Notes: generated from the sequence alone by a model not told the origin. A DNA stretch of 64,000 nucleotides from Nannocystales bacterium (GCA_050633305.1 JBOEGF010000018.1:480001-544000); one strand, 5' to 3'. Positions 1 through 64,000 are shown, counted from the first letter of the stretch. Translations and numbers: made by a program.

Positions 1-375
1 TACGTCTTCCCAGCCGGTGTTCGGTTGGAGGATGACACGGCGCGCCGTGGCGACAACCTCGGGGCTGGCCAGGAGCAATTCCAGCATCAACGGCCCACCC
101 ATCCCGGCGAGGGCGACGGTGGCGACCTCGCCGGGCCCGAGCGTCGATAGCCCGCTGCCCAACCGAATCTCGACCGCGCTGAGCTTGGCGAGGCGAGTGC
201 GCGCCTGTTGCAAGGGTCCAGGCCGGACGTCCGATGCGATCGCGGAGGGTACGGCGCCACTGCGGACCCAGGCCTCGGCCAGCTGGGCGTGGTCGCATCC
301 CACATCGGCTGCCGGTTGTCCCCGCAACACCAGGTCCGCGACGGCCTGGAGCCGGGCAGAGAGTTTGCCCCTCAT
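1..375 (-). CDS. trmK: tRNA (adenine22-N1)-methyltransferase TrmK-like, 3'-truncated by the window edge
   Basis: Not in the ORF track; hand translation from ATG 375 gives MRGKLSARLQAVADLVLRGQPAADVGCDHAQL...IASDVRPGPL...RLGSGL...VALAGMGGPLM...VILQPN. This matches TrmK motifs (LSxRL, ADxGxDH, AGMGG, LILQP). The ATG overlaps the TGA of the RND gene (ATGA). Confidence 0.85.
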   Translation of the reverse strand, partial: MRGKLSARLQAVADLVLRGQPAADVGCDHAQLAEAWVRSGAVPSAIASDVRPGPLQQARTRLAKLSAVEIRLGSGLSTLGPGEVATVALAGMGGPLMLELLLASPEVVATARRVILQPNTGWEDV

Positions 376-3300
376 GCGGGGGTCGTCTCGGACTCGCCGT
401 CCGTGTCCGCGTTCACGGTGGGCGTGTCTTCGCTGGGGGCGACAGGGGCTTCGGCGGCCGGAGGGGTGTCGGGGCTTTCGCTCTGAGTCTCCGAATCGTC
501 CGCTGGAGGCCGAGCGCGCCATGCATCCCGGACCCGTCCGGGGAAGACGGCGTACGCACAGGGAATGACGACCAGGGTGAGCAGGGTCGACAGTCCGAGC
601 CCGCCGATCACGGCGATCGCGAGCGGCTGCCGGAGGGCTGCGCCGTCGCCGATGCCCAGGGCCATGGGGACGAGCCCCAAGACGGTGCTCGCCGTGGTCA
701 TCAGAATCGGACGCACGCGAACCCGGCCTGCCTCGATGAGCGCCTCGGGCGTGGCCAGCCCGGCCCCACGGCGATCGTTGACCGCGTTGATCAAGACGAT
801 CGCGTTGTTCACCACGATGCCTCCCAGCACGATGACACCGATGCCAACCATGGCGGACAAGGGAGTCGCGGTCGAAAGGCAGGCCAGGACAACCCCTGCG
901 AGGGCCATGGGAACGGTCCCGAGGATCAGCATCGGATGACCGAGACTCTCGAAGCTCGAGGCCATCACGACGTAGACGAGAAATACGGACAGCGCCGCGG
1001 TGAGCAGCAGACTCTCGATCGACTCGGACATCTCATCGGCCTGTCCGGCGAGGGCCGCCGAGACCGAGGGGTCATCATCGGCTGCGTCGAGGACGTGTTG
1101 CACACGGCTGGCCAGGGCGCCCAGATCGACGCTGGTCGTCTGTGCCGAGATTCGAAGGCCGCGCCGCCCGTCGATACGGCGAATCTCCGATGGCCCTCGG
1201 GCGGGCTCAACCTGAGCGACCGAGCTGAGCAGTACGGGGACGTCCCCGGCGATCCCGACCTGAATCTTCGCGACGTCTTCGGCGCTGTTTCGGTCGACGC
1301 GCGGGAACATCACGCGGACATCCAGCTGTTGGTCGGCCGCGTACATCTTGGTGGCGACTTCGCCCTGGATGGCACGCTGCACGGAGCTGGCGGCCGCGTC
1401 GACGGTGAGTCCAAGGCGACCGAGGCGTTCCCGATCGAAGAGCACCCGAACTTCGGGGCGGCCGTCGAGGTCGTCGGGCACGACGTCGACCAAACCCGGG
1501 ACCTCTCGTAGCTCGGGCAAGATCCGGCGGGCATGTGCGACCGACCGGGCCGGCTCTTCGCTGAAGACGAGCAGCTCGATCGGTGGGGCGAAGCTGACGA
1601 GCGAGGGGCGGCCCTGCTGGAGGGTCGCGTCGGGCTCGGGGTTGGCGGCACGAATCCGCTCGATGAGCGCGGCTTCGATGGCGGCGCGCTCCTCCTCCGG
1701 AGCTTCGATGCGAACCGAGAGCTGGCCCAGGTGCGCGCCGGCGGTGCCCCCTGTCGCGCTTCCTGCCGAACTCACGGTGCCGACCCGCGTGAAGCGGCGT
1801 TCGACCGCGGGCAGACCTGCGACCGCATCGCTCATCGTTCGCAACGCGGACGCGGTCCGCTCGAGTGCGGCGTCGCGTGGGAGCGTGACCTGAACGAAGA
1901 ACTCCCCCTGATCGAGCTCGGGCAAGAGCGTGGTGGGGCTGTCCTTGGCCAAGCTGATCGCAAACCCGCAACCGACGGCAGTCCCGACGAGCAGGAGTCC
2001 ACGCGCCCGAAGGAGCAGCCGCATCAGCTTGGGGTACTGGCGCTCGAGGGCCTCGTAGGTCCACGTGAGCGGCCGGGTCACCCTGTCGAGCAACCATCCT
2101 CCGCCACCGACCACCCAACCTACGAGGCGGACGGCCCACGCGATCGGCCAGGTGACGATGATGATCAGGAACGAGCGTGGGGCAGGATCGACCGAGGCCT
2201 CGGGCCCATGCGTATCCGTTCCCAAGCTCTGCAGGACGGGGACGAGCGTCAGGCTCACGGCCATCGACGACACCATGCTGAAGCTGACCGCGAAGCTGAG
2301 GTCGGAGACGAGCTGCCCGGCCACGCCCTGTACGAACGCCATCGGGAAGAACACCGCCACGGTGGTGAGGGTCGAGGCGACGACCGAGTTTGCCACCTCC
2401 GAGGCGCCTTCGACCGTGAGCTGCCGACGTGTGAGTCGGAGTCCGTCGGACTCCGCTTGTTCGCGGCGCCGAGCGATCGCCTCGAGCACCACGATGCTGT
2501 TGTCGACGAGCATGCCGACGCCCAGGGCGAGTCCGCCGAGGCTCATGACATTGAGGCTGACGCCGAGCGCTTGCAGCGGGATGAACGTGGTCAGCAGTGA
2601 GATCGGAATCGCGAGGGCGATCACGACGGTCGAACGGAGGTCCCGCAGGAAGAACAGGAGCACCAAGACGGCGAGGCCACCGCCGATGAGGGTGTTGTCC
2701 CGGACCTCCGAGATCGCCGACTCGACGAACTGCGCCCGGTTGCTCAGCATCACGACCTCGTGGCCCGGAGCGAGTGGAAGCCTCGGGAGCGCGGTGCGGA
2801 TGGCGTCGGAAACCGCGACGATGTTCGCGTCTCCCTCCCGGAACACGGCGAGTTCGATCGCTTCTCGGCCATCGACGAGGGTCAGTTCCTCCCGTTCTTG
2901 GGGGGCGCGGCGGACCTTGGCGATGTCGTGCAGCCGGAGGATGCCGCCGGCCGGGTCGGAGCGGACGATGATCTCGCCGACCTGCGCGGGCGTTCGGGCC
3001 TCGTGGAGCGTACGGACCAAGTAGCGGCTCTGTCGCTCGGTGACGGCGCCGCCGGGTCGGTTGACGTTGTCGGCCTGCAGGGCGGCGACGATCTCGGCGG
3101 TCTCCAGACCGTGCGCGGCGAGCCTGCTGGGGTCGAGCTCGACGAGGACCTCGTCCTCTTGGCCGCCGTGCAACTCGACCGCGGCGACCCCGGGGAGCTT
3201 CTCCAGCTCTCGCTTCACGTATCGGTCGGCCGAGTCGCGCAAGGTCGCGAGGTCGGCATCGGTCAGGTCGGCACCGCCTCCCTTGTCTCGCAACGCCAGT

Positions 3301-3725
3301 CGTACGATCGGCTCCTGGGCGGGGTCGTACCGCAGCACGAGCGGCCGGTCGGCTCCTTGGGGCAGCCGTACTCGGTCCAGCTTCTCGCGAACCTCGGCCA
3401 TCGCATGGTCGACGGCGGTCCCCCAAGCGAAGTCGAGCACCACTTCGGAGACGCCCTCGCGGGACGCAGACTCCACTCGCACAACGCCAGGCACCGCCCC
3501 AACACGTTCCTCGACCGGCCGCGTGATGAGCTCCTCGACCTCGACCGGGGCCGCGTCAGGGAACTCGGTCTGGACCGTGATGGTCGGGTACGAAAGGTCG
3601 GGGAGGAGCTCGATGGGCAGCCGCGTGAGCGCGACCCAGCCAAACAACAGCAAGGCCACGGTCACCATCGATGTGGTGACGGGACGAAGGACGGCGCCTG
3701 CGATCAGCCGGTGCATCAGGTCCAA
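372..3725 (-). CDS. RND efflux transporter permease (AcrB/AcrD/AcrF family)
   Basis: 1117 aa with two large periplasmic loops; TM motifs GMLVDNSIVV, GIVVNNAIVL and RVRPILMT. Start may be ATG 3716. Confidence 0.93.
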   Translation of the reverse strand: MDLMHRLIAGAVLRPVTTSMVTVALLLFGWVALTRLPIELLPDLSYPTITVQTEFPDAAPVEVEELITRPVEERVGAVPGVVRVESASREGVSEVVLDFAWGTAVDHAMAEVREKLDRVRLPQGADRPLVLRYDPAQEPIVRLALRDKGGGADLTDADLATLRDSADRYVKRELEKLPGVAAVELHGGQEDEVLVELDPSRLAAHGLETAEIVAALQADNVNRPGGAVTERQSRYLVRTLHEARTPAQVGEIIVRSDPAGGILRLHDIAKVRRAPQEREELTLVDGREAIELAVFREGDANIVAVSDAIRTALPRLPLAPGHEVVMLSNRAQFVESAISEVRDNTLIGGGLAVLVLLFFLRDLRSTVVIALAIPISLLTTFIPLQALGVSLNVMSLGGLALGVGMLVDNSIVVLEAIARRREQAESDGLRLTRRQLTVEGASEVANSVVASTLTTVAVFFPMAFVQGVAGQLVSDLSFAVSFSMVSSMAVSLTLVPVLQSLGTDTHGPEASVDPAPRSFLIIIVTWPIAWAVRLVGWVVGGGGWLLDRVTRPLTWTYEALERQYPKLMRLLLRARGLLLVGTAVGCGFAISLAKDSPTTLLPELDQGEFFVQVTLPRDAALERTASALRTMSDAVAGLPAVERRFTRVGTVSSAGSATGGTAGAHLGQLSVRIEAPEEERAAIEAALIERIRAANPEPDATLQQGRPSLVSFAPPIELLVFSEEPARSVAHARRILPELREVPGLVDVVPDDLDGRPEVRVLFDRERLGRLGLTVDAAASSVQRAIQGEVATKMYAADQQLDVRVMFPRVDRNSAEDVAKIQVGIAGDVPVLLSSVAQVEPARGPSEIRRIDGRRGLRISAQTTSVDLGALASRVQHVLDAADDDPSVSAALAGQADEMSESIESLLLTAALSVFLVYVVMASSFESLGHPMLILGTVPMALAGVVLACLSTATPLSAMVGIGVIVLGGIVVNNAIVLINAVNDRRGAGLATPEALIEAGRVRVRPILMTTASTVLGLVPMALGIGDGAALRQPLAIAVIGGLGLSTLLTLVVIPCAYAVFPGRVRDAWRARPPADDSETQSESPDTPPAAEAPVAPSEDTPTVNADTDGESETTPA

Positions 3726-3763
3726 TAGTCGGCGGGGGGTCGGCAGGGGGCGGTGAAAGACGG

Positions 3764-4864
3764 CTAGCCGACGGGTTCGGCGGCGCTGGTCTCGGCGGCA
3801 GTCCGAGGCTTGTCGTTGGCCGACTTCAGCGGCATGCCCTCGGTGATGCCGGCACCGCCGCCAGCCACCACGGTGTCGGCCGGCGCGAGTCCCGAGACGA
3901 TTTCAACGCGGCTGTCGCCTTCGAGCCCGGTGATCACTTCGGTCCGTTTTGCCCGACCGTCGGCGACAATATAGACGTGCGGGGCCCCATCGACCTCGAA
4001 CACGGCCGTACGCGGGAGGGACGGGGCGTCGGGTCGAGCGGAGACCAAAACCTTGGCGCGAGCGAAGGCGCCGGGCTTGGCCGCCGCGGGGAAGGTCTCG
4101 GCTCTCACGGTGAACTTCACCGTGCCGGTCATCGGATCGACGACCGGTGCCCGTCGGGCGATCTTCGCGGTGGCGGTGCTGTCGTCGACGAGCTGGATCT
4201 CGACGGTCGCTTCGTCGGCGACGGACGCCGCGTCCTTCTCGGGCACATACAGCTCGAGCTCCAGCGCCGCGAGGTCCGCGATCTTGAACAACGCCGTGGA
4301 GGTGGTGGCCAGGTTCCCCTCGTCGACGTGTCGGTTGACAATGGTGCCGTCGAAGGGGGCACGGACCCACGTCTGCTTCGCCTGAAACTTGCTGAGCTTC
4401 AGCGCAGCCTCGGCCTCCTCGACCGCGTAGCGTTGCTTGTCGATCTCCTCGCGAGAGATGACGCCACCTTGGGCCTGCTCCAGTCGCTTGAGCTCGCTGC
4501 GCAGGTTCTGCAGCTGAACTTTGGACGAGCTGGACTGCAAGGTGAGTTCCCGGCCGTCGAGCTTGAGTAGCGCGTCGCCTTTCTTGACGACATCACCCTC
4601 CTCGACGGCGATCGATTGGATGATGCCGAGCTGGAGCGCGTAGAGGTCGGCCTCGCGAAGGGCTTGCAGGGACCCGGAGGTCTCGTAGTACCGCTCGATC
4701 GTCGCGGGTTCGAGGGTCGTCGTTTCGACCAGGAGGGCCTCTCGAGCCTCGGGCTTTCGTCCGGCCGAACCGCCACCGTGTCCTGGCGGGCCTTTTCCAC
4801 CGCCGGCGTCACAGGCGAGGCCGAGCCAAGCCGCGGCAAAGAGGATGGTGAGCCGTGCGTGCAT
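3764..4864 (-). CDS. RND periplasmic adaptor (membrane fusion protein), lipoprotein
   Basis: Start MHARLTILFAAAWLGLAC (lipobox); lipoyl-like VEEGDVVKKGD, coiled hairpin, VRAPFDG; upstream of the RND permease. Confidence 0.9.
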   Translation of the reverse strand: MHARLTILFAAAWLGLACDAGGGKGPPGHGGGSAGRKPEAREALLVETTTLEPATIERYYETSGSLQALREADLYALQLGIIQSIAVEEGDVVKKGDALLKLDGRELTLQSSSSKVQLQNLRSELKRLEQAQGGVISREEIDKQRYAVEEAEAALKLSKFQAKQTWVRAPFDGTIVNRHVDEGNLATTSTALFKIADLAALELELYVPEKDAASVADEATVEIQLVDDSTATAKIARRAPVVDPMTGTVKFTVRAETFPAAAKPGAFARAKVLVSARPDAPSLPRTAVFEVDGAPHVYIVADGRAKRTEVITGLEGDSRVEIVSGLAPADTVVAGGGAGITEGMPLKSANDKPRTAAETSAAEPVG

Positions 4865-4918
4865 GGAAACCGTGGCAACCCGGGGTCGCGTAGCGGGTTT
4901 TATGCCATGATCCCTTTC

Positions 4919-5209
4919 ATGAGCGACCGGAAAGCCGCTCCGGACCGGGATCTTCTGCTCCAGAACCATGCGTTCCCTGGGCAGTACGTCATCAAAGCCT
5001 TTGGTCCGGCGGAGTCCAGCTTCGAAGCGGACGCAAAACGCTGCGCGACGGGCGTCGTTGGCGAGGACCGTGTCGCAGCGCACACAAAGTTTTCGAGTGG
5101 CGGACGTCGAAGCTGCGTCACCCTCACGTTGCAGGCCCAGACCGTCGACGAGGTCATCTCGACCTACGAGCGTCTACACGACCTCGACAGCCTGCTTCTT
5201 ATCTTGTGA
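4919..5209 (+). CDS. DUF493/YbeD-like small protein
   Basis: 96 aa: FPGQYVIKAFG...SSGGRRSCVTL...EVISTYERL, the YbeD pattern (FPxxyxxKxxG, SSxGxY, iYxxL). Confidence 0.75.
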   Translation: MSDRKAAPDRDLLLQNHAFPGQYVIKAFGPAESSFEADAKRCATGVVGEDRVAAHTKFSSGGRRSCVTLTLQAQTVDEVISTYERLHDLDSLLLIL

Positions 5210-5245
5210 CGAGCGTCACCAAGACCCCCAACCACGCCTGTTCCA

Positions 5246-5887
5246 ATGCTCGCACCGATGCAACGAATGACTCCCTCTTCCTCTTCCAAAGCGCTCGCGC
5301 TGGCCGCCTTTGCGCTCTCGCTCGCGACGGTTTCCGGTTGCCAACCCAAAGCTGTTCGCGGCGGTGAGGGCACGGACAACCCTGGCCTCGACAACGCCGC
5401 GATGTCCACGGGCCTCGACCGGGTCGACCTCGAGGACCTGATGAGGAAGAACATGGCCGAGCTGAGCAGCTCGCCGATCTGGCAGAACTGGAAGGGGGCG
5501 CAGAGCCCACCCGTCGTGGCGATCTGGCCGATCAAGAACGACACTTCCGAGCACCTCGACGACCAGATGCTGACCCTGCTCTCCGACATGGAGACCGAAC
5601 TCATCAACAGCGGCGTGGTCGCCGTCGTCAGCCGGGAGCGGCAACAGGAGCTGATGGCCGAGGCCAACATGCAGCAAGGGGCGGATTTCAACCCCGCGAT
5701 GGCTGCGCAGATCGGTCGGCAGATCGGCGCTCAGTACTTCCTCACCGGGAAGCTCCAGGCCGTGGACGAACGCAAAAAGGGCGAGCGCCGGGTCCAGTAC
5801 AGCCTCTTCATGCAGGTGCTCGAGGTCGAGAACAGTCTGATCCGCTTTCAGACCAAGTCCGAACGCACCAAAGCGATCGTTCGGTAA
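5246..5887 (+). CDS. LpoB-like / CsgG-fold lipoprotein (penicillin-binding protein activator family)
   Basis: Lipobox VSGC; IKNDTSEHLD, IGRQIGAQYFLTG and YSLFMQVLEVE resemble the LpoB family. Confidence 0.75.
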   Translation: MLAPMQRMTPSSSSKALALAAFALSLATVSGCQPKAVRGGEGTDNPGLDNAAMSTGLDRVDLEDLMRKNMAELSSSPIWQNWKGAQSPPVVAIWPIKNDTSEHLDDQMLTLLSDMETELINSGVVAVVSRERQQELMAEANMQQGADFNPAMAAQIGRQIGAQYFLTGKLQAVDERKKGERRVQYSLFMQVLEVENSLIRFQTKSERTKAIVR

Positions 5888-5905
5888 CGCTCCTAAGCGT
5901 CGACC

Positions 5906-7459
5906 ATGATTGTGTTGCCCCAAGCTGGCTCCGCTCGCAGAGCCCAGCGTTTGTTGCAGCGGGCGTTCGCCTGCGCTGCGCTGGTCTGTGTTTCCTGCGC
6001 CACCTACTCGGAGCGGACCGATGATGCCCGCGGCGCGCTTCGGCGAGGTGACTACGCCGGCAGTCTCGCGTTGTGGAACAAGGTCCTCAAGGTTCGCAAC
6101 GCCCAGGACATCCCGAACAAGCTCAAGAAAAACCAAGAGCTGGTCATTCTCGAGCGCGCGACCGTGCTGCAGGCGATGGGGGACTGGGAGACCAGCGCCA
6201 CCAACTTCGAGTTCGCCGACAAGGAACTCGAATTCCTGGATATCTCCCGGGACACGGCCGGCAAGATCGGCAAGTACATCTACAGCGACAGTGCGACGAA
6301 GTTCAAGACGTCGCCGACCGAGAAGCTGGCGCTCAACGCGATGAACCTGGTCAACTACCTGGTGCGCGGGGACCTCTCGGGCGCCAAGGTCGAGGCCAAG
6401 CGCTTCACCGTCATGCGGGACTACCTGCGGGATGTCGACCCCGAGGGAGAGCATGGCGCGTTCGGGTCCTACCTCGCGGGATATGTCCATGAAAGACAGG
6501 GCAACTACAACGAGGCGTTGCGGTACTACGATGAGGCGCTCACCGAGCGTGACTTCCGTACCCTGCGCGACGTGATCCCCGAGTTGGCCGCGAAGGGCAG
6601 CTACCGGGGGGAGCGCATCAAGGACTACTTGCCGCAGACCACCCCCGCACCCGTCTCGCGGCCTCCCGCGCCCAAGCCGGCACCGCAGCCCAAGCCTGCG
6701 CAAGACCCTTCGATCCAGCGGCCCGCTGCTGCGAAGCCTCCTGCTGCGGAGACGGCGGAGACCGCGCCTTCTCCGGCTTCGCCCGAGCTGGGTGCCTTGC
6801 CTCCACGATCTGGTTGGGCCGCAGCAAACGTCGCGCCGGCCGGAGGGGAGCTCCTCGTGGTGGCCAAGATCGGGCGCGTGCCTTATCGCATTCCCGAGCG
6901 GATCCCGATCGGGCTGGCGATCGGTCTCGCTGGAGCTTTTGTCACAGGTGACACCACGCTGCTGGAGTACGGGATGTTCAAGTTCGTCGTGTACCCAGAG
7001 TTGGTCCCGGCGGAGAACCTCTTCGAGACCGCGAACGTGGAGGTCGACGGCCACCCCGTGCCGATCGACCTCGCTTCGGACCTCGGCAGCGAGATCGTGG
7101 CCGAGTTCGAGGAACTCAAGCCCAAGATCATCGGCGCAGCGCTCACGCGCATGATCGCGCGGGCGGCTGCTGCGGAAGGGGCCCGCGCCGCCGGAAATCA
7201 GGCGGATGGGGCGGGCGGCTTGGTCGGTTTTCTGGCTGCAGCGGCGCTCGAGGGCACCCTCGTCGCGCTCGACAAGCCCGACACCCGGTCATGGACGACC
7301 CTGCCGGACCGGGTCTACGTCGCACGATCGCGCGTTCCTGCGGGTGCACACACCGTCGTCGTCGAGGCCGCCGGGCCTGGTGGACGCGAAACCCGGACGT
7401 TTGACGTGACGGTCCCCCAAGGGGGCTTCGTCGTGCTCGACGTCACCACCCTGCGATGA
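5906..7459 (+). CDS. COG3014-like TPR lipoprotein with Pro/Ala-rich insert
   Basis: Lipobox VSCA, helical repeats, C-terminal KPDTRSWTTLP motif typical of the family found beside lpoB-like genes. Confidence 0.65.
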   Translation: MIVLPQAGSARRAQRLLQRAFACAALVCVSCATYSERTDDARGALRRGDYAGSLALWNKVLKVRNAQDIPNKLKKNQELVILERATVLQAMGDWETSATNFEFADKELEFLDISRDTAGKIGKYIYSDSATKFKTSPTEKLALNAMNLVNYLVRGDLSGAKVEAKRFTVMRDYLRDVDPEGEHGAFGSYLAGYVHERQGNYNEALRYYDEALTERDFRTLRDVIPELAAKGSYRGERIKDYLPQTTPAPVSRPPAPKPAPQPKPAQDPSIQRPAAAKPPAAETAETAPSPASPELGALPPRSGWAAANVAPAGGELLVVAKIGRVPYRIPERIPIGLAIGLAGAFVTGDTTLLEYGMFKFVVYPELVPAENLFETANVEVDGHPVPIDLASDLGSEIVAEFEELKPKIIGAALTRMIARAAAAEGARAAGNQADGAGGLVGFLAAAALEGTLVALDKPDTRSWTTLPDRVYVARSRVPAGAHTVVVEAAGPGGRETRTFDVTVPQGGFVVLDVTTLR

Positions 7460-7469
7460 GTCCCGTGTC

Positions 7470-8099
7470 ATGGTGGAGGTTATGGCGAGTTCGATGACCC
7501 GACGACGCACTCGAGGTGGTTCTTCGGTGCTGATGGCCGCCCTGCCGTTGGTGGCGGGTCTGCTCGGAGTGTTCGCGGGTCCCACCGAGGCGTCCGCCGC
7601 GGTCCGGGGCAAGCAGGGCATCGAGATCGAGGGCGCTCAAGATCGCCGCGGCTTCTATGTTGGCGGCGGTCTTGGATTCGGCGGGACGTTCTTCTACGTG
7701 GACGATTTCATCCCCGCGACGCGGATGGAGCTCGACTTCGGGGGCGGCGTGACCAAGAACTTCACGTTGGGCGCCTCGCTCAATGTGATGCCGTACCTTC
7801 AGCGGGACGCTGGTGTTGCCTTCGGTGGGGACGTCGAGGGCACGGGGTACATGTGGCGTGGCCTGTACGCCCGCGGCGGCCTCGGGTTCGCCGGCGTGCC
7901 TCGGACCGACGAAGCATCGGGCGACTCGCGGCGTGGGCTGCAGGTTGGGTTGGGCGGCAAGGCGGAAGCCGGCTACGAGTTCTGGTTGAATGCGACCGCG
8001 GCTATGGGCGTGGGCATCACCTACGATGCGCGCTTCGTCCCCGGCACCCAGTTTCCACGCCAGACCCTGCTCATCGGGCTGCGGTTCACACGATTCTAA
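7470..8099 (+). CDS. Outer-membrane beta-barrel protein
   Basis: Signal peptide, alternating Gly/aromatic beta-strands (RRGFYVGGGLGFGG, AGYEFW), C-terminal Phe. Confidence 0.6.
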   Translation: MVEVMASSMTRRRTRGGSSVLMAALPLVAGLLGVFAGPTEASAAVRGKQGIEIEGAQDRRGFYVGGGLGFGGTFFYVDDFIPATRMELDFGGGVTKNFTLGASLNVMPYLQRDAGVAFGGDVEGTGYMWRGLYARGGLGFAGVPRTDEASGDSRRGLQVGLGGKAEAGYEFWLNATAAMGVGITYDARFVPGTQFPRQTLLIGLRFTRF

Positions 8100-8247
8100 G
8101 ACACGCGGTGCTCCGGCGAGACGGTTCCGGACCGCTCGGCGCGGCCCGACGCGGTGACCTCGAATAGGCGTCCGACTCGAACGCGTCCTCAACGACCGCG
8201 ACCTCCAGCTCGTGTTCGGCCGCGACGCGTTGGACTGAGAGTCAGAG

Positions 8248-9195
8248 CTAGCGGCAGAGCTGGCGGATTGAGCCGTCGGACTGGAAACTCTCGTAGCAGG
8301 GTCGGTCGTCGTCGGGGTGGGCGAAGGCGTAGCAACACTCGAGCTCGTCGCCGCCCGTCTCGCCTGCCGAGTCCCCGGGGGTTGAGCCCGGGCACGCGGC
8401 GTTGCGGCGCAGGCAGCAGCCGTCGTCGATCTTCACGAAGCTTCGGCAGTCCTCGCCGCAGGTTACGTTGGGACGTTCGGTCTCCGGGCTGTCGCACAGG
8501 GGTCCGAACTCGGAGTCGAGACGGACCGGATCGAAGCGCTCCTCGTCGCACCACTCCGCTGAGCTGCTCAGGCCCTCTTGCACCGGGATGCGGTCGTCTT
8601 GGACCGCATCTCCACAAAAGCCGCACCCGGAACGTTCGAAGCGGCAGTCCGGGCGGCACAACGAGGTCTCGCCGGAGGTGAAGGGCTTCGTCGGCGAGGC
8701 CAGCGGAGGGATCTCTTCGGGGGTTCCGAGGTTGGCGCCCGCACAGGGACGTGCTGTGCCGAGGTCTCCCTGGTTGCCTGGATCGCACTCCTCGCCCTCG
8801 TCGACTGTGCCGTTCCCGCACGCGTCGCACTCGGAGAAGTCGAGCAAGCAGTTGTCGGCGCACTGGAGTCCTGGGCTCCCGCCAGGACACACGCGACCGT
8901 TGAGGCTGTCCCCGTCGCACTCCTCGCCGCGGTCAATGTCGACCAAGCCATCGCCGCAAACGGAGCACTGGGTCGGGTCGTTGATGATCTGGCAGCTGTT
9001 GGGGTCGCAGTCGGCTCGGCCCTGCACACCCGGGCACGCACCTTCGAAGCTCGAGGGAACTTCGGGGTCGCACTCCTCACCGGCCCGGATGTCGACAAAG
9101 CCATCGCCACACGCGATCTCGTTGTCGAGCCGGAGGAGACATCCGGGGCTGGCACCCACGAGAAGTGCCGCCCCCAGTGCGAGCGTTCGCCGCAT
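8248..9195 (-). CDS. Cys-rich repeat lipoprotein (myxobacterial CGDG/CGNG repeats)
   Basis: Start MRRTLALGAALLVGASPGC; repeated CGDG..D..GEECD units. Confidence 0.8.
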   Translation of the reverse strand: MRRTLALGAALLVGASPGCLLRLDNEIACGDGFVDIRAGEECDPEVPSSFEGACPGVQGRADCDPNSCQIINDPTQCSVCGDGLVDIDRGEECDGDSLNGRVCPGGSPGLQCADNCLLDFSECDACGNGTVDEGEECDPGNQGDLGTARPCAGANLGTPEEIPPLASPTKPFTSGETSLCRPDCRFERSGCGFCGDAVQDDRIPVQEGLSSSAEWCDEERFDPVRLDSEFGPLCDSPETERPNVTCGEDCRSFVKIDDGCCLRRNAACPGSTPGDSAGETGGDELECCYAFAHPDDDRPCYESFQSDGSIRQLCR

Positions 9196-9285
9196 GCGGG
9201 GATAGTAGCTTGCCTCGGTCCCTGCCCAAACCGCCGCAATCTCGACTCGGCCGACCGACTGCCACGGGGGTATAGTCCCGCTCCA

Positions 9286-10308
9286 ATGGTGCTCCAGAAC
9301 CCCGCGTTCCTGCAGGCGTGCCGCGGCGAGACCCCCGCCCACACGCCCCTTTGGCTCATGCGGCAGGCGGGTCGGTACTTGCCCGAGTATCGGGAGATTC
9401 GTTCGAAGGTTTCGTTTTTGGAGTTGTGCCGGACGCCCGAGCTTTGCGCCGAGGTCACGCTTCAGCCGATCGATCGCTTCGGGTTCGACGCCGCGATCCT
9501 GTTCTCCGACATCCTCACGGTGTTCGACGCGATGGGCGTCAAGGTCGAGTTCTCGCCGGCGCCGACGGTGGCGGATCCGATCCGGACCGTGGCCGACGTC
9601 AACCGGTTGCAGTTCCGTCCCGCGGCCGAGGGGTTGGGCTACGTGTTCGACGCGGTCAAGGCTTGCAAGGCCGCGCTGGCGGACCGGGTCCCGCTGATTG
9701 GATTCTGCGGTGCGCCGATGACGACGGCCTCGTACATGATCGAAGGCGCGGGCAGCAAAGACTTCGTGCACACCAAGTCGATGGCGTTCACGGAGCCGGC
9801 CGTGTTCGGCGGGATGCTCGAGAACATCACCACGCTGCTGATCGACTACCTTCGGGGCCAAGTCGACGCGGGAGCCGATGCCCTGCAGATCTTCGAGAGC
9901 TGGGGGGCGGCGTTCTCGGTCGAGGACTACCGTCTGCATGTGCTTCCCCACGTTCAACGTCTCGTCTCCGAGGTGAAAGCGTTCGGGGTCCCGGTAATCT
10001 TGTTCCTACGCGGCAACTCGGGGCTGATGTCACTCGCCTCCGAGGCCGGGGCGGATGTCATCGGGATTGGCTGGGACCGTTCGCTCTCCGACGCGCTGGA
10101 TGTGGTGGGGCGAGACAAGGTCGTGCAGGGCAACCTCGACCCAATTGCCTTGTTCGCGCCCGAAGACGAGATCACACGGCGCGCCAAGTCGATCGTCGAG
10201 GCGGGTCGAACCGCTCGTGGTCACATCTTCAACCTGGGCCATGGCATCTCGCGGCTCACCGACCCCGCCAAGGTCAAGCATCTCGTCGACGTGGTGCATT
10301 CGGCATGA
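9286..10308 (+). CDS. hemE: Uroporphyrinogen decarboxylase
   Basis: PLWLMRQAGRYLPEY, AILFSDIL, LIGFCGAP, QIFESW, VQGNLDP, HIFNLGHG. Confidence 0.97.
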   Translation: MVLQNPAFLQACRGETPAHTPLWLMRQAGRYLPEYREIRSKVSFLELCRTPELCAEVTLQPIDRFGFDAAILFSDILTVFDAMGVKVEFSPAPTVADPIRTVADVNRLQFRPAAEGLGYVFDAVKACKAALADRVPLIGFCGAPMTTASYMIEGAGSKDFVHTKSMAFTEPAVFGGMLENITTLLIDYLRGQVDAGADALQIFESWGAAFSVEDYRLHVLPHVQRLVSEVKAFGVPVILFLRGNSGLMSLASEAGADVIGIGWDRSLSDALDVVGRDKVVQGNLDPIALFAPEDEITRRAKSIVEAGRTARGHIFNLGHGISRLTDPAKVKHLVDVVHSA

Positions 10309-10868
10309 AGCGAGCGTGGGGGGCGTTGGCGCTGTGCATCGGCTGCGCGCCGAGTTCGGCGACGCCCTCGCTCGAGCCCCCACCCGATTCCCCTCCGGCA
10401 TCCGCGGTCGACGAGGCGTCGGCCCAGGCATCCGCCGCGCCGCGTGAGGGGGTGCCCATCGAGCTCGATGTGCCGCTGATCTCCGGCGAGTCGGAGGCCT
10501 TGGCTGCCCTGCGAGGCAAGGTCGTTGTGCTCATGTTGTCGTCTTCGGACCGCCCCGGTTGGTCCGGGTTCCGATCGCACTTCGAATCCCGTCTCGATCA
10601 GATTGGACGCGAGCGCTTGGTGGTCGTCGCTGTGGCCAACGACGCGGACCCCGAACACCTCAAGGCGGAGTGGGACCGTGATCCACCCCCGTTCCTCCTC
10701 GGCTGGGATCCCGACGGTGCGCTCGCCTTGAGGCTGGGTGTCGCGGCGCTGCCCGCGGTGTTCGTACTCGATCCGGACGGTCACGCGAGGGGGAACCTGG
10801 CCAGCGTGGATGCGGCCGCGCTGGCGACCATCGACGCGTGGGTCGACGAAGCGCTGGCCTCGCGGTGA
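10305..10868 (+). CDS. TlpA/thioredoxin-fold lipoprotein lacking CxxC
   Basis: ATGA overlap with hemE; lipobox CIGC; LRGKVVVL...DPDGALALRLGVAALPAVFVLDPDG is the TlpA pattern, but SDRPGW stands where WCxxC is expected. Confidence 0.65.
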   Translation: MKRAWGALALCIGCAPSSATPSLEPPPDSPPASAVDEASAQASAAPREGVPIELDVPLISGESEALAALRGKVVVLMLSSSDRPGWSGFRSHFESRLDQIGRERLVVVAVANDADPEHLKAEWDRDPPPFLLGWDPDGALALRLGVAALPAVFVLDPDGHARGNLASVDAAALATIDAWVDEALASR

Positions 10869-10916
10869 CGCCGACCGCTCGGGCTCGGGTGCCCCAGCCC
10901 GGGTTGGTGTGTCGCG

Positions 10917-11951
10917 TCAGCCAGCTCGACGCTGGGTCGAGCTTTGAACCGCTTCGAGGTGCGCGGCGACGGTCGTCCACTCGGGGCGGAGCTCGAGTGC
11001 CCGCTCCAGGTGCGTGATGGCTTTGGCCCGGTCTCCCGCGTCGTCTCGCGCCAGAAGTGCGATCCCCAGGCTGACGTGGCCCCGGGCGTGGTTGGGCGAC
11101 TCCTCCACCAGGAACTGGAAAATCCCGATCGCATCGTCGAGTTGGCCCGACTTCTGGAAGGCTATGCCGAACTCGTGGAGGACGGACGAGCCGTACTCGC
11201 CGGCCCAGACGGTCCCGAGCAGGAGTTGACGGGCGGTGTCGGGGTCCCGGCGGACCAGCAGGCCACGGGCCCGGTCCAGGGCGAGCTGTCCTGGACGCGC
11301 AAGCGTACGCGCGCGTCGGTGAAGCTTGGTGCGGCACCGTCTGCACGGGGTCGTGGGTGCGTCGTCGAGAGAGACGACCGAAGGGTCGCGGCGCATCACG
11401 CAGTTGTCGTCGGCGTGGTGGTGGAGCCCAAAGGTGTGCCCCGCTTCGTGCATGACGAGTTTGGTGAGGCGGTCCGCGTAGAGGCGCTCGTCGCTGGACT
11501 GGAGCCGTGCGGTCGAGATGATCGCGATCCGATCGGAGAGGCTGGCGAGTCCGAATACGAAGGGTTTCCCGTCTTCGAAGATGTCGTCCGCGGTCAGGTC
11601 GATCTCGACCAATGCATCCGCGGCGCGGTCCCGGAACAGCAACTCCAGGCCCTTGCGGGCGTCGACTTGGCCCCGTTTCGCGTCGAACGCGGAGGTCAGG
11701 ACGTCGGTCGGCCGTCCCGCGCGAACCTCACAGCGCACCCGCAGCTGGGCGAGCAATGCCCGGCACGCCAGGCGGGCATCCGCATCCGAGACTGCGCCCA
11801 CGGTCCGTACGACCACCAGGGGAGGGCGGGGATCCGTGGCGGAGACCGAATCGTCGGCCTCTGCGACCGCGGGCATGCCCAGCCCGCACAGCGCGATGGC
11901 TGTGAACGCGGCCCAAAGGAGACCGCCGAGGCTGTAGAGACGACGTTGCAT
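10917..11951 (-). CDS. Archaemetzincin-like (M54) zinc metallopeptidase with C-terminal TPRs
   Basis: Signal peptide; FVFGLAS, HEAGHTFGLHH, NCVM, PCRRC; C-terminal TPR-like helices. Confidence 0.8.
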   Translation of the reverse strand: MQRRLYSLGGLLWAAFTAIALCGLGMPAVAEADDSVSATDPRPPLVVVRTVGAVSDADARLACRALLAQLRVRCEVRAGRPTDVLTSAFDAKRGQVDARKGLELLFRDRAADALVEIDLTADDIFEDGKPFVFGLASLSDRIAIISTARLQSSDERLYADRLTKLVMHEAGHTFGLHHHADDNCVMRRDPSVVSLDDAPTTPCRRCRTKLHRRARTLARPGQLALDRARGLLVRRDPDTARQLLLGTVWAGEYGSSVLHEFGIAFQKSGQLDDAIGIFQFLVEESPNHARGHVSLGIALLARDDAGDRAKAITHLERALELRPEWTTVAAHLEAVQSSTQRRAG

Positions 11952-12122
11952 GACGCGCAGTGGCGACCCGGGTTCCGCGTTGGGGCCTTGACGATCCACG
12001 GTACGTGTCGAGGCTGCTCCGTCCAAGTAGGAAAATGTGCTAATCCCGGGCGGAGGACGTCCATCGCCTCAGAAGACCGGTATTGGCCGGTTGGAACAGC
12101 GTTGAACGAAATCGCTCGCACC

Positions 12123-13079
12123 ATGTCGAAACCCGAGGATCGTGCGTCTGTATCGCAACCCGGCGGCTCCCGGCCCAGCAGCGGACAGGGGGAGTCGGCA
12201 CCCGCGCGGGATCCGATCTGGACGGTGCGCGAACTCATGACATGGACCCAGGACCGGTTCACGAAGGCCGGCATCGACGGCGCGCGGACCGACGTCGAAT
12301 ACTTGCTGTCCGCCGCGATGGGCTGCGATCGCATGTCTTTGTATGTCCGGCACGACGATGCGGTCTCCGCCGAGGCGAAGACGATCTTTCGGGGTTGGGT
12401 CAAGCGGCGGCTTGCACGGGAACCCGTGGCGTACCTGCTCGGCCGTCGTGGATTCCATGCGCTCGACCTCGAACTCGAGGTCGACAATCGGGTTCTCGTT
12501 CCGCGTCCGGACACCGAGCACCTCGTCGACTGGCTGCTCGAGGAGTTCCCCGAGAGCGCGTCCGAGGGAGCGAGGGTCCTGGACGTGGGAACGGGATCTG
12601 GCGCGGTGGCGCTTGCGATCGCGAAAGCGCGGCCGAAGGCCAAGGTGACGGCTTGCGACGTCAGTGATGACGCGCTGGCGCTGGCGGCCAAGAACGCGAG
12701 CACCGCCGCTCTCGAGGTCGACTTCCTCCGCTCTGACCTGCTCGCGGATGTGCCGAAGCCGGAGGGGGGATGGGCCGCGATCGCGTCCAACCTCCCCTAC
12801 ATTCCCTCCGGTGAACTCGACGCGCTGCAGCCCGAGGTGGCCCGCTGGGAGCCGCGCCTTGCCCTCGATGGCGGTCCCGATGGCCTCGACCTCATCCGGA
12901 AGCTGGTGACCGCTGCGACGGAGGCGCTCGCGCCGGGGGCTGGCCTGTACCTGGAGCTCGGGCACGACCAGTCCGAAGCTGTGCAAGCCTTGATGCGCGA
13001 TGCGGGCTTTGTCGGCGTCGCGGCGCGCAAGGACTACGGGCAGATCGAGCGAGTCGTTCGCGGCCACAGACCCCAGTGA
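12123..13079 (+). CDS. prmC: Release factor glutamine methyltransferase (HemK)
   Basis: RRLAREPVAYLLG, VLVPRPDTE, LDVGTGSG, SNLPYI, EPRLALDGGPDGL, KDYGQIERVV. Confidence 0.95.
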   Translation: MSKPEDRASVSQPGGSRPSSGQGESAPARDPIWTVRELMTWTQDRFTKAGIDGARTDVEYLLSAAMGCDRMSLYVRHDDAVSAEAKTIFRGWVKRRLAREPVAYLLGRRGFHALDLELEVDNRVLVPRPDTEHLVDWLLEEFPESASEGARVLDVGTGSGAVALAIAKARPKAKVTACDVSDDALALAAKNASTAALEVDFLRSDLLADVPKPEGGWAAIASNLPYIPSGELDALQPEVARWEPRLALDGGPDGLDLIRKLVTAATEALAPGAGLYLELGHDQSEAVQALMRDAGFVGVAARKDYGQIERVVRGHRPQ

Positions 13080-13126
13080 CCCGCGCGTTTTTTGGCCCGG
13101 GCCACGCGCCACGCTAGCGTTCGGGC

Positions 13127-13702
13127 ATGCTGCGTTCCGCCTGCGTTCTCGCGTTGCTCACCCTCGCCTCGGGCTGCATGACCGGCGACGGGATGGCTAC
13201 GAAGATCCGGGACACGACAACCGCCTACAACCGGGCGCTGCGCTGGGGGGACATCGACCACGCCGTCGAGTACGTGCCGCCACAGTCGAAGCAGCAGTTC
13301 TTGGACCGCTACGACATCACCGAGGACAAGCTGGTGGTCGTGGAGTACGAGGTGACGCGGTTGGACCTCGATCGCGAGCGCGGTGTCGCCGCGAGTCGGG
13401 CCGAGATCGTCTGGCATACCGACCGCGATCTCGTCGTCGAGCGCACCTTCGTCGACCAACTATGGCAGTTCCATGACGGATCATTCGTTCTCGTGGACGA
13501 GCGTCGATCTGGGGGAACACCCCTGAGTATCTTCGCTGAGGCCGCCGAAGACCCCCATCCCTACCTTCCTGGGCTGGAGGCGTATCGGAAAGAACACAAG
13601 ATCGGCGAAAAGAACAAGTTCGAGAAGTCCAAGCGGCGCAAGCGGAAAGAAGCCAAAGAGGCGAACCAGGCGAGAAGGGCCGAGCCGGTCGCACTTCGGT
13701 GA
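13127..13702 (+). CDS. Hypothetical lipoprotein
   Basis: Lipobox ASGC; YNRALRWGD motif; coding-like composition. Confidence 0.7.
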   Translation: MLRSACVLALLTLASGCMTGDGMATKIRDTTTAYNRALRWGDIDHAVEYVPPQSKQQFLDRYDITEDKLVVVEYEVTRLDLDRERGVAASRAEIVWHTDRDLVVERTFVDQLWQFHDGSFVLVDERRSGGTPLSIFAEAAEDPHPYLPGLEAYRKEHKIGEKNKFEKSKRRKRKEAKEANQARRAEPVALR

Positions 13703-13741
13703 CCGTGTGCCGGCGCCGATACGATCGTATCTTTGGCCGCC

Positions 13742-16222
13742 ATGAGCCCGAGCCGCAATGATCGGTCGTCGTTCACGGTCCCCGCGACCAGCGGTGACCT
13801 GATCGGCGACATGCAGCGGCAGAATCGGCGACGCATTCTCAAACGTGCCGCGCAGATTACTGCGCTGGGCACCGTGCTGCTGTTGGCCGGGTTCGGCATC
13901 AAGCACCTCGCGGATCAGCGAGACCGGGACAACGTCATCGAGCGGGTTGAGGTGCAGTACGTGCAGGGCACGGTCGCGGACCTGGTCGGCGCGGTCGAGC
14001 TCGCCGAGCTGGGTCTGCAGCGTCACCCCGATCACGCCCCACTTCAGGGCGCCCGGGGTCTGATGCGGGCTCACCTGTGGGCGGAGTTCGGCAGCGACCA
14101 GGCGGCCGCCGCTGCTGCCGTGGACGCACTCCCGCCCTCGCCCGCAAAAACGATCGGCGAGGGCATGCTTGCGTTCGCGGCCGGAGACATCGATGCGGCC
14201 GCCGCGGCGCTCGACGTCGACCTTGGGGAGGCCGCGTCCACCTTCGAGCAGCTCGAGCTGACGTGGTTGCAAGGGATGGTCGCAGCAGCTCGGGCCGAGG
14301 CGGATCCCGAACGCATGGCGGCGACGCTGGAGGTGCTTGGTGCTCGTGTCGACGCCGGTGATGCGGGCACATCGCTGCGGCGTGTCCAGGCGTACTTGCT
14401 GCTGCTCTCGGGGCAGAGCGAGCCCGCACTCGACATGTTGTCCGCCGCGCGGGGGCAAGCCCGGTCCCACTACGGACTGGCTGCCGACGAGGCGTTGTTC
14501 AACGCCCACCTCCATCAAGAACTCGGCGGTGTCGCCAGCGTGGCAGACCAGCTTCTGGCCATGTCGCCCGAGGCTCTCTCTCCGCGAGATCGCGCCCACG
14601 CTGCGCTGTCGCGGGCGGTGGCGCATGTTGCCGAGGGGGAGCCCGACGATGCGCTCGAGCGCCTGGACGAGGCGTGGCCCAATTTGTCGGCGTGGAACAT
14701 GCTAGCGCGCCGACTGGCGGTTCAGACCGCGCTCGATGCTGGCGACACGAAACGCTACGAGGACTGGCTCGAAACCTCCGCGTTCGGCGAGGACGAGAAA
14801 GCGATCTACCGAGCCTGGGCGACCTTGATCGGCGGGGACGTCATGAAGGCGCTATCGCAGCTCGAGAAAGCCCCCCAGGCGCATCCTTGGGTCGGTCTGC
14901 TTCAGGCGTTGGCGCTGGTCGAACAGGGGCGATGGGAAGAGGCCAAGCCCTGGGTCGACCGCGCAGGGAAGCTGTTGCCGGGGCGCCACGACCTCGAGGT
15001 CGCCGCGGCTCGCGTCGATCTGCGGCTTGGCGACAAGGCGCTGGCGCTGCGTCGACTCGAAGCGCTCGCGGAACAAGAGGCGCATGCCCCACGAGCTTTC
15101 ACAGGACTCGGCGAGGCGCATCTCCTGCAAGACGGGGACGACAGGAGCGACAAGAGAGCCAAGCGAGCGTTGGAAAAGGCCGTAGATCGGGAGTCGGCAC
15201 CCGCCGAAGCGAAGTTCCTGCTCAGCGGCATCTTGCACCGCCGTCGGATGAAGGATCCAGAGGCGGAGGAGAGGGCGCTCGAACTGCTGCGATCAGCCGC
15301 CAAGACGAACCCCCACCTTCCGCGGTACCGCATTGCGCTGGCCGGATACTTGGCGGACCTCGGCTACACACGTGAGGCCCTCGAGCGCATGGACAAGCTG
15401 CGTGGCGAAGTCGGCGTCTCGTGGCCCTTCATGCTGCGACACGCACGCATGCTCGTGGAACGGAGGGGTCCGCTGGACGAAAAGGGCGTCGAGGCGCTTC
15501 TAAAGTCCGCCGAGGAGGCGGGCGCGGACGCGGCTTCGCTTCGCAAGGAGCGCGCGCGAATCGATCTCCGGGTGGGGTCGAAGGAGTCGTTGGCGAAGGC
15601 TCAACTCGAACTCGAAGCGTTGATCGCCGAACGACCCGCCGATACGGACGCCCACGTATTGCTGGCGATGACACTGCTCAAGCAGTTCGACCGCAAAGGG
15701 GCGGATGCGGTCGCTCGACGAGCCGTTGCGACCGTCGCTGCCGACGACATCGGCCTGCTCCGGCTCGCGCGCGCGAAGATCTCCGCGCGGGTGGGGCGTA
15801 CCGTCCAGGCCGCACCGATGGCCCGTTCGGCCTGGACTGCGTTGCTCTCCGCCGAGTCGGTGACGACGGCCCAACTCTTGGATGCCGGGGCCCTCACGAC
15901 GCGACTTTGGACCCGGCGGAAGAAAGACGCCGTCGCGCTACGGGTCGCCCGGGAGCTGACGGATCGCGTGGCCTATCACGCCGACGCCTGGACGATCCGA
16001 GCTCGCACAGAGTTGGCCGCGAATGAGGCGTCGAGTGCTCGCGAGAGCGCCAGGACAGCGCTCGAACTCGATGAGAACAACCCCGGCGCCCACGAGATCC
16101 AGGGGCACTGCCTGCTGCGCTTCGGTGACAAGGCAGGGGCCCGCAAGGCGTACGAACAGGCGATTGAGCTCGCGAGCGCGTCCGAGAAGGACACCTACCG
16201 GGCCAATCTCAAGCGTCTGTAA
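13742..16222 (+). CDS. Large membrane-anchored TPR protein
   Basis: N-terminal TM segment followed by Ala/Leu-rich helical repeats ending in a clear TPR (ARKAYEQAIEL). Confidence 0.75.
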   Translation: MSPSRNDRSSFTVPATSGDLIGDMQRQNRRRILKRAAQITALGTVLLLAGFGIKHLADQRDRDNVIERVEVQYVQGTVADLVGAVELAELGLQRHPDHAPLQGARGLMRAHLWAEFGSDQAAAAAAVDALPPSPAKTIGEGMLAFAAGDIDAAAAALDVDLGEAASTFEQLELTWLQGMVAAARAEADPERMAATLEVLGARVDAGDAGTSLRRVQAYLLLLSGQSEPALDMLSAARGQARSHYGLAADEALFNAHLHQELGGVASVADQLLAMSPEALSPRDRAHAALSRAVAHVAEGEPDDALERLDEAWPNLSAWNMLARRLAVQTALDAGDTKRYEDWLETSAFGEDEKAIYRAWATLIGGDVMKALSQLEKAPQAHPWVGLLQALALVEQGRWEEAKPWVDRAGKLLPGRHDLEVAAARVDLRLGDKALALRRLEALAEQEAHAPRAFTGLGEAHLLQDGDDRSDKRAKRALEKAVDRESAPAEAKFLLSGILHRRRMKDPEAEERALELLRSAAKTNPHLPRYRIALAGYLADLGYTREALERMDKLRGEVGVSWPFMLRHARMLVERRGPLDEKGVEALLKSAEEAGADAASLRKERARIDLRVGSKESLAKAQLELEALIAERPADTDAHVLLAMTLLKQFDRKGADAVARRAVATVAADDIGLLRLARAKISARVGRTVQAAPMARSAWTALLSAESVTTAQLLDAGALTTRLWTRRKKDAVALRVARELTDRVAYHADAWTIRARTELAANEASSARESARTALELDENNPGAHEIQGHCLLRFGDKAGARKAYEQAIELASASEKDTYRANLKRL

Positions 16223-16275
16223 GCGGCTCGGGACGAACCGAACCGCTTCGGACCGCCCCGACTCCGGAGCAGGAC

Positions 16276-17979
16276 TCAGGGGGAGGACAACAGCACCGTG
16301 GTGTTGTCGTCGCCCGTGTTGGTCACGGCGATGTCGCCCACACCATCGTCGTTGAAGTCAGCGACGGCGACCGCGCTGGGTACGCTACCGACGGCGAAGG
16401 TGAACGTGTCGTCGAACGCACCGAGTCCGTTGCCGACCAAGATGGTGACGGTTTCGTCGGTGGCGTTGACCGTGATCAGGTCGAGTTCGTCGTCTGCGTT
16501 GATGTCGGCCGCCGTGATCGCGACCGTACCCGCACCGACCGCGAACGGCACCCCTCCTCCGAACCCTCCGATGCCATTGCCCAGCGCGACGGTGACGAGC
16601 CCCTCCGTGGTGACGACGGCGTCGTCGTTCATGTCACCGTTGATGTCGGCGACGGTAAAGGCCGTTGCCGCCGAGCCAACCGAGGTTGTCGCGGGAGGTC
16701 CGAACAAGCCCGCACCGTTGCCCGCAACCAGGACGACATCACTGCCGACGATGCCGACGATGTCGATGTTGTCGTCGCCCGAGAAGTCGCCCGCAAAAAC
16801 GTCGGGTGCCGCCCCGCCCATGTCGACGGCTGTCGCGTCGCCGAACGCTCCCGCCCCGTCGCCGGGGAGCACGGAGACGCCTGCGCTCGTCTTGGCGATG
16901 ACAGCGTCGAGGAAGGTGTCTTCGTTGATGTCTGCGAAGCTGACCTGCAGCGGTCCGTTGCCGCCCGCGTCATACGTCGTGACGGCGCCGAACGTCCCGT
17001 CGTCTCCGCCCGGGAGAACACCCAGAGCTTGGTCGCCCTGAAGTGTGACGACAAGCTCCGGGCTTCCGGCACCGTCGAGATCGACCAAGGCCAGCGAGGA
17101 AGGGTTGGTGCCGACGGGGTAGGTCGCGTCGGCGATCAAGATGCCGGTCCCGTTTCCGACGCGGACGCCGACTTCGTTGTCGACTCCGCCTGCGACGATC
17201 AGGTCGGCGTTTCCGTCACCATCGATGTCTTGTGCGAGCACGGCACGAGGCCCAGCGGGCGCATCAAAGGAGAGACCTTCGATGAAGCACACCTCCCCGG
17301 TGTTGACGGTTCCGTCTCCACACTCTCCAGGACCGGTTGTCGGGTCGTCGGTGGTGTCGGTGGCGGTGGTGGAGTCGGTGTCGGTGTCGGCGGCGCTGTC
17401 CGTGGCAGTCGGACCGGCTGTGGTCGAGCCGTCATCGTCCGTCTCCGAACCGGTCGCGGGGTCGGTGTCAGAATCGGTGGCCGTTCCAACGTCGGTATCG
17501 GTGTCCGTGTCGGACGGAATGCTCGAAGACACGATGAGCCCATAGTGGGCGGCAAGCGTATCGTCGGTGCATGTGACCACCTGTGTGTCGAAGTCGATGT
17601 TGGTGCGGGTGAGCGCGGCGTAGGAGCCACCCACGTCACGACCGATGACGAGCTGGTTGGCGTCGCGCCCGTTGACCTCCGCGGCGGTAAACGTGTAGTC
17701 GAGCACCGCGTTGAGCCCCAGCGTCGCTTGCGGGCGGACCGAGTAGTTCGCACCGAGCGCGGCGGGGCCGTCGGCGGTCGCGGTGACCGTGAACTCTGTG
17801 AGCGCCGCGAGTGCCCCCGGCGGGATGGTGATGCGCAGGGCACCCGCCTCGAGGACGCCGCCCTCGGGTCCGATGGACTTGGTCTGCTCACCATTTTGTG
17901 TGGCCTCGTCGGGCTCGTTGCAGCCCGGCACAAGCGCGCACGACAAGGCTGCGACGACGAATGAAAGTCCAGTCCGCAT
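16276..17979 (-). CDS. Lipoprotein with ZU5-like N-domain, Thr/Asp linker and FG-GAP/VCBS repeats
   Basis: Lipobox VPGC; IGPEGG..L.IPPGAL (ZU5-like); repeated DxDGDGxxDL motifs. Confidence 0.8.
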   Translation of the reverse strand: MRTGLSFVVAALSCALVPGCNEPDEATQNGEQTKSIGPEGGVLEAGALRITIPPGALAALTEFTVTATADGPAALGANYSVRPQATLGLNAVLDYTFTAAEVNGRDANQLVIGRDVGGSYAALTRTNIDFDTQVVTCTDDTLAAHYGLIVSSSIPSDTDTDTDVGTATDSDTDPATGSETDDDGSTTAGPTATDSAADTDTDSTTATDTTDDPTTGPGECGDGTVNTGEVCFIEGLSFDAPAGPRAVLAQDIDGDGNADLIVAGGVDNEVGVRVGNGTGILIADATYPVGTNPSSLALVDLDGAGSPELVVTLQGDQALGVLPGGDDGTFGAVTTYDAGGNGPLQVSFADINEDTFLDAVIAKTSAGVSVLPGDGAGAFGDATAVDMGGAAPDVFAGDFSGDDNIDIVGIVGSDVVLVAGNGAGLFGPPATTSVGSAATAFTVADINGDMNDDAVVTTEGLVTVALGNGIGGFGGGVPFAVGAGTVAITAADINADDELDLITVNATDETVTILVGNGLGAFDDTFTFAVGSVPSAVAVADFNDDGVGDIAVTNTGDDNTTVLLSSP

Positions 17980-18240
17980 TATCGCGAAATTTAGCATGCG
18001 GGAGTTCCTCCCCGCACGTTCTGCCCCGCTGCGAGAGTCGCCTGCGCATGGGGACAGCGTTGCAGATTGAGTCGATCTGGAGCGGTTGGGGAAGACTCGA
18101 CGTTAGACCTGTGTCTTGGCTTTCGCTCCAGGCGACGACTGACAAGTCTCCCAGGGACAGGGGCGCGACAGGGGTCGGATCGGTCATGGAGCGAAAGGAC
18201 CCGCGCGCCGATTTCGCCGCCCGTTTGCGTCGCGCGCGGC

Positions 18241-19416
18241 CTACGTTGCGTCGGGTGCAGGGGTGTCTGGGCCACTCTCTGGCAACGTTGGCGCCTTGAT
18301 ATACGCCGCGTCGACCTCGCCCGTCAGCGTGCCCAGGAAGGTCATGATCGACTGGGTTTCCCCCGCGGTGAGGGACCCCTTGGCGAGTTGGTGCTCGGCC
18401 ATTTTTTGAACCATGACCTCGAGGCTCTTGATCGAGCCGTCGTGCAGATATGGGCCGGTCTCGGTGATGTTCCGCAGCGAAGGGACCTTGAAGGAAAACT
18501 TGTCCGGTGCGGACTTGGTCAGGGCGAAACGCCCCTCATCTTTGGAGTCCGGCCACGGTTTCACGGAGCCCAGCTTCTGGAATTGGTTGCCGCCCAAGAG
18601 CGCACCTGAGTGACACTGCGTGCAGCCCACATCCATGAAGGTCTTCAGTCCCGCGGCTTCCGCATCGGTGAGCGCGGAGGCGTCACCCGCGATGAACGTG
18701 TCGAATTTGCTGGGGGTCACCAGCTTGCGTTCGAACACGCCGATCGCGTTGGCCATGTTGTCGTACGTGACCGGGTCGGCACTGCCCGGGAACGCCGCCT
18801 TGAACGCTTCGACGTAGCCCGGGATCGACTTCAGGGTCGCGACGACGGTCGCTTCGTCCGGCATGGCCATCTCGACCGGGTTGAGGATCGGTCCCTTTGC
18901 TTGCGCTTCGACGTCTGCAGCGCGGCCGTCCCAAAACTGCGCGAGGTGGAAGGCGGCGTTGTAGACGGTCGGGGAGTTCCGATCGCCGAAGGCCTTCTTG
19001 TGTCCTTCGGAGGTCTTGGCTCGCTTGCCATCGATCTTTCGGACGTCGACGCCGAAGTTCTCCAGGTCGTGGCACGAGTTGCACGACAGATCGTGGTTCT
19101 TCGACAGCCGGGTTTCGTAGTAGAGCATTCGGCCCAGATCCGCTTTGGGTGCGGTCCACGGATTGGCTGCATTCTTGGCCTCGGGATCCAGGGCGCCGAA
19201 CAAGGGTCTCGCAGCGACGAGGACGGCTTCCGGGTTGACCTGCGGGGCCGCCGGGGCGCCCGCAGCTGGTGCATCGCCGTAGGTGCGGGGGGCGGTCGAC
19301 TTGGGAGGCCCGGCTGCGGACCGGTCCTCCTCACACCCGGCCGCGAGTGCGAGTGCAGCGACGGATGCGAGCGCAAAGCCCCTGTAAGTCTGCGGAGTGA
19401 AACGGTATTTCGTCAT
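18241..19416 (-). CDS. Di-haem cytochrome c peroxidase (CCP/MauG family) lipoprotein
   Basis: Two haem motifs, CNSCH and CTQCH; RNSPTVYNA, QFWDGRA, PILNPVEM, FKVPSLRN, PYLHDG. Confidence 0.93.
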   Translation of the reverse strand: MTKYRFTPQTYRGFALASVAALALAAGCEEDRSAAGPPKSTAPRTYGDAPAAGAPAAPQVNPEAVLVAARPLFGALDPEAKNAANPWTAPKADLGRMLYYETRLSKNHDLSCNSCHDLENFGVDVRKIDGKRAKTSEGHKKAFGDRNSPTVYNAAFHLAQFWDGRAADVEAQAKGPILNPVEMAMPDEATVVATLKSIPGYVEAFKAAFPGSADPVTYDNMANAIGVFERKLVTPSKFDTFIAGDASALTDAEAAGLKTFMDVGCTQCHSGALLGGNQFQKLGSVKPWPDSKDEGRFALTKSAPDKFSFKVPSLRNITETGPYLHDGSIKSLEVMVQKMAEHQLAKGSLTAGETQSIMTFLGTLTGEVDAAYIKAPTLPESGPDTPAPDAT

Positions 19417-19542
19417 CGTCGTAGGTCTCCTGGACCGCTCGGGGAACCACTACCCCGCACGGCGACGGCTCGCAACGTTTTGCGCTGTGACTCCGCCTGG
19501 GGTCGGGTTGCTGGGCGTCTCCCCACCTGTCAACGTAGTGGC

Positions 19543-20043
19543 ATGAGCCGCAGGGTTGCCCGCACCATTTTCGTGAGTCTGGTCGCACTCGGCTTCGCCG
19601 GGTGTGGGAGCAAGGACGACGCGACGGCAGCTGAGCGATTGTGGATCTCGACGATCCCGACGAGCCCAAAACAACCCATCAGCGCATTCTTGGCGACGAA
19701 GGCGAAGGATGGAAAGTACATCGGCGCGTTCTTCACCGGCTCGCTCTATCGGGGGGGGCACGACGTGTTCACGTGGTCGTCGCGTTCGGGAGGCGCCGAC
19801 CTGGTTTTCCTCCAAGATGGCTCCAAGGCCCGGCTTCGGTTCGAGTCGTGCAAACCCAGCAAGGGCTTTGACCACTGCCTGATGGTCAAGGGCGACCCGA
19901 CCGGCACCGGCCGCTACCAGTCGCGCAAACGTTGGTCGGTGCGCCGCGGAAAAGGCGAGGCGATTCCATCGCAGCTCTTCCCCCAAGCTGTCGTGGACCT
20001 CGCCGAGGATGACGAAGACCTTCGGGCGCTGCTTCAGCCTTGA
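19543..20043 (+). CDS. Hypothetical lipoprotein
   Basis: MSRRVARTIFVSLVALGFAGC lipobox; its stop overlaps the TTG of the next gene. Confidence 0.7.
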   Translation: MSRRVARTIFVSLVALGFAGCGSKDDATAAERLWISTIPTSPKQPISAFLATKAKDGKYIGAFFTGSLYRGGHDVFTWSSRSGGADLVFLQDGSKARLRFESCKPSKGFDHCLMVKGDPTGTGRYQSRKRWSVRRGKGEAIPSQLFPQAVVDLAEDDEDLRALLQP

Positions 20044-21638
20044 GCGACAAGCCTCAGGCCCTGCTCGAGCGACTCGTCGGCCAGTTCGCGTCGCCGTACG
20101 ACTTCCTCCGAGAGCTCGTGCAGAACGCGATGGATGCCGGCAGTGACCTCGTCGAGGTCGAGCTGCATGAGCACCCCGGAGACGCCGACGCCTCGGCTGT
20201 GTTCGAGCTTGTCGTGGTCGACAGCGGCGCGGGCATGGATGAGGAGATCATCGATGGCGAGCTGACGCGATTGTTCGGGACCTCGAAGACCGACGACCGA
20301 ACCATGGCTGGCGGGTTTGGCATCGGCTTCGTGAGTGTGTTCGCGTGGGAGCCCGAACGGGTGTTGGTCCAGACTGGGCGAGGAGGTCAGGCCTGGGAAC
20401 TCCTTTTTCGTGAGGACCGTCGCTTTGAGAAGCGCCCCGTCGACATGCCCCTCGAAGGCACGACGATCCGGCTGTTCCGGCGAGGAGACCCGTCGCAGAG
20501 GCGTGCGATCGCCGAGGCGGTCGAAGATGCGCTGCACCGTTGGTGTCGTTTCGTGCCGATGGAAATCTCGTTCGAGGACGTCGAGTCGGGTGTCGGGCCG
20601 GTCGAGATTTCGGAGTCCTTCGAGCCGCTCGACGTTGCGGCCGATGTGTCGTGGTCACACGGCGCAAGCCGAGCTCAGCTCGCCTTTGGGCCCGACCCGC
20701 AGACCATCCTCCTGCGCCGCGGCTTGGTTCTCGAGACGGGGCGGACCTCCGACCTACTGCCCGAGCTCAGCGCTGCGGTCGGAGAGGCGACCGCGCGGCA
20801 TTTGGTGGTGCGACTGGATTCGCCTCGTCTACGGACAGGACTCGCGAGGGATGGGGTTGTCCGGGACGCGGACCGAGATGCGTTGGAACGCGAGCTTACC
20901 GAGGGCGTCTCTTCGCTCCGAGAGGCGTTGGTCCAACGCGCGGTCGAGACGGCAGGGCAGGGCGGTTGGGACGCATCCTCCGCCGACGCCTACTCTCATT
21001 TGCACGCCCACCTACAGCTCGAGTCGGATGTACTCGAAGACTTGGGCGAGAGGAATGTGCTCCGGATGGCGACGGGCTCCACGGTCTGTGCGCGCACGAT
21101 CCGGCATCGAGCCCGGCTTGGACTGGTGGCGCTTGCCGACGAAGGCTCGCTCGAGCTGAGGCTGTTGGCGCTGAGGTCGGGGATCCCGGTGCTGCAAGGT
21201 CGGTGGGACATCGACCGGCCGTGGCTACAGGCGTTGCTGGGTCGCTTCGACCTCGACGTACGCCCGTTGTCGCAAGCGGTCAGCCGCGCCACGCCTCTGG
21301 AAACCCCGGCGGCACTGGCTCATCTGACGCTGGGACTGATTCGAGACTTCGCTCCGCTGCGTGGGTTGCAGTGGTGTGAACTCGACGACGCGGAGCCTCG
21401 GGTGTTGGGCGGCGTGGCTGCGACGGACACCGGCGTTGTCACCGGCGCGTCATGGACCGCGCACGCCCTCGAGGACCGAGTCCTGTGGCTTCGAGCGTCC
21501 CACCCCATCGTGCGTCGCGCGGTCTCCACGGCCATCGTCCGGCCCGAGGTCGCAGCCCTGGGGCTCGCGATCGCAATCCTTGCGCGCGGGGACCACGATT
21601 CTGACCCGCTGCTCGACCGATGGAAGGCGTTGTCTTGA
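20040..21638 (+). CDS. HSP90-like GHKL ATPase of unknown function
   Basis: FLRELVQNAMDA (N box), DSGAGM (G1), GGFGIGFVSVF (G2), GTTIRL (G3). Confidence 0.85.
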   Translation: MSDKPQALLERLVGQFASPYDFLRELVQNAMDAGSDLVEVELHEHPGDADASAVFELVVVDSGAGMDEEIIDGELTRLFGTSKTDDRTMAGGFGIGFVSVFAWEPERVLVQTGRGGQAWELLFREDRRFEKRPVDMPLEGTTIRLFRRGDPSQRRAIAEAVEDALHRWCRFVPMEISFEDVESGVGPVEISESFEPLDVAADVSWSHGASRAQLAFGPDPQTILLRRGLVLETGRTSDLLPELSAAVGEATARHLVVRLDSPRLRTGLARDGVVRDADRDALERELTEGVSSLREALVQRAVETAGQGGWDASSADAYSHLHAHLQLESDVLEDLGERNVLRMATGSTVCARTIRHRARLGLVALADEGSLELRLLALRSGIPVLQGRWDIDRPWLQALLGRFDLDVRPLSQAVSRATPLETPAALAHLTLGLIRDFAPLRGLQWCELDDAEPRVLGGVAATDTGVVTGASWTAHALEDRVLWLRASHPIVRRAVSTAIVRPEVAALGLAIAILARGDHDSDPLLDRWKALS

Positions 21639-24532
21639 GCGCCCTGGATCAATGCGTCGAAGCTGCTTCGCTGGCCAGTGGTCAGCCGATGCCTCTGCGT
21701 AGCTTCACGGCATCCGTCGAAGCCGGCGTGCTGGCGATGCGACGGACGAGCGAGCCCTGGCTGTTTGCGACGTCCCTGCTTCGGTGTGGGCTGTGCGTCG
21801 CACCCCGTGTGGTGGCGCGAGTGCGAAACCAGGAACTCGACGGACACACGACCCTGCAGCTGGACCTGCGGTTCTCCGCCACGCAGTGGGAGTGGCCGGA
21901 CCTCTCCGCGCTGCTCGATGCGTCGATTCGCGACGACATTCGAGTCGATGGGCCCGAGCGCTGGCGCTTCCTGGCGGGTAGGGCGGTCAACGGCGCGATG
22001 GCGAGTCAGCCGCGCTGGGTCGAGCTGCACACCCCGGCAGGGGCACGGCGGTGGACTTGGTCCGCGGGGGCATCGCAGGGGAGGGACCCCTATGAAGTCC
22101 AGCGGATTCACAGTGACGTCGAGGACGATGGGGTGTCGTTGCGCGTCTCGCATCAAGCCCAGGGCGTCGCGGCGGTCTGGGCCCGATGGACCGGCCGTCA
22201 CGCACCCTTGGCGCAGGTCGCAGCACTGTGGTCCAAGGGACTCGGACGCCCTGTCACCGAGGAGGCGTTGGGGGATGGCGTCGTGGTCGAGCGACTCGAC
22301 CCTACCCGGTCGGAGGACTTTGGCCCCGCCGGATGCTGGTGGGCAGAAACGGATGGAGGACTCCACCTTCGGCGTGAAGGGGTTCGGGTCGCCTCGCTTC
22401 CCGATGTCACGACTCCCGACGGGGAGCTGCTTCACGGCGATCTGGATGCGCCGAAGCTCAGGCTCGACGCGGACGGGCATCGCGTCCATCTCGACGATGC
22501 TTGGCATGAAGTTGTCGCGTGGCTCCACGCGAGCGCGCAGCCACGGTCGCGCGAGATTCCCAAGGTGGTGGTGGACTGGCAAGGGCACCCTCGGGCGGTG
22601 GAGACCCTTCGCGACACCGACGAGGTCGTCTTCGCGTGGCCGCACCGGTTGGAGGCGGACCGGGGAGCGTTGTGGGCGGTTGAGTCTCTCTCTCCCCCTC
22701 AACTGGCCTGGCTTCGCGAGCACACCGAAGCGCGCTTCATTCCGGCTTCGCCGCTCGCTTCGGGGAAGCTTCAAGATCGTGTCGACGCGGCCGCGCTCGA
22801 AGCCGGGAGCGTCGGGCCGGTCTCTTTGGGGGACGTTCTCTCTGCGACGGTCCGCGGCTACATCCACCGTCATCCGATCGCGACCCGCGGTGTCGTCGAG
22901 GTTCACGGTTTTGGCCGGAAGGTCTTGAAGGGGGAAGCGCTCGAACTCCCGGGGATCACCGTCGTTGCCGAACTCTCGGACGGCGATGTAAACGAAGAAC
23001 GGGCAACGGAGGTCGCGGCGGCCGCCTGCAACCTGGCACGCGAGCGCGCCGATGTGCTGACCCAGGCGGTGCTTCAGGGGCTGCCTGACGACGCTTCACG
23101 TGTTCGCGCACCGTGGTTCAACCACCGGTGGGACCAGCTCGGCCCGCTGGACATCGCGCTTCGATACGTCCCCCACGGGGCTGGGGTCTTGCTGAAATGG
23201 CGTGACGAGCCGCTGCTCCAAATCACCGTCGCTCACGGAAGAGACGGCACGCCGTACTCGGGGTCGGACGCGCTCAAGCGGCTCCGTGACGTCGGTGGAA
23301 TCGTGATCGCTCAAGGGGGCGGGCGCTGGCACACGCTCGAGTCCTCCGATCCTGCATGGGTGCCGTGGGAACTCACCGGAGGTGGGGCAACGCTGCTGAA
23401 GAAACTCGTGGGGGCGTGGGGATTGTGGCGGATGCCCATGGTCGCCGAGGCCCAACTGAGACCTGGGCCGCTCGCCAGCCAGAGCCATGTCCGCCTGAGC
23501 GCGGCACGCAGCGCCGAGCTGGTGCCAGAGCTTCGGGCGCATGGTCGGTCTCGGGAGCGCGCTCGCATGGCGCTGCTGGCCCACCTACTGTGGGCGCGGA
23601 TGACGGGCGAGCCCACCCACGGTCTCGAGACCGTTCCGGTGCTCGTCGCCTACGACCCGCAGTCTGCGATGCCGCGTGCCCACGTTTCGCTTGGGCAGCT
23701 CGTCGCCTCCGGCTCCTACGCGACGGTGTTGCCCGGCGGCGCTGGGCATCGGGAGCTTGCGCACCCCGTCATCGAGGCCGAACCCGCAGTTGCCGATGCT
23801 CTGGTCGAGCTGGGCCTGCTGTCGTGCGGCTCGTTTGCGGCTGGCGGTGGCACTCGAACCCGCACCGCAGCCGCACCGCCCAAGGCCCCGCGCCGGGTTT
23901 GGTTGCGACAACCCGTGGCCGACGCCATGGCCGTTGGCGCGCTCACCGTGGCCGAAGGGTCTGCTGGGGTCGAGTTGTGGGCGGACGGACTGCGGAACCG
24001 AACCCTCGTGCTCCCAGCGCCGTACGGATCCGTTTCCGGCCGGGTCTGGCTCCAAGGGCAAGTCTCGGAACCGGCGCTGGTGCGACTGCTGCACAGCACG
24101 GCGGATGCGTTGCTCGAGACAGCGCGGCGTGTCGTGCTGCTCGCAGTCCCGGGCTCAGAGCGGGCTCGTGCGCTTCAGACGTTTGTGGACTCGATACCAG
24201 TAACGCTCGGGGCCGCGGGCGTGATGCGTCGGGTCGCGCCCGTGCTGGGCTCGGACCGATTGGGCGCGACCCTGCGGTTTGCGCTGGGCCGAGCTCCGGT
24301 GATCGAGGTCTCTCGGCTTTCTTGGAGTCTGCTCCGCGACGATGAGGGCCTGGAGCTCGTCCGTCTCGGGGGCCTGCATCCGCTCGTTCGCGCGGCGCGG
24401 GAAGACGGCGCCGATGCCACCGCGATCGGTGCAGCGGCGCTCTTCGCCCTCTTTGAGCTTCACCGCGCCGGGCGGCTCGACCAGCTTGGGTTTGACGAGG
24501 GGTTGACCCGAGTGTTGGCGGCCTTGGAGTGA
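21635..24532 (+). CDS. Large hypothetical protein, possibly a degenerate HSP90-like partner
   Basis: ~965 aa; TTG 21635 overlaps the previous stop; no intact ATPase motifs; C-terminal RLGGLHPLVR parallels WLRASHPIVR of the upstream ATPase. Confidence 0.7.
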   Translation: MSALDQCVEAASLASGQPMPLRSFTASVEAGVLAMRRTSEPWLFATSLLRCGLCVAPRVVARVRNQELDGHTTLQLDLRFSATQWEWPDLSALLDASIRDDIRVDGPERWRFLAGRAVNGAMASQPRWVELHTPAGARRWTWSAGASQGRDPYEVQRIHSDVEDDGVSLRVSHQAQGVAAVWARWTGRHAPLAQVAALWSKGLGRPVTEEALGDGVVVERLDPTRSEDFGPAGCWWAETDGGLHLRREGVRVASLPDVTTPDGELLHGDLDAPKLRLDADGHRVHLDDAWHEVVAWLHASAQPRSREIPKVVVDWQGHPRAVETLRDTDEVVFAWPHRLEADRGALWAVESLSPPQLAWLREHTEARFIPASPLASGKLQDRVDAAALEAGSVGPVSLGDVLSATVRGYIHRHPIATRGVVEVHGFGRKVLKGEALELPGITVVAELSDGDVNEERATEVAAAACNLARERADVLTQAVLQGLPDDASRVRAPWFNHRWDQLGPLDIALRYVPHGAGVLLKWRDEPLLQITVAHGRDGTPYSGSDALKRLRDVGGIVIAQGGGRWHTLESSDPAWVPWELTGGGATLLKKLVGAWGLWRMPMVAEAQLRPGPLASQSHVRLSAARSAELVPELRAHGRSRERARMALLAHLLWARMTGEPTHGLETVPVLVAYDPQSAMPRAHVSLGQLVASGSYATVLPGGAGHRELAHPVIEAEPAVADALVELGLLSCGSFAAGGGTRTRTAAAPPKAPRRVWLRQPVADAMAVGALTVAEGSAGVELWADGLRNRTLVLPAPYGSVSGRVWLQGQVSEPALVRLLHSTADALLETARRVVLLAVPGSERARALQTFVDSIPVTLGAAGVMRRVAPVLGSDRLGATLRFALGRAPVIEVSRLSWSLLRDDEGLELVRLGGLHPLVRAAREDGADATAIGAAALFALFELHRAGRLDQLGFDEGLTRVLAALE

Positions 24533-24558
24533 TGCGGCCACGGTGGTAGACCCCGGCG

Positions 24559-25299
24559 ATGCAGCGCGCCGCCTGGCTCGAGGAGTCGCCCTTCACGCTG
24601 ATGCTCAGCGCGGGATTCTTCGGATTCTTTTCCCACACTGGGCTGCTGCGGGCTCTCGAGGATCATGGACTTCGCCCTCAACGCGTGATCGGGTGCTCGG
24701 CTGGGTCGTTGGCGGGTGGGTTGTGGGCCAGCGGCATGGAAGCCGGAACGCTTGCGGACGAACTGGTCTCCCTGCGGCGCGAAGACTTCTGGGATCCGGG
24801 GCTTCCGCTGGGAGGCCTCCTTCGGGGCAGGAAGTTTCGGGAGCATCTTGGACTCCTGCTCGGCCGCCTCGGGGTGGAACGCATCGAACAAACGCCGCTG
24901 CGCTTTTCCCCGATTGTGCACGACGTGTTGCGCCGCAAACCGGTTGCGTTGAACGAGGGGCTGCTGAGCGAAGCGATCGTGGCCTCCTGCACGGTGCCGG
25001 TGATGTTTCGTCCGGTGCTGTCACAAGGCCGCGTCCTGGTGGACGGTGGGGTCTCGGACCGCAGTGGCTTCACGGCGCTCGATGGAGACGAGCGGGTGCT
25101 GCTTCATTTTCTCCCGTCCCGCCGCAAGGTGAAATGGGGAGCGCCGGCGCCTGTCCCTACCGAGGTACCCGGCGCACAGTCCCTCCTGCTGGTGACGCCC
25201 GACCTTCCCAAGGTCACTCCGTTCCGCCTCGAGCAAGGAGCGCTCGCGTACACGCGCACCTACGAGCACGCGCAGCGATGGCTGGGCGAGACGGTGTGA
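24559..25299 (+). CDS. Patatin-like phospholipase
   Basis: Gly-rich SAGFFG..SHTG, nucleophile GCSAG, DGG motif. Confidence 0.9.
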   Translation: MQRAAWLEESPFTLMLSAGFFGFFSHTGLLRALEDHGLRPQRVIGCSAGSLAGGLWASGMEAGTLADELVSLRREDFWDPGLPLGGLLRGRKFREHLGLLLGRLGVERIEQTPLRFSPIVHDVLRRKPVALNEGLLSEAIVASCTVPVMFRPVLSQGRVLVDGGVSDRSGFTALDGDERVLLHFLPSRRKVKWGAPAPVPTEVPGAQSLLLVTPDLPKVTPFRLEQGALAYTRTYEHAQRWLGETV

Positions 25300-25320
25300 C
25301 GCTGCGAGACGGTCCCAGCC

Positions 25321-28191
25321 TCAGTCTCCCGGCGGATACCGGGACGAAGTCTCTGGGCCGTCGAGCATCGCGATCAACGCATGGATGACGTCGAGTTCGC
25401 TGTCTCCCGCGCCGGACGCTTGCATTGAGGCTAGGGCACGTTGGGCCCAGTCGAGTGCGTCGGCGTTTCGTCCCTGAGCCCGGTAGTCACGCGCCCTGGC
25501 TTGCTCGAGGATCGAACGCCACATCGGGTCCCCTTTCGTCTCCGGAAGGAAACGCTCGATCTCCGCTTGGGCTCGTTCGTGCTCCCCTGCGTTGGTGTAC
25601 ACGTCGGCGATCTCGAATGCGGCCTGGACCCGTGGAATACCCTCGGTCCCGTACCCAGCCTCGATGGCCGGGGCTGCGTGCTCGAGGACGTCGAGCGCCT
25701 CACGGTCGCGGTCGAGGTTCGCCAAGATCTGTGCCTGGAGGATGAGCCCGGCGGCCCGAATCTGGAGCGCTTGAACGTCCCCCGCGGGGTCGATCCTTGT
25801 CGCAATCTCGAGATCCGCAAGGGCGGCCTCGTGACGCTTCTGTGCCCAGTAGATCCGAGCGCGAGACACGTACACCCTCGATAGTAGGCTTTCGCCGCGT
25901 TCGCCGATGCTCTTGGCCAACTCGGCTGCACGCTCGTAGTCCGCCAGCGCCTCCGGGTATCGAAGGAGCAAGGCCAAACTGTCGCCGCGCCCGACGTAGC
26001 CGCCAAAGAGCGACTCCGCCATCTCGTCGGGGCGCTCCTGCAACGTTGCGATCGTTCGCCCATAGGTTTCCAGGGCTTGCTCATCCCGTCCTCGCCAAGA
26101 CTGGATGTTGGCCAGGATCTGCTGCAAACGAGCGACGTCGGGGTGGTGGGTTCCTCTCTGGCGGGCGAGCGACTCGACGGCATCTTCGGCGCGGGCTTCC
26201 GCCTGCTCGAGGTCACCAGTGCGCTGCAGCACCGCGGCGTACAGTTTGTAGATGAACGGGAGGACTGGGGCGTCGGACGCTTCGCCGATGGGGAGCGCCT
26301 CTTCGAGCAGTTCGCGCACGCGCTCGAACTGACCGCGTAACCAACGACTGTAGGCCTCCTCGAACAACAGCTCGGCGCGCATCTCGTCGGAGAGGGGACC
26401 CCAGGCGCGGGCTTGATGGGAGCGGTCGAGCAGCAACTCGAACGCGACGTCGGAGTCGGTGAGGGGGACCGCCTTTGCCGCCGAGATCCAGGCCAGCGCT
26501 TCGAGCCCAGCGTTGTCGCCGCGCGCCGCTTCTCCCAATGAGGCGACCAGGTGTCGCTTGAGCGCGTGATCGTCTCCGCGGGAGTCTGCGATGGACGACA
26601 GACGCAGATGAGCCTGTGCCCGAACTTCGGAGAGTTGCCCGGGGGTCGTCGCATCCAGAACAGACTGGAACGCGTCCTTTGCCTCCGACGTCTGTAGCCG
26701 CTCTTCTGCAAGGAGACCATCTCGGTATGTCGCCAGGATGGTCCGGCCGAAGTCCGTGTCGAACGTCTCCCTGTCGACGACCCGGCAGTCGCAGACGCCT
26801 TGGATGAAGTACGCGACCATCGGCAAGGCGTCGGCCTGCTCGGGTGTGAACGACGTGAGCTCTCCGAGCGTCCGTTTTGTCGTTTCCAGGGCGTCTTCGA
26901 GGCAACGCGTGCGGTGATCTCCGGCGAGCGCAATCTCGGGGTCTGGGTCTCGAGACGCCCGGCAGGCCTCGAGTGTCTGCGTGCTCCAATGATCTGCGAT
27001 GCCTTCGAGCTCGGCCGAGAAACGGTCGGCAAGCTCTCCTGGGTGGGGACGCCCCGACGCCTCGAGAAGGTCCGCGATGCGGTCGGCCTCGCCGTCCAGG
27101 GCGGCCTCGATACGGGAGCGCTCCTCGGTGCACGGGTCAGGTTGGCTCGCCCAAACGACCGTCGCGATCGCGGCCGCGCCTGCACTCGCCATTCCTGTCC
27201 CGAGTGCCCATCGACGGCGGTTTGCGCCGGCCCGCAGCGCGCGGGACATGGCCCGAGCGTCCTTGTATCGGTCCTCAGAGCGGGCCTGGAGACCGCGCAG
27301 CAGCACGTTCCGCACGTACTCCGGGACGTGCTTGGCTGAAGGCGAAGCGACCCGGCCGCCCTCGAGTGCTTCGACCAGCCCCGCCACCGAGCTCGCTTCG
27401 TAAGGCCGACAACCATAGAACGCGACGAAGAAGGTCGCGCACAGACCGAACTGATCGCTCAAGGCGTCCGCGTGACCCTTGAACTGCTCTACGGCCATGA
27501 ATGCGGGCGTCCCGACAACAGCTCCGGTGCTCGTGATGGATGTTGAGCTCTCGCCTTCGCGTTCGACCTCGCTCGAGGTCAGCAGCTCCGGAGCGGCCTC
27601 GAATGTTCGCGCGAGACCGAAGTCCGCGATTCGCAGTCGTCCGTCCACCCCGACCAACATGTTGGCCGGCTTCAGGTCTCGATGCACCAGGCCAAGGTCG
27701 TGCGCAGCCGCCAAACCTTCGAGCGCCTGCAATGCGAAGTCGATCAACGCCCGAGTCCTCTCGGGGGAGGACTCGGGATGGGCGGCACACCAGTCCGCCA
27801 GTGTTCCGCCCTCGACGTACTCCATGGCGACGTACATCTCGTCCCCTTCGTCGCTGACCTCGTGCACGGTCACGACGTTGGGGTGATTGAGTTTCGCCAG
27901 CGCCTTGGCTTCCCGCAGCATTCGCGCTCGTGCGTCCGCTCCCGAGAGGGTGACCACCTTGACGGCGACGCAGCGGTCGAGCTGCGGATCGTAGGCTTTG
28001 TAGACCACCCCCATGGCGCCCCGGCCGAGCGTCTCCAAGAGGTGATACCGGCCCATCCGTGTGACCTCGCTGGCCCCGAAGAGGCTCGATTGCAGCGAAC
28101 CCATGAGCATGCGGCCGTGAACGCTGAGCGCATTCCGGTCCGAACCCGGCTCGGTCTTCGGCGCCCCGATGTCTACGCCGTCCTCGGCCAC
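25321..28191 (-). CDS. Ser/Thr protein kinase with TM segment and TPR region
   Basis: LGRGAMGVVY, VAVK, HRDLKPAN, DFG, GTPAFMAVE; C-terminal TPRs (GTHHPDVA). Start uncertain. Confidence 0.92.
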   Translation of the reverse strand: MAEDGVDIGAPKTEPGSDRNALSVHGRMLMGSLQSSLFGASEVTRMGRYHLLETLGRGAMGVVYKAYDPQLDRCVAVKVVTLSGADARARMLREAKALAKLNHPNVVTVHEVSDEGDEMYVAMEYVEGGTLADWCAAHPESSPERTRALIDFALQALEGLAAAHDLGLVHRDLKPANMLVGVDGRLRIADFGLARTFEAAPELLTSSEVEREGESSTSITSTGAVVGTPAFMAVEQFKGHADALSDQFGLCATFFVAFYGCRPYEASSVAGLVEALEGGRVASPSAKHVPEYVRNVLLRGLQARSEDRYKDARAMSRALRAGANRRRWALGTGMASAGAAAIATVVWASQPDPCTEERSRIEAALDGEADRIADLLEASGRPHPGELADRFSAELEGIADHWSTQTLEACRASRDPDPEIALAGDHRTRCLEDALETTKRTLGELTSFTPEQADALPMVAYFIQGVCDCRVVDRETFDTDFGRTILATYRDGLLAEERLQTSEAKDAFQSVLDATTPGQLSEVRAQAHLRLSSIADSRGDDHALKRHLVASLGEAARGDNAGLEALAWISAAKAVPLTDSDVAFELLLDRSHQARAWGPLSDEMRAELLFEEAYSRWLRGQFERVRELLEEALPIGEASDAPVLPFIYKLYAAVLQRTGDLEQAEARAEDAVESLARQRGTHHPDVARLQQILANIQSWRGRDEQALETYGRTIATLQERPDEMAESLFGGYVGRGDSLALLLRYPEALADYERAAELAKSIGERGESLLSRVYVSRARIYWAQKRHEAALADLEIATRIDPAGDVQALQIRAAGLILQAQILANLDRDREALDVLEHAAPAIEAGYGTEGIPRVQAAFEIADVYTNAGEHERAQAEIERFLPETKGDPMWRSILEQARARDYRAQGRNADALDWAQRALASMQASGAGDSELDVIHALIAMLDGPETSSRYPPGD

Positions 28192-28402
28192 TGAAGAAGA
28201 GTGGCAAGAACCCGACCTCTCAACAAGCCGGCTCACGTCTCGGCCTGGAGTCTACGCTCATCGCAGCGTGTAGAGCCCCGCGACAACCACGACCGTCGGG
28301 TGGGCTCGAGAGCTCGCCCGATTCGATCGCGGCCGAGCAACCCCAAACGCGAATGTGGAACGCGTGGGTCCGGGCGATGCGCGCCGGACCAAGTTTCGAG
28401 GG

Positions 28403-29518
28403 CTACCCGACTGGCGTGGTCACGGGGCCACCGGTTCCGTCGCAACCCCACTGCCAGTTGTCGAGGAAGACGAAGCTGTCCAGCACGGGGTCGGCCAGGT
28501 CGAACACGGCCAAAACCACGGTGATCTTTTCCCCGGGAGTGACCGGCGCGGTCGAGCTCAGCCACTTGGTGCCGGCGTGCTGCTTCATGCACGTGCCGCC
28601 AAACTCGGGAAGGGTCGCGGCGTCGTCGCGGAAGTCCAGGAACCCGGCGTTGAGCGAGATAGGGTCGCCATCCTCATCGAACGAGATGTTGCCGGTCCAG
28701 CTCTCCGACTCGAGCCAGCCCACGTACATATCGTTGTAGACGTCCTCGAAGTAGTCCGGGTACTCGGTCGAGAAGAACGCGAAGTCGTAGCTGATCGAGT
28801 TGTAGCCCTCGGGCACGTCGGCGATGACCCGTACTTCGGCGTAGTCAAATGCGGCTCCGCCCTGGTTGAACTGCCCCGAGATCGTGCTGGAGCAATCGCC
28901 GGTTCCGAGCAGAGTTTCGTCCGCCGTGCAGTCTCCTGCGACGTCCATGATCTGAATCGGTGCGGGAAGGATTGCGCCGGGGTCAGGGCTTCCGGGCATG
29001 TCGTCGTTGCAGTGGGTCGGGCCGCCGTTGCTGTCTCCGGGCGGGGTCTCGACGTCGAGTTCTGCAACCGCGCCGCTTCCGATGACGGCAAACGAGGAGC
29101 CTTCGCGTGGCGCCCATGTGTCCGTCGGGCCGAAGCCCGTTCGGACTCCGATCGAGCCCGGGTCTCCTTGGGTGGTGCCCGTGATCTGAATCTCGCCCTC
29201 GCAGCCGAGTCCGATTGCGGCGAAGACGTCCGTGGTCCCCGCATCGCAGGGGACATGCTCCATGGCCTCGCACTCGTTCGGGCAGTCTTGTCCTTCTTGG
29301 CAGTCCTGCGGTCCGCCGCTGCCGCCGTCGCCGACGTCGAGCTTGAGCTCGCCGGTTTCGCCGTCGTCATCCATGGGCTCGAGCGTGTCGGCCCCGGCAC
29401 CGCTCATCGAAGATGGGGTCGTCAGACCTCCACCGTCGTCTACAGCACCCGGGTCCTCGCGCTCTTCTGGCGCACAACCGACCAACAGTATGAGAATGCT
29501 CGCTCCGACCCGAGGCAT
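28403..29518 (-). CDS. Secreted lipoprotein with choice-of-anchor-L-like domain
   Basis: Lipobox LVGC; YDFAFFSTEYPDY..YNDM and DPVLDSFVFLDN motifs. Confidence 0.65.
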   Translation of the reverse strand: MPRVGASILILLVGCAPEEREDPGAVDDGGGLTTPSSMSGAGADTLEPMDDDGETGELKLDVGDGGSGGPQDCQEGQDCPNECEAMEHVPCDAGTTDVFAAIGLGCEGEIQITGTTQGDPGSIGVRTGFGPTDTWAPREGSSFAVIGSGAVAELDVETPPGDSNGGPTHCNDDMPGSPDPGAILPAPIQIMDVAGDCTADETLLGTGDCSSTISGQFNQGGAAFDYAEVRVIADVPEGYNSISYDFAFFSTEYPDYFEDVYNDMYVGWLESESWTGNISFDEDGDPISLNAGFLDFRDDAATLPEFGGTCMKQHAGTKWLSSTAPVTPGEKITVVLAVFDLADPVLDSFVFLDNWQWGCDGTGGPVTTPVG

Positions 29519-29722
29519 GGCCGGACCGTATCAGTCGAAGGCGAACCTTCCAACGACGCCAAAGCCCCCGAACACCCCGTTATGCGCTTCTCCCGAATTC
29601 CCGCCAAGTCGTCCCGATCTTTTGGTGAGCTAGGGTAAGGTTCCTTCAAGTGCTGTTGCAGGTCGTGGGAGCGTGCGACTCTCCGCGTCCGCTCGCGTCG
29701 CTCCGAACGACGCCCCGATCGC

Positions 29723-30598
29723 ATGACCAGCGAACCCGTTTCCACCCACGCCACCCTCTCCGACGCCGGACTCGACCTGACCGCTTTGGGAGAGCGCTTC
29801 TCCGCGTTCGCGTCGACGTTGCAGCGTCCGCTCGTCTTCTTTGATGTCGAGGCCACGGGCACCGATCCCCTCAGCGATCGCATCGTCGAGCTGTCGGTCT
29901 TGCGCGTCGGGCCCGAGGGCGTCGAGCCAATTCGGACTTGGCGTGTGAAGCCGGGCATCCGGATCCCACTCGAGGCCACCGAGATTCACGGCATCTCCAA
30001 CGAAGACGTCGAAGCGGCTCCGAGCTTCGACGTGATCTGTGACGAGGTGCTGGCGGCGATCGACGACGCCGACTTCGCAGGGTTCGCGATCGGGCGCTAC
30101 GACGTTCGCATCGTGCACGCCGAACTGGTTCGGGCCGGTAAGTCGATGGACCTCACGAACAGGCGGGTCATCGACGCGCAGGTCATCTTTCACCGGCGCG
30201 AGCCCCGGAACCTGACGGCAGCACTTCGTTTCTACCGAGACAAGGAGCTGGAGGGAGCGCATGGTGCGGCTGCCGACACCGTGGCGTCACTTGAAGTGTT
30301 TGCGGGCCAGCTGGAGCGCTACGACGACCTCTCACTCGACATCGAGGCGTTGCACGAACTCTCGTCGAGTCACAACGACGCGTACTGCGATCAAGGCCGC
30401 CGGTTTGCGTGGCGAGACAACGAGCCGGTCTTCAACTTCGGGCGTCTTCGCGGTCGCAGCTTGCGTTGGGTCGCCTCGGACCCCACCGAGCGCCGCTATC
30501 TACGGGTGGTCCTCGAGGGCCGCTTCGACGAAGACGCCAAGGCTATCGTGCGCGAGGCCATGCAGGGACGAATCCGTCAGCGCAAGCGCTCGTCGTGA
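29723..30598 (+). CDS. DEDDh 3'-5' exonuclease (DNA Pol III epsilon-like)
   Basis: FFDVEATG, IHGI, YD, AHGAAADT; C-terminal FNFGRLRG. Confidence 0.9.
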   Translation: MTSEPVSTHATLSDAGLDLTALGERFSAFASTLQRPLVFFDVEATGTDPLSDRIVELSVLRVGPEGVEPIRTWRVKPGIRIPLEATEIHGISNEDVEAAPSFDVICDEVLAAIDDADFAGFAIGRYDVRIVHAELVRAGKSMDLTNRRVIDAQVIFHRREPRNLTAALRFYRDKELEGAHGAAADTVASLEVFAGQLERYDDLSLDIEALHELSSSHNDAYCDQGRRFAWRDNEPVFNFGRLRGRSLRWVASDPTERRYLRVVLEGRFDEDAKAIVREAMQGRIRQRKRSS

Positions 30599-30661
30599 TC
30601 GCGTGAGACGTCACATCGCGGTGCGTCTACCCCTCCGAAGAGTTGGGGTAGTGTCCGCACC

Positions 30662-32428
30662 ATGAACGGTGTGCGGGTACGTCGAGCATTGGCATGGGCT
30701 TTCACCGGCTTGGCGCTGGTGGGGTGTCAGGATGCGAGCGGAGGTTCGTCCGACACGGACACCGGCGGTGCGAGCACGGAGGCGATGACCGATTCGCTGA
30801 CCTCGGGTGTGACCGAGCCGTCCAGTGGCACGACGATGTCGAGCTCGGGGACCACGGACGACACCGAGTCTGCCGACTCCGGTAGCGACGGAACGACGAC
30901 GGGGGACGAAGCCTGCGAGACGCCGCTCGAGTGCGCCGCCGCGGCAGAGGATGATGCCGGCTCCACCCTGGAGGAGATTCGGGGAGACGCGGCAGCCGTG
31001 GAAGAATTCCTCGTTGCGATGCCCTTGGGCGGCGACCTTCACCACCACCTCTCGGGTTCGGTCTACGCCGAGACCTACCTTGGGTGGGCTGCCGCGGACG
31101 GTGACTTCTGCATTGCGGAGAGCGGGTTGGCCCTCTCACTTTCCTGCGGCGACGGCAATGATGTCCCGATCCCGTCCGGGAAGCGCGACTTGTATCTCGA
31201 CGTCGTCCGGGCGTGGTCGATGCTCGACTTTGTGCCTTCGCCGAGCGAGAGCGGGGCAGACCACTTCTTCTCGACGTTCTCGAAGTTCGGCGCAATCTCG
31301 GGTTCGCAGCACGGTCGGATGCTTGCCGATGTCCGTCGTCGGGCCGCCGCCGAGAACCTTCTATACATCGAGCCGATGCTGACCTCGAACTCGACGGCGC
31401 GCAGCCTCGGCCAAGACGTGTGGGCCGGCTTGGGCGGAGGCTCGGTGACCACGGCCGACTACGCTTCGTTCCACGCAGCGTTGTTGGCCGATTCAGGATT
31501 CCCCGCTGCACGAGCGCGGCTGACCGACGACGCGGAGAACAGCGAGAACATCGCCAACGCCGAGCAAAACTGCGGTACCGCAGACGCTGCGCCGGGTTGT
31601 GCTGTTCGCACGCGGTACCAGGCGTATATCTCTCGTAGCGGAACGGACTCGGGTGTCTTTGCCCAGATGGTTGCGGCGTACGAAGCCGCCATCGTCGAGC
31701 CGCGCATCGTGGGTCTCAACCTCGTCGGTCCTGAAGACGGTTCGACGGCCATGAGCAACTACGATGACCAGATGGATATGCTCGGCTACCTCGGCGACTA
31801 CTACGCCGACAGCAGCCCGCTCCGCCTCTCGTTGCACGCTGGCGAGATCACTGCGGCGTCGGTACCCGATGGCTACCAGCTCGACGAGACGGACCACATC
31901 CGCAAGGCGGTTGAGATCGCGGGCACGCGCCGGGTCGGACACGGCGTCGACGTGAACTTCGAGAGCGACGCGGACGGCTTGTTCGACTTGCTGCGCGACC
32001 GAGGAATCCTCGTGGAGATCTGTTTCGCCAGCAACGACATCATCCTCGAGGTCACGGGTCCGACGCACCCGGTACACGACTACTTGGAGCGGGGCGTGCC
32101 GGTCGCGTTGGCGACGGATGACCAAGGCGTCGCGCGGTCCAGTCTCGCCGCGGAGTTCGTCCGCGGGGTGATGGACCAAGACCTGAGCTACCTGGAACTC
32201 AAGCAAATGGTCCGCGCCAGCATCGAGTACAGCTTCCTTCCCGGCGACAGCTTCTGGGCCGACGTGTCGACCGGAACCGTCGTGGACGCGTGCACACCCG
32301 CCGAAGGGGACACCCCCGTGACCGAGTCACCATCGGCCGAGTGCCAGAGTTTCCTCGAGGGCAGCGAGCGCGCTCAGTTGCAACGCCTGCTCGAGTCGCA
32401 GCTCGAGACCTTTGAAGCTGGATTCTAG
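30662..32428 (+). CDS. Adenosine deaminase-family lipoprotein
   Basis: Lipobox LVGC, S/T/D linker; DLHHHLSGS, LHAGE, RVGHG, ATDD. Confidence 0.88.
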   Translation: MNGVRVRRALAWAFTGLALVGCQDASGGSSDTDTGGASTEAMTDSLTSGVTEPSSGTTMSSSGTTDDTESADSGSDGTTTGDEACETPLECAAAAEDDAGSTLEEIRGDAAAVEEFLVAMPLGGDLHHHLSGSVYAETYLGWAAADGDFCIAESGLALSLSCGDGNDVPIPSGKRDLYLDVVRAWSMLDFVPSPSESGADHFFSTFSKFGAISGSQHGRMLADVRRRAAAENLLYIEPMLTSNSTARSLGQDVWAGLGGGSVTTADYASFHAALLADSGFPAARARLTDDAENSENIANAEQNCGTADAAPGCAVRTRYQAYISRSGTDSGVFAQMVAAYEAAIVEPRIVGLNLVGPEDGSTAMSNYDDQMDMLGYLGDYYADSSPLRLSLHAGEITAASVPDGYQLDETDHIRKAVEIAGTRRVGHGVDVNFESDADGLFDLLRDRGILVEICFASNDIILEVTGPTHPVHDYLERGVPVALATDDQGVARSSLAAEFVRGVMDQDLSYLELKQMVRASIEYSFLPGDSFWADVSTGTVVDACTPAEGDTPVTESPSAECQSFLEGSERAQLQRLLESQLETFEAGF

Positions 32429-32567
32429 CCCGCCCGGTCTTTCCCTCCGCAGACTCGGCGAGGCCTCAGGGCGGCTCCGAGACCCGGCGAGGCAAAGCCC
32501 GAACTTGGAAGGGGGAGCTGCGGGAGCTGGGCTCCCGCAGCGGGGGAAACCGAGAGGTTTCCCCTAG
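32425..32567. repeat. Palindromic REP/MITE-like intergenic element
   Basis: Perfect stems GCTGCGGGAGC/GCTCCCGCAGC (32517-32541) and GGGGAAACC-GAGA-GGTTTCCCC (32543-32564); 13/14 direct repeat AGACYCGGCGAGGC (32451, 32480); CTAG at both ends. Confidence 0.5.
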
Positions 32568-32575
32568 AGAAAACC

Positions 32576-33511
32576 TCAGTACTCGGGGTCTCGTTGTCTG
32601 TCGGCGGAGACGCGCGAGCCCTGTTTGATGAACTTGAGTGAGGGCTTGTCGAGCATGACGGTCGTGCCTGCCTCGACGGAGTGGGTCAGCCAGACGTTTC
32701 CGCCGATCGTTGAGCCCGCACCGATCACAGTGTCTCCGCCGAGGATGGTCGCGCCTGCGTAGATCGTCACGTCATCTTCGAGCTTGGGGTGCCGGCGTTC
32801 TGCCGAGCGCGCGTTGCCGTTGCGGACGGAGAGCGCGCCGAGGGTCACGCCCTGGTACAGCTTCACGCGGACGCCGATCTCCGAGGTCTCCCCGATGACC
32901 ACCCCGGTGCCGTGGTCGATGAAGAAGCTCTCTCCGATCGTCGCACCTGGATGGATGTCGATCCCGGTGCGGCTGTGCACCTGCTCGGACATCATGCGCG
33001 GGATCAGCGGGACCTCGAGCCGAGACAGGGTGTTTGCGATGCGGTGGACGGCGATCGCTTCGACGCCGGGATAGGACGTGATGATCTCCGGAGCACTGCA
33101 GGCCGCGGGATCGCCGACGAGTGCGGCCTGAACGTCCGTGTCCAGCACTGCGCGGATCGCAGGGATCGCTCGCACCATCTCGATGGCGCACGTGTGGGCG
33201 CGCTTTTGGTGGTCTGCGTCGGGCGACCCGGATCGTGCGCGCAAGGCCTGTCCGACAGCGAGTTCGAGGCTTCTCAGGGTGCGAGCGCATCGCTCCCCGA
33301 CGAAGTAACGGCACGTCAGCGCATCGACATGTTGCCGGACGAAGTATCCGGGGAACACGATCGAGATCAGGTCATCGAGCAGCGTCGCCACCTCGGCCCG
33401 CGACGGAAGGTTGAGTCCGTCCAGGTGGTTGATGTTTCCGTGCTCTGCGTACGAGTCGACGATGTCGTCGATGGCATTCGCCAAGACGCGCTCGTCGTGG
33501 TTGCCGGGCAT
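32576..33511 (-). CDS. cysE: Serine O-acetyltransferase (CysE/EpsC type)
   Basis: GDPAA, YPG..AIAVHRIA, TGIDIHPGATIG..FFIDHGTGVVIGET, YQGVTLG, RHP. Confidence 0.93.
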   Translation of the reverse strand: MPGNHDERVLANAIDDIVDSYAEHGNINHLDGLNLPSRAEVATLLDDLISIVFPGYFVRQHVDALTCRYFVGERCARTLRSLELAVGQALRARSGSPDADHQKRAHTCAIEMVRAIPAIRAVLDTDVQAALVGDPAACSAPEIITSYPGVEAIAVHRIANTLSRLEVPLIPRMMSEQVHSRTGIDIHPGATIGESFFIDHGTGVVIGETSEIGVRVKLYQGVTLGALSVRNGNARSAERRHPKLEDDVTIYAGATILGGDTVIGAGSTIGGNVWLTHSVEAGTTVMLDKPSLKFIKQGSRVSADRQRDPEY

Positions 33512-33668
33512 GGGCGGACGATAGCAGCGGCTCGTCACATGGTCAGCAGTCGCTCGCTCGCGACCCAATCTTGGATCGGTACGAGTGCCCCCGATAGACT
33601 GGGCGCCTCACCGGTTGGTGACGGAGCGACTCTTGGCCTCGCCTTCAGATTGTCTCACTCAAGTTCGT

Positions 33669-33896
33669 ATGGACGACGACCTGCATCGTCTCGTGTCCCA
33701 ATCCCTCATGGCCCATGGGGAAGAACTTCCTGCTCCCCAACTCGCCGCCTACCTGTCGGGGTGGTCCAGTGCGCTCGATCTCGTTCGGCGCACGGACCTC
33801 ACCATGCCAACAGCTTCGGCGGAGCTTCACCGCTCGATGGCGGCCGTCGTCGCGGCGCTCGACGCGGCAGCACGTTCTGTGCTCGAGGAAGACTGA
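33669..33896 (+). CDS. Small hypothetical protein
   Basis: 75-aa helical ORF filling the gap between cysE and the Fis-like gene. Confidence 0.55.
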   Translation: MDDDLHRLVSQSLMAHGEELPAPQLAAYLSGWSSALDLVRRTDLTMPTASAELHRSMAAVVAALDAAARSVLEED

Positions 33897-33927
33897 GGCG
33901 CCGAATCCACCGAGCTCTGCCGAGCCT

Positions 33928-34167
33928 CTAGGGCGTCTCGGGGCGAATCGAGACCGGTGCCTCCATCGGAGGCGACACGCGTGGCTGGCGCTCTGGAGCG
34001 CGCGGTGGCCACTCGATCTGGTGCTTGATCATCCGACGCTTGAGCGCATGTCGCGTGATCCCGAGAAGCTGCGCGGCCTCCACAATGCTGCCCGCTTTCT
34101 GAAGGGCGGTTTGGCACAACGTGCGCTCGGCTTTGCGGAGATTTAGGTCTTCCAAGAGGATCGGCAT
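33928..34167 (-). CDS. Stand-alone Fis-family HTH protein
   Basis: LRKAERTLCQTALQKAGSIVEAAQLLGITRHALKRRM (HTH_8 pattern). Confidence 0.85.
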   Translation of the reverse strand: MPILLEDLNLRKAERTLCQTALQKAGSIVEAAQLLGITRHALKRRMIKHQIEWPPRAPERQPRVSPPMEAPVSIRPETP

Positions 34168-34609
34168 GTCCTGAGGATATGTGAAAAGTCGCTAGTGGGA
34201 AAGCCATTTCTAGTAATGTCTCATACTGATACGATTGTTCGTGACGCTGTCGGCGCGAGTCGGTGGATATCGGCGCCCGGATCACGTGGCGGTCGAAAAC
34301 GTCCACAGAGGGGCGAAGATGCGCCGATCAGCCAACGGGCTGGTGTCTCAATGCGCGACAGTGAACGCCTATGCTCGCTTCGGAACACCATTCGGACCTC
34401 GATGTACGGAATCGCGCATTGGTGAATCCACTATTGTATGCAGCGTCCGGCAGCCGCGACAACCGGCCACCGGCATCAGGGTTTTTCCGTAGAATCAGGC
34501 AGCCGGCAGCTGGGGGCGTACACCCCCATGCCGTCAGAGCTGCTTGGTTCTTCGGAGATCCGAGGTTCGCCCTTACCATGGCGAACCCGTGCCGGATGAC
34601 GGTATCGCA

Positions 34610-36004
34610 GTGAAGAACGCGGCCCTACGTGTCCTCCTCGTCGACGACGATGCTTCTCGGAGCGCCGGCGTACAGCGTTCGATGGAAGCTGCCGGCTTTG
34701 AGGTCGGTCGAGCACGTCGAGACGCGGAGGCGTTCGATCGTCTTCGTAGCGAGACGTTCGACGCCGTGGTCTGCGAGACGCGGGCGGCTGGCGGCTTGGC
34801 CGAGCGTGTCGTCGAGTGGATCGGACGCTGCTCTCCGTCGATGCGAATCGTTGTGCTTGGTAACGAGGCCAACGTTGCCAGGCGCTTTGAATCGCTAGGG
34901 GTGCGCTCGGTCGCAAACCCCGACGACCACGAAACGCTGACCGACACGTTGCGCGGACTTGGGGTCCGACGTGGCTTCTTCGGAAACTCGATCGAAGTCG
35001 AGTTGTTCGACTACGTGCAGATGGTCGCGTTGACCGGGCGCGACAAGTTGGTCGAAGTCTCCACGCCCCGCGGCCTCGGCCGCATCTGGTTTGAGCATGG
35101 CGACATCGTGCACGCCGAGTTTGGCCAGTTCCGTGGAGAGCTTGCGTTCTACAAGATGTTGGCAGCAGGTCGAGGCCTGTTCCGCGAGGCGCTACTCAGT
35201 GCGCCGCCCAAGCGAACCATCGTTCGTTCGAGCACCCATCTCTTGATGGAGGCGGCACGGCAGACCGACGAAGGCACACTCGGACAGGGCGGTGCACCAG
35301 AGGAGGACGAAGAGGTCTCCTTCGGCGAGCTTATGGAGGAAGCGGAAACCGGGGAGCACGTGTCGCCAAGCGTCGCACCCGAGACGCTTGCCGCCGGCCC
35401 GAGCGGGCCCCATCCGCCCGTCATCTCCGACGCCGAGGCGAGCGGAGCGATGCTCGCAGCGGCGGCCCGGCCACCAGCCGGCGACGACGACTTCGTCGCT
35501 TTGGTGAGCGATGCGATTCAGCTCGAGGGACTGGAGTCACAGCCTGACTTGGGGCCCGCGGACTCGATGATGGGGTCGATCAGCGAGGTCGACGCAGCCG
35601 TCGGACGAGCGACGAAGCCCACCATCGCGGAAGAGTCTCAGAGCGCGATGGCTTCGGGCCATGCGGTGTTCGAGGATCCGGAGACGCGCACCGCGATGCT
35701 CGACCAGTTCTGGCAGTTCGAGGGGATCAACGGCGTTGCGATCATCTCGTCGACAGGAAAGGTGCTCGCGGAGGACATGCGAAACAACTCCTCCCTGGTG
35801 ACGCTGGCCGGGTTCTACATGCGCGGCGCGGCTCGAATCGCGCGAACGCTCGGGTACAACGTCTTCGACGGGATCGTGGCGCGTTCCGTTCAGGGTCAAC
35901 AAATGGTCATGGTCAGCATGGGCGCAGCGTCGGCGGTTCTTTCTGTTGAGCCGGGTGCCGACCCGGAGGCGGTTCGAGATGCTGTGATGGGGGTCGACTC
36001 GTGA
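34610..36004 (+). CDS. Pseudo-receiver + DUF4388 (PatA-N) + C-terminal Roadblock/LC7 protein
   Basis: VLLVDDD...FDAVVCE (Glu at the phospho-Asp position); ELFDYVQM..GRIWFEHGDIVHA..LLMEAAR (DUF4388); EGINGVAIISSTGKVLA (Roadblock). Confidence 0.8.
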   Translation: MKNAALRVLLVDDDASRSAGVQRSMEAAGFEVGRARRDAEAFDRLRSETFDAVVCETRAAGGLAERVVEWIGRCSPSMRIVVLGNEANVARRFESLGVRSVANPDDHETLTDTLRGLGVRRGFFGNSIEVELFDYVQMVALTGRDKLVEVSTPRGLGRIWFEHGDIVHAEFGQFRGELAFYKMLAAGRGLFREALLSAPPKRTIVRSSTHLLMEAARQTDEGTLGQGGAPEEDEEVSFGELMEEAETGEHVSPSVAPETLAAGPSGPHPPVISDAEASGAMLAAAARPPAGDDDFVALVSDAIQLEGLESQPDLGPADSMMGSISEVDAAVGRATKPTIAEESQSAMASGHAVFEDPETRTAMLDQFWQFEGINGVAIISSTGKVLAEDMRNNSSLVTLAGFYMRGAARIARTLGYNVFDGIVARSVQGQQMVMVSMGAASAVLSVEPGADPEAVRDAVMGVDS

Positions 36005-36675
36005 TCGATGCAAGAGAACAGCTGCTTGAACTGCTCGAGGAACTCGGCGCAGTCCCCGGAGTGCGCGCGGCTCTGATCGCGACTTCGGAAGGTGCGGTCG
36101 CGACCAGTGGAGAGGCCTCGATGCCCGCGGAGACCGCGAACGACGTGGCGAAGACCATCCGCCGTATGACGGTGGCCTCGGCCACGGTGGGCGTGCCGCT
36201 CAAAGACTTGCTGATCAACTTCGGTCCCGCCCGAATGATGGTCGTTCCGGTCACCGAGGATGCGACTGTCGTCAGTCTGCTCGAGCGGGATACCGCCGTC
36301 ACCCCGGTGCGGCGTGTTCTGGGGATGCAACTCGACGCGCTTCGTTCGCTCCTGGCTGGTGAGGAGGACGACATCGATGTTGATGTTGTCGACGAGGCCG
36401 AAGAGGAGGTCGAGCGAATCCTGCGCGGAGAGCTCGGTCCCGTTCTGCAGCGGATTCGTGCGCAGTTCCGAGACTTCGCAGTTCAAGCCGGCCACGGGGC
36501 GGAGCAGACCGAGACGATGATGCGCGAACAGCTGCGCGAGTGGCTGCTGTGTTGCAACCCGTCGACGTACACGTTTCCGCTGCTCGTCGACGGCCTTGGT
36601 CAGCTTCTCAACGATGCCCCCGCGGCGCGCTCGGCCTTCATGGAGAAGGTCCAGGTGACCATCCGCTCGGGCTGA
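36001..36675 (+). CDS. Roadblock/LC7 (MglB-like) domain protein with helical C-terminal extension
   Basis: LEELGAVPGVRAALIATSEG...LKDLLINFGPARMMVVPV; GTGA overlap with the upstream gene. Confidence 0.8.
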   Translation: MIDAREQLLELLEELGAVPGVRAALIATSEGAVATSGEASMPAETANDVAKTIRRMTVASATVGVPLKDLLINFGPARMMVVPVTEDATVVSLLERDTAVTPVRRVLGMQLDALRSLLAGEEDDIDVDVVDEAEEEVERILRGELGPVLQRIRAQFRDFAVQAGHGAEQTETMMREQLREWLLCCNPSTYTFPLLVDGLGQLLNDAPAARSAFMEKVQVTIRSG

Positions 36676-36763
36676 GTTGAAGCTGTCCACCTGGGGGACC
36701 GGAGTCGACGCAACAACGCCGCGCACCCTCGATGGTTGCGCGGCGTTTCCGTTTTCCCGGCCT

Positions 36764-38338
36764 CTACTGCCGACGGGCGGCGACGTGGCAGACGCCGTCT
36801 GTCGAGCGACCCACGCTTCGGATCGTGCGCTCCTGCCCCGCGGAGATGCGCTCCCCGGCCAGCTCGGTGTGGACCATGCGAATCATGATGTTACGCAGGC
36901 TCTGAACCTCGTAGCAGGGGATGTGGGGCTCGGCGTGACCGTTGCCCACGCCCGAGTCGTCGGTCAGGAAGACGTACTGCCCACCGGTTCCGGCTGCCGC
37001 GGCGCGCATGACGATCTCCGCTTCGGAAGCGACGCCGCTCGCTGCGACCGGGTAGAAGGCTGCGCCCATCGAGCGCAGGTCATCGACGGCGTCCATTGTG
37101 CGACGCATTTGTTCGGCGTGTGGGGGTGCATCGGCGACGAGGAAGACGATCTTCGCAGAGTCCCGCGACCACGAGAGGTCGGTGGCGTCCTCGAGGCCGG
37201 CGTCCATCGCCTCGGGGTAGTCGCCACCTCCGTTCGCACTCTGTCGTGCGAGGTGGCTCTCGAACCGGGACAGGTTCTCGGTGAAGTCGAAGGATCGGCT
37301 GACGAATGCGTCTCCATCGTCGCGGTACACGACCAGAGCGAAGCGCTGGTCCACGCGGGGGAAGGAGCGCTCGATGGTCCGAGCGATGTTGCGCAGCTCC
37401 ACCTTCAGGTAGTCGATTTCGTCGCCCATGCTGCCGGTCGCGTCGATGACGAGTGCGATGTCGACCGCGTTGACCGAGCTCGATTGCACATCGCGCATGG
37501 TGATGGTGTTGATGGTGCCCTCCCGAACGGGGACCGACATGCGCTCACGGCCATGCTGGATGGTGGCCTCGATCTTCCCTCGTCGACGGTTTTCGGGGGG
37601 GAGGTCCCAGCCCGCGAAGAACACCGCGCGTCCGTCGGTTCCGGTGGGGACCCGCGCGCCGCGTTGGTCGGTGTTGAGGCGGACGTCCGCGTCCCGAATC
37701 GGGCGACCTCTCGAGTCCACGACCCGGACGATGGTCATGGCTCCGGTGACACGCTCGGCGACGTCGCGAGTGTCGCGCTGTTGCGCCATGCGGTTGGCGA
37801 AGGTTGTCAGGACGTCGGGGTTCAGGGTGTCATCGAAGGCTCCCGCGGTGAGGCGCCCTGCTTGAATGTTGCGGTTGAACTCGGGTTCGGGTTCCGGCCG
37901 TCGTCGTCGTCGGTCCTTCTTCCCGGACTTCTTCTTCAACGGCGCACGCTCTGCTTTCCGTCGGTCTCGGCTGCGGCTCCGTGCGACCCGGGACTCGCGT
38001 TCGGACTTGTCCGCAGATGCGCCCGCGACGGCTGGAGAGGGAGAGGGACTGGTGGAGTCGAGAGCGGGAGAGTCGTCGGCGTCGCCGAAGGCCTCAGCCG
38101 GGGGAGATGCTGGAGCGGCGGCGGTTTCTCCATCGCCTCCCTCGTACGCGTAGCCCGCATCGTCCTCCGACGCGCTGCTGGTGGGCTCCGGGGCGTAGGC
38201 GCCGGGGGACTCTTCCGCGGCCATTGAGAACGACTCGGCTCCGTCGGCCCGGCTCATCTCGACCGACCGGGCTGAGCCCTTGTTCGAGGCGCATGCGGCG
38301 AGAGAGGCGAGAGCGAGCAGGGTCGAGAAGCGCTTCAT
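36764..38338 (-). CDS. vWA-domain lipoprotein
   Basis: Lipobox LAAC; MIDAS DATGSMG, VVYRD, GGGDYPEA, ADAPPH. Confidence 0.88.
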   Translation of the reverse strand: MKRFSTLLALASLAACASNKGSARSVEMSRADGAESFSMAAEESPGAYAPEPTSSASEDDAGYAYEGGDGETAAAPASPPAEAFGDADDSPALDSTSPSPSPAVAGASADKSERESRVARSRSRDRRKAERAPLKKKSGKKDRRRRRPEPEPEFNRNIQAGRLTAGAFDDTLNPDVLTTFANRMAQQRDTRDVAERVTGAMTIVRVVDSRGRPIRDADVRLNTDQRGARVPTGTDGRAVFFAGWDLPPENRRRGKIEATIQHGRERMSVPVREGTINTITMRDVQSSSVNAVDIALVIDATGSMGDEIDYLKVELRNIARTIERSFPRVDQRFALVVYRDDGDAFVSRSFDFTENLSRFESHLARQSANGGGDYPEAMDAGLEDATDLSWSRDSAKIVFLVADAPPHAEQMRRTMDAVDDLRSMGAAFYPVAASGVASEAEIVMRAAAAGTGGQYVFLTDDSGVGNGHAEPHIPCYEVQSLRNIMIRMVHTELAGERISAGQERTIRSVGRSTDGVCHVAARRQ

Positions 38339-38461
38339 GCCACCCCGAACGCCCGACCCCCGGGCTCGGCTTACAGAGCGGGTCGAGTTTTTTCTCCGGG
38401 CCGGGAATCATCCAGATTTGGCCTCAAAACTACCCGCGATACGAAATCGAACAGATCGTCC

Positions 38462-38490
38462 TTGACGGCCTGCGGTCGATCGCGTAAATC
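38462..38490 (+). promoter_or_regulatory. Sigma70-type promoter of tRNA-Phe
   Basis: TTGACG (38462-67), 17-bp spacer, TAAATC (38485-90), 19 bp upstream of the tRNA. Confidence 0.6.
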
Positions 38491-38509
38491 GACGGCCCAA
38501 CCGCGACCT

Positions 38510-38582
38510 GCCCAGGTAGCTCAGTTGGTAGAGCACTGGACTGAAAATCCGGGTGTCCGTGGTTCAAATCCGCGCCTGGGCA
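38510..38582 (+). tRNA. tRNA-Phe(GAA), CCA not encoded
   Basis: Cloverleaf GCCCAGG/CCTGGGC, D-arm GCTC/GAGC, anticodon loop CTGAAAA, T-loop TTCAAAT. Confidence 0.97.
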
Positions 38583-38592
38583 CTGAAACCCG
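38538..38592 (+). repeat. attL direct repeat (tRNA-Phe 3' half)
   Basis: 55 bp identical to 43423-43477; similarity continues through the terminator. Confidence 0.95.
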
Positions 38593-38617
38593 CCTCGATG
38601 AGGCGGGTTTTTCTTTT
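38586..38617 (+). terminator. Intrinsic terminator after tRNA-Phe
   Basis: AAACCCGCCTC-GAT-GAGGCGGGTTT followed by a T-rich run. Confidence 0.85.
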
Positions 38618-38657
38618 GGTTGGGTTGGCCAGGAAGCAGATGGGTCGCACCCAGCGG

Positions 38658-39323
38658 CTACAGGTCTCGGAGTTGTTCGATGGCGCTGCACGTCGCCTCA
38701 GCTTCGGAGCAGGCCTTTCGGACTTTCGAAAGCTTGGCTCCCACTTGTTGGCCGAACGCTTGGTAGCGATGGAGCTCCTTCCAAGGCTTGCCGTCTGAGG
38801 GGCTCAGCCGGAGACGGTCCTTGTTTACCAAGAAGCCAGCGGGATCCTCGACCGACTCTACTCGCCGTTCTCGCGGGAAGAGAGCGGCAATCACCCAGTT
38901 CTCGATGGCCATGACTGGGGTCGAGAGCACCACGCGTGGTGGGATCTTCTTGCGCTGAGCTGTCCGGCACCAGGAGCGTATCTTGTTCTTCAACCGGGTC
39001 GTCTCGTAGGCACCCACGTCTTGCGGCGGGTTCGCGATTTTGGCTTGCACGGCGATGTCGACGTCGATCGCAATGATCAGCACGCAGAGAGGGTCACCGA
39101 TGTCGCTCTCGATGACGTCGTCGAGTTCTCCGGCGTGGTCTTCGCACCACCGTCGGACTTCGCTCCAACCCGCCGGGTTCGAGGCCTTCTGAGTCGCATC
39201 GAGTTGAGGTTGCAGGCAGAGCACGTCATCGATCTCTGGCCACAGCGATTCAACGATCGCGCGGAGCACGGGAAAGTCGGTGTGTCCCTCGCACACGACG
39301 CCTGCGACAAGCGGCTCAGACAC
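38658..39323 (-). CDS. TOPRIM-fold putative nuclease (DUF4276/RloB/AriB-like)
   Basis: VVCEGHTD (E..D), IIAIDVD (DxD), PVMAIENWV (ExW); GTG start overlaps the ATPase stop by 8 nt with GGAGG upstream. Confidence 0.75.
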   Translation of the reverse strand: MSEPLVAGVVCEGHTDFPVLRAIVESLWPEIDDVLCLQPQLDATQKASNPAGWSEVRRWCEDHAGELDDVIESDIGDPLCVLIIAIDVDIAVQAKIANPPQDVGAYETTRLKNKIRSWCRTAQRKKIPPRVVLSTPVMAIENWVIAALFPRERRVESVEDPAGFLVNKDRLRLSPSDGKPWKELHRYQAFGQQVGAKLSKVRKACSEAEATCSAIEQLRDL

Positions 39324-40701
39324 TCGGCATTCCTCCCAGACGGCCTTCCACCCATAGCCGACTCACGGCGAACTCACCGTGTTTGGCTTTCGCGGCGGCG
39401 AGGTTCTTCACCGCGACTCGTCGGATCTTGGTGTGGCCTTTGGCGTTGCGAGAGACGGTAAACAAACGAATCCGTTCGTCGGACAGGTCGAGTCCGTCGA
39501 GGACCAGTGGGTTGTGGGTCGTCAGGAACGCCTGCCTGCGTGCCGCGAGAAGAGCTTCGCAGAACGCGCGTGTCAGCGCCCGTGCGGCGCGTGGGTTCAA
39601 GGACTGGTCGAAGTTGTCGACCGCGAACGCGAGAGGGGACCTGGTATGAGCAGCAAGCACCATCATGAACAGGACGAAGAGGGCGCCCTCGCTCGCGTCG
39701 TATCCGGAAAGGACGTTGCGCTTGCTCGCCATGAAGCGGTCACGGAATTCGACGACCTGGCGACTTGTGGGGACGCTGGGAGAGAGAAACTTGCTAGACG
39801 GCTCACCTGTGCCGATGGAGCGCGCCCAGTCGATCAGTCCGAGCGCGCGTGAGAGTGCCGCTCGACCGGACTTGCTCGTCGAGAGGGCGCCTACCGCTTC
39901 GGCGAGTTGTCCTCCGTAGAGTCCGACCGGCGCCCGCGGGGCGCTATCAGGAGCGACCGCCCGAAGCACAGGAGTCACGGGGGCAAAGATCGCGAAGTCA
40001 TCCAAGGTCGACAGCAAGTCGCGCGCCACGAGCGGGGCCTCAGGACTTGCTCGTGCAAGCGTCGTAACGCTGCGTGTGTTCTCCAGGGGGACGGATAGTC
40101 CGAGCGCAGATGCATTGCCGCTCGGTGCCCTGGACGCGATCGTCGCTCCGTCGACGATCAGCGACTCATTCCCGAACTTCCAGAACGGTGACGGGTTGGT
40201 CGTCGAGTTGGTAATGTACGCGTGGTAGGCCGCGCCTCCGGTAGAGGTAGCGCGAAGCGAAATCTTGGGCGCCAGCCGTTCGTTCGCGAAGCTGCTCTTG
40301 TAGAGTTCTGGGACTCCAGGCCTGACACCTCGCCGCAGCAATGCTTGGTCATCGACAACACCCGCCGCGCACGCTCCGAGGATTCCGATCGCTTCGAGCA
40401 GGCAGCTCTTGCCGGCTCCGTTTGCGCCGACGAAGACGTTGACCTGCCCGAAATCCACGGACACCGACTTCAAGGACTTGAAGTCCTTGACCTCAAGCGA
40501 CGCGAGGTGGCCTGCGAGTTCGCGTTCTTCAGGCGATTGTTCGTCCGCCTGGGCGCGGGGGGCCGACACTTTCGGAACGGTGCGTCGAGTCTTCCGAGTT
40601 GTCTTCTTGGGAGTCCGGGTTGCCTTCTTCGACTTGGACTTCCCCTTGCGTTGAGCTGGTCGGTCCTGCGCTTGCTTCTTTTTTGTCGCTTTCTTCGGCA
40701 T
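39316..40701 (-). CDS. ABC-type ATPase (AAA_21/AAA_15-like) with basic N-terminal tail
   Basis: FKSL, Walker A GANGAGKS, signature ASEG, Walker B FAVDN, H-loop TTHNP, C-terminal LWVEGRLGG. Confidence 0.9.
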   Translation of the reverse strand: MPKKATKKKQAQDRPAQRKGKSKSKKATRTPKKTTRKTRRTVPKVSAPRAQADEQSPEERELAGHLASLEVKDFKSLKSVSVDFGQVNVFVGANGAGKSCLLEAIGILGACAAGVVDDQALLRRGVRPGVPELYKSSFANERLAPKISLRATSTGGAAYHAYITNSTTNPSPFWKFGNESLIVDGATIASRAPSGNASALGLSVPLENTRSVTTLARASPEAPLVARDLLSTLDDFAIFAPVTPVLRAVAPDSAPRAPVGLYGGQLAEAVGALSTSKSGRAALSRALGLIDWARSIGTGEPSSKFLSPSVPTSRQVVEFRDRFMASKRNVLSGYDASEGALFVLFMMVLAAHTRSPLAFAVDNFDQSLNPRAARALTRAFCEALLAARRQAFLTTHNPLVLDGLDLSDERIRLFTVSRNAKGHTKIRRVAVKNLAAAKAKHGEFAVSRLWVEGRLGGMPSV

Positions 40702-40786
40702 CACTCAACTCTTGCGTCCAGTCGAATAGTGGCTCGTCATGCTCATCTTGTTGCGCCCGGAGAACCGCGCCGAGTGTCGCATGCTC

Positions 40787-41020
40787 CTACCGGTTTCCGA
40801 GAACGCAAGGTCCACTTCCCGGGCGGTGCGGGAAGCCGTAGCCGCTGCAGGCACAGGTAGGTCGACCGCGCCGATGCGACTGCACAGTTGTGGAGGTGCC
40901 GCCATGGGATGCGCAGCGCCCAAGCGGGTCTCCCCAGACGCTGAAGCCTTGGCAAGCTCGCCCTTCCCGCGTGTATGCCGTGCATCTTCGGAGCTTGCGG
41001 ACCGTGTCGGAGTAGGCCAT
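40787..41020 (-). CDS. HGGxSTG-like zinc-binding small protein
   Basis: CTAYTREGRAC...GRCASHGGTST plus a second Cys/His cluster CACSGYGFPHRPGSGPC. Confidence 0.7.
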   Translation of the reverse strand: MAYSDTVRKLRRCTAYTREGRACQGFSVWGDPLGRCASHGGTSTTVQSHRRGRPTCACSGYGFPHRPGSGPCVLGNR

Positions 41021-41188
41021 CGGACGCTCTACGTCAGCTGAGTGACCGGCTCTCAGGCCCCTCGACGAATAGGGCCGTTGGGCGGCCTCTCGCGTTCGAA
41101 TTCGCGTTCGAACCAGCTGTCGGAATCAACTGGTTGGCGCCCGCGGAAAGCCGGCGCCGTGCGCCTGCGCTTCCCGGTTCTCGGTCGC

Positions 41189-41686
41189 CTATGACCAAGC
41201 CAAGGCCCGAGGGATCCGGCGATCTTCGACGCAGCCTCGGCCGCGGCGGCGACAACAGGGCTGTCGGGTACAGCCCATGAAGATCATCGGATCCCGGTGT
41301 TTGAAGAGCAGATAGGGGAGGCCGGACTCGTGCCTGGGCTCGGTCCCGAACTCGCGGACGTCGATGCGTCCGTGCCGGGTCGGTGCGCAAGCCCGCCAGG
41401 CAGATTGGAGAAGCGTGGGCGCTAGAAGGGCCGGACGTCCCGATGGCGCGGCGAGGAGGTGCCAGTGCCAGCCTTGCCCGTCGGGGTGGACGTCGCCGCT
41501 GTAGAGCACGAGGACGTGCTGGTCGAGCCGCGCCGCCAGCTCGCGAGCGAATCGCTTCGGGTCGCGGAGCGCGGCGTACTCGGAGATCGGGCGGCGATAG
41601 GTCAGCGTCATGAACACCGACCAGTCGACCGTCGACGTCGCGGCGAGCCATGCCTGCGCCGCGCGGCGGTCGAGCCCGTCTCTCAC
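41189..41686 (-). CDS. Small HUH endonuclease, rolling-circle Rep-like
   Basis: Motif I FMTLTY, motif II GWHWHLL, motif III-like YLLFK; GTG 41686 overlaps the xis stop (GTGA) with GGAGG just upstream. Confidence 0.72.
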   Translation of the reverse strand: MRDGLDRRAAQAWLAATSTVDWSVFMTLTYRRPISEYAALRDPKRFARELAARLDQHVLVLYSGDVHPDGQGWHWHLLAAPSGRPALLAPTLLQSAWRACAPTRHGRIDVREFGTEPRHESGLPYLLFKHRDPMIFMGCTRQPCCRRRGRGCVEDRRIPRALAWS

Positions 41687-41919
41687 CACTCCTCCGCGGT
41701 GGAGTCGCGCTGCGAGTCCCCGAGGAACTCCTCGATGGACTCCATCGCGTAGCGGATGATCGCGGTCCGAGCCTTGTGGAACTTGTGGTAGCGAGGGCCG
41801 ATGCCCTGTCTTCGCCATCGACTCAGCGTCGCGGTCGAGACGTTGAGCAGTTCGGCCACGTCCTGCGGGCGCAGGAGTGCTTGCGGGCGACCGTCGCCCG
41901 CCCCATCAGTTGCCAGCAT
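41683..41919 (-). CDS. Excisionase/AlpA-like HTH (HTH_17)
   Basis: LLRPQDVAELLNVSTATLSRWRRQGIGPRY..IRYAMESIEEF. Confidence 0.88.
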   Translation of the reverse strand: MLATDGAGDGRPQALLRPQDVAELLNVSTATLSRWRRQGIGPRYHKFHKARTAIIRYAMESIEEFLGDSQRDSTAEEW

Positions 41920-42047
41920 GTTGGTAGATGTAGCCGCGACAGGATTTGCGTCAAGTCGAAATCTTCAATCATCGCTACATGTTAGCTGTCACCCTCGAAC
42001 ACTCTGCGGGTACGGTCTGCCACCGTCTGCGACTCAACTGCCGGTGA

Positions 42048-43253
42048 TCATCGGCTGGCACGATTCGCTCCGAAGCCCATCGAGTCTGCGAGCCGCTGCG
42101 AGATTTTCTTGCTCGCTTCCTGCAGCGGGTGGAGCTGAAGCTCCGCGTACCGCTGGGTCGTCGCCTGGCTCTTGTGGCCAAGCAGCGACCCAATCACCGG
42201 GAGCGAGTGCTGGAGCCCGACCGCGTGTGTCGCGAAGTTGTGCCGCAGGTCGTGGAGCCGGACATCGCCCAGCCCGGCACGCTTGCGCACCGCCATCCAC
42301 GGCTTGTTGATGTCGTGCAGCGGTCGCCCGGGGTTCTTCGGGGACGCGAAGACGTAGGCGTTCTCCGGGTCGCGTGGGAGCCCTTCGAGTACCGTTCGCG
42401 CGGCCGCGTTCAGCGGGACGATCTTGCTCCCAGTCTTGCTGTCGCGGAGCCGCAGCATGTTTCGCTCGAAGTCGACTTCGTCCCAGCGCAGGCGTAGGCA
42501 CTCGCTGCGGCGCACCCCGGTGAACAGCAGGAAGCGGATCGCCGCGATGGCCGTCGGGTTCAGCGCGACGGTCGGGTCGTCGCTCTCGGCCTCCAGCAGC
42601 ACATTGGCCAAGCGGCGGAGCTCGAGATCGTTGAGGTCGCGGTGGAGCTTCCGCTCCTTGTACCGCTGCACGCGAGCGGACGGGTTCGAGCCGATCGGTC
42701 GCCAGCCCCAGGTCTCGGCGAGGTTGAGCATCTTGCTGATGAGCGACAGCACCCGGTTGGCGGCGCCCGTGGTCTCTCGCATGCCGTGGTGCAGAGACTG
42801 CACGTCATCCAGACCGATGGCGGTCACCTTGAGCTTCCCCAGGCGGGGCAGGACGTGAAGCCGGAGGTTGGCCCGGTCGGTCTCGACCGAGGACGGCTCC
42901 TTCTTCGGGACCGCGTGCTCCCGCAGGTACCGCTCCGCGAGGTCTTCGACCGTTGGCGCCCGTCGCAGGCTCTGGCGTGTCTTCGACGGGTCGCCGCCCT
43001 GCTTGACGATGTGCAGCCACTCGCGCGCGATCTCCCGCGCCTGGTCGACCGTCAGCTCCCCGAAGGACCCGATCTTCGGCTTACGGCTCGTGTTGTCCTG
43101 GGTCCGGTAGAAGAGCAGGAACGAGGCGCGCCCGGTGGCGTAGACCCGGCACATCAGCCCGGTCACCTCGGTGTCCCAGAACTCGACCGCTCGCTTCTCC
43201 TTGCGGGCAGCGTCGATGATGCGCTTCGTGATCCGTGTCGTTTCGCTCGCCAT
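42048..43253 (-). CDS. Tyrosine integrase with N-terminal arm-binding domain
   Basis: WDTEVTGL..RV..TG arm domain; catalytic R (TGVRRSE), K (DSKTG), HDLRH, LGH, Y (TQRYA) all intact. Confidence 0.96.
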   Translation of the reverse strand: MASETTRITKRIIDAARKEKRAVEFWDTEVTGLMCRVYATGRASFLLFYRTQDNTSRKPKIGSFGELTVDQAREIAREWLHIVKQGGDPSKTRQSLRRAPTVEDLAERYLREHAVPKKEPSSVETDRANLRLHVLPRLGKLKVTAIGLDDVQSLHHGMRETTGAANRVLSLISKMLNLAETWGWRPIGSNPSARVQRYKERKLHRDLNDLELRRLANVLLEAESDDPTVALNPTAIAAIRFLLFTGVRRSECLRLRWDEVDFERNMLRLRDSKTGSKIVPLNAAARTVLEGLPRDPENAYVFASPKNPGRPLHDINKPWMAVRKRAGLGDVRLHDLRHNFATHAVGLQHSLPVIGSLLGHKSQATTQRYAELQLHPLQEASKKISQRLADSMGFGANRASR

Positions 43254-43422
43254 CCGTGCTTCTCCAGGTCGCAACCAGGTAGCACCAAGATGACCCCAGG
43301 TGACCGAACCCGCAATCGTGAAGTCGACCGGGAAGCAGTGATAGCGAGCGTTTAGGGCCGAAGTGGCGACTTTTCCGTTCAACCCGCCCGAAGTCGATCC
43401 AACCTGTCTCGTGCCGACACGG

Positions 43423-43477
43423 GGACTGAAAATCCGGGTGTCCGTGGTTCAAATCCGCGCCTGGGCACTGAAACCCG
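43423..43477 (+). repeat. attR direct repeat (tRNA-Phe 3' fragment) followed by a terminator copy
   Basis: Identical to 38538-38592; followed by TCTC-TT-GAGGCGGGTTTTTCTTTTT. Confidence 0.95.
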
Positions 43478-43586
43478 TCTCTTGAGGCGGGTTTTTCTTT
43501 TTGGTTCGGCAGCGAGATCGCCGTCTCGACCGGCTTCACCGCCGCAGATCGGGTCTCGCGGACCGCGCTAAACTCTGGCTGCTCGC

Positions 43587-45251
43587 ATGGGTCTGCTCTC
43601 CCCAACGCCCACGCCCTACGATCCGCTGGAGTGGGAAGGTCTACCGCTCCCCGAGAAGCTCAAGTGGGTTTGCCGAGCGTGGGTGGTGCAGGGGTACGGC
43701 ACGCCGTTGGCGATCTACGGCGCGTACGGTCTCAAGGTCGCCGCGTACATCGGTGGGTGGGTGTTCTTCTGCAGCCTCTCCCCGTCGCTCGGGTCATGGA
43801 CAGAGCTGGGACAGTGGTGGTCCCACCCCGTGGCGTTCGAGAAGGCGATCCTTTGGAGCCTGCTGTTCGAGGTCATGGGCTTCGGCTGCGGGAGCGGTCC
43901 GCTGACGGGGCGCTACCTTCCACCCGTCGGAGGGCTGTTGTACTGGCTCCGCCCCGGCACGACGAAGCTTCCGCCGTGGCCGCAGCTCCCGGGCGCGGGC
44001 GGGCACCAGCGGACGTGGCTGGATGTGCTCGCGTACGCAGGGTTGCTGGGGCTCACGGTGCGCGCACTGTTGTTGCCGCAGGCCGCGATGCTCGACTGGG
44101 TCGCGGTGTTGGTGGCGCTGCTCGTGCTGGGCCTCCGCGACCGCACGATCGTGCTCGCAGCTCGTGTGGAGCACTACGGAGTCACCGCGGTGTGTTTCGC
44201 GTTTTCGCCGAATCCTCTGGCGGGTGCGATGGCCGTACAGCTGGCGCTGTGGTTTTTCGCGGGCGTCTCCAAGCTCAACCATCATTTTCCCACGGTGGTC
44301 AGCGTGATGACCTCGAACAGCCCGAGCACGCCACTGTTGTGGCTGCGCAAGCGGATGGTTCGCGGCTATCCCGACGACTTGCGTCCCTCGGCGTTGGCGG
44401 CGGTGGCCGGACACTTCGGCACGGCGCTCGAGCTGGGTGTGCCGTTGGTGCTCCTCGCGGGGGAGGGAGGCACGGTCACCCTTGTGGGCCTGGTGTTGAT
44501 GCTCGTCCTTCATACCTTCATCACCAGCAACGTTCCGATGGGTGTGCCGCTGGAGTGGAACGTGATGGTGGTCTACGGCGGGTTCGTCCTTTTCGGTGCC
44601 CACAATCTCCACCTCGCCGACGTCGGGCTCCCGGTTGGCCTCTTCTTGGTGCTCACGGTCGTGGTGGTGCCCTTGGTCGGCAACGTGGTGCCGGATCGCG
44701 TGTCGTTCTTGTTGTCGATGCGCTACTACGCGGGGAACTGGCCGTGCAGCGTGTGGTTGTTTCGCGATGAGGCCTGGCGAAAGCTGGAACGGCTCACCAA
44801 GAGCGCTCCGTGGGTCTACGACCAGCTGGCGGTGGCGTACGACCGGGGGACGTCGGTCGGACTCGTCGGGAAGGTGATGGCGTTCCGGGCCATGCACCTG
44901 CACGGGCGGGCCTTGCCCACGCTTGTACCGCGGGCGATCGAAGGGGCAGGGGAGTTCGAGCGGTTCCACTGGCTCGATGGCGAACTTGTTGCGGGGCTGG
45001 CCCTCGGGTGGAACTTTGGCGACGGGCACTTGCACCACGAGCAGCTGGTGGATGCTCTGCAGGCGCAGTGTGGGTTCGAGCGGGGCGAGCTGCGCATCGT
45101 CTGCATCGAGTCGCAGCCTCTGCATCGGCAGACGCTCGACTACCGCTTGCTCGATGCAGCGAGCGGCGAGCTGGATCGAGGGCGGATCCCCGTTGCGACG
45201 CTCCGAGGGTTGCAGCCTTGGGAGTCCATGGAGCCACCCCCGCACGGCTGA
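43587..45251 (+). CDS. DUF3556-like polytopic membrane protein
   Basis: W..QGYGTP, GSGPLTGRY, SKLNHHFP, PMGVPLEWN, SMRYYAGNW, GWNFGDGHLH. Confidence 0.75.
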   Translation: MGLLSPTPTPYDPLEWEGLPLPEKLKWVCRAWVVQGYGTPLAIYGAYGLKVAAYIGGWVFFCSLSPSLGSWTELGQWWSHPVAFEKAILWSLLFEVMGFGCGSGPLTGRYLPPVGGLLYWLRPGTTKLPPWPQLPGAGGHQRTWLDVLAYAGLLGLTVRALLLPQAAMLDWVAVLVALLVLGLRDRTIVLAARVEHYGVTAVCFAFSPNPLAGAMAVQLALWFFAGVSKLNHHFPTVVSVMTSNSPSTPLLWLRKRMVRGYPDDLRPSALAAVAGHFGTALELGVPLVLLAGEGGTVTLVGLVLMLVLHTFITSNVPMGVPLEWNVMVVYGGFVLFGAHNLHLADVGLPVGLFLVLTVVVVPLVGNVVPDRVSFLLSMRYYAGNWPCSVWLFRDEAWRKLERLTKSAPWVYDQLAVAYDRGTSVGLVGKVMAFRAMHLHGRALPTLVPRAIEGAGEFERFHWLDGELVAGLALGWNFGDGHLHHEQLVDALQAQCGFERGELRIVCIESQPLHRQTLDYRLLDAASGELDRGRIPVATLRGLQPWESMEPPPHG

Positions 45252-45304
45252 AGACACGCAGCAAATTTTCGTCCGGCGAACGTTCGGGTCATGGTGAGGA
45301 GGCT

Positions 45305-46306
45305 GTGTTCGACCTGTCCTTGCTGGTGCTCTCCAGTTTGCTTGCCGCTGCGACTCCTGAACATGGGGGAGGCTCCGCGCACGTGGTTCGAAAGGGCGAG
45401 ACCCTCTGGGAGCTGGCGCGGGAGCGAGGCTGTACGGTCGAGCAGGTCCGCAAGGTCAACGGGCTGAGGCCCGGAGGTCTTCGTATCGGCATGACGCTCA
45501 CGTTGCCCTCGTGCAGGCCGGTGGTCGCCAAGACCCACATTGTGGCCCGAGGGGACACGCTTTCCGCCGTCGCCAGGCGGTATGGCACCACGGTGGCGGC
45601 GATTCGAACCCACAACCGCCTCGACTCGGACGTCATCCGCGTGGGGCAGAGACTCCAGATCACGGGGTCCGCTCCGCCGCCTGCGATTCGCATGGTCAAG
45701 GGCCAGAGTGTCGGCTCCCCGCAGCGAGGCAAGCTTTCGGAGCCCGCCCGGCTTCCGCAGAGCAAACGCTACTACCGGCGTCGTCTTCCCCGAACCTATG
45801 CCGCGGCGCACGTCGTCGACCAGTTATCCGCCGCCATCGCAGCGGTGTCCGCCGCCCACCCGAAGGTCGGTCGTCTCGCGATCGGTGACCTCTCCGATGA
45901 GGATGGGGGGAGCCTGTCGGGACACAACTCGCACCAGTCAGGCCGTGATGTCGACCTCGGCCTGTACTTCAAGAAACAGCCGGCTGGATACCCCAAGGAG
46001 TTCGTACCGGCGGTCAAGGGACAGCTCGATGTTGCCGCCATGTGGACCCTGCTCGATACGCTCTACGGACAGTCGAAGAAGCCCGGCGGTCCCACCAAAA
46101 TCTTCTTGGACTACCGGATTCAGAAGCAGCTGTATCTGTACGCTCGGAGTCAGAAAGTGAGCCGGGCGAAGCTCAAGAAGATCTTCAGCTACCCGGACGG
46201 TCGTTGGGCGGGGGGCCGACTGGTGCAGCATCTGCGCAACCACCACGACCACCTACACGTCCGCTTTGGGTGCCCTCCCAAGGACTCCGGCTGCAAAGGC
46301 GGATGA
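45305..46306 (+). CDS. Two LysM domains + penicillin-insensitive murein endopeptidase (MepA-like)
   Basis: HVVRKGETL and HIVARGDTL LysM repeats; IGDLS..GG..GHNSHQSGRDVD and HHDHLHVR (LAS motifs); GAGGAGG RBS. Confidence 0.88.
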   Translation: MFDLSLLVLSSLLAAATPEHGGGSAHVVRKGETLWELARERGCTVEQVRKVNGLRPGGLRIGMTLTLPSCRPVVAKTHIVARGDTLSAVARRYGTTVAAIRTHNRLDSDVIRVGQRLQITGSAPPPAIRMVKGQSVGSPQRGKLSEPARLPQSKRYYRRRLPRTYAAAHVVDQLSAAIAAVSAAHPKVGRLAIGDLSDEDGGSLSGHNSHQSGRDVDLGLYFKKQPAGYPKEFVPAVKGQLDVAAMWTLLDTLYGQSKKPGGPTKIFLDYRIQKQLYLYARSQKVSRAKLKKIFSYPDGRWAGGRLVQHLRNHHDHLHVRFGCPPKDSGCKGG

Positions 46307-46347
46307 GTTGGAATGGAGCCAATGCTCCAGGCGTCATCGCGCCGACA

Positions 46348-47244
46348 ATGCGTTTTCTTCTGACTTCCACAGTGTCCTTGATGGCTGCGTGTGCGGCCAC
46401 GCCTTCTGCGACCGAGACGCCACAGGGTCCCGCTGCGGCCGCGGCCCCGACTTCTGAGGCAGGCCGGACGAAGACAGACTGGGCCGCCGCGGTCAGCGTC
46501 GAAGCGGAGGCTTTGCAGGCCGCGCATCCGGGGGCCGAGGTCCGGATCGCTGTGCTGGATGACTGTGGCCAGGCTGTCTTGGCCCGCCATGGGGACATCG
46601 ATGTGGCGAAGCCAACCGGGTCCTCGATCAAGCCGTTGGCCATTCACGCGGCGCTCGGCCTGGGACTCGATCCCGCGCTCGAGGTCGATGCCTCCGCGCC
46701 GCTGAAGGTAGGGGATGAGACGATCAAGGACTCGCGAAACAACGGAGTGCTCAGCCTCTCCGAGGCCATCGCGAAATCCTCGAACATCGCGGTCGCCCGG
46801 GCACTACAGACCGTCGACTGGAAGGAGGCCTATGCGCGAGTGGGAACGCTCGTCTCACTCCCGAGCCCCGAGGGGCTGAGCCTTCGGGACGCGATCGGTC
46901 AACTCGATGGGTTCAAGACGACGGTCCCGCTGCACGAGCTTGTGTCCGCGTATGCGCAGATGGCCTCGACGTCACATGGGGAGGCCGTGCTCGACATGTT
47001 GCGGCTCGCGGTGACGCCCGAGGGGACAGGGTCCGCGGCGGTGGTCGAGGGGTTGGAGGTCTTGGGAAAGACCGGAACCTCCAGGATTGACGACGTGCAG
47101 GGCGCGGTCTTCGTCGGTCGCGTGCGCGATGGGGAGAAGTCCGCGTGGATTGGAGTCTCCGTCCATGGCGTTGCCGAAGATGCCTACGGCGGAACGGTCT
47201 GCGCGCCTGCGTTCGCCCACATCGCCAAAGCTGTGCTGCGCTAG
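46348..47244 (+). CDS. Compact transpeptidase/beta-lactamase-fold lipoprotein
   Basis: Lipobox MAAC; SxxK (GSSIKP), SxN (KSSN), KTG. Alternative ATG at 46303 overlaps the previous stop. Confidence 0.8.
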   Translation: MRFLLTSTVSLMAACAATPSATETPQGPAAAAAPTSEAGRTKTDWAAAVSVEAEALQAAHPGAEVRIAVLDDCGQAVLARHGDIDVAKPTGSSIKPLAIHAALGLGLDPALEVDASAPLKVGDETIKDSRNNGVLSLSEAIAKSSNIAVARALQTVDWKEAYARVGTLVSLPSPEGLSLRDAIGQLDGFKTTVPLHELVSAYAQMASTSHGEAVLDMLRLAVTPEGTGSAAVVEGLEVLGKTGTSRIDDVQGAVFVGRVRDGEKSAWIGVSVHGVAEDAYGGTVCAPAFAHIAKAVLR

Positions 47245-48266
47245 CTCCGGTGAACCTCGACCTGCCAGATCCCGCCCTTGTGCTCGGTGAAGCTCGTCCG
47301 GACGGGTAGAAACCTGGCGATGATGTCCGCGTTCGTACGGGTGTGCAGCGAAGGGGCGCTGGTGAAGAAACTCCCGCCCTGGGCGAGCGCCATCGGCAGC
47401 AGGAGCTGGTCGGCGAGGTGCTCGTCGACGGGGACCTCGGATGCAAGGAACCGCTGCATCTCCTGGGCTGCGTCGGAAGCGACGTCCTCCGATCGTCTTC
47501 CTTTGCTCCCGATGCTGGAGACGACCGTGGTCCCGCTGTCGAAACTCGCTCCGAGCAGGAGCGCGTTGCCTGGCCCTGCCGACTCGACACGAGCGGTTGT
47601 CCCTTGGTTGCGTTGCCAGCCAAGTGCCGCGATGGCGGTGCCGACTTCGCGCTGGGCGATCTTGACCGGGAGACCGGAGACCACCGCTCGTGCATCGACC
47701 CCCCGGGCGCTGCCGCGGGTCTCCCACGTGCACGGGTGCAGCTCGCTTGGACGCAACGATGCACGCAAGCGTCCGCCGCCCGCCGGGTAGAACCCGTGTC
47801 GCTCGAGAGTGAGCTCCGCGCGCACGCCCATCTTCCGAACCTGCGGGAAGAACGTTCGGTCGAGGAACTCGAAGGTGGGTGCCATCGGGTTGTGGGTACC
47901 ACCGTCGATGACCACCTCGGACGGCGCATCGGCGAGGAGCAAGGGCCACAGGATGGTCTGCAGGACCAGTGTTGTGCTGCCCGCCGTTCCGATGGCGACC
48001 TGATGCTGTCCCGGCTGAACAGGCCCGGGAGCGAAGCACAGCTCCATACTGCCCACGGCCTCACCGCGCAGCTCGGCCCCGCTGATCGCCCCCGCCGCTC
48101 GGACCGCCGCAAGGTGCTGGCGGCGTAGCCCTGGCTTCGAGCGTTTGGCCCGTATGTTTCGGAACACAACGGGTGTCCCCGTGATGACCGACAGGGCGAG
48201 CGAAGAGCGGAGGATCTGGCCTCCGCCCTCGCCCTTGCTGCCGTCGATTTCGATGGGAGAGGTCAT
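47241..48266 (-). CDS. rtcA: RNA 3'-terminal phosphate cyclase
   Basis: DGSKGEGGGQILR, PGLRRQH, GGTHNPMAP, GFYPAGGG, DEHLADQL. Confidence 0.96.
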   Translation of the reverse strand: MTSPIEIDGSKGEGGGQILRSSLALSVITGTPVVFRNIRAKRSKPGLRRQHLAAVRAAGAISGAELRGEAVGSMELCFAPGPVQPGQHQVAIGTAGSTTLVLQTILWPLLLADAPSEVVIDGGTHNPMAPTFEFLDRTFFPQVRKMGVRAELTLERHGFYPAGGGRLRASLRPSELHPCTWETRGSARGVDARAVVSGLPVKIAQREVGTAIAALGWQRNQGTTARVESAGPGNALLLGASFDSGTTVVSSIGSKGRRSEDVASDAAQEMQRFLASEVPVDEHLADQLLLPMALAQGGSFFTSAPSLHTRTNADIIARFLPVRTSFTEHKGGIWQVEVHRS

Positions 48267-48276
48267 GGCTCCTGCT

Positions 48277-49509
48277 TCAACCCTTCACGCAGACCACCTG
48301 CCGAAGCGTATGTACCACTTCGACGAGGTCGCGCTGCGCTTCCATCACCGCATCGATCGACTTGTATGCGGCGGGTGTTTCGTCGATCACCGACTCATCC
48401 TTGCGGCACTCGACGCCTTCGGTCGCCTTGACGTGGTCCTCCACGGTGAACCGTCGCTTGGCTTCGGTTCGGGACATGGCCCGACCAGCGCCGTGACTGC
48501 ACGAGCAGAAGCTCTCCGCGTTGCCCTTTCCACGGACGATGTACGAGCGCGTGCCCATGCTTCCGGGAATGATGCCCAGCTCGCCTGCACCCGCGCGCAC
48601 GGCCCCCTTACGGGTCACCCAGACGTTCGCGTTGAAGTGATGCTCGCGAGCCACGTAGTTGTGGTGACAGTTCACAGCTTCGAGGTCGGCCCGGAATGCG
48701 GGCAGGTCAGGCACGTTCTGGAGCGCAGCCAAGGTGTTACGCATCATCAACTCGCGGTTGAGACGAGCGAAGTCCTGTGCCCAACCAACAGCCTCGACGT
48801 AGTCGTCGAAGTGCTGTGACCCCTCGGGAAAGTAGGCCAGGTTTTGGTCGGCGAGATGGACGAACCACCGTTCCATCTCTTCCTTGGCCTTCGCGATGAA
48901 GTACGAGCCGATCCGGTTCCCGACGCCCCGCGAGCCGCTATGCAGCATGACCCACACGCGCTCGGACTGATCGAGGCAGAGCTCGATGAAGTGATTTCCC
49001 GTACCAAGCGTGCCGAGGTGGTGGAGGTTGTTGCTCTGGCCCACCTTGGGGTGCTTGTCGACGATCGCCGAAAATCGGGGCTCGAGCGAGGCCCAGGCTT
49101 CCCCGACCGGACGTGGGATGTCACCCCACGACCCGCGGTCTCGGCGGGAGCGGCCGCTGCTGCGACCGTGAGGAACAGCCCGCTCGATGGCGGCGCGCAC
49201 GTGACCGAGCGAGTCGGGCAGGTCACTCGCCGTCATGCTGGTCCGGGTGGCCATCATGCCGCAGCCCAGGTCCACGCCAACCGCTGCCGGGACGATCGCA
49301 CCCTTGGTGGGGATGACCGAGCCGACCGTGGCGCCCATACCCCAATGTACGTCGGGCATGGCGGCGACCCACTTGTGCACGAACGGAAGCTGCGCGATGT
49401 TGGCGAGTTGCCGAAGCGCGGCATCTTCCACGGGGACACCTCGGGTCCAGCGCTTGACCGGAACGGAGCCCTCGACATGGTCGACCTCGTAGTTGCGCGT
49501 CATGTTCAT
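48277..49509 (-). CDS. rtcB: RNA ligase RtcB
   Basis: MPDVHWG, GVDLGCG, GTGNHF, HSGSRG, CHHNY, IPGSMG, HGAGR, DETPAAYK. Confidence 0.96.
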   Translation of the reverse strand: MNMTRNYEVDHVEGSVPVKRWTRGVPVEDAALRQLANIAQLPFVHKWVAAMPDVHWGMGATVGSVIPTKGAIVPAAVGVDLGCGMMATRTSMTASDLPDSLGHVRAAIERAVPHGRSSGRSRRDRGSWGDIPRPVGEAWASLEPRFSAIVDKHPKVGQSNNLHHLGTLGTGNHFIELCLDQSERVWVMLHSGSRGVGNRIGSYFIAKAKEEMERWFVHLADQNLAYFPEGSQHFDDYVEAVGWAQDFARLNRELMMRNTLAALQNVPDLPAFRADLEAVNCHHNYVAREHHFNANVWVTRKGAVRAGAGELGIIPGSMGTRSYIVRGKGNAESFCSCSHGAGRAMSRTEAKRRFTVEDHVKATEGVECRKDESVIDETPAAYKSIDAVMEAQRDLVEVVHTLRQVVCVKG

Positions 49510-49610
49510 GCTCTCACCATGAGCAGGATGCGTTCTCGGCGGAGTCTTGCGTGATTCCAGCTGCTTACACATCTCTGCGGCTGGTGGAGCGAGATTCTTG
49601 GATACGAGAT

Positions 49611-49624
49611 TATACTTTTGTATA
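49611..49624. promoter_or_regulatory. AT-rich palindrome, candidate RtcR binding site
   Basis: TATAC-TTTT-GTATA between the divergent rtcB and rtcR, overlapping the rtcR start. Confidence 0.45.
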
Positions 49625-51207
49625 TGTCGAAGAAGACGGTGGTGCTCTCGATGTTGGGCTCGACGCTCGACAAGGGTACGGGAGTGCGTCGGTGGGAGCG
49701 GTGGCGTCCGACGGTTGACCTGCATCGCCACGAGGACCTCGTGGTCGACCGCTTGGAGCTTCTGGTCCCACGTCAGGCGAAGAACCTCGCTGCGCGGATC
49801 GTCGAAGACATCGCCTCCGTCTCGCCGGAGACGACGGTGCGTGTGCACTCCGTGGACTTCTCCGACCCTTGGGACTTCGAGGAGGTCTACACGGGATTGC
49901 TGGACTTCGTTCGCGGGGAGACGTTCGCGACCGCTCGGGAGGACTATCTGGTCCACATCTCGACCGGCACCCACGTGATGCAGATCTGTTGGTTCCTCCT
50001 GACCGAAGCGAGGTTCGTGCCCGGGCGGATCCTGCAGACCTCGCCCGAGGCGGGCAACCGAGGACCCGGGCATGTTCGGATCATTGACCTCGACCTCTCC
50101 AGCTACGGAGCGATCCGCACCAGGTTCGAAGCCCAGCAACGCGACGATGTCTCGTTCTTGAAACAAGGGATCGAGACGCGGAACGTCGCCTTCAACCAGC
50201 TGGTCGACGAGATTGAGACGGTCGTCATGCGGTCCCGGGCACCGGTCTTGCTCACGGGCCCCACGGGGGCCGGCAAGACCCAACTGGCGCGGCGAATCCA
50301 CGCGCTCTTGCAGGAGCGCGGGCAGGTCGAGGGACGGCTCGTCGAGGTGAACTGCGCGACGCTGCGGGGAGACCAGGCGATGTCGGCGCTGTTCGGCCAC
50401 AAGCGTGGTGCGTTCACCGGGGCCGTTCGCGACCGCGCTGGCGTACTGGTGGAGGCCGACCGAGGCATCGTATTCCTCGACGAGATCGGAGAACTCGGGC
50501 TCGACGAGCAAGCCATGCTGCTCCGGGCGATCGAAGACCGACGATTTACACCCTTGGGCTCCGACCAAGAGGTCCACAGCGCGTTCGGGCTGATCGCAGG
50601 GACGAACCGAGACCTCCGGGAATGCGTTCGGGCGGGCTCGTTCCGCCAAGACCTGCTCGCGCGAATCGACCTGTGGACGTTCGCGCTGCCCGGTCTCGCG
50701 CAACGGCCCGAAGACATCGAGCCCAACCTGGACTACGAACTCGAACGGTACGCCGGGGAGCATGGACGGCGAGCCTCGCTTACTCGGGTTGCGCGGACGC
50801 GGTTCGTCGACTTCTCGACGTCCGTTGACGCACCGTGGCCGGGCAACTTCCGAGACTTCGCGGGCGCGGTGATCCGGATGGCAACGCTGGCCCCCCGCGG
50901 CCGAATCACGCCGGGGGTCGTCGCGGACGAGGTGGCTCGTCTGAAGGGTCGTTGGGAAGGGAGCGAAAACACCCGCTTCCCACGGGTGCGGGCGGTTCTT
51001 GGCGAGGAGGGGGCCGAACTCGACAGGTTCGATGCCGCTCAACTCGAGGAGGTCCTGCGGGTCTGCGAGTCGAGCGCTTCGCTGTCGGCGGCGGGCCGCA
51101 CTCTCTTCGCTGCATCGAGGGCGCGGCGACGGTCCGTGAACGATGCAGACCGACTCCGGAAGTATCTGGCGAAGTTCGATCTGGAGTTTGCATCGCTTCG
51201 AGTTTGA
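49624..51207 (+). CDS. rtcR: Sigma54-dependent activator RtcR (CARF + AAA+)
   Basis: RWERWRPT, DPWDFEEVY, HISTGTH; GPTGAGKT, GAFTGA, FLDEIG, WPGNFR; NDADRLRKYL. Confidence 0.96.
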   Translation: MSKKTVVLSMLGSTLDKGTGVRRWERWRPTVDLHRHEDLVVDRLELLVPRQAKNLAARIVEDIASVSPETTVRVHSVDFSDPWDFEEVYTGLLDFVRGETFATAREDYLVHISTGTHVMQICWFLLTEARFVPGRILQTSPEAGNRGPGHVRIIDLDLSSYGAIRTRFEAQQRDDVSFLKQGIETRNVAFNQLVDEIETVVMRSRAPVLLTGPTGAGKTQLARRIHALLQERGQVEGRLVEVNCATLRGDQAMSALFGHKRGAFTGAVRDRAGVLVEADRGIVFLDEIGELGLDEQAMLLRAIEDRRFTPLGSDQEVHSAFGLIAGTNRDLRECVRAGSFRQDLLARIDLWTFALPGLAQRPEDIEPNLDYELERYAGEHGRRASLTRVARTRFVDFSTSVDAPWPGNFRDFAGAVIRMATLAPRGRITPGVVADEVARLKGRWEGSENTRFPRVRAVLGEEGAELDRFDAAQLEEVLRVCESSASLSAAGRTLFAASRARRRSVNDADRLRKYLAKFDLEFASLRV

Positions 51208-51277
51208 CGGCCGAGCGAAGTGGCCGGGATACCGGACACGTGTGGGCCCCGACTCTTGCGTGGTAGCGTGCAATCCC

Positions 51278-51976
51278 GTGGATCAGCCGAAGGCGACCGT
51301 CCTGTGTATCGACGACGATCCCGCGGATCTGGTGCTGATTACACGGACGTTGATGCTCGGGCTTCCGCGGTCCTACGACTTCCTGGTCGCGGAGAGTCTC
51401 GAAGCCGGGTACGAAGTCTCGCGAGAGTGGGGAGTGGACTTGGTGGTTGTGGACCTCGGTCTTCGTTTGAGCTCCGGGTCCCAGACGGTGCGCCGTGCGG
51501 TGTCGTTGTTTCCCGCGATTCCGATCGTTGTCCTGACCGGGAACAAGATCGCCGGGGTTGGAAACCTTTGTATCGATGAAGGGGCAGAGGACTTCGTTCC
51601 GAAAACTCGGCTTGCGACCGACCTGGCGCGAGCGGTCGAGTTTGCAATTCGTCGTCGCCGGGTCTCGGAGGCGCAGCAGGCGAGCTTCGCTCGGATCGTC
51701 ACCAGGCTGACCGCCGCCTTCCCGGCCACCGAAGACATCGATGGGGCGGTGCGGGAGGTCCTGCTTCAGAACCTCCACAGTGCGGTCGATGGGGAATCAC
51801 GGGCGGACACGCTCAGGCGCGTCCGCCGGGTCGCAGAGCTGCTGCACGCCGAGCAGATGTCTCCGATGAAACTCCTGGGCCTGTTGTTTGCCTCAAAGGA
51901 CGGCTCGGCCGACACTGGAAACGTGGCCGTGGCTCTCCTCGCGGAACTCGGGCAAGCCTACTTCGAGCAGCCCTGA
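51278..51976 (+). CDS. Response regulator receiver protein with helical C-terminus
   Basis: VLCIDDD, VVDLGL (phospho-Asp), VLTG, FVPK. Confidence 0.8.
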   Translation: MDQPKATVLCIDDDPADLVLITRTLMLGLPRSYDFLVAESLEAGYEVSREWGVDLVVVDLGLRLSSGSQTVRRAVSLFPAIPIVVLTGNKIAGVGNLCIDEGAEDFVPKTRLATDLARAVEFAIRRRRVSEAQQASFARIVTRLTAAFPATEDIDGAVREVLLQNLHSAVDGESRADTLRRVRRVAELLHAEQMSPMKLLGLLFASKDGSADTGNVAVALLAELGQAYFEQP

Positions 51977-52013
51977 TCGGTGGCGCCTGCGGTCGCGCCC
52001 GCGAGACTCCGGG

Positions 52014-52421
52014 TCAGAAACAGGCACGTGTGGGGCCGGCGTCCGTGTCGACCTCCTCGCATCGCATGCCATCGGGGCACGGGAGTCCGTCGCCGCAGTC
52101 GATCGCGCAAACGCGGGCGCCCGTGGGGAGTCCGATGTCGAGACAGAAGGCGCGACCCAGATCACCCGGATCGTCGGGGCAGTCGCTCGGGTCGTTCGGT
52201 CCCGCACATTCTCGGGTGCAATAGCCGTCTTCGCCGGATGGGAACACGCAGTACGGCAGTGGCGCGCACGCGTCGGGCGTGCCGCATGGAGAGTAGACAG
52301 CCCCAGGCGTGTCCGGTTGGACCCCCACATCGTCGTCTGTGTCTGCGGTGGATGCCGCGGGGAGCTGGCTTCCGCAGGCCCACAGGGCTACGGCGAGGGG
52401 AACGAAGGCAAAGCGCTGCAC
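52014..52421 (-). CDS. Small Cys-rich lipoprotein
   Basis: GTG start, lipobox LWAC, Cys-rich repeats (YCT..C, CAIDC, CPDGMRC). Confidence 0.7.
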   Translation of the reverse strand: MQRFAFVPLAVALWACGSQLPAASTADTDDDVGVQPDTPGAVYSPCGTPDACAPLPYCVFPSGEDGYCTRECAGPNDPSDCPDDPGDLGRAFCLDIGLPTGARVCAIDCGDGLPCPDGMRCEEVDTDAGPTRACF

Positions 52422-52539
52422 CAGCAGCGTGATACGGCGGACCGGCCCAAGGGTTCCCGAAGACGGTGGTATCGCGGCGCAATCGCGTTGTCGCTGCGCA
52501 GCCGGGCTTGAGGCCTGCGAGGTTGGTATGCTTTGGGCC

Positions 52540-53025
52540 ATGGCCGAACAAAAGGTGGTGGCGCTCGAGCGCGCAAAGCCCGATCCGTCGGTTCCCGAAG
52601 GCGCGACGTTGGGCTGGATCGTCCGGGTGGACGATGATGGGGTTTGGGTTGACACCGAGGACAACTCTACAGGCCCACTGCTTTCACTCAGCGTCGTGGC
52701 GCTGTCCCGGGAAGACCTCGAGGCGGCGATCTCCGACCGCCGGGAGGCTGTGTTGTTGTTCGTCGTCGCCACTGGCCAGCCCGTGTTGCTCGGGCTTCGG
52801 CAGCCGCTGCCCGCGCTCGAGGCGAAGCTTCCGACCGACGACATCGCTGCGGCTGTTGACGGCAAGCGTGTCCACCTCGAGGGGCAAGATGAGGTCGTGC
52901 TTCGGTGCGGCAAGTCCAGCATCACAATGCGCCGCAATGGTCGTATCGTGATCCGAGGCGTTCAGGTCGAATCGCGAGCCACGGGCCGCAACCGCATCAA
53001 GGGCGGCGCTGTCCTCATCAACTGA
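52540..53025 (+). CDS. DUF6484-like protein (VgrG C-terminal-like; T6SS/eCIS-associated)
   Basis: C-terminus EVVLRCGKSSITMRRNGRIVIRG...NRIKGGAVLIN. Confidence 0.8.
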   Translation: MAEQKVVALERAKPDPSVPEGATLGWIVRVDDDGVWVDTEDNSTGPLLSLSVVALSREDLEAAISDRREAVLLFVVATGQPVLLGLRQPLPALEAKLPTDDIAAAVDGKRVHLEGQDEVVLRCGKSSITMRRNGRIVIRGVQVESRATGRNRIKGGAVLIN

Positions 53026-53040
53026 GGCCTGAACACGCCG

Positions 53041-54393
53041 ATGACCGAGACACGGTCCGACACGATCCTTTGGGACGTGGTCGAAGAACATCTCGACGAA
53101 GCCGAGTTCCTTGCGGAGACTTGGCACGTCAATCTGGATTCTCCCGCGTACCTCCGCGAGGAATTTGAACAAGGTCCCCAAGAACGCCTGCTCGCCCATG
53201 TCGACGGGCTTGTGGTCGGTGGCGAGGAGGTTCGCGCCGAGCTGCTCGAGCCAGCGCTGGCCGACGAGGACACGGAGCGGTGGCGTGCCGCCGCCGTCGC
53301 TCTTTCTCTCCTGTCGCATCCCAACGTCCAGTTTGCCGCTCCGCTGTTCGACGGTCTCGACGAGCGCCCCGAGGAGGTTCGGCTCGGCATCGCAGATGCG
53401 CTCGCGATGTCGTCGCGTTCGGACCTCGACGTTCGGATCACCGATGCGCTCCGACGCGGCGGCGAGCCGGCCCATCTCACGGCGTTGGCCACGGTCGGCG
53501 GGATGCGGGGCGCCAACCCTGGCAATCTGGTCGATGGACTTCTGCAAGGCGCCGACGAGTCGGGCCGAGCGGCAGCCGTTTCGATGCTTCCCTACGGGGA
53601 CCGTCGGTACCTGAACTGGGTTGAGCATTCGCTCACGGGGACCACCCCGGAGCTGCAATGGGCCGCGGCTCGGGCCGGGTTGGTGATGGGGTCCGGCCCG
53701 GCTTGGCAGCAAGTTGGGCGATGGGGGCTCGCAGACGAACCCGATCCTGAGGCGATGGTGTTGCTCGCCTCGCTCGCGGACCGAAACATCACCCAGCGGA
53801 TCGCAGATCGGGCGGACGACGAGGCGGTGCGTCCGCGCGTATTGCATGCTCTGGGCTACAGCGGGCGACGACTGGCGATGGAAACCTGCCTCACGTGGCT
53901 CGGCGATGAGACCGCGGGGCCGTTGGCAGGGGAGGCCTTCGCCGCGATGACCGGTCTCCCACTCGACGATGACGCGTTCTGGGATGACGTCGAGGATGAT
54001 GACGGCGAGGATGATGAGAACGAGGACGTTGATGACCTCGAAGAAGACCTCGAGGAAGAAGACCTCGACGAAGACCTCGGGGTCTCGGCCGAACAAGAAC
54101 TCCGCATCCCCAAGCCCGAGGCGATCCTCGCGTGGTGGGAGGAAAGGCAATCGCGCTTTGACGCAAAGAAGCGCTACATCGCGGGGCGGCCCGCAGACCA
54201 GGTTGCCATCGCCCATGCGCTCAAGGTGCTGCCGATGCGGCGTCACCACGCGCTGGCCTTCGAGCTGCTCGTGCGCTCGAAGGGGACGGTCAACCTACGG
54301 ACTCGCGCGCTGACGTTCGCATCCACCGAGTTGCTCGCAGGACTCCCGGGCATCCCATATGTGGACGGCAATCGAGTGTACGGCCAGCACTGA
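53041..54393 (+). CDS. TIGR02270-family HEAT-repeat protein
   Basis: WDVVEEHLDEAEFL, ERLLAHVDGL, LAGEAF..MTG, WW..., MRRHHALAFEL. Confidence 0.82.
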   Translation: MTETRSDTILWDVVEEHLDEAEFLAETWHVNLDSPAYLREEFEQGPQERLLAHVDGLVVGGEEVRAELLEPALADEDTERWRAAAVALSLLSHPNVQFAAPLFDGLDERPEEVRLGIADALAMSSRSDLDVRITDALRRGGEPAHLTALATVGGMRGANPGNLVDGLLQGADESGRAAAVSMLPYGDRRYLNWVEHSLTGTTPELQWAAARAGLVMGSGPAWQQVGRWGLADEPDPEAMVLLASLADRNITQRIADRADDEAVRPRVLHALGYSGRRLAMETCLTWLGDETAGPLAGEAFAAMTGLPLDDDAFWDDVEDDDGEDDENEDVDDLEEDLEEEDLDEDLGVSAEQELRIPKPEAILAWWEERQSRFDAKKRYIAGRPADQVAIAHALKVLPMRRHHALAFELLVRSKGTVNLRTRALTFASTELLAGLPGIPYVDGNRVYGQH

Positions 54394-54443
54394 GGGGCTG
54401 GCCGCGGTTGCCTGGCCCCGGCCCGAGTGACACCCTCGTCGTC

Positions 54444-55079
54444 GTGACCCCTGCAGGCAATGGTCGGTCTCATCGTGTCGTGCTCACCGGCGGGCCCGGA
54501 GGGGGAAAGACGACCGCGGCCGACCTCCTTCGACGTGAGGTCGGAGAGAAGATCGTCGTCGTCCCCGAGAGCGCGACCCTGCTCTTCGGTGGGGGCTTTC
54601 CCCGCGAGTCCGAGCCGGCCGCGCGACGGTCTGCTCAGAACGCGATCTTCCACGTGCAACGCGGACTCGAAGACGTCTACGGTGCGACGTACCCCGATCG
54701 GGTCCTGCTGTGCGACCGAGGCACGGTCGATGGTGCCGTCTATTGGCCCGGGACTCCTGACGAGTTCTTCGAGACCGCTGGCACCACGCTCGAACAAGAG
54801 CTTGGCCGCTACGACCGTGTCCTGTTCTTCGAGACGGCCGCGGTGGGTGGGATCTCGATCGAAGGAGGGAACCCGGTGCGTACCGAGGATCAGGAGCAAG
54901 CGATCGCGCTCGACACGGCGCTGCGCGACCTTTGGTCTCAACATTCGAACTTCACGCTGATCCGCCACGACGGGTCCTTCCTCAAGAAGATCTTCAATGC
55001 CTTGTCCGTGTTGACCGGTGTCGTCGACGAACATGGGAGCGCATCCGCGGACGCGCGGGCTGCGGCTGCGGACGGGTGA
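54444..55079 (+). CDS. AAA_28/NadR-like P-loop NTPase
   Basis: VVLTGGPGGGKTT, VPESA, LCDRG..D..Y, R.E. Start uncertain. Confidence 0.8.
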   Translation: MTPAGNGRSHRVVLTGGPGGGKTTAADLLRREVGEKIVVVPESATLLFGGGFPRESEPAARRSAQNAIFHVQRGLEDVYGATYPDRVLLCDRGTVDGAVYWPGTPDEFFETAGTTLEQELGRYDRVLFFETAAVGGISIEGGNPVRTEDQEQAIALDTALRDLWSQHSNFTLIRHDGSFLKKIFNALSVLTGVVDEHGSASADARAAAADG

Positions 55080-55158
55080 GACCACGGTCCCGTAGGCGTG
55101 GAGCCGCGCGTTCCGGCCGCGGATCCGTCGCTAAAAACTGTGTGATAACTTACCTCTG

Positions 55159-57600
55159 ATGCGCTTACCGTTGCGGTCTGCTTCCGTCGTTGTCGTGCCC
55201 TTGCTCGTCGCCGCCTGCGGCGACTCTGCCGCTTCGGGGGAGGCGGGGACCGACGGCATCGACACCCTGTCGAGTGCGGGTCCGACCTCTTCGACCGGAA
55301 TCGCTGATGGGACGGAGACCAGCACGACGCTGGGCGAGGGAAGCTCGAACGCAGATACGGGCAGTGGGACCTCCGACGGATCGGGAGACAACACGACGGC
55401 GAGCGGTCCTTCTTCGGAGACATCGTCGAGCACAGGCGGGGAGGCTGTCTGCGAGACCGTGCTGTGCGGAGCGACGGACGAGTGCTGTGCGACAGACGAA
55501 GAGTGCGTCCTCGGTGCCTGCCTCGACACGTGTGACTCGGGCATTCGGTGCGGCGATGCACAAGACATCTGCTGCGACGGCGGGCAGGTTTGTCTGGGCG
55601 AGCAGTGCGCGGACCCGACGGGTGCCTGCGCGGACTCGTTCGACTGTGAGGACAGCGAGTTCTGCGAGCCGACCCTCGAGCAGTGCCTGCCGCAGTTCGA
55701 CCCGGTTGCGTGCGAGTTGGTGCCCGACTTCGAGGATGTCTCGGTGTTGTTGGAGTGGAGCTACGAGGCCAACGAGATCATCTCGATTCCGGTGGTGGCG
55801 GACATCGATGGGGACGGTGTTGCCGAGGTCGTGGTCAACATTACCCAGCAGGATGGATTGAGCTGGCCCGGTGGCAACATCGTCGTACTCGATGGGCAGA
55901 GCGGTGCCATCGAACTCGAAATCCCGCACGACCCCGACAACGATAGCTGGGGAGCACACGGGCGCTCGACGATTGGGCTCACCGATGTGAGCGGGGATGG
56001 ACTCCCGGACATCATCTACGCCGCGCGTCCTGAGTCTGGAAGCTCGCGCATCGTCGCCGTGGATAGCGACGGCACATTGCTGTGGTCGTCGCATGATGCC
56101 GGCGACGCCGTGCAACGCTTCTCGGTCGAAAACGGCGCCCCGTCGTTCGCCAACTTCGACGACGACGACGAAGCGGAGATCGTCTTTGGTGCTGCGATGA
56201 TCGACGATGATGGGCTGGTCGTCTGGAACCAGGACGGCAACGGAGCTGTGTTTGGGACCAACAACAACTACACCGGTGGTATCTCGTCGCTTGTCGACCT
56301 CACCGGGGATGGCCACCCGGAGGTGGTCTCGGGCGCCCAAGCTTGGTCGGTTGATTGGACAGAGATGGTCGGAATGGATCCGATCGTCAGCGTGACGCCG
56401 CTGTGGGATGCAGGCGGCAGCGACGGCTATCCCGCCATCGCGGATGTGGATCTCGACGGGACGCCTGAGGTGATCCTCGTCGCCAACGGCCAGCTGCGAG
56501 TTCTGGAAGGCGACAGCGGGTTGGCCTGGTGCGGGGTCGACCCCACCGAGGCCATGTGCAATGCCGACCCTGGGCTGCGAACCGCTGCGGTCGCGATCCC
56601 CGGCGGGGGTCGAGGTGGCCCGCCTACGGTGGCGGACTTCGACGGGGACGGCCGGCCCGAGCTGGCCACGGCGGGTGGCGGCTCATACACGGTGTACGAC
56701 TTGTACCGAGCCGGAGAGAGCATCGTGATGGGTGCCACACCGTCTTTGGGTGACGTGTTCGAGCGCTGGTCAGCGACAACCCAGGACCAGAGCAGCAACG
56801 CCACGGGCAGCAGCGTGTTCGACTTCCAAGGAGACGGCGCGGCCGAGGTCGTCTACGCCGACGAGTGCTTCATGCGTGTATACGACGGCGCGAGCGGTGA
56901 GGTTCTGCTCGAAGTCGAAAGCAGCAGCGCGACCATTCACGAGTATCCGTTGGTCGTCGATGTTGATGATGACGGAAACTCCGAGATCCTCGTGGTGGCC
57001 AACGACAGCGGCAACGACTGCACTGGCGTTCCTGGCTACACCGAGCGCCGCGGTGTGTTCGTCTACGGCGACGCCTTCGACCAGTGGGTCGGCACACGGC
57101 AGGTGTGGACCTCTCACGCGTATCACGTCACCAATTCGACCTCCGCCGGTAACGCTCCCGCCGCCGAGGACGATAACTGGCTACAGCCCAACCTGAACAA
57201 CTACCGCCAGAATGTCCAAGGGACGGGGGTGTTCAACGCTCCGGACCTCTCCGTTGACCTCGTCGCCCAACTCGACATGTGCAACGACGGCTTCCTCGAG
57301 GTCGTCGCGACAGTGCGCAACTTGGGCGCGCTCGGAGTGCCCTCGGGGATCGAAGTGAGTCTCTATGGGGGAATGGACGCGATGGGAACGCTCGTAAGCA
57401 CCGAACTGACCGCGATACCGCTGCTGCCCGGCCAGCAGACCCAAGTCTCGTGGGCGGTACCTTTCGCCCAAGGTGACCCCGCAATGGATTTCTTCGTGAA
57501 CGTCGACGGAGCAGATGTCGTGGCCGGCGCGGTCGACGAGTGCGTCGAAGACAACAATGATGCTCAGACGCTGAGCGCAGAATGCTTGTTCCCCGGGTGA
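55159..57600 (+). CDS. Cys-rich FG-GAP repeat lipoprotein with C-terminal CARDB-like domain
   Basis: Lipobox VAAC; S/T linker; DxDGDG repeats; PDL..VRNLG..DECVEDNN. Confidence 0.82.
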   Translation: MRLPLRSASVVVVPLLVAACGDSAASGEAGTDGIDTLSSAGPTSSTGIADGTETSTTLGEGSSNADTGSGTSDGSGDNTTASGPSSETSSSTGGEAVCETVLCGATDECCATDEECVLGACLDTCDSGIRCGDAQDICCDGGQVCLGEQCADPTGACADSFDCEDSEFCEPTLEQCLPQFDPVACELVPDFEDVSVLLEWSYEANEIISIPVVADIDGDGVAEVVVNITQQDGLSWPGGNIVVLDGQSGAIELEIPHDPDNDSWGAHGRSTIGLTDVSGDGLPDIIYAARPESGSSRIVAVDSDGTLLWSSHDAGDAVQRFSVENGAPSFANFDDDDEAEIVFGAAMIDDDGLVVWNQDGNGAVFGTNNNYTGGISSLVDLTGDGHPEVVSGAQAWSVDWTEMVGMDPIVSVTPLWDAGGSDGYPAIADVDLDGTPEVILVANGQLRVLEGDSGLAWCGVDPTEAMCNADPGLRTAAVAIPGGGRGGPPTVADFDGDGRPELATAGGGSYTVYDLYRAGESIVMGATPSLGDVFERWSATTQDQSSNATGSSVFDFQGDGAAEVVYADECFMRVYDGASGEVLLEVESSSATIHEYPLVVDVDDDGNSEILVVANDSGNDCTGVPGYTERRGVFVYGDAFDQWVGTRQVWTSHAYHVTNSTSAGNAPAAEDDNWLQPNLNNYRQNVQGTGVFNAPDLSVDLVAQLDMCNDGFLEVVATVRNLGALGVPSGIEVSLYGGMDAMGTLVSTELTAIPLLPGQQTQVSWAVPFAQGDPAMDFFVNVDGADVVAGAVDECVEDNNDAQTLSAECLFPG

Positions 57601-58808
57601 GCACCGAAACCGAGACAGACCTGCATCCTCCACGCCCGTTTTGGCGACGCTTGGTTCGATGGGCCGGGCTCGCGACTCTCGCCGTTCTGATCGCCATGCT
57701 TGGCCTCGCGACCGTCGTACTGGTCCAGGGGTGGGAGGCGATCGGGTACGCTCCTCGCGGCGAACGGTTGGCGAAGATGAGGGCGTCGCCGCAGTGGGCG
57801 GACGGGGTGTTCGAGAACCCGCAGCCGCTGTGGAACGACGAGATCGGTATGGTCACCGAGTTCGCCGAGTCGGAGCCCAATCGTGTCCCCGACGCGCCAC
57901 TTCCGGTCGACTCCGTGGAGCCCGAACGCTTCATGAAGGGGCCCGCCTCAGGCCTACGGATCACCTGGCTCGGCCACTCCACCTTGCTCATCGAAATCGA
58001 CGGACAGGTGTTGCTGACCGACCCTGTGTGGGGCCCGCGGACGTCCCCGGTGGACTGGTTGGGACCGAAGCGTTGGTATGCACCGCCGTTGGCGCTCGAG
58101 GACCTGCCGAAGCTCGACGCCGTGCTCATCTCGCACGATCACTACGACCATCTCGACTACCCCACAATCGTGGCGCTCGCTGGTCGGGACACGCGGTTCT
58201 TCGCGCCCTTGGGCGTGGGTGCTCACCTCGAAGCGTGGGGCGTTCCCGCGGCGCGCATCGAAGACGTCGACTGGTGGGATGTACACGAGGTGGCGGGTTT
58301 GACGATCACGACCACACCCTCACGGCACGCGTCGGGGCGACAGATCTTGGACCAGAACCGGACGCTCTGGGCCGGCTACGCGATCCGCTCGGAGAACCAC
58401 AACGTGTTCTTCTCGGGCGACACCGGGCTGTTCCCCGGGATGACCGAAATCGGGGAGCGACTCGGGCCGTTCGAGGTGACCATGCTCGAAGTCGGTGCCT
58501 ACGCGCAGGCGTGGCCCGACTGGCACCTCGGGCCGGAACAGGCGGTCACGGCCCACCAGATGCTGCAGGGAGAGAAACTCTTGCCTGTGCACTGGGGGCT
58601 GTTCGACTTGGCCAATCACGGCTGGGCTGAGCCGATGGAGCGCGTGATGGATGCGGCGGCGAAAGACGGCGTGTCGGTGCTCGCGCCGCGTCCGGGTCAG
58701 AGCCTCGAGCCCACAACGGCCGGAGCGCCTCAGCGGTGGTGGCCAGAGCTTCCCTACCGGACTGCGGAGGACTACCCGATCGAAGCGACCAAGATGGGCG
58801 CCGGCTGA
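57597..58808 (+). CDS. MBL-fold metallohydrolase (RomA/NAPE-PLD-like)
   Basis: TWLGHST, LTDPVW, SHDHYDHLD, FSGDTG, PVHWG. Confidence 0.9.
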   Translation: MSTETETDLHPPRPFWRRLVRWAGLATLAVLIAMLGLATVVLVQGWEAIGYAPRGERLAKMRASPQWADGVFENPQPLWNDEIGMVTEFAESEPNRVPDAPLPVDSVEPERFMKGPASGLRITWLGHSTLLIEIDGQVLLTDPVWGPRTSPVDWLGPKRWYAPPLALEDLPKLDAVLISHDHYDHLDYPTIVALAGRDTRFFAPLGVGAHLEAWGVPAARIEDVDWWDVHEVAGLTITTTPSRHASGRQILDQNRTLWAGYAIRSENHNVFFSGDTGLFPGMTEIGERLGPFEVTMLEVGAYAQAWPDWHLGPEQAVTAHQMLQGEKLLPVHWGLFDLANHGWAEPMERVMDAAAKDGVSVLAPRPGQSLEPTTAGAPQRWWPELPYRTAEDYPIEATKMGAG

Positions 58809-58827
58809 CGCTGCTATCCTCCGCGCC

Positions 58828-59499
58828 GTGGCGGAGATCATCGTTCACCACCTGGAAAAGTCTCGTTCGCATCGCTTGCTCTGGATGCTCGAAGAGCTCG
58901 AGTTGCCGTACGAGATGAAGACGTACAAGCGTGACCCGGTCACGATCCGGGGCCCGGATAGTCTCAAGAAGATCCACCCGCTCGGAAAGGCGCCGGTGCT
59001 CGAGGTCGATGGTCGGAGCTATGCCGAGTCCGGTGCGATCCTCGAGCATTGTGCCGAGGTCTTGGGCGAGGGCCGCTTTCGACCGGACGCCCCGGGGGAG
59101 GCGTTCGACCTCTACCGGTACTGGATGCACTACGCGGAGGGTTCTCTGATGTCGCCGTTGCTGGTGCGGCTGCTCATGAGCAAGGTCGAGAGCGCGCCGC
59201 TCCCGTTCTTCATCAAACCTGTGGCCAAAGGCATCGTGAAGAAGGTCGAAGGGGCCTTCACCGCTCCCGAACTCGAGAATCACGCGAGGTTCATCGAGCA
59301 GCATCTCGACGAGCATGCCTACTTTGCTGGCGACGACTTCACCGCGGCGGATGTGCAGATGAGCTATCCGGTCGAAGCATTGCTTGCGCGGGGCCGTGTC
59401 GACGTGAACCAAGACAAGACGCGCGCCTGGTTTAACACCGTGAGCGCGCGTCCTGCCTATCTTCGTGCCGCCGAGAAGGGCGGCCCGGTGATGTTGTAG
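58828..59499 (+). CDS. Glutathione S-transferase
   Basis: HHLEKSRSHRLLWMLEEL, HPLGKAPV, AESGAI, HYAEGS, FTAAD. Confidence 0.92.
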   Translation: MAEIIVHHLEKSRSHRLLWMLEELELPYEMKTYKRDPVTIRGPDSLKKIHPLGKAPVLEVDGRSYAESGAILEHCAEVLGEGRFRPDAPGEAFDLYRYWMHYAEGSLMSPLLVRLLMSKVESAPLPFFIKPVAKGIVKKVEGAFTAPELENHARFIEQHLDEHAYFAGDDFTAADVQMSYPVEALLARGRVDVNQDKTRAWFNTVSARPAYLRAAEKGGPVML

Positions 59500-59515
59500 C
59501 CCGAGTCGCGGCGGA

Positions 59516-61342
59516 TTAGTCGCGGCGACGTCGGAGGCCGAGGACGAGTCCGAACAAGACGAGGGCTGCCGGGGCTCCATCGTCGCCCGAGGTGCAGCCA
59601 CACCCGTCGTCACCGTCATCGACGCCGGTGCCGATGGAGTCGGACGAACCATCGGTATCCGACGCCGCCGTGGTGGCCGTGTCGGAGTCGGACTCCGAGG
59701 TCTCGCCTACCGAGTCGGAGTCCGAATCGCTGGTGCTGTCATCGGCTCCGCCGCCAGAGCTGTCGCCGGCACCACCGCCCGTGGTTCCGCTGGCTTCGCC
59801 CTCGAAGTCGATGACGATGTCGGCCAAGACCTGTGGCTCGGTCAGCGGTTCTTCGCCCGTGCAGCTGATGTAGTCGTAGGTCCACTGCGGCGTGATGACG
59901 TAGGCGTCTTCGGCGGGCGCGCCTTCGGAGCGAACGACGAACTCGAGCTGCTTGGCGCCATCGACAGCAACGTCACCGATGGCAACGCCCGCGGCCAGTC
60001 CAGCCGCATCGACCCCGTTGCCGTCGATGTCGCCGTCGTTGCCATCGATGGCGAAGCTGTCCAGGGTGAGGCCGTCTGGAAGCTGTGCCTGGAAGATGAC
60101 TCCAGTCGCGTCGGACTCGCCCATGTTGGCGATGTCGACGGTGACCGTGGAGGTCTCGTCGATTGCGAGGGTGGTGGGGGCGGCCGCCGCGGCAGCGCTC
60201 GAGAGGTCAGGTGCGTTGACCTCGATGCCGAAGGCCACCACCGTGGGGATGTATGAGTCGCTCGCCGTTTGGGTGCGGATGACCGCTTCGGTCTGTCCGT
60301 TGGCCAGCTGGTTGTCCGCGGAGTTGACCGAGACACGGGTGATGTCCCAACCCTGGCGGCCACCGATGACATTGTCGCCTGCGATCGCGTCGTGGTTGAG
60401 GTCGCCGGCAGTCCCTGCCATGTCGAGGGCACCGTCCGCGTCGTTGAGCTGCGAGCAGAAGAAGTTGTCCTCCGGGTTGTTGGGCCCGGCCAGGTTTACG
60501 AACGGCCCGGCTGCGCTCTGGGCAATTGCGAAGCTGTCGCCCTCGCGGTCTGCGTCACCTTCCATTGCGCTGACGACCGCGTAGCCGTCGAAGTCGCCTT
60601 GGGGCGGGGTGCAGAAGCCTTCGAACTCGTAGTCCTCGGTGGAGTCTTCGTCGACGTAGGAGCCTCCGACGAAGATGGTCAGGTTGCGGACCTGCTCACC
60701 CGCGGTGCGGTACGCGACGACGAGCGTCCACCCTGCGGTGTTGAGCTCGTCGATGAGTGAGTCTTGCGTCGCAGGGACGCCTTCGGTGGCGTAGAACCCC
60801 GCGCCGTGTACGGAGACGAACTCCGTGACGTCGGCGGAACGCATGTAGTTGTTGACCGGGAACCCCTCGTTCGCGGTCTCCATGATCGTGAGCGCGGTGG
60901 TCGGGTCGGGGTCGACGACCAGCGAGTCGCCTCCGAAGGAGAGCGTCACGGAGCTGTCGAGATCGCCGGTGACGTCCTCGCTGCCATAAAACGTGCTGCC
61001 GCCCCAGATCAACTCGGCGTAGAGCACCTGCGTGTTGTCTCCGGGGAGCACCAGCTCGCCGTCGGAGCCATTGAGGGTCCAGTCGTTCGTGGTGCCGTCC
61101 CCCCATGGGTTGCCCACGTTGGCTGGGAAGTCATCGATGCTGGTCTCATCGAGGGTGAGGAACGTGCCGATCGAGTCTTCTGTTCCGGGGCTGTTGAGGT
61201 CGAGCGCCTTGCTCAGACCGAGGGTGTTGCCGGTCGCGACGATGTTGCCGGCGGCCGTTTCCCGGAAGCGAAGCTCAGACGCGTCGGCGGCGGTCGACGC
61301 GAGGCCCACCGCAAGGCAAGTCAAAATAGAGGAGCGTCTCAT
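59516..61342 (-). CDS. Surface protein with DUF3344/DUF11-like domains and MYXO-CTERM-type sorting signal
   Basis: Signal peptide; YAELIWGG, GWTLVVAY, EGD; ends GCGC...ALVLFGLVLGLRRRRD. Confidence 0.8.
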   Translation of the reverse strand: MRRSSILTCLAVGLASTAADASELRFRETAAGNIVATGNTLGLSKALDLNSPGTEDSIGTFLTLDETSIDDFPANVGNPWGDGTTNDWTLNGSDGELVLPGDNTQVLYAELIWGGSTFYGSEDVTGDLDSSVTLSFGGDSLVVDPDPTTALTIMETANEGFPVNNYMRSADVTEFVSVHGAGFYATEGVPATQDSLIDELNTAGWTLVVAYRTAGEQVRNLTIFVGGSYVDEDSTEDYEFEGFCTPPQGDFDGYAVVSAMEGDADREGDSFAIAQSAAGPFVNLAGPNNPEDNFFCSQLNDADGALDMAGTAGDLNHDAIAGDNVIGGRQGWDITRVSVNSADNQLANGQTEAVIRTQTASDSYIPTVVAFGIEVNAPDLSSAAAAAAPTTLAIDETSTVTVDIANMGESDATGVIFQAQLPDGLTLDSFAIDGNDGDIDGNGVDAAGLAAGVAIGDVAVDGAKQLEFVVRSEGAPAEDAYVITPQWTYDYISCTGEEPLTEPQVLADIVIDFEGEASGTTGGGAGDSSGGGADDSTSDSDSDSVGETSESDSDTATTAASDTDGSSDSIGTGVDDGDDGCGCTSGDDGAPAALVLFGLVLGLRRRRD

Positions 61343-61443
61343 GCGGACAGTGTGGGCAAAGGGGCGACCGTGTTCTGTGAGCCCGCACCCGGAACGGCAA
61401 AAAACGCAGCCCACGCCAGATGCGCGGTCGGTATGTTCCGCGC

Positions 61444-62469
61444 ATGGAACCTACGCAGGCGGCAGACGCACGAGCGGGCCGAGCGCTCGCTTTGGTCCGG
61501 GGGCTTCAGTCGAGGTTTGCCGAAGGCCTCGGGGCGCTCCCGGGGGCCGCGCGATATCAGCCGGTCGAATGGGTTCGTGACGATGGGCGACACGGTGGTG
61601 GCGTACGCCTGGTGGCGCCCACGTGCGATGCGTTTAACCGCGCGTCGGTGAACGTGTCGCAGGTCCACTATGACGACGAACCCCAGCGAAAGCTCTCGTC
61701 GGCGACCGCCTTGTCGACCATCGTGCATCCTGCAAACCCGAGGGCCCCCTCGGTGCACATTCACATCAGCTGGACGTCGATGCGTTCGGGGTCGGCCTAT
61801 TGGCGGATGATGGCGGATCTCAACCCCGCGATCCTCGATGCAGGCGACCGGGATACCTACGACACGGTGCTTCGCGGAGCGTTGGGAGACGCGTACGCGG
61901 CGGGGCGGGAGAATGCAGACCGCTACTTCTACATCCCGGCGCTGAACCGTCACCGCGGGGTGTCGCACGTCTACCTCGAGGGGCACGACTCGGGTGACTT
62001 TGAAGCCGACCTCGGGTTGGCGCAGTCGTTCGGGGAAGCGGTGACCGACGGCTATGTGGAGCTTGCAGCGGCGGCGCTGGGGAGGACGTGGACAGACGAG
62101 GATGTCGTCGCGCAGCGGGCCTATCACACCGTCTACCTGTTCCAGGTGCTGACCTTGGACCGGGGCACCACATCGGGGCTCCTGATCCACGACCAGAATG
62201 ACGTCGGGATTCTCGGGTCGCTTCCGGCGGTGGTCGACGCGAAGCTGTTGCGTTCTTGGGCTGATGCGGTGCCCGACCCTCAGGTTCCACTCGTCCACGG
62301 CCTGGCCGACGCGCTCGGGGACGCGTCGGAGGCGGTGGTCGACGAAGCACGGAAGCGCGCCATGGCGCAGGTCGTTCGGCAGCACTACAAGGCGCACCCC
62401 GAAGCGTTGGAACACCAAGCGGCGGGTCCTGTCATTCCGACCACCGTGGCCAACCACGGCCGGACCTGA
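61444..62469 (+). CDS. hemF: Oxygen-dependent coproporphyrinogen III oxidase (divergent)
   Basis: GGG, FNRASVNVSQVH, HPANPRAPSVH, DLNP, YFYIP, DRGT.SGL, ILGSLP. Confidence 0.85.
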   Translation: MEPTQAADARAGRALALVRGLQSRFAEGLGALPGAARYQPVEWVRDDGRHGGGVRLVAPTCDAFNRASVNVSQVHYDDEPQRKLSSATALSTIVHPANPRAPSVHIHISWTSMRSGSAYWRMMADLNPAILDAGDRDTYDTVLRGALGDAYAAGRENADRYFYIPALNRHRGVSHVYLEGHDSGDFEADLGLAQSFGEAVTDGYVELAAAALGRTWTDEDVVAQRAYHTVYLFQVLTLDRGTTSGLLIHDQNDVGILGSLPAVVDAKLLRSWADAVPDPQVPLVHGLADALGDASEAVVDEARKRAMAQVVRQHYKAHPEALEHQAAGPVIPTTVANHGRT

Positions 62470-62476
62470 GCGGGCG

Positions 62477-63502
62477 CTACATCAGCCCGCGCTCGACGAA
62501 CGACGCTGCGGTATCGAGGATGGTCTCGGACGCGGGGCGGTACTCGATGCCAAGCACTGCCTTGGACTTGCTGTGGTCGAGTTGGCGGTGCACGTCGAGG
62601 TTGCGCCGGAGGAAGTCCCAACTCAGTCGCTTGTCGAACAAGGCCACGCCGTACATCGCGATGTTGGGCATCTGGTACCGAGGGATCTTGTGCTGCGGAT
62701 ACTTGGGGCGCAGTACATCGGCCAGCTCTCGCATCCACATGCCTTGATTCGAGAGAATGTGGCGACCCTGAGCCTCGGGCCGCCGCAGGGCCTCGACATG
62801 CGCTCGTGCAACGTCCCGGACGTCGACGATGTTGAAGCGAAACCGGGGCGCCAGCGGAAACTTGCCGGAGAGAAGGTCGTGCAGGACGTTGGGGGATGAG
62901 CGGAGGTGGGTCTTGGTGAAGATCGGTCCCAGCACCAGCGCAGGACTGATCGTGACCACGCGGTAGTCCGCGGTTTCGGCCCGTTTCCATGCCTCGCGTT
63001 CGGCGAGCGCTTTCGAGAGCGGGTACGGGGCCGTATGCACCGTGGCCGAGTCATTCCAGTCGTCCTCGGTAAACCGGTACGACGGGTCTTTCGCGTCGTC
63101 TATGATGGCCGCGATCGAAGAGGTGACCACGACGGTGTGCACCCCATCTGCGGCATCGATCGCGTCGAACACGTTGCGGGTTCCGTCGACGGCGACGTCC
63201 ACGATGTCGCGTTGGGGGTCGTCAGCACGCAGGCGCACGGAGGACGCGGCGTGGACAACCGCCTGACAGCCCTGCACCGGGCCGTGAAAATCGCCGGGCT
63301 TCATGAGGTCGGCGGCCACGAGCTCGAGCCGGTCCGCGCCATCGAGCGCCCGCAGGTGTGCCGTCTTGGCCGGGTCGTCCGGGTTGCGGACCGTGGCTCG
63401 CACCTCGAACCCCGCCTCGAGAAGCTGCTGCACAATATGTGAAGCGATGTAGCCGGACCCGCCGGTTACGAGGATGCGGTCGCCGGGGCGCAGAGCGGAC
63501 AT
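62477..63502 (-). CDS. NAD-dependent epimerase/aldehyde reductase (extended SDR)
   Basis: LVTGGSGYIA, HAAS, TSS, YPLSK, DVRDVA. Confidence 0.9.
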   Translation of the reverse strand: MSALRPGDRILVTGGSGYIASHIVQQLLEAGFEVRATVRNPDDPAKTAHLRALDGADRLELVAADLMKPGDFHGPVQGCQAVVHAASSVRLRADDPQRDIVDVAVDGTRNVFDAIDAADGVHTVVVTSSIAAIIDDAKDPSYRFTEDDWNDSATVHTAPYPLSKALAEREAWKRAETADYRVVTISPALVLGPIFTKTHLRSSPNVLHDLLSGKFPLAPRFRFNIVDVRDVARAHVEALRRPEAQGRHILSNQGMWMRELADVLRPKYPQHKIPRYQMPNIAMYGVALFDKRLSWDFLRRNLDVHRQLDHSKSKAVLGIEYRPASETILDTAASFVERGLM

Positions 63503-63544
63503 GGTCCGGAGCCTCGCGTACCCGCCACGCGAGAGCAATCGGTG

Positions 63545-64000
63545 TCAGCGAGGTCGGGGCTGTACGCAGACGACCGATGCGATCTCCTGGTCCAGCCACG
63601 GCGATGAGCGGCGCGTGCGAGGGTCGTAGACGTAGATCGTGTCGTCGTGCGGCCCCCGTTGCCGGGTCCAGTAGGCGGAGCGCGGTGAAGCTTTGCCGCG
63701 GTGAATCTCGCGGGCCTGGGCCCGGGAGGGCAGCGACCAGCCGCCGAGTCCATCGACTTGCAGTCCAGAACATGCGGTCTTGGCATCCGTCCAGCCGAGC
63801 TCGTCCCCGTCGGCGGCCGGGACGGCGAAGTTCTCCCGGGAGCTCTGGACCCGTCCTTGCGAGAGTGCTCCGCGAAGCGTGCGGGCGGCTCGGGCGGCTC
63901 GACGAGCAGCCGCCGGGGACAACGGCTTGGGTGGTCGTACGACCTTCGGACGCGGCGCGGGTGTGGCTACCACCGGGGCCGACAGGTCAGGCTCTGGCGC
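63545..64000 (-). CDS. C-terminal part of a protein with a DUF1566/Lcl-like domain (5' end outside window)
   Basis: Frame open to the window edge; LGWTDAKTAC..L..DG..GWSLPS, YWT, VVCV after a Pro-rich linker. Confidence 0.65.
   Translation of the reverse strand, partial: APEPDLSAPVVATPAPRPKVVRPPKPLSPAAARRAARAARTLRGALSQGRVQSSRENFAVPAADGDELGWTDAKTACSGLQVDGLGGWSLPSRAQAREIHRGKASPRSAYWTRQRGPHDDTIYVYDPRTRRSSPWLDQEIASVVCVQPRPR

Follow-up and report, generated by a model that had tools for sequence, protein, structure and literature searches.

In elements of the pSAM2 type (AICEs), an integrase, an excisionase and a rolling-circle initiator form one module at a tRNA gene, and a TraB/FtsK translocase and spread genes are carried in addition. 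The TLC-phi and RS1 satellites of filamentous phages (IMEX) have no integrase of their own and integrate at dif via the host XerCD. PICMI satellites of Vibrionaceae form rolling-circle-like concatemers that are packaged by a virulent helper, and they protect the host against other phages (PMC10803314). The I55-type islands of Pseudomonas occupy a tmRNA site and are transduced by phage as satellites (PMC12595487), and excisionases, defence genes and TerS homologs have been described in VEIMEs (PMC9618062). For streptococcal integrative mobilizable elements (IMEs), replication and transfer roles have been proposed for one protein (PMC5704250). PIMEs, described from Pseudomonadota only, are defined by int, alpA and a replicase together with trbJ and trbL (10.64898/2026.01.12.698999).

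We analyzed a 64,000-nt stretch of DNA ("the window") from a Nannocystales bacterium (GCA_050633305.1 JBOEGF010000018.1:480001-544000); all coordinates are window positions. Our literature search found no published description of the int-xis-HUH layout present in it and none of minimal helper-dependent islands of this kind in myxobacteria, in line with the original prediction, which recognized no named family of this architecture in these bacteria.

The element in tRNA-Phe and its cargo

Positions 38538-43477 are occupied by an intact 4.9-kb integrative element in tRNA-Phe, with the following boundaries and recombination functions:

38510..38583, plus strand: tRNA-Phe(GAA) (ARAGORN; Rfam RF00005)
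38538..38592, plus strand: left att core, a 55-bp exact repeat, then a terminator-like hairpin and a T run (repeat comparison)
43423..43477, plus strand: right att core, the displaced 3' part of tRNA-Phe, then a terminator-like hairpin (repeat comparison)
42048..43253, minus strand: tyrosine integrase of 401 aa with an arm-binding domain (PF00589 and Arm-DNA-bind_3)
41949..41954, minus strand: TTGACG hexamer upstream of xis, shared with the element of genome G002
41683..41919, minus strand: Xis/AlpA-like HTH_17 protein (HTH_17, E 6e-10; phrog_66)

The two repeat copies (38538-38592 and 43423-43477) are identical over exactly 55 bp at a spacing of 4885 bp, and the match continues as an imperfect 87-bp match across the terminator-like hairpin. 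They are the sole long direct repeat within 36-46 kb, the next two-copy family being 28 nt long with 82% identity. Since the left copy, beginning in the anticodon stem, forms the 3' part of tRNA-Phe, this gene, the only tRNA-Phe of the genome according to ARAGORN, is intact after integration. The right att boundary and arm are the same in the G002 element. Between the repeats lie six intact open reading frames, all on the minus strand, and none of their products matched capsid, terminase, primase, helicase, T4CP or T4SS families. The previously noted 55-bp repeats 4885 bp apart around six co-oriented genes, and the absence of these functions from the element, were thus confirmed. The GC content is 64.5% for the element (core 66.9%, cargo 62.2%) and 65.9% for the genome.

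All catalytic motif residues of the integrase are present (R248, K273, H334, R337, H360, Y369). The Xis-like protein is predicted to act as a recombination directionality factor and regulator, and the hexamer is a possible -35 box of an xis-HUH operon.

The remaining part of the element, apart from the HUH module, holds an accessory gene and two cargo genes:

40787..41020, minus strand: accessory protein of 77 aa containing two clusters of Cys/His residues (HGGxSTG-like; CxCxxYxFPHRxGSGxC) (NF041373, phrog_5016)
39316..40704, minus strand: PDC-M31A ABC-type ATPase (PADLOC E 2e-136, residues 68-462; PF13304)
38658..39323, minus strand: PDC-M31B, a predicted OLD-like TOPRIM nuclease (PADLOC E 3e-27)

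Judged from its sequence, the ATPase-TOPRIM pair fits the PADLOC candidate system PDC-M31, defined by adjacent M31A and M31B genes, so that the cargo suspected to be defence-like corresponds to a recognized defence candidate. The ATPase has a Walker A motif (GANGAGKS, 93-100) and a Lys/Arg-rich N-terminal extension of ~65 aa. In an alignment of 11 sequences, E12, G13, D16 and D87 of PDC-M31B are invariant and D89 is nearly so; the best five structural matches (VIA) of its model (pLDDT 87.7) are C-terminal TOPRIM regions of OLD nucleases (Z 6.8-7.6). The two genes are adjacent here and in nine of ten further loci checked, and in locus L191 the ATPase is in two pieces. No tests of the anti-phage activity of PDC-M31 were found in the literature; the body of the PADLOC preprint makes no mention of the system, and HEC-01, which is related, failed to protect in the experiments given there (bioRxiv 10.1101/2024.01.29.577857).

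The 77-aa protein scored 27.8 bits (E 1.5e-6) on NF041373 (HGGxSTG), for which the curated cut-off is 29 bits, and weakly matched two PHROGs, including phrog_5016 (E 5e-4); the atlas clusters closest to it are in part viral. The Cys/His pattern is conserved in a homolog with 50% identity (P0013). Codon position 3 holds 24 of the 39 listed variants and the motif Cys/His residues are all unchanged, a substitution pattern that marks the ORF as a real gene. Its proposed status as a core gene did not hold: it is accessory, since the sister element in G002 lacks it, and a C-x(1-3)-HGG scan gave a clear second example in one other locus only.

The HUH protein, its hairpins and its relatives

The putative replication module comprises one gene and two hairpins:

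41189..41689, minus strand: single-Tyr HUH endonuclease of 166 aa (PF23343, E 0.004; phrog_3419, E 2e-4)
41145..41176, minus strand: conserved hairpin with a bulge, downstream of the HUH stop and with its apex at 41164-41154 (fold, motif recurrence, covariation)
41111..41135, minus strand: second hairpin with a stem of 9 bp and a loop of 7 nt (41126-41120) (fold)

The HUH gene, whose start overlaps the xis stop, encodes motif I (T30), HUH motif II (H75/H77) and a catalytic tyrosine (Y126), by which its product is classified as a PF23343-related HUH rolling-circle initiator; phrog_3419 likewise stands for rolling-circle initiation. Motif III lacks the canonical YxxK (the spacing differs), and three C-terminal cysteines (C140/C146/C153) and H58 are invariant in the family. 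Among the 22 family proteins, 20 matched PF23343, a replication family, and three weakly matched RepSA (PF20199), the family of pSAM2-type actinomycete ICEs. They matched no further Pfam family and therefore no MOB relaxase family; according to Pfam, the HUH protein is also outside Rep_2, Rep_trans and Viral_Rep. The best HUH-fold match of its structure model (pLDDT 78.9) is SIRV1 ORF119 (PDB 2X3G; Z 8.6, rmsd 2.8, 104 aligned), with middling scores that some non-HUH folds equal. The same protein gave a weak profile match (E 0.27), and six of the seven weak PDB sequence matches (E 0.18-1.6) are Rep endonucleases.

The covarying bulged hairpin directly 3' of the HUH stop is a new finding. The region 41110-41190 has a fold z of -4.15, and one stem pair varies in a compensatory manner (A-T/C-G/G-T). 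The motif, which was defined after the loci had been inspected, occurs at 10 of 20 family loci, the other ten being without it, and at 3 of 1238 control gene ends. It passed one of two prospective tests, the loop range having been widened for the passing case. Most loci have one hairpin per element; a dissimilar left-end hairpin would have escaped detection. The bulged hairpin is the likely binding site of the HUH protein, and hence a predicted origin. The loop sequence of the second hairpin recurs in G002 with one change and in loose ends of runs X6 and X7, and it was not recognized in distant family members; as a nick site this hairpin is a lead only. In favor of an origin role, third-position changes between genomes G000 and G002 are fewer at the HUH 3' end (7 of 45 vs. 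50 of 122 codons).

The family comprises 21 loci from 16 genomes of the same class, which includes Polyangiaceae, and one metagenome contig. An integrase lies beside the HUH gene in 12 of the 21 loci (one of serine type); 13 loci have a tRNA/tmRNA gene or the 3' fragment of one, and 10 have an HTH_17/AlpA gene directly upstream of the HUH gene (eight by Pfam or BLAST, two by eye). Enclosing repeats were found at L053 (58 bp, 100%), at L065 (58 bp, 93%) and across L066/L067 (28 bp). The cargo is variable and often defence-like; larger members have terminase or resolvase genes, and in L055 Terminase_6N and 6C genes and a small Cys-containing gene follow int-xis-HUH. The expectation of a minimal integrative element with an int-xis-HUH core and variable cargo is therefore supported by relatives that sit at tRNA/tmRNA att sites with other cargo. 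The further expectation of int-xis-HUH-HGGxSTG synteny at tRNA-Phe failed, as the family is restricted neither to tRNA-Phe nor to one integrase type.

Proposed life cycle and alternative readings

We consider it somewhat probable that the 4.9-kb element excises, replicates by rolling circle from the hairpin, spreads within the virions of a predicted helper phage and carries a predicted anti-phage pair. Recombination between the att copies by Int and Xis would yield a circle of 4885 bp, and the xis-HUH operon would be induced. The HUH protein, probably using its Cys3/His site for zinc, would bind to the coding strand at the bulged hairpin and nick close by, possibly in the adjacent hairpin loop. 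Host helicase and polymerase would extend the nick, because the element encodes neither. Copies would be packaged by the helper phage, with the 77-aa protein as an optional accessory, and PDC-M31 would act like other ABC-ATPase/TOPRIM systems, in which the ATPase, on sensing infection, sets the nuclease free. A phage helper is favored by the L055 terminases, by the weak PHROG matches and partly viral clusters of the 77-aa protein, and by the lack of coupling-protein, FtsK and mating-pair families among the 87 scanned proteins that neighbor the relatives' HUH genes; PICMI and the I55-type islands are precedents. In public reads, one near-complete relative (X3) has a depth of 31.4 vs. 32.2 for a host-like contig ending in tRNA, and therefore gives no sign of amplification; a junction across the 55-bp repeat cannot be revealed by assembled contigs. 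Other observations also count against this life cycle: no family member was found in IMG/VR (0 of 99 pattern hits), among INPHARED phages or among PLSDB plasmids, and in the host genome (92% complete) no helper was found, with no match to Zot, TerL, HK97-type capsid, T4CP or VirB. The same holds for the decay of three relatives, the ten loci without the hairpin motif, the non-canonical motif III, the middling structural scores and the lack of protection by HEC-01.

More tentatively, the element may be the first representative of a so far undescribed class of phage satellites in myxobacteria. The whole replicon would then consist of a zinc-finger HUH initiator of ~160 aa and the bulged hairpin immediately after its gene. 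As a plug-in cassette, it would pair with tyrosine or serine integrases that are unrelated, acquire packaging genes (Cys/His fingers, terminase subunits) as an option, and move anti-phage systems between members of the Polyangia.

Alternatively, though we think it unlikely, the element could be an IME, with the HUH protein as a non-canonical relaxase, the hairpin region as oriT, and a conjugative helper supplying pore and coupling protein. As in non-canonical IMEs, the integrase and att sites belong to the element itself, and a T4SS is lacking. Streptococcal IMEs use relaxases that are relatives of rolling-circle initiators, and a coupling protein is missing from 35 of 118 such IMEs (PMC5704250). 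A dso and an oriT are not distinguishable by anatomy alone, and IMG/VR yielded no family member. However, the lack of coupling and mating-pair families among the 87 neighboring proteins, the terminase genes of L055 and the position of the HUH protein outside the MOB, Rep_2, Rep_trans and Viral_Rep families speak against a conjugative route. The host genome likewise had no match to T4CP (PF02534) or VirB (PF03135), although a conjugative helper may reside outside it.

It is less probable still that the element is a stripped or domesticated island, formerly larger or replicating and now kept by its cargo alone while the HUH module decays. Such decay is seen in relatives: in G002, int is interrupted by an IS and the HUH gene by a stop, X3 lacks 192 nt including the int start, and in G004 the HUH 3' third and hairpin are left in an att-flanked island where no integrase was found. 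The terminase or resolvase genes of larger members would also fit. In the window, however, all six genes are open with intact catalytic residues and the 55-bp repeats are identical; moreover, four independent studies contain the same compact core, which diverges by ~6-10% and is followed, in at least two of them, by different DNA, and substitutions in xis, HUH and the 77-aa gene are biased to third positions.

IS200/IS605 TnpA and RAYT proteins are small, have a single Tyr and are encoded near a bulged hairpin. These features recur here, ISDra2 TnpA is among the weak Foldseek rows, and similarity among close relatives stops right behind the bulged hairpin; a module for TnpA/REP-like single-strand transposition or cargo capture, with the integrase alone moving the island, could leave such traces. 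We regard this as improbable, given that the Pfam and PHROG matches are replication initiators and not Y1_Tnp, that most genomes have one HUH copy (G000 has no second), that apparently solo copies turned out to sit at tRNA/tmRNA att fragments, and that the only other loose motif match inside the element is wobble-paired and within xis. Least credible is a satellite in the style of TLC-phi/RS1, in which an inovirus helper would extrude ssDNA circles made by the HUH protein: the description of PF23343 reads replication-associated protein ORF2/G2P, the size of ~5 kb would suit and rolling-circle initiators produce ssDNA directly, but no Zot-like ATPase was found in the host genome, the element uses its own integrase and a tRNA site instead of Xer/dif, and the L055 terminases are of tailed-phage type.

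Minimal helper-dependent islands are an important route of defence-system movement, and the cargo slot of this element points to defence systems such as the candidate PDC-M31. The HUH family offers a candidate replicon of very small size, made up of a short gene and a single hairpin. As its binding site and nick region are predicted, the mechanism could be examined using a handful of oligonucleotides and a single protein in purified form. Should the replicon prove functional, a compact module for integration and replication would become available for bacteria in which genetic tools are scarce.

Comparison with described systems

With the AICEs the element shares an int-xis-initiator module at a tRNA gene, but membership was rejected due to the absence of a TraB/FtsK translocase from the element and from the 87 neighbors of its relatives; the element has no spread genes either. 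Small size, an HUH Rep and the lack of virion genes are common to TLC-phi and RS1, from which its own tyrosine integrase and tRNA att separate it. Assignment to the IS200/IS605 or IS91 transposons is not supported by Pfam, which gave no Y1_Tnp or Y2_Tnp match in 22 family members. Such transposons are marked by recognition hairpins at both ends and by multiple genomic copies, compared with one hairpin per element at most loci and a single copy in G000. SIRV1 ORF119, a mini-Rep of an archaeal linear virus, has 14% identity to the HUH protein, and the C-terminal Cys extension of the latter is unaligned.

Like PICMI, the element has about six genes, an integrase and an AlpA/HTH_17 regulator (PF00589, PF12728), and no capsid genes; as described, PICMI require a primase and a fis site (PMC10803314), whereas we found an HUH nickase and a tRNA site. 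It was not assigned to PICMI, since none of the six ORFs matched the primase (DUF3987/DUF5906) and the site is tRNA-Phe, not fis. PIME membership was rejected as well, the element having no trb genes and its host class including Polyangiaceae. pCRESS integrative plasmids are also small and without capsid genes, with HUH Reps between att repeats, but their Reps are described with an SF3 helicase domain (PMC6668415), and no helicase domain was found in the 166-aa protein, which excludes membership. VEIMEs are likewise small integrative elements without capsid genes; they are defined by recovery from virions (PMC9618062).

The streptococcal IMEs combine an integrase with an RCR-type HUH protein, in some cases at tRNA sites and in some without a coupling protein; they differ in their Rep families (Rep_trans, PF01719, PHA00330, PF02407), in mostly having TcpA and in belonging to Firmicutes (PMC5704250). 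The Rep_trans, PF01719 and PF02407 types were unmatched in our analysis, where Pfam gave only PF23343 and weak PF20199. A tyrosine integrase, AlpA, an inovirus Gp2-like protein and defence cargo are shared with the I55-type islands, which are much larger, with an 18-kb common region including RadC and YqaJ, and for which the available part of the description contained no mini-HUH with a Cys motif or 3' hairpin (PMC12595487). Finally, the cargo has the two-gene ATPase-TOPRIM layout and OLD TOPRIM fold of PDC-M31, HEC-01 and the OLD-Gabija-PARIS systems, and unlike these its ATPase bears an additional Lys/Arg-rich N-terminus.

Anatomy of the element and its cargo

The original observation of 55-bp direct repeats, 4885 bp apart, around six co-oriented genes is borne out: both copies of the exact repeat and six open reading frames, all on the minus strand, were found between 38538 and 43477. 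The 3' part of a tRNA-Phe gene makes up the left copy, which begins inside the anticodon stem, and a terminator-like hairpin follows each copy. The features are:

38510-38583, tRNA-Phe gene
38538-38592, left copy of the 55-bp repeat
43423-43477, right copy of the 55-bp repeat
minus strand, tyrosine integrase gene (int), 401 aa, catalytic motifs intact
minus strand, xis gene, 78 aa, HTH_17 match
minus strand, HUH protein gene, 166 aa, start codon region overlapping the xis stop
minus strand, Cys/His protein gene, 77 aa, HGGxSTG-like motif
minus strand, ATPase gene, PADLOC PDC-M31A match (E 2e-136)
minus strand, gene for a 221-aa protein, PADLOC PDC-M31B match (E 3e-27)
41145-41176, minus strand, first hairpin, 3' of the HUH stop
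41111-41135, minus strand, second hairpin, loop at 41126-41120

The element is present once in the 11-Mb, 92%-complete genome that holds it (G000), and Rfam returned nothing over the gathering score apart from the tRNA. The host falls in one class with a named Polyangiaceae genome and is thus probably a myxobacterium of class Polyangia. The element is a real and apparently intact member of a recognisably ordinary, though undescribed, kind of mobile element.

The defence-like cargo that had been proposed was recognized in the two PADLOC matches, which form a candidate ATPase and TOPRIM-like pair. The PDC-M31B protein carries TOPRIM-type acidic motifs, and OLD nucleases make up the five best structural matches of its model (Z 6.8-7.6, against 5.7 for the next unrelated entry); together, these make a defence role of the pair plausible. 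A related system, HEC-01, was found to be inactive in the PADLOC preprint (10.1101/2024.01.29.577857). PDC-M31B was found in 13 of 201 genomes of the class, and in two larger regions examined it stood without the HUH core, indicating that this cargo is independent of the element. PDC-M31A has a Lys/Arg-rich N-terminal extension of about 65 aa (40510-40704) beyond the PADLOC model.

The 77-aa gene is a real one, because 24 of the 39 variants listed for the public run X3 fall at third positions (p 3e-4; 10 others are outside the list), the motif Cys and His residues are unchanged among these variants, and a homolog at 50% identity keeps both motifs. HGGxSTG proteins have been linked to the terminase small subunit; a search of phages with the HGGxSTG-type protein of L067, a related locus, matched nothing, and the 77-aa protein gave only weak matches, to hypothetical proteins.

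The HUH protein and its 3' hairpins

The HUH protein weakly matches PF23343 and phrog_3419, and its features and its structure both place it near PF23343 clusters in a protein atlas. A family alignment of 22 members, assembled from genome searches and two protein searches, contains 20 that match PF23343 and three that match RepSA. Motif I, the HUH motif and a single tyrosine are kept across the alignment, and motif III is without the canonical YxxK spacing. Three cysteines and one extra histidine (C140, C146, C153 and H58 in the window) are invariant and probably form a zinc site. The predicted model (pLDDT 78.9) has an HUH/RRM fold whose top HUH structural match is SIRV1 ORF119 (Z 8.6), followed by AAV and parvovirus Reps (7.3), with ribosomal S6 and other unrelated proteins scoring as high as these HUH folds. 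Foldseek returned no match with E 0.001 or better for the HUH and PDC-M31B models; six of the seven weak PDB profile matches of the HUH protein are Rep endonucleases.

On folding, the region behind the HUH stop (41110-41190) forms two hairpins (z -4.15; 0/200 shuffles equally good). The apex of the first, G-N-GC-A(N1-3)G-GC-N'-C, recurs no more than 80 nt from the HUH stop in 10 of 20 loci, or in 8 of 18 lineages after merging two sister pairs (L062, whose contig ends there, was omitted); the motif was defined on these very loci, and one of two later loci fits it, with the loop range widened for that one. Restricted to a 3-nt loop, it is present in 9 of the 20 loci. The same motif occurs at 3 of 1238 gene ends of G000 and at none of 115 other genes of the same loci. 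A looser hairpin definition was discarded as uninformative, as it matched 381 of the 1238 control gene ends. Nine copies were aligned; five of them have A-T at the variable pair, three C-G and one G-T. Pairing cells amount to 88.9% versus 33-53% for slid controls, and the covariation score was attained by 10/500 shuffles. Different hairpins occupy the equivalent position in several other loci, and third-position change is also lower over the last 45 HUH codons. The hairpins of IS200/IS605 offer a comparison. Judged from these sequence patterns, the first hairpin region is a candidate origin; the hairpin may instead act as RNA. The loop of the second hairpin, found again in near relatives only, is a lead to a candidate nick site. 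The predicted zinc-finger mini-HUH and its 3' hairpin are the distinctive and testable parts of the element.

Relatives of the element and the state of the site

A close genomic relative (G002) has the core, about 78% identical, at the same right att, carries different cargo, and has an IS within int and a stop within the HUH gene. The core was also found in four public runs from four studies, at a divergence of about 6-10%; all runs were used as assembled contigs. X3 contains the entire element, with cargo as in the window, except for 192 nt missing at the int start; the depth of the element there (31.4) equals that of a contig terminating in the tRNA (32.2). Similarity is lost behind the HUH gene in X6 and X7, and about 30-45 nt inside the 77-aa gene in X1. 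Four runs share a sharp break at 41135, but part of this comes from the alignment, as the second loop motif runs on to about 41117. In place of the 114-nt spacer at 41021-41134, which holds a hairpin and a short repeated palindrome, X1 and X3 have a different sequence of 117-118 nt; similarity returns precisely with the start codon of the 77-aa gene.

An X6 joint (38612-43644) was dropped as evidence of an empty site: it begins exactly at the repeat and also fits the right end of an occupied site. The X6 and X7 contigs, from RNA libraries, were likewise rejected as a sign of transcription, which they do not show. In five relatives of the genus, tRNA-Phe has no duplicated att and is followed by other genes, which means absence of the element rather than a clean attB. 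In genus relatives without the element (L018-L021), one large, secreted-looking gene (650-870 aa) lies between tRNA-Phe and the DUF3556 gene; the window is without it there, which marks this spot as variable. Two genes recognized by eye (34544-36675), one response-regulator/Roadblock-like and the other Roadblock-like, lie upstream of the vWA lipoprotein gene adjoining the tRNA. Elsewhere in G000, a further tyrosine integrase beside a tRNA-Sec gene (C28:15978-16981) marks a second integrated element, and contigs C13, C27, C32, C47 and C49 hold extra tRNA clusters duplicating tRNAs present elsewhere in the genome, possibly acquired arrays.

Counting G000 where it was searched, 15 genomes out of 400 from the class hold family members; so do 4 of 72 from the order (each belonging to the genus of the window), 5 of 21 and 4 of 201 from two other families, and 6 of 401 from a phylum sample, all of the same class. 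The loci examined number 21, drawn from 16 genomes plus a single metagenome contig. Of these, 12 have an integrase and 13 a tRNA/tmRNA gene or the 3' fragment of one. In 10, Xis/AlpA lies immediately upstream of HUH, as recognized by Pfam or BLAST in 8 and by eye in L069 and L073. Most loci without these features stop at contig edges. Thus, the expected recurrence of Xis/AlpA, HUH and integrase with variable neighbours was found, but two parts of the predicted synteny were not constant: the 77-aa HGGxSTG gene is optional, and the targets include, besides tRNA-Phe, tRNA-Thr, -Met, -Asn, -Arg, -Pro and tmRNA. Identity among the tyrosine integrases is 23-51%, with some pairs failing to align, and a serine integrase is found at one locus; the xis-HUH module is thus reshuffled among different integration modules. 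Neighbours include a TPR protein, GmrSD with EVE-HNH, AlbA_2-RecG, a STAND ATPase, a caspase, AbiTii and, in L055, terminase N- and C-terminal genes; some may be outside the element, as ends were established only for L001, L053, L065 and L066/L067.

Several members show individual arrangements. In L055 (G243, 12832-14915), int-xis-HUH and cargo are followed by a 162-aa Cys-containing gene and Terminase_6N and Terminase_6C matches, possibly a packaging module; no capsid gene was seen within this stretch. In G304, two contigs (L066:9718-9745 and L067:4179-6134) have near-identical HUH genes and each bears one half of a single tmRNA att. If the element circularised, xis-int-attP would come to lie immediately upstream of HUH, a possible excision-dependent switch; int itself extends into the tmRNA 3' end. 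In G004, an island of 7.2 kb at tRNA-Arg (L065:7813-15101), bounded by 58-bp repeats, retains only the final third of the HUH gene along with an intact hairpin; no integrase was found in it, and it may be a non-autonomous derivative. An AlbA_2/RecG-like gene lies immediately 3' of HUH in two members of different genera (L058:3283-4746 and L063:7456-8355), and serine resolvase genes stand at the distal end of two members (L058:488-2162 and L055:17506-18198) in addition to the tyrosine integrase.

Mode of transfer and comparison with known systems

We lean, with modest confidence, towards a cycle in which Int/Xis would excise the element, the HUH protein would start rolling-circle replication at the hairpin with host helicase and polymerase, and transfer would take place inside helper-phage particles. 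The evidence for a phage as the helper type is thin. The terminase genes of one member, the phage-type Cys/His fingers and the absence of conjugation genes among 87 neighbouring proteins of relatives were counted in its favour; no member in the viral collections searched and no helper hallmark in G000 were counted against it. In IMG/VR, the family queries (P0001, alignment A4, P0005) found no relative, and the 99 matches to a hairpin-plus-codon pattern are chance, as none encodes the family; a further query, P0006, had no match in phage and plasmid collections.

An integrative mobilizable element, with the HUH protein as relaxase acting at an oriT, is unlikely. A decaying island seems improbable, and a TnpA-like module more improbable still. 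An inovirus satellite is the least credible reading.

The expectation that this architecture is not a named family agrees with our literature search, which gave no account of the int-xis-HUH family, HGGxSTG or PDC-M31 and yielded only analogues. The element would act similarly to PICMI (PMC10803314), I55 (PMC12595487) and the streptococcal RCR-relaxase IMEs (PMC5704250), but lacks their defining features where these were tested. TLC-phi and pSAM2 are other systems for comparison. Further material for comparison is found in PMC9618062, PMC6668415, 10.64898/2026.01.13.699239 and 10.64898/2026.01.12.698999.
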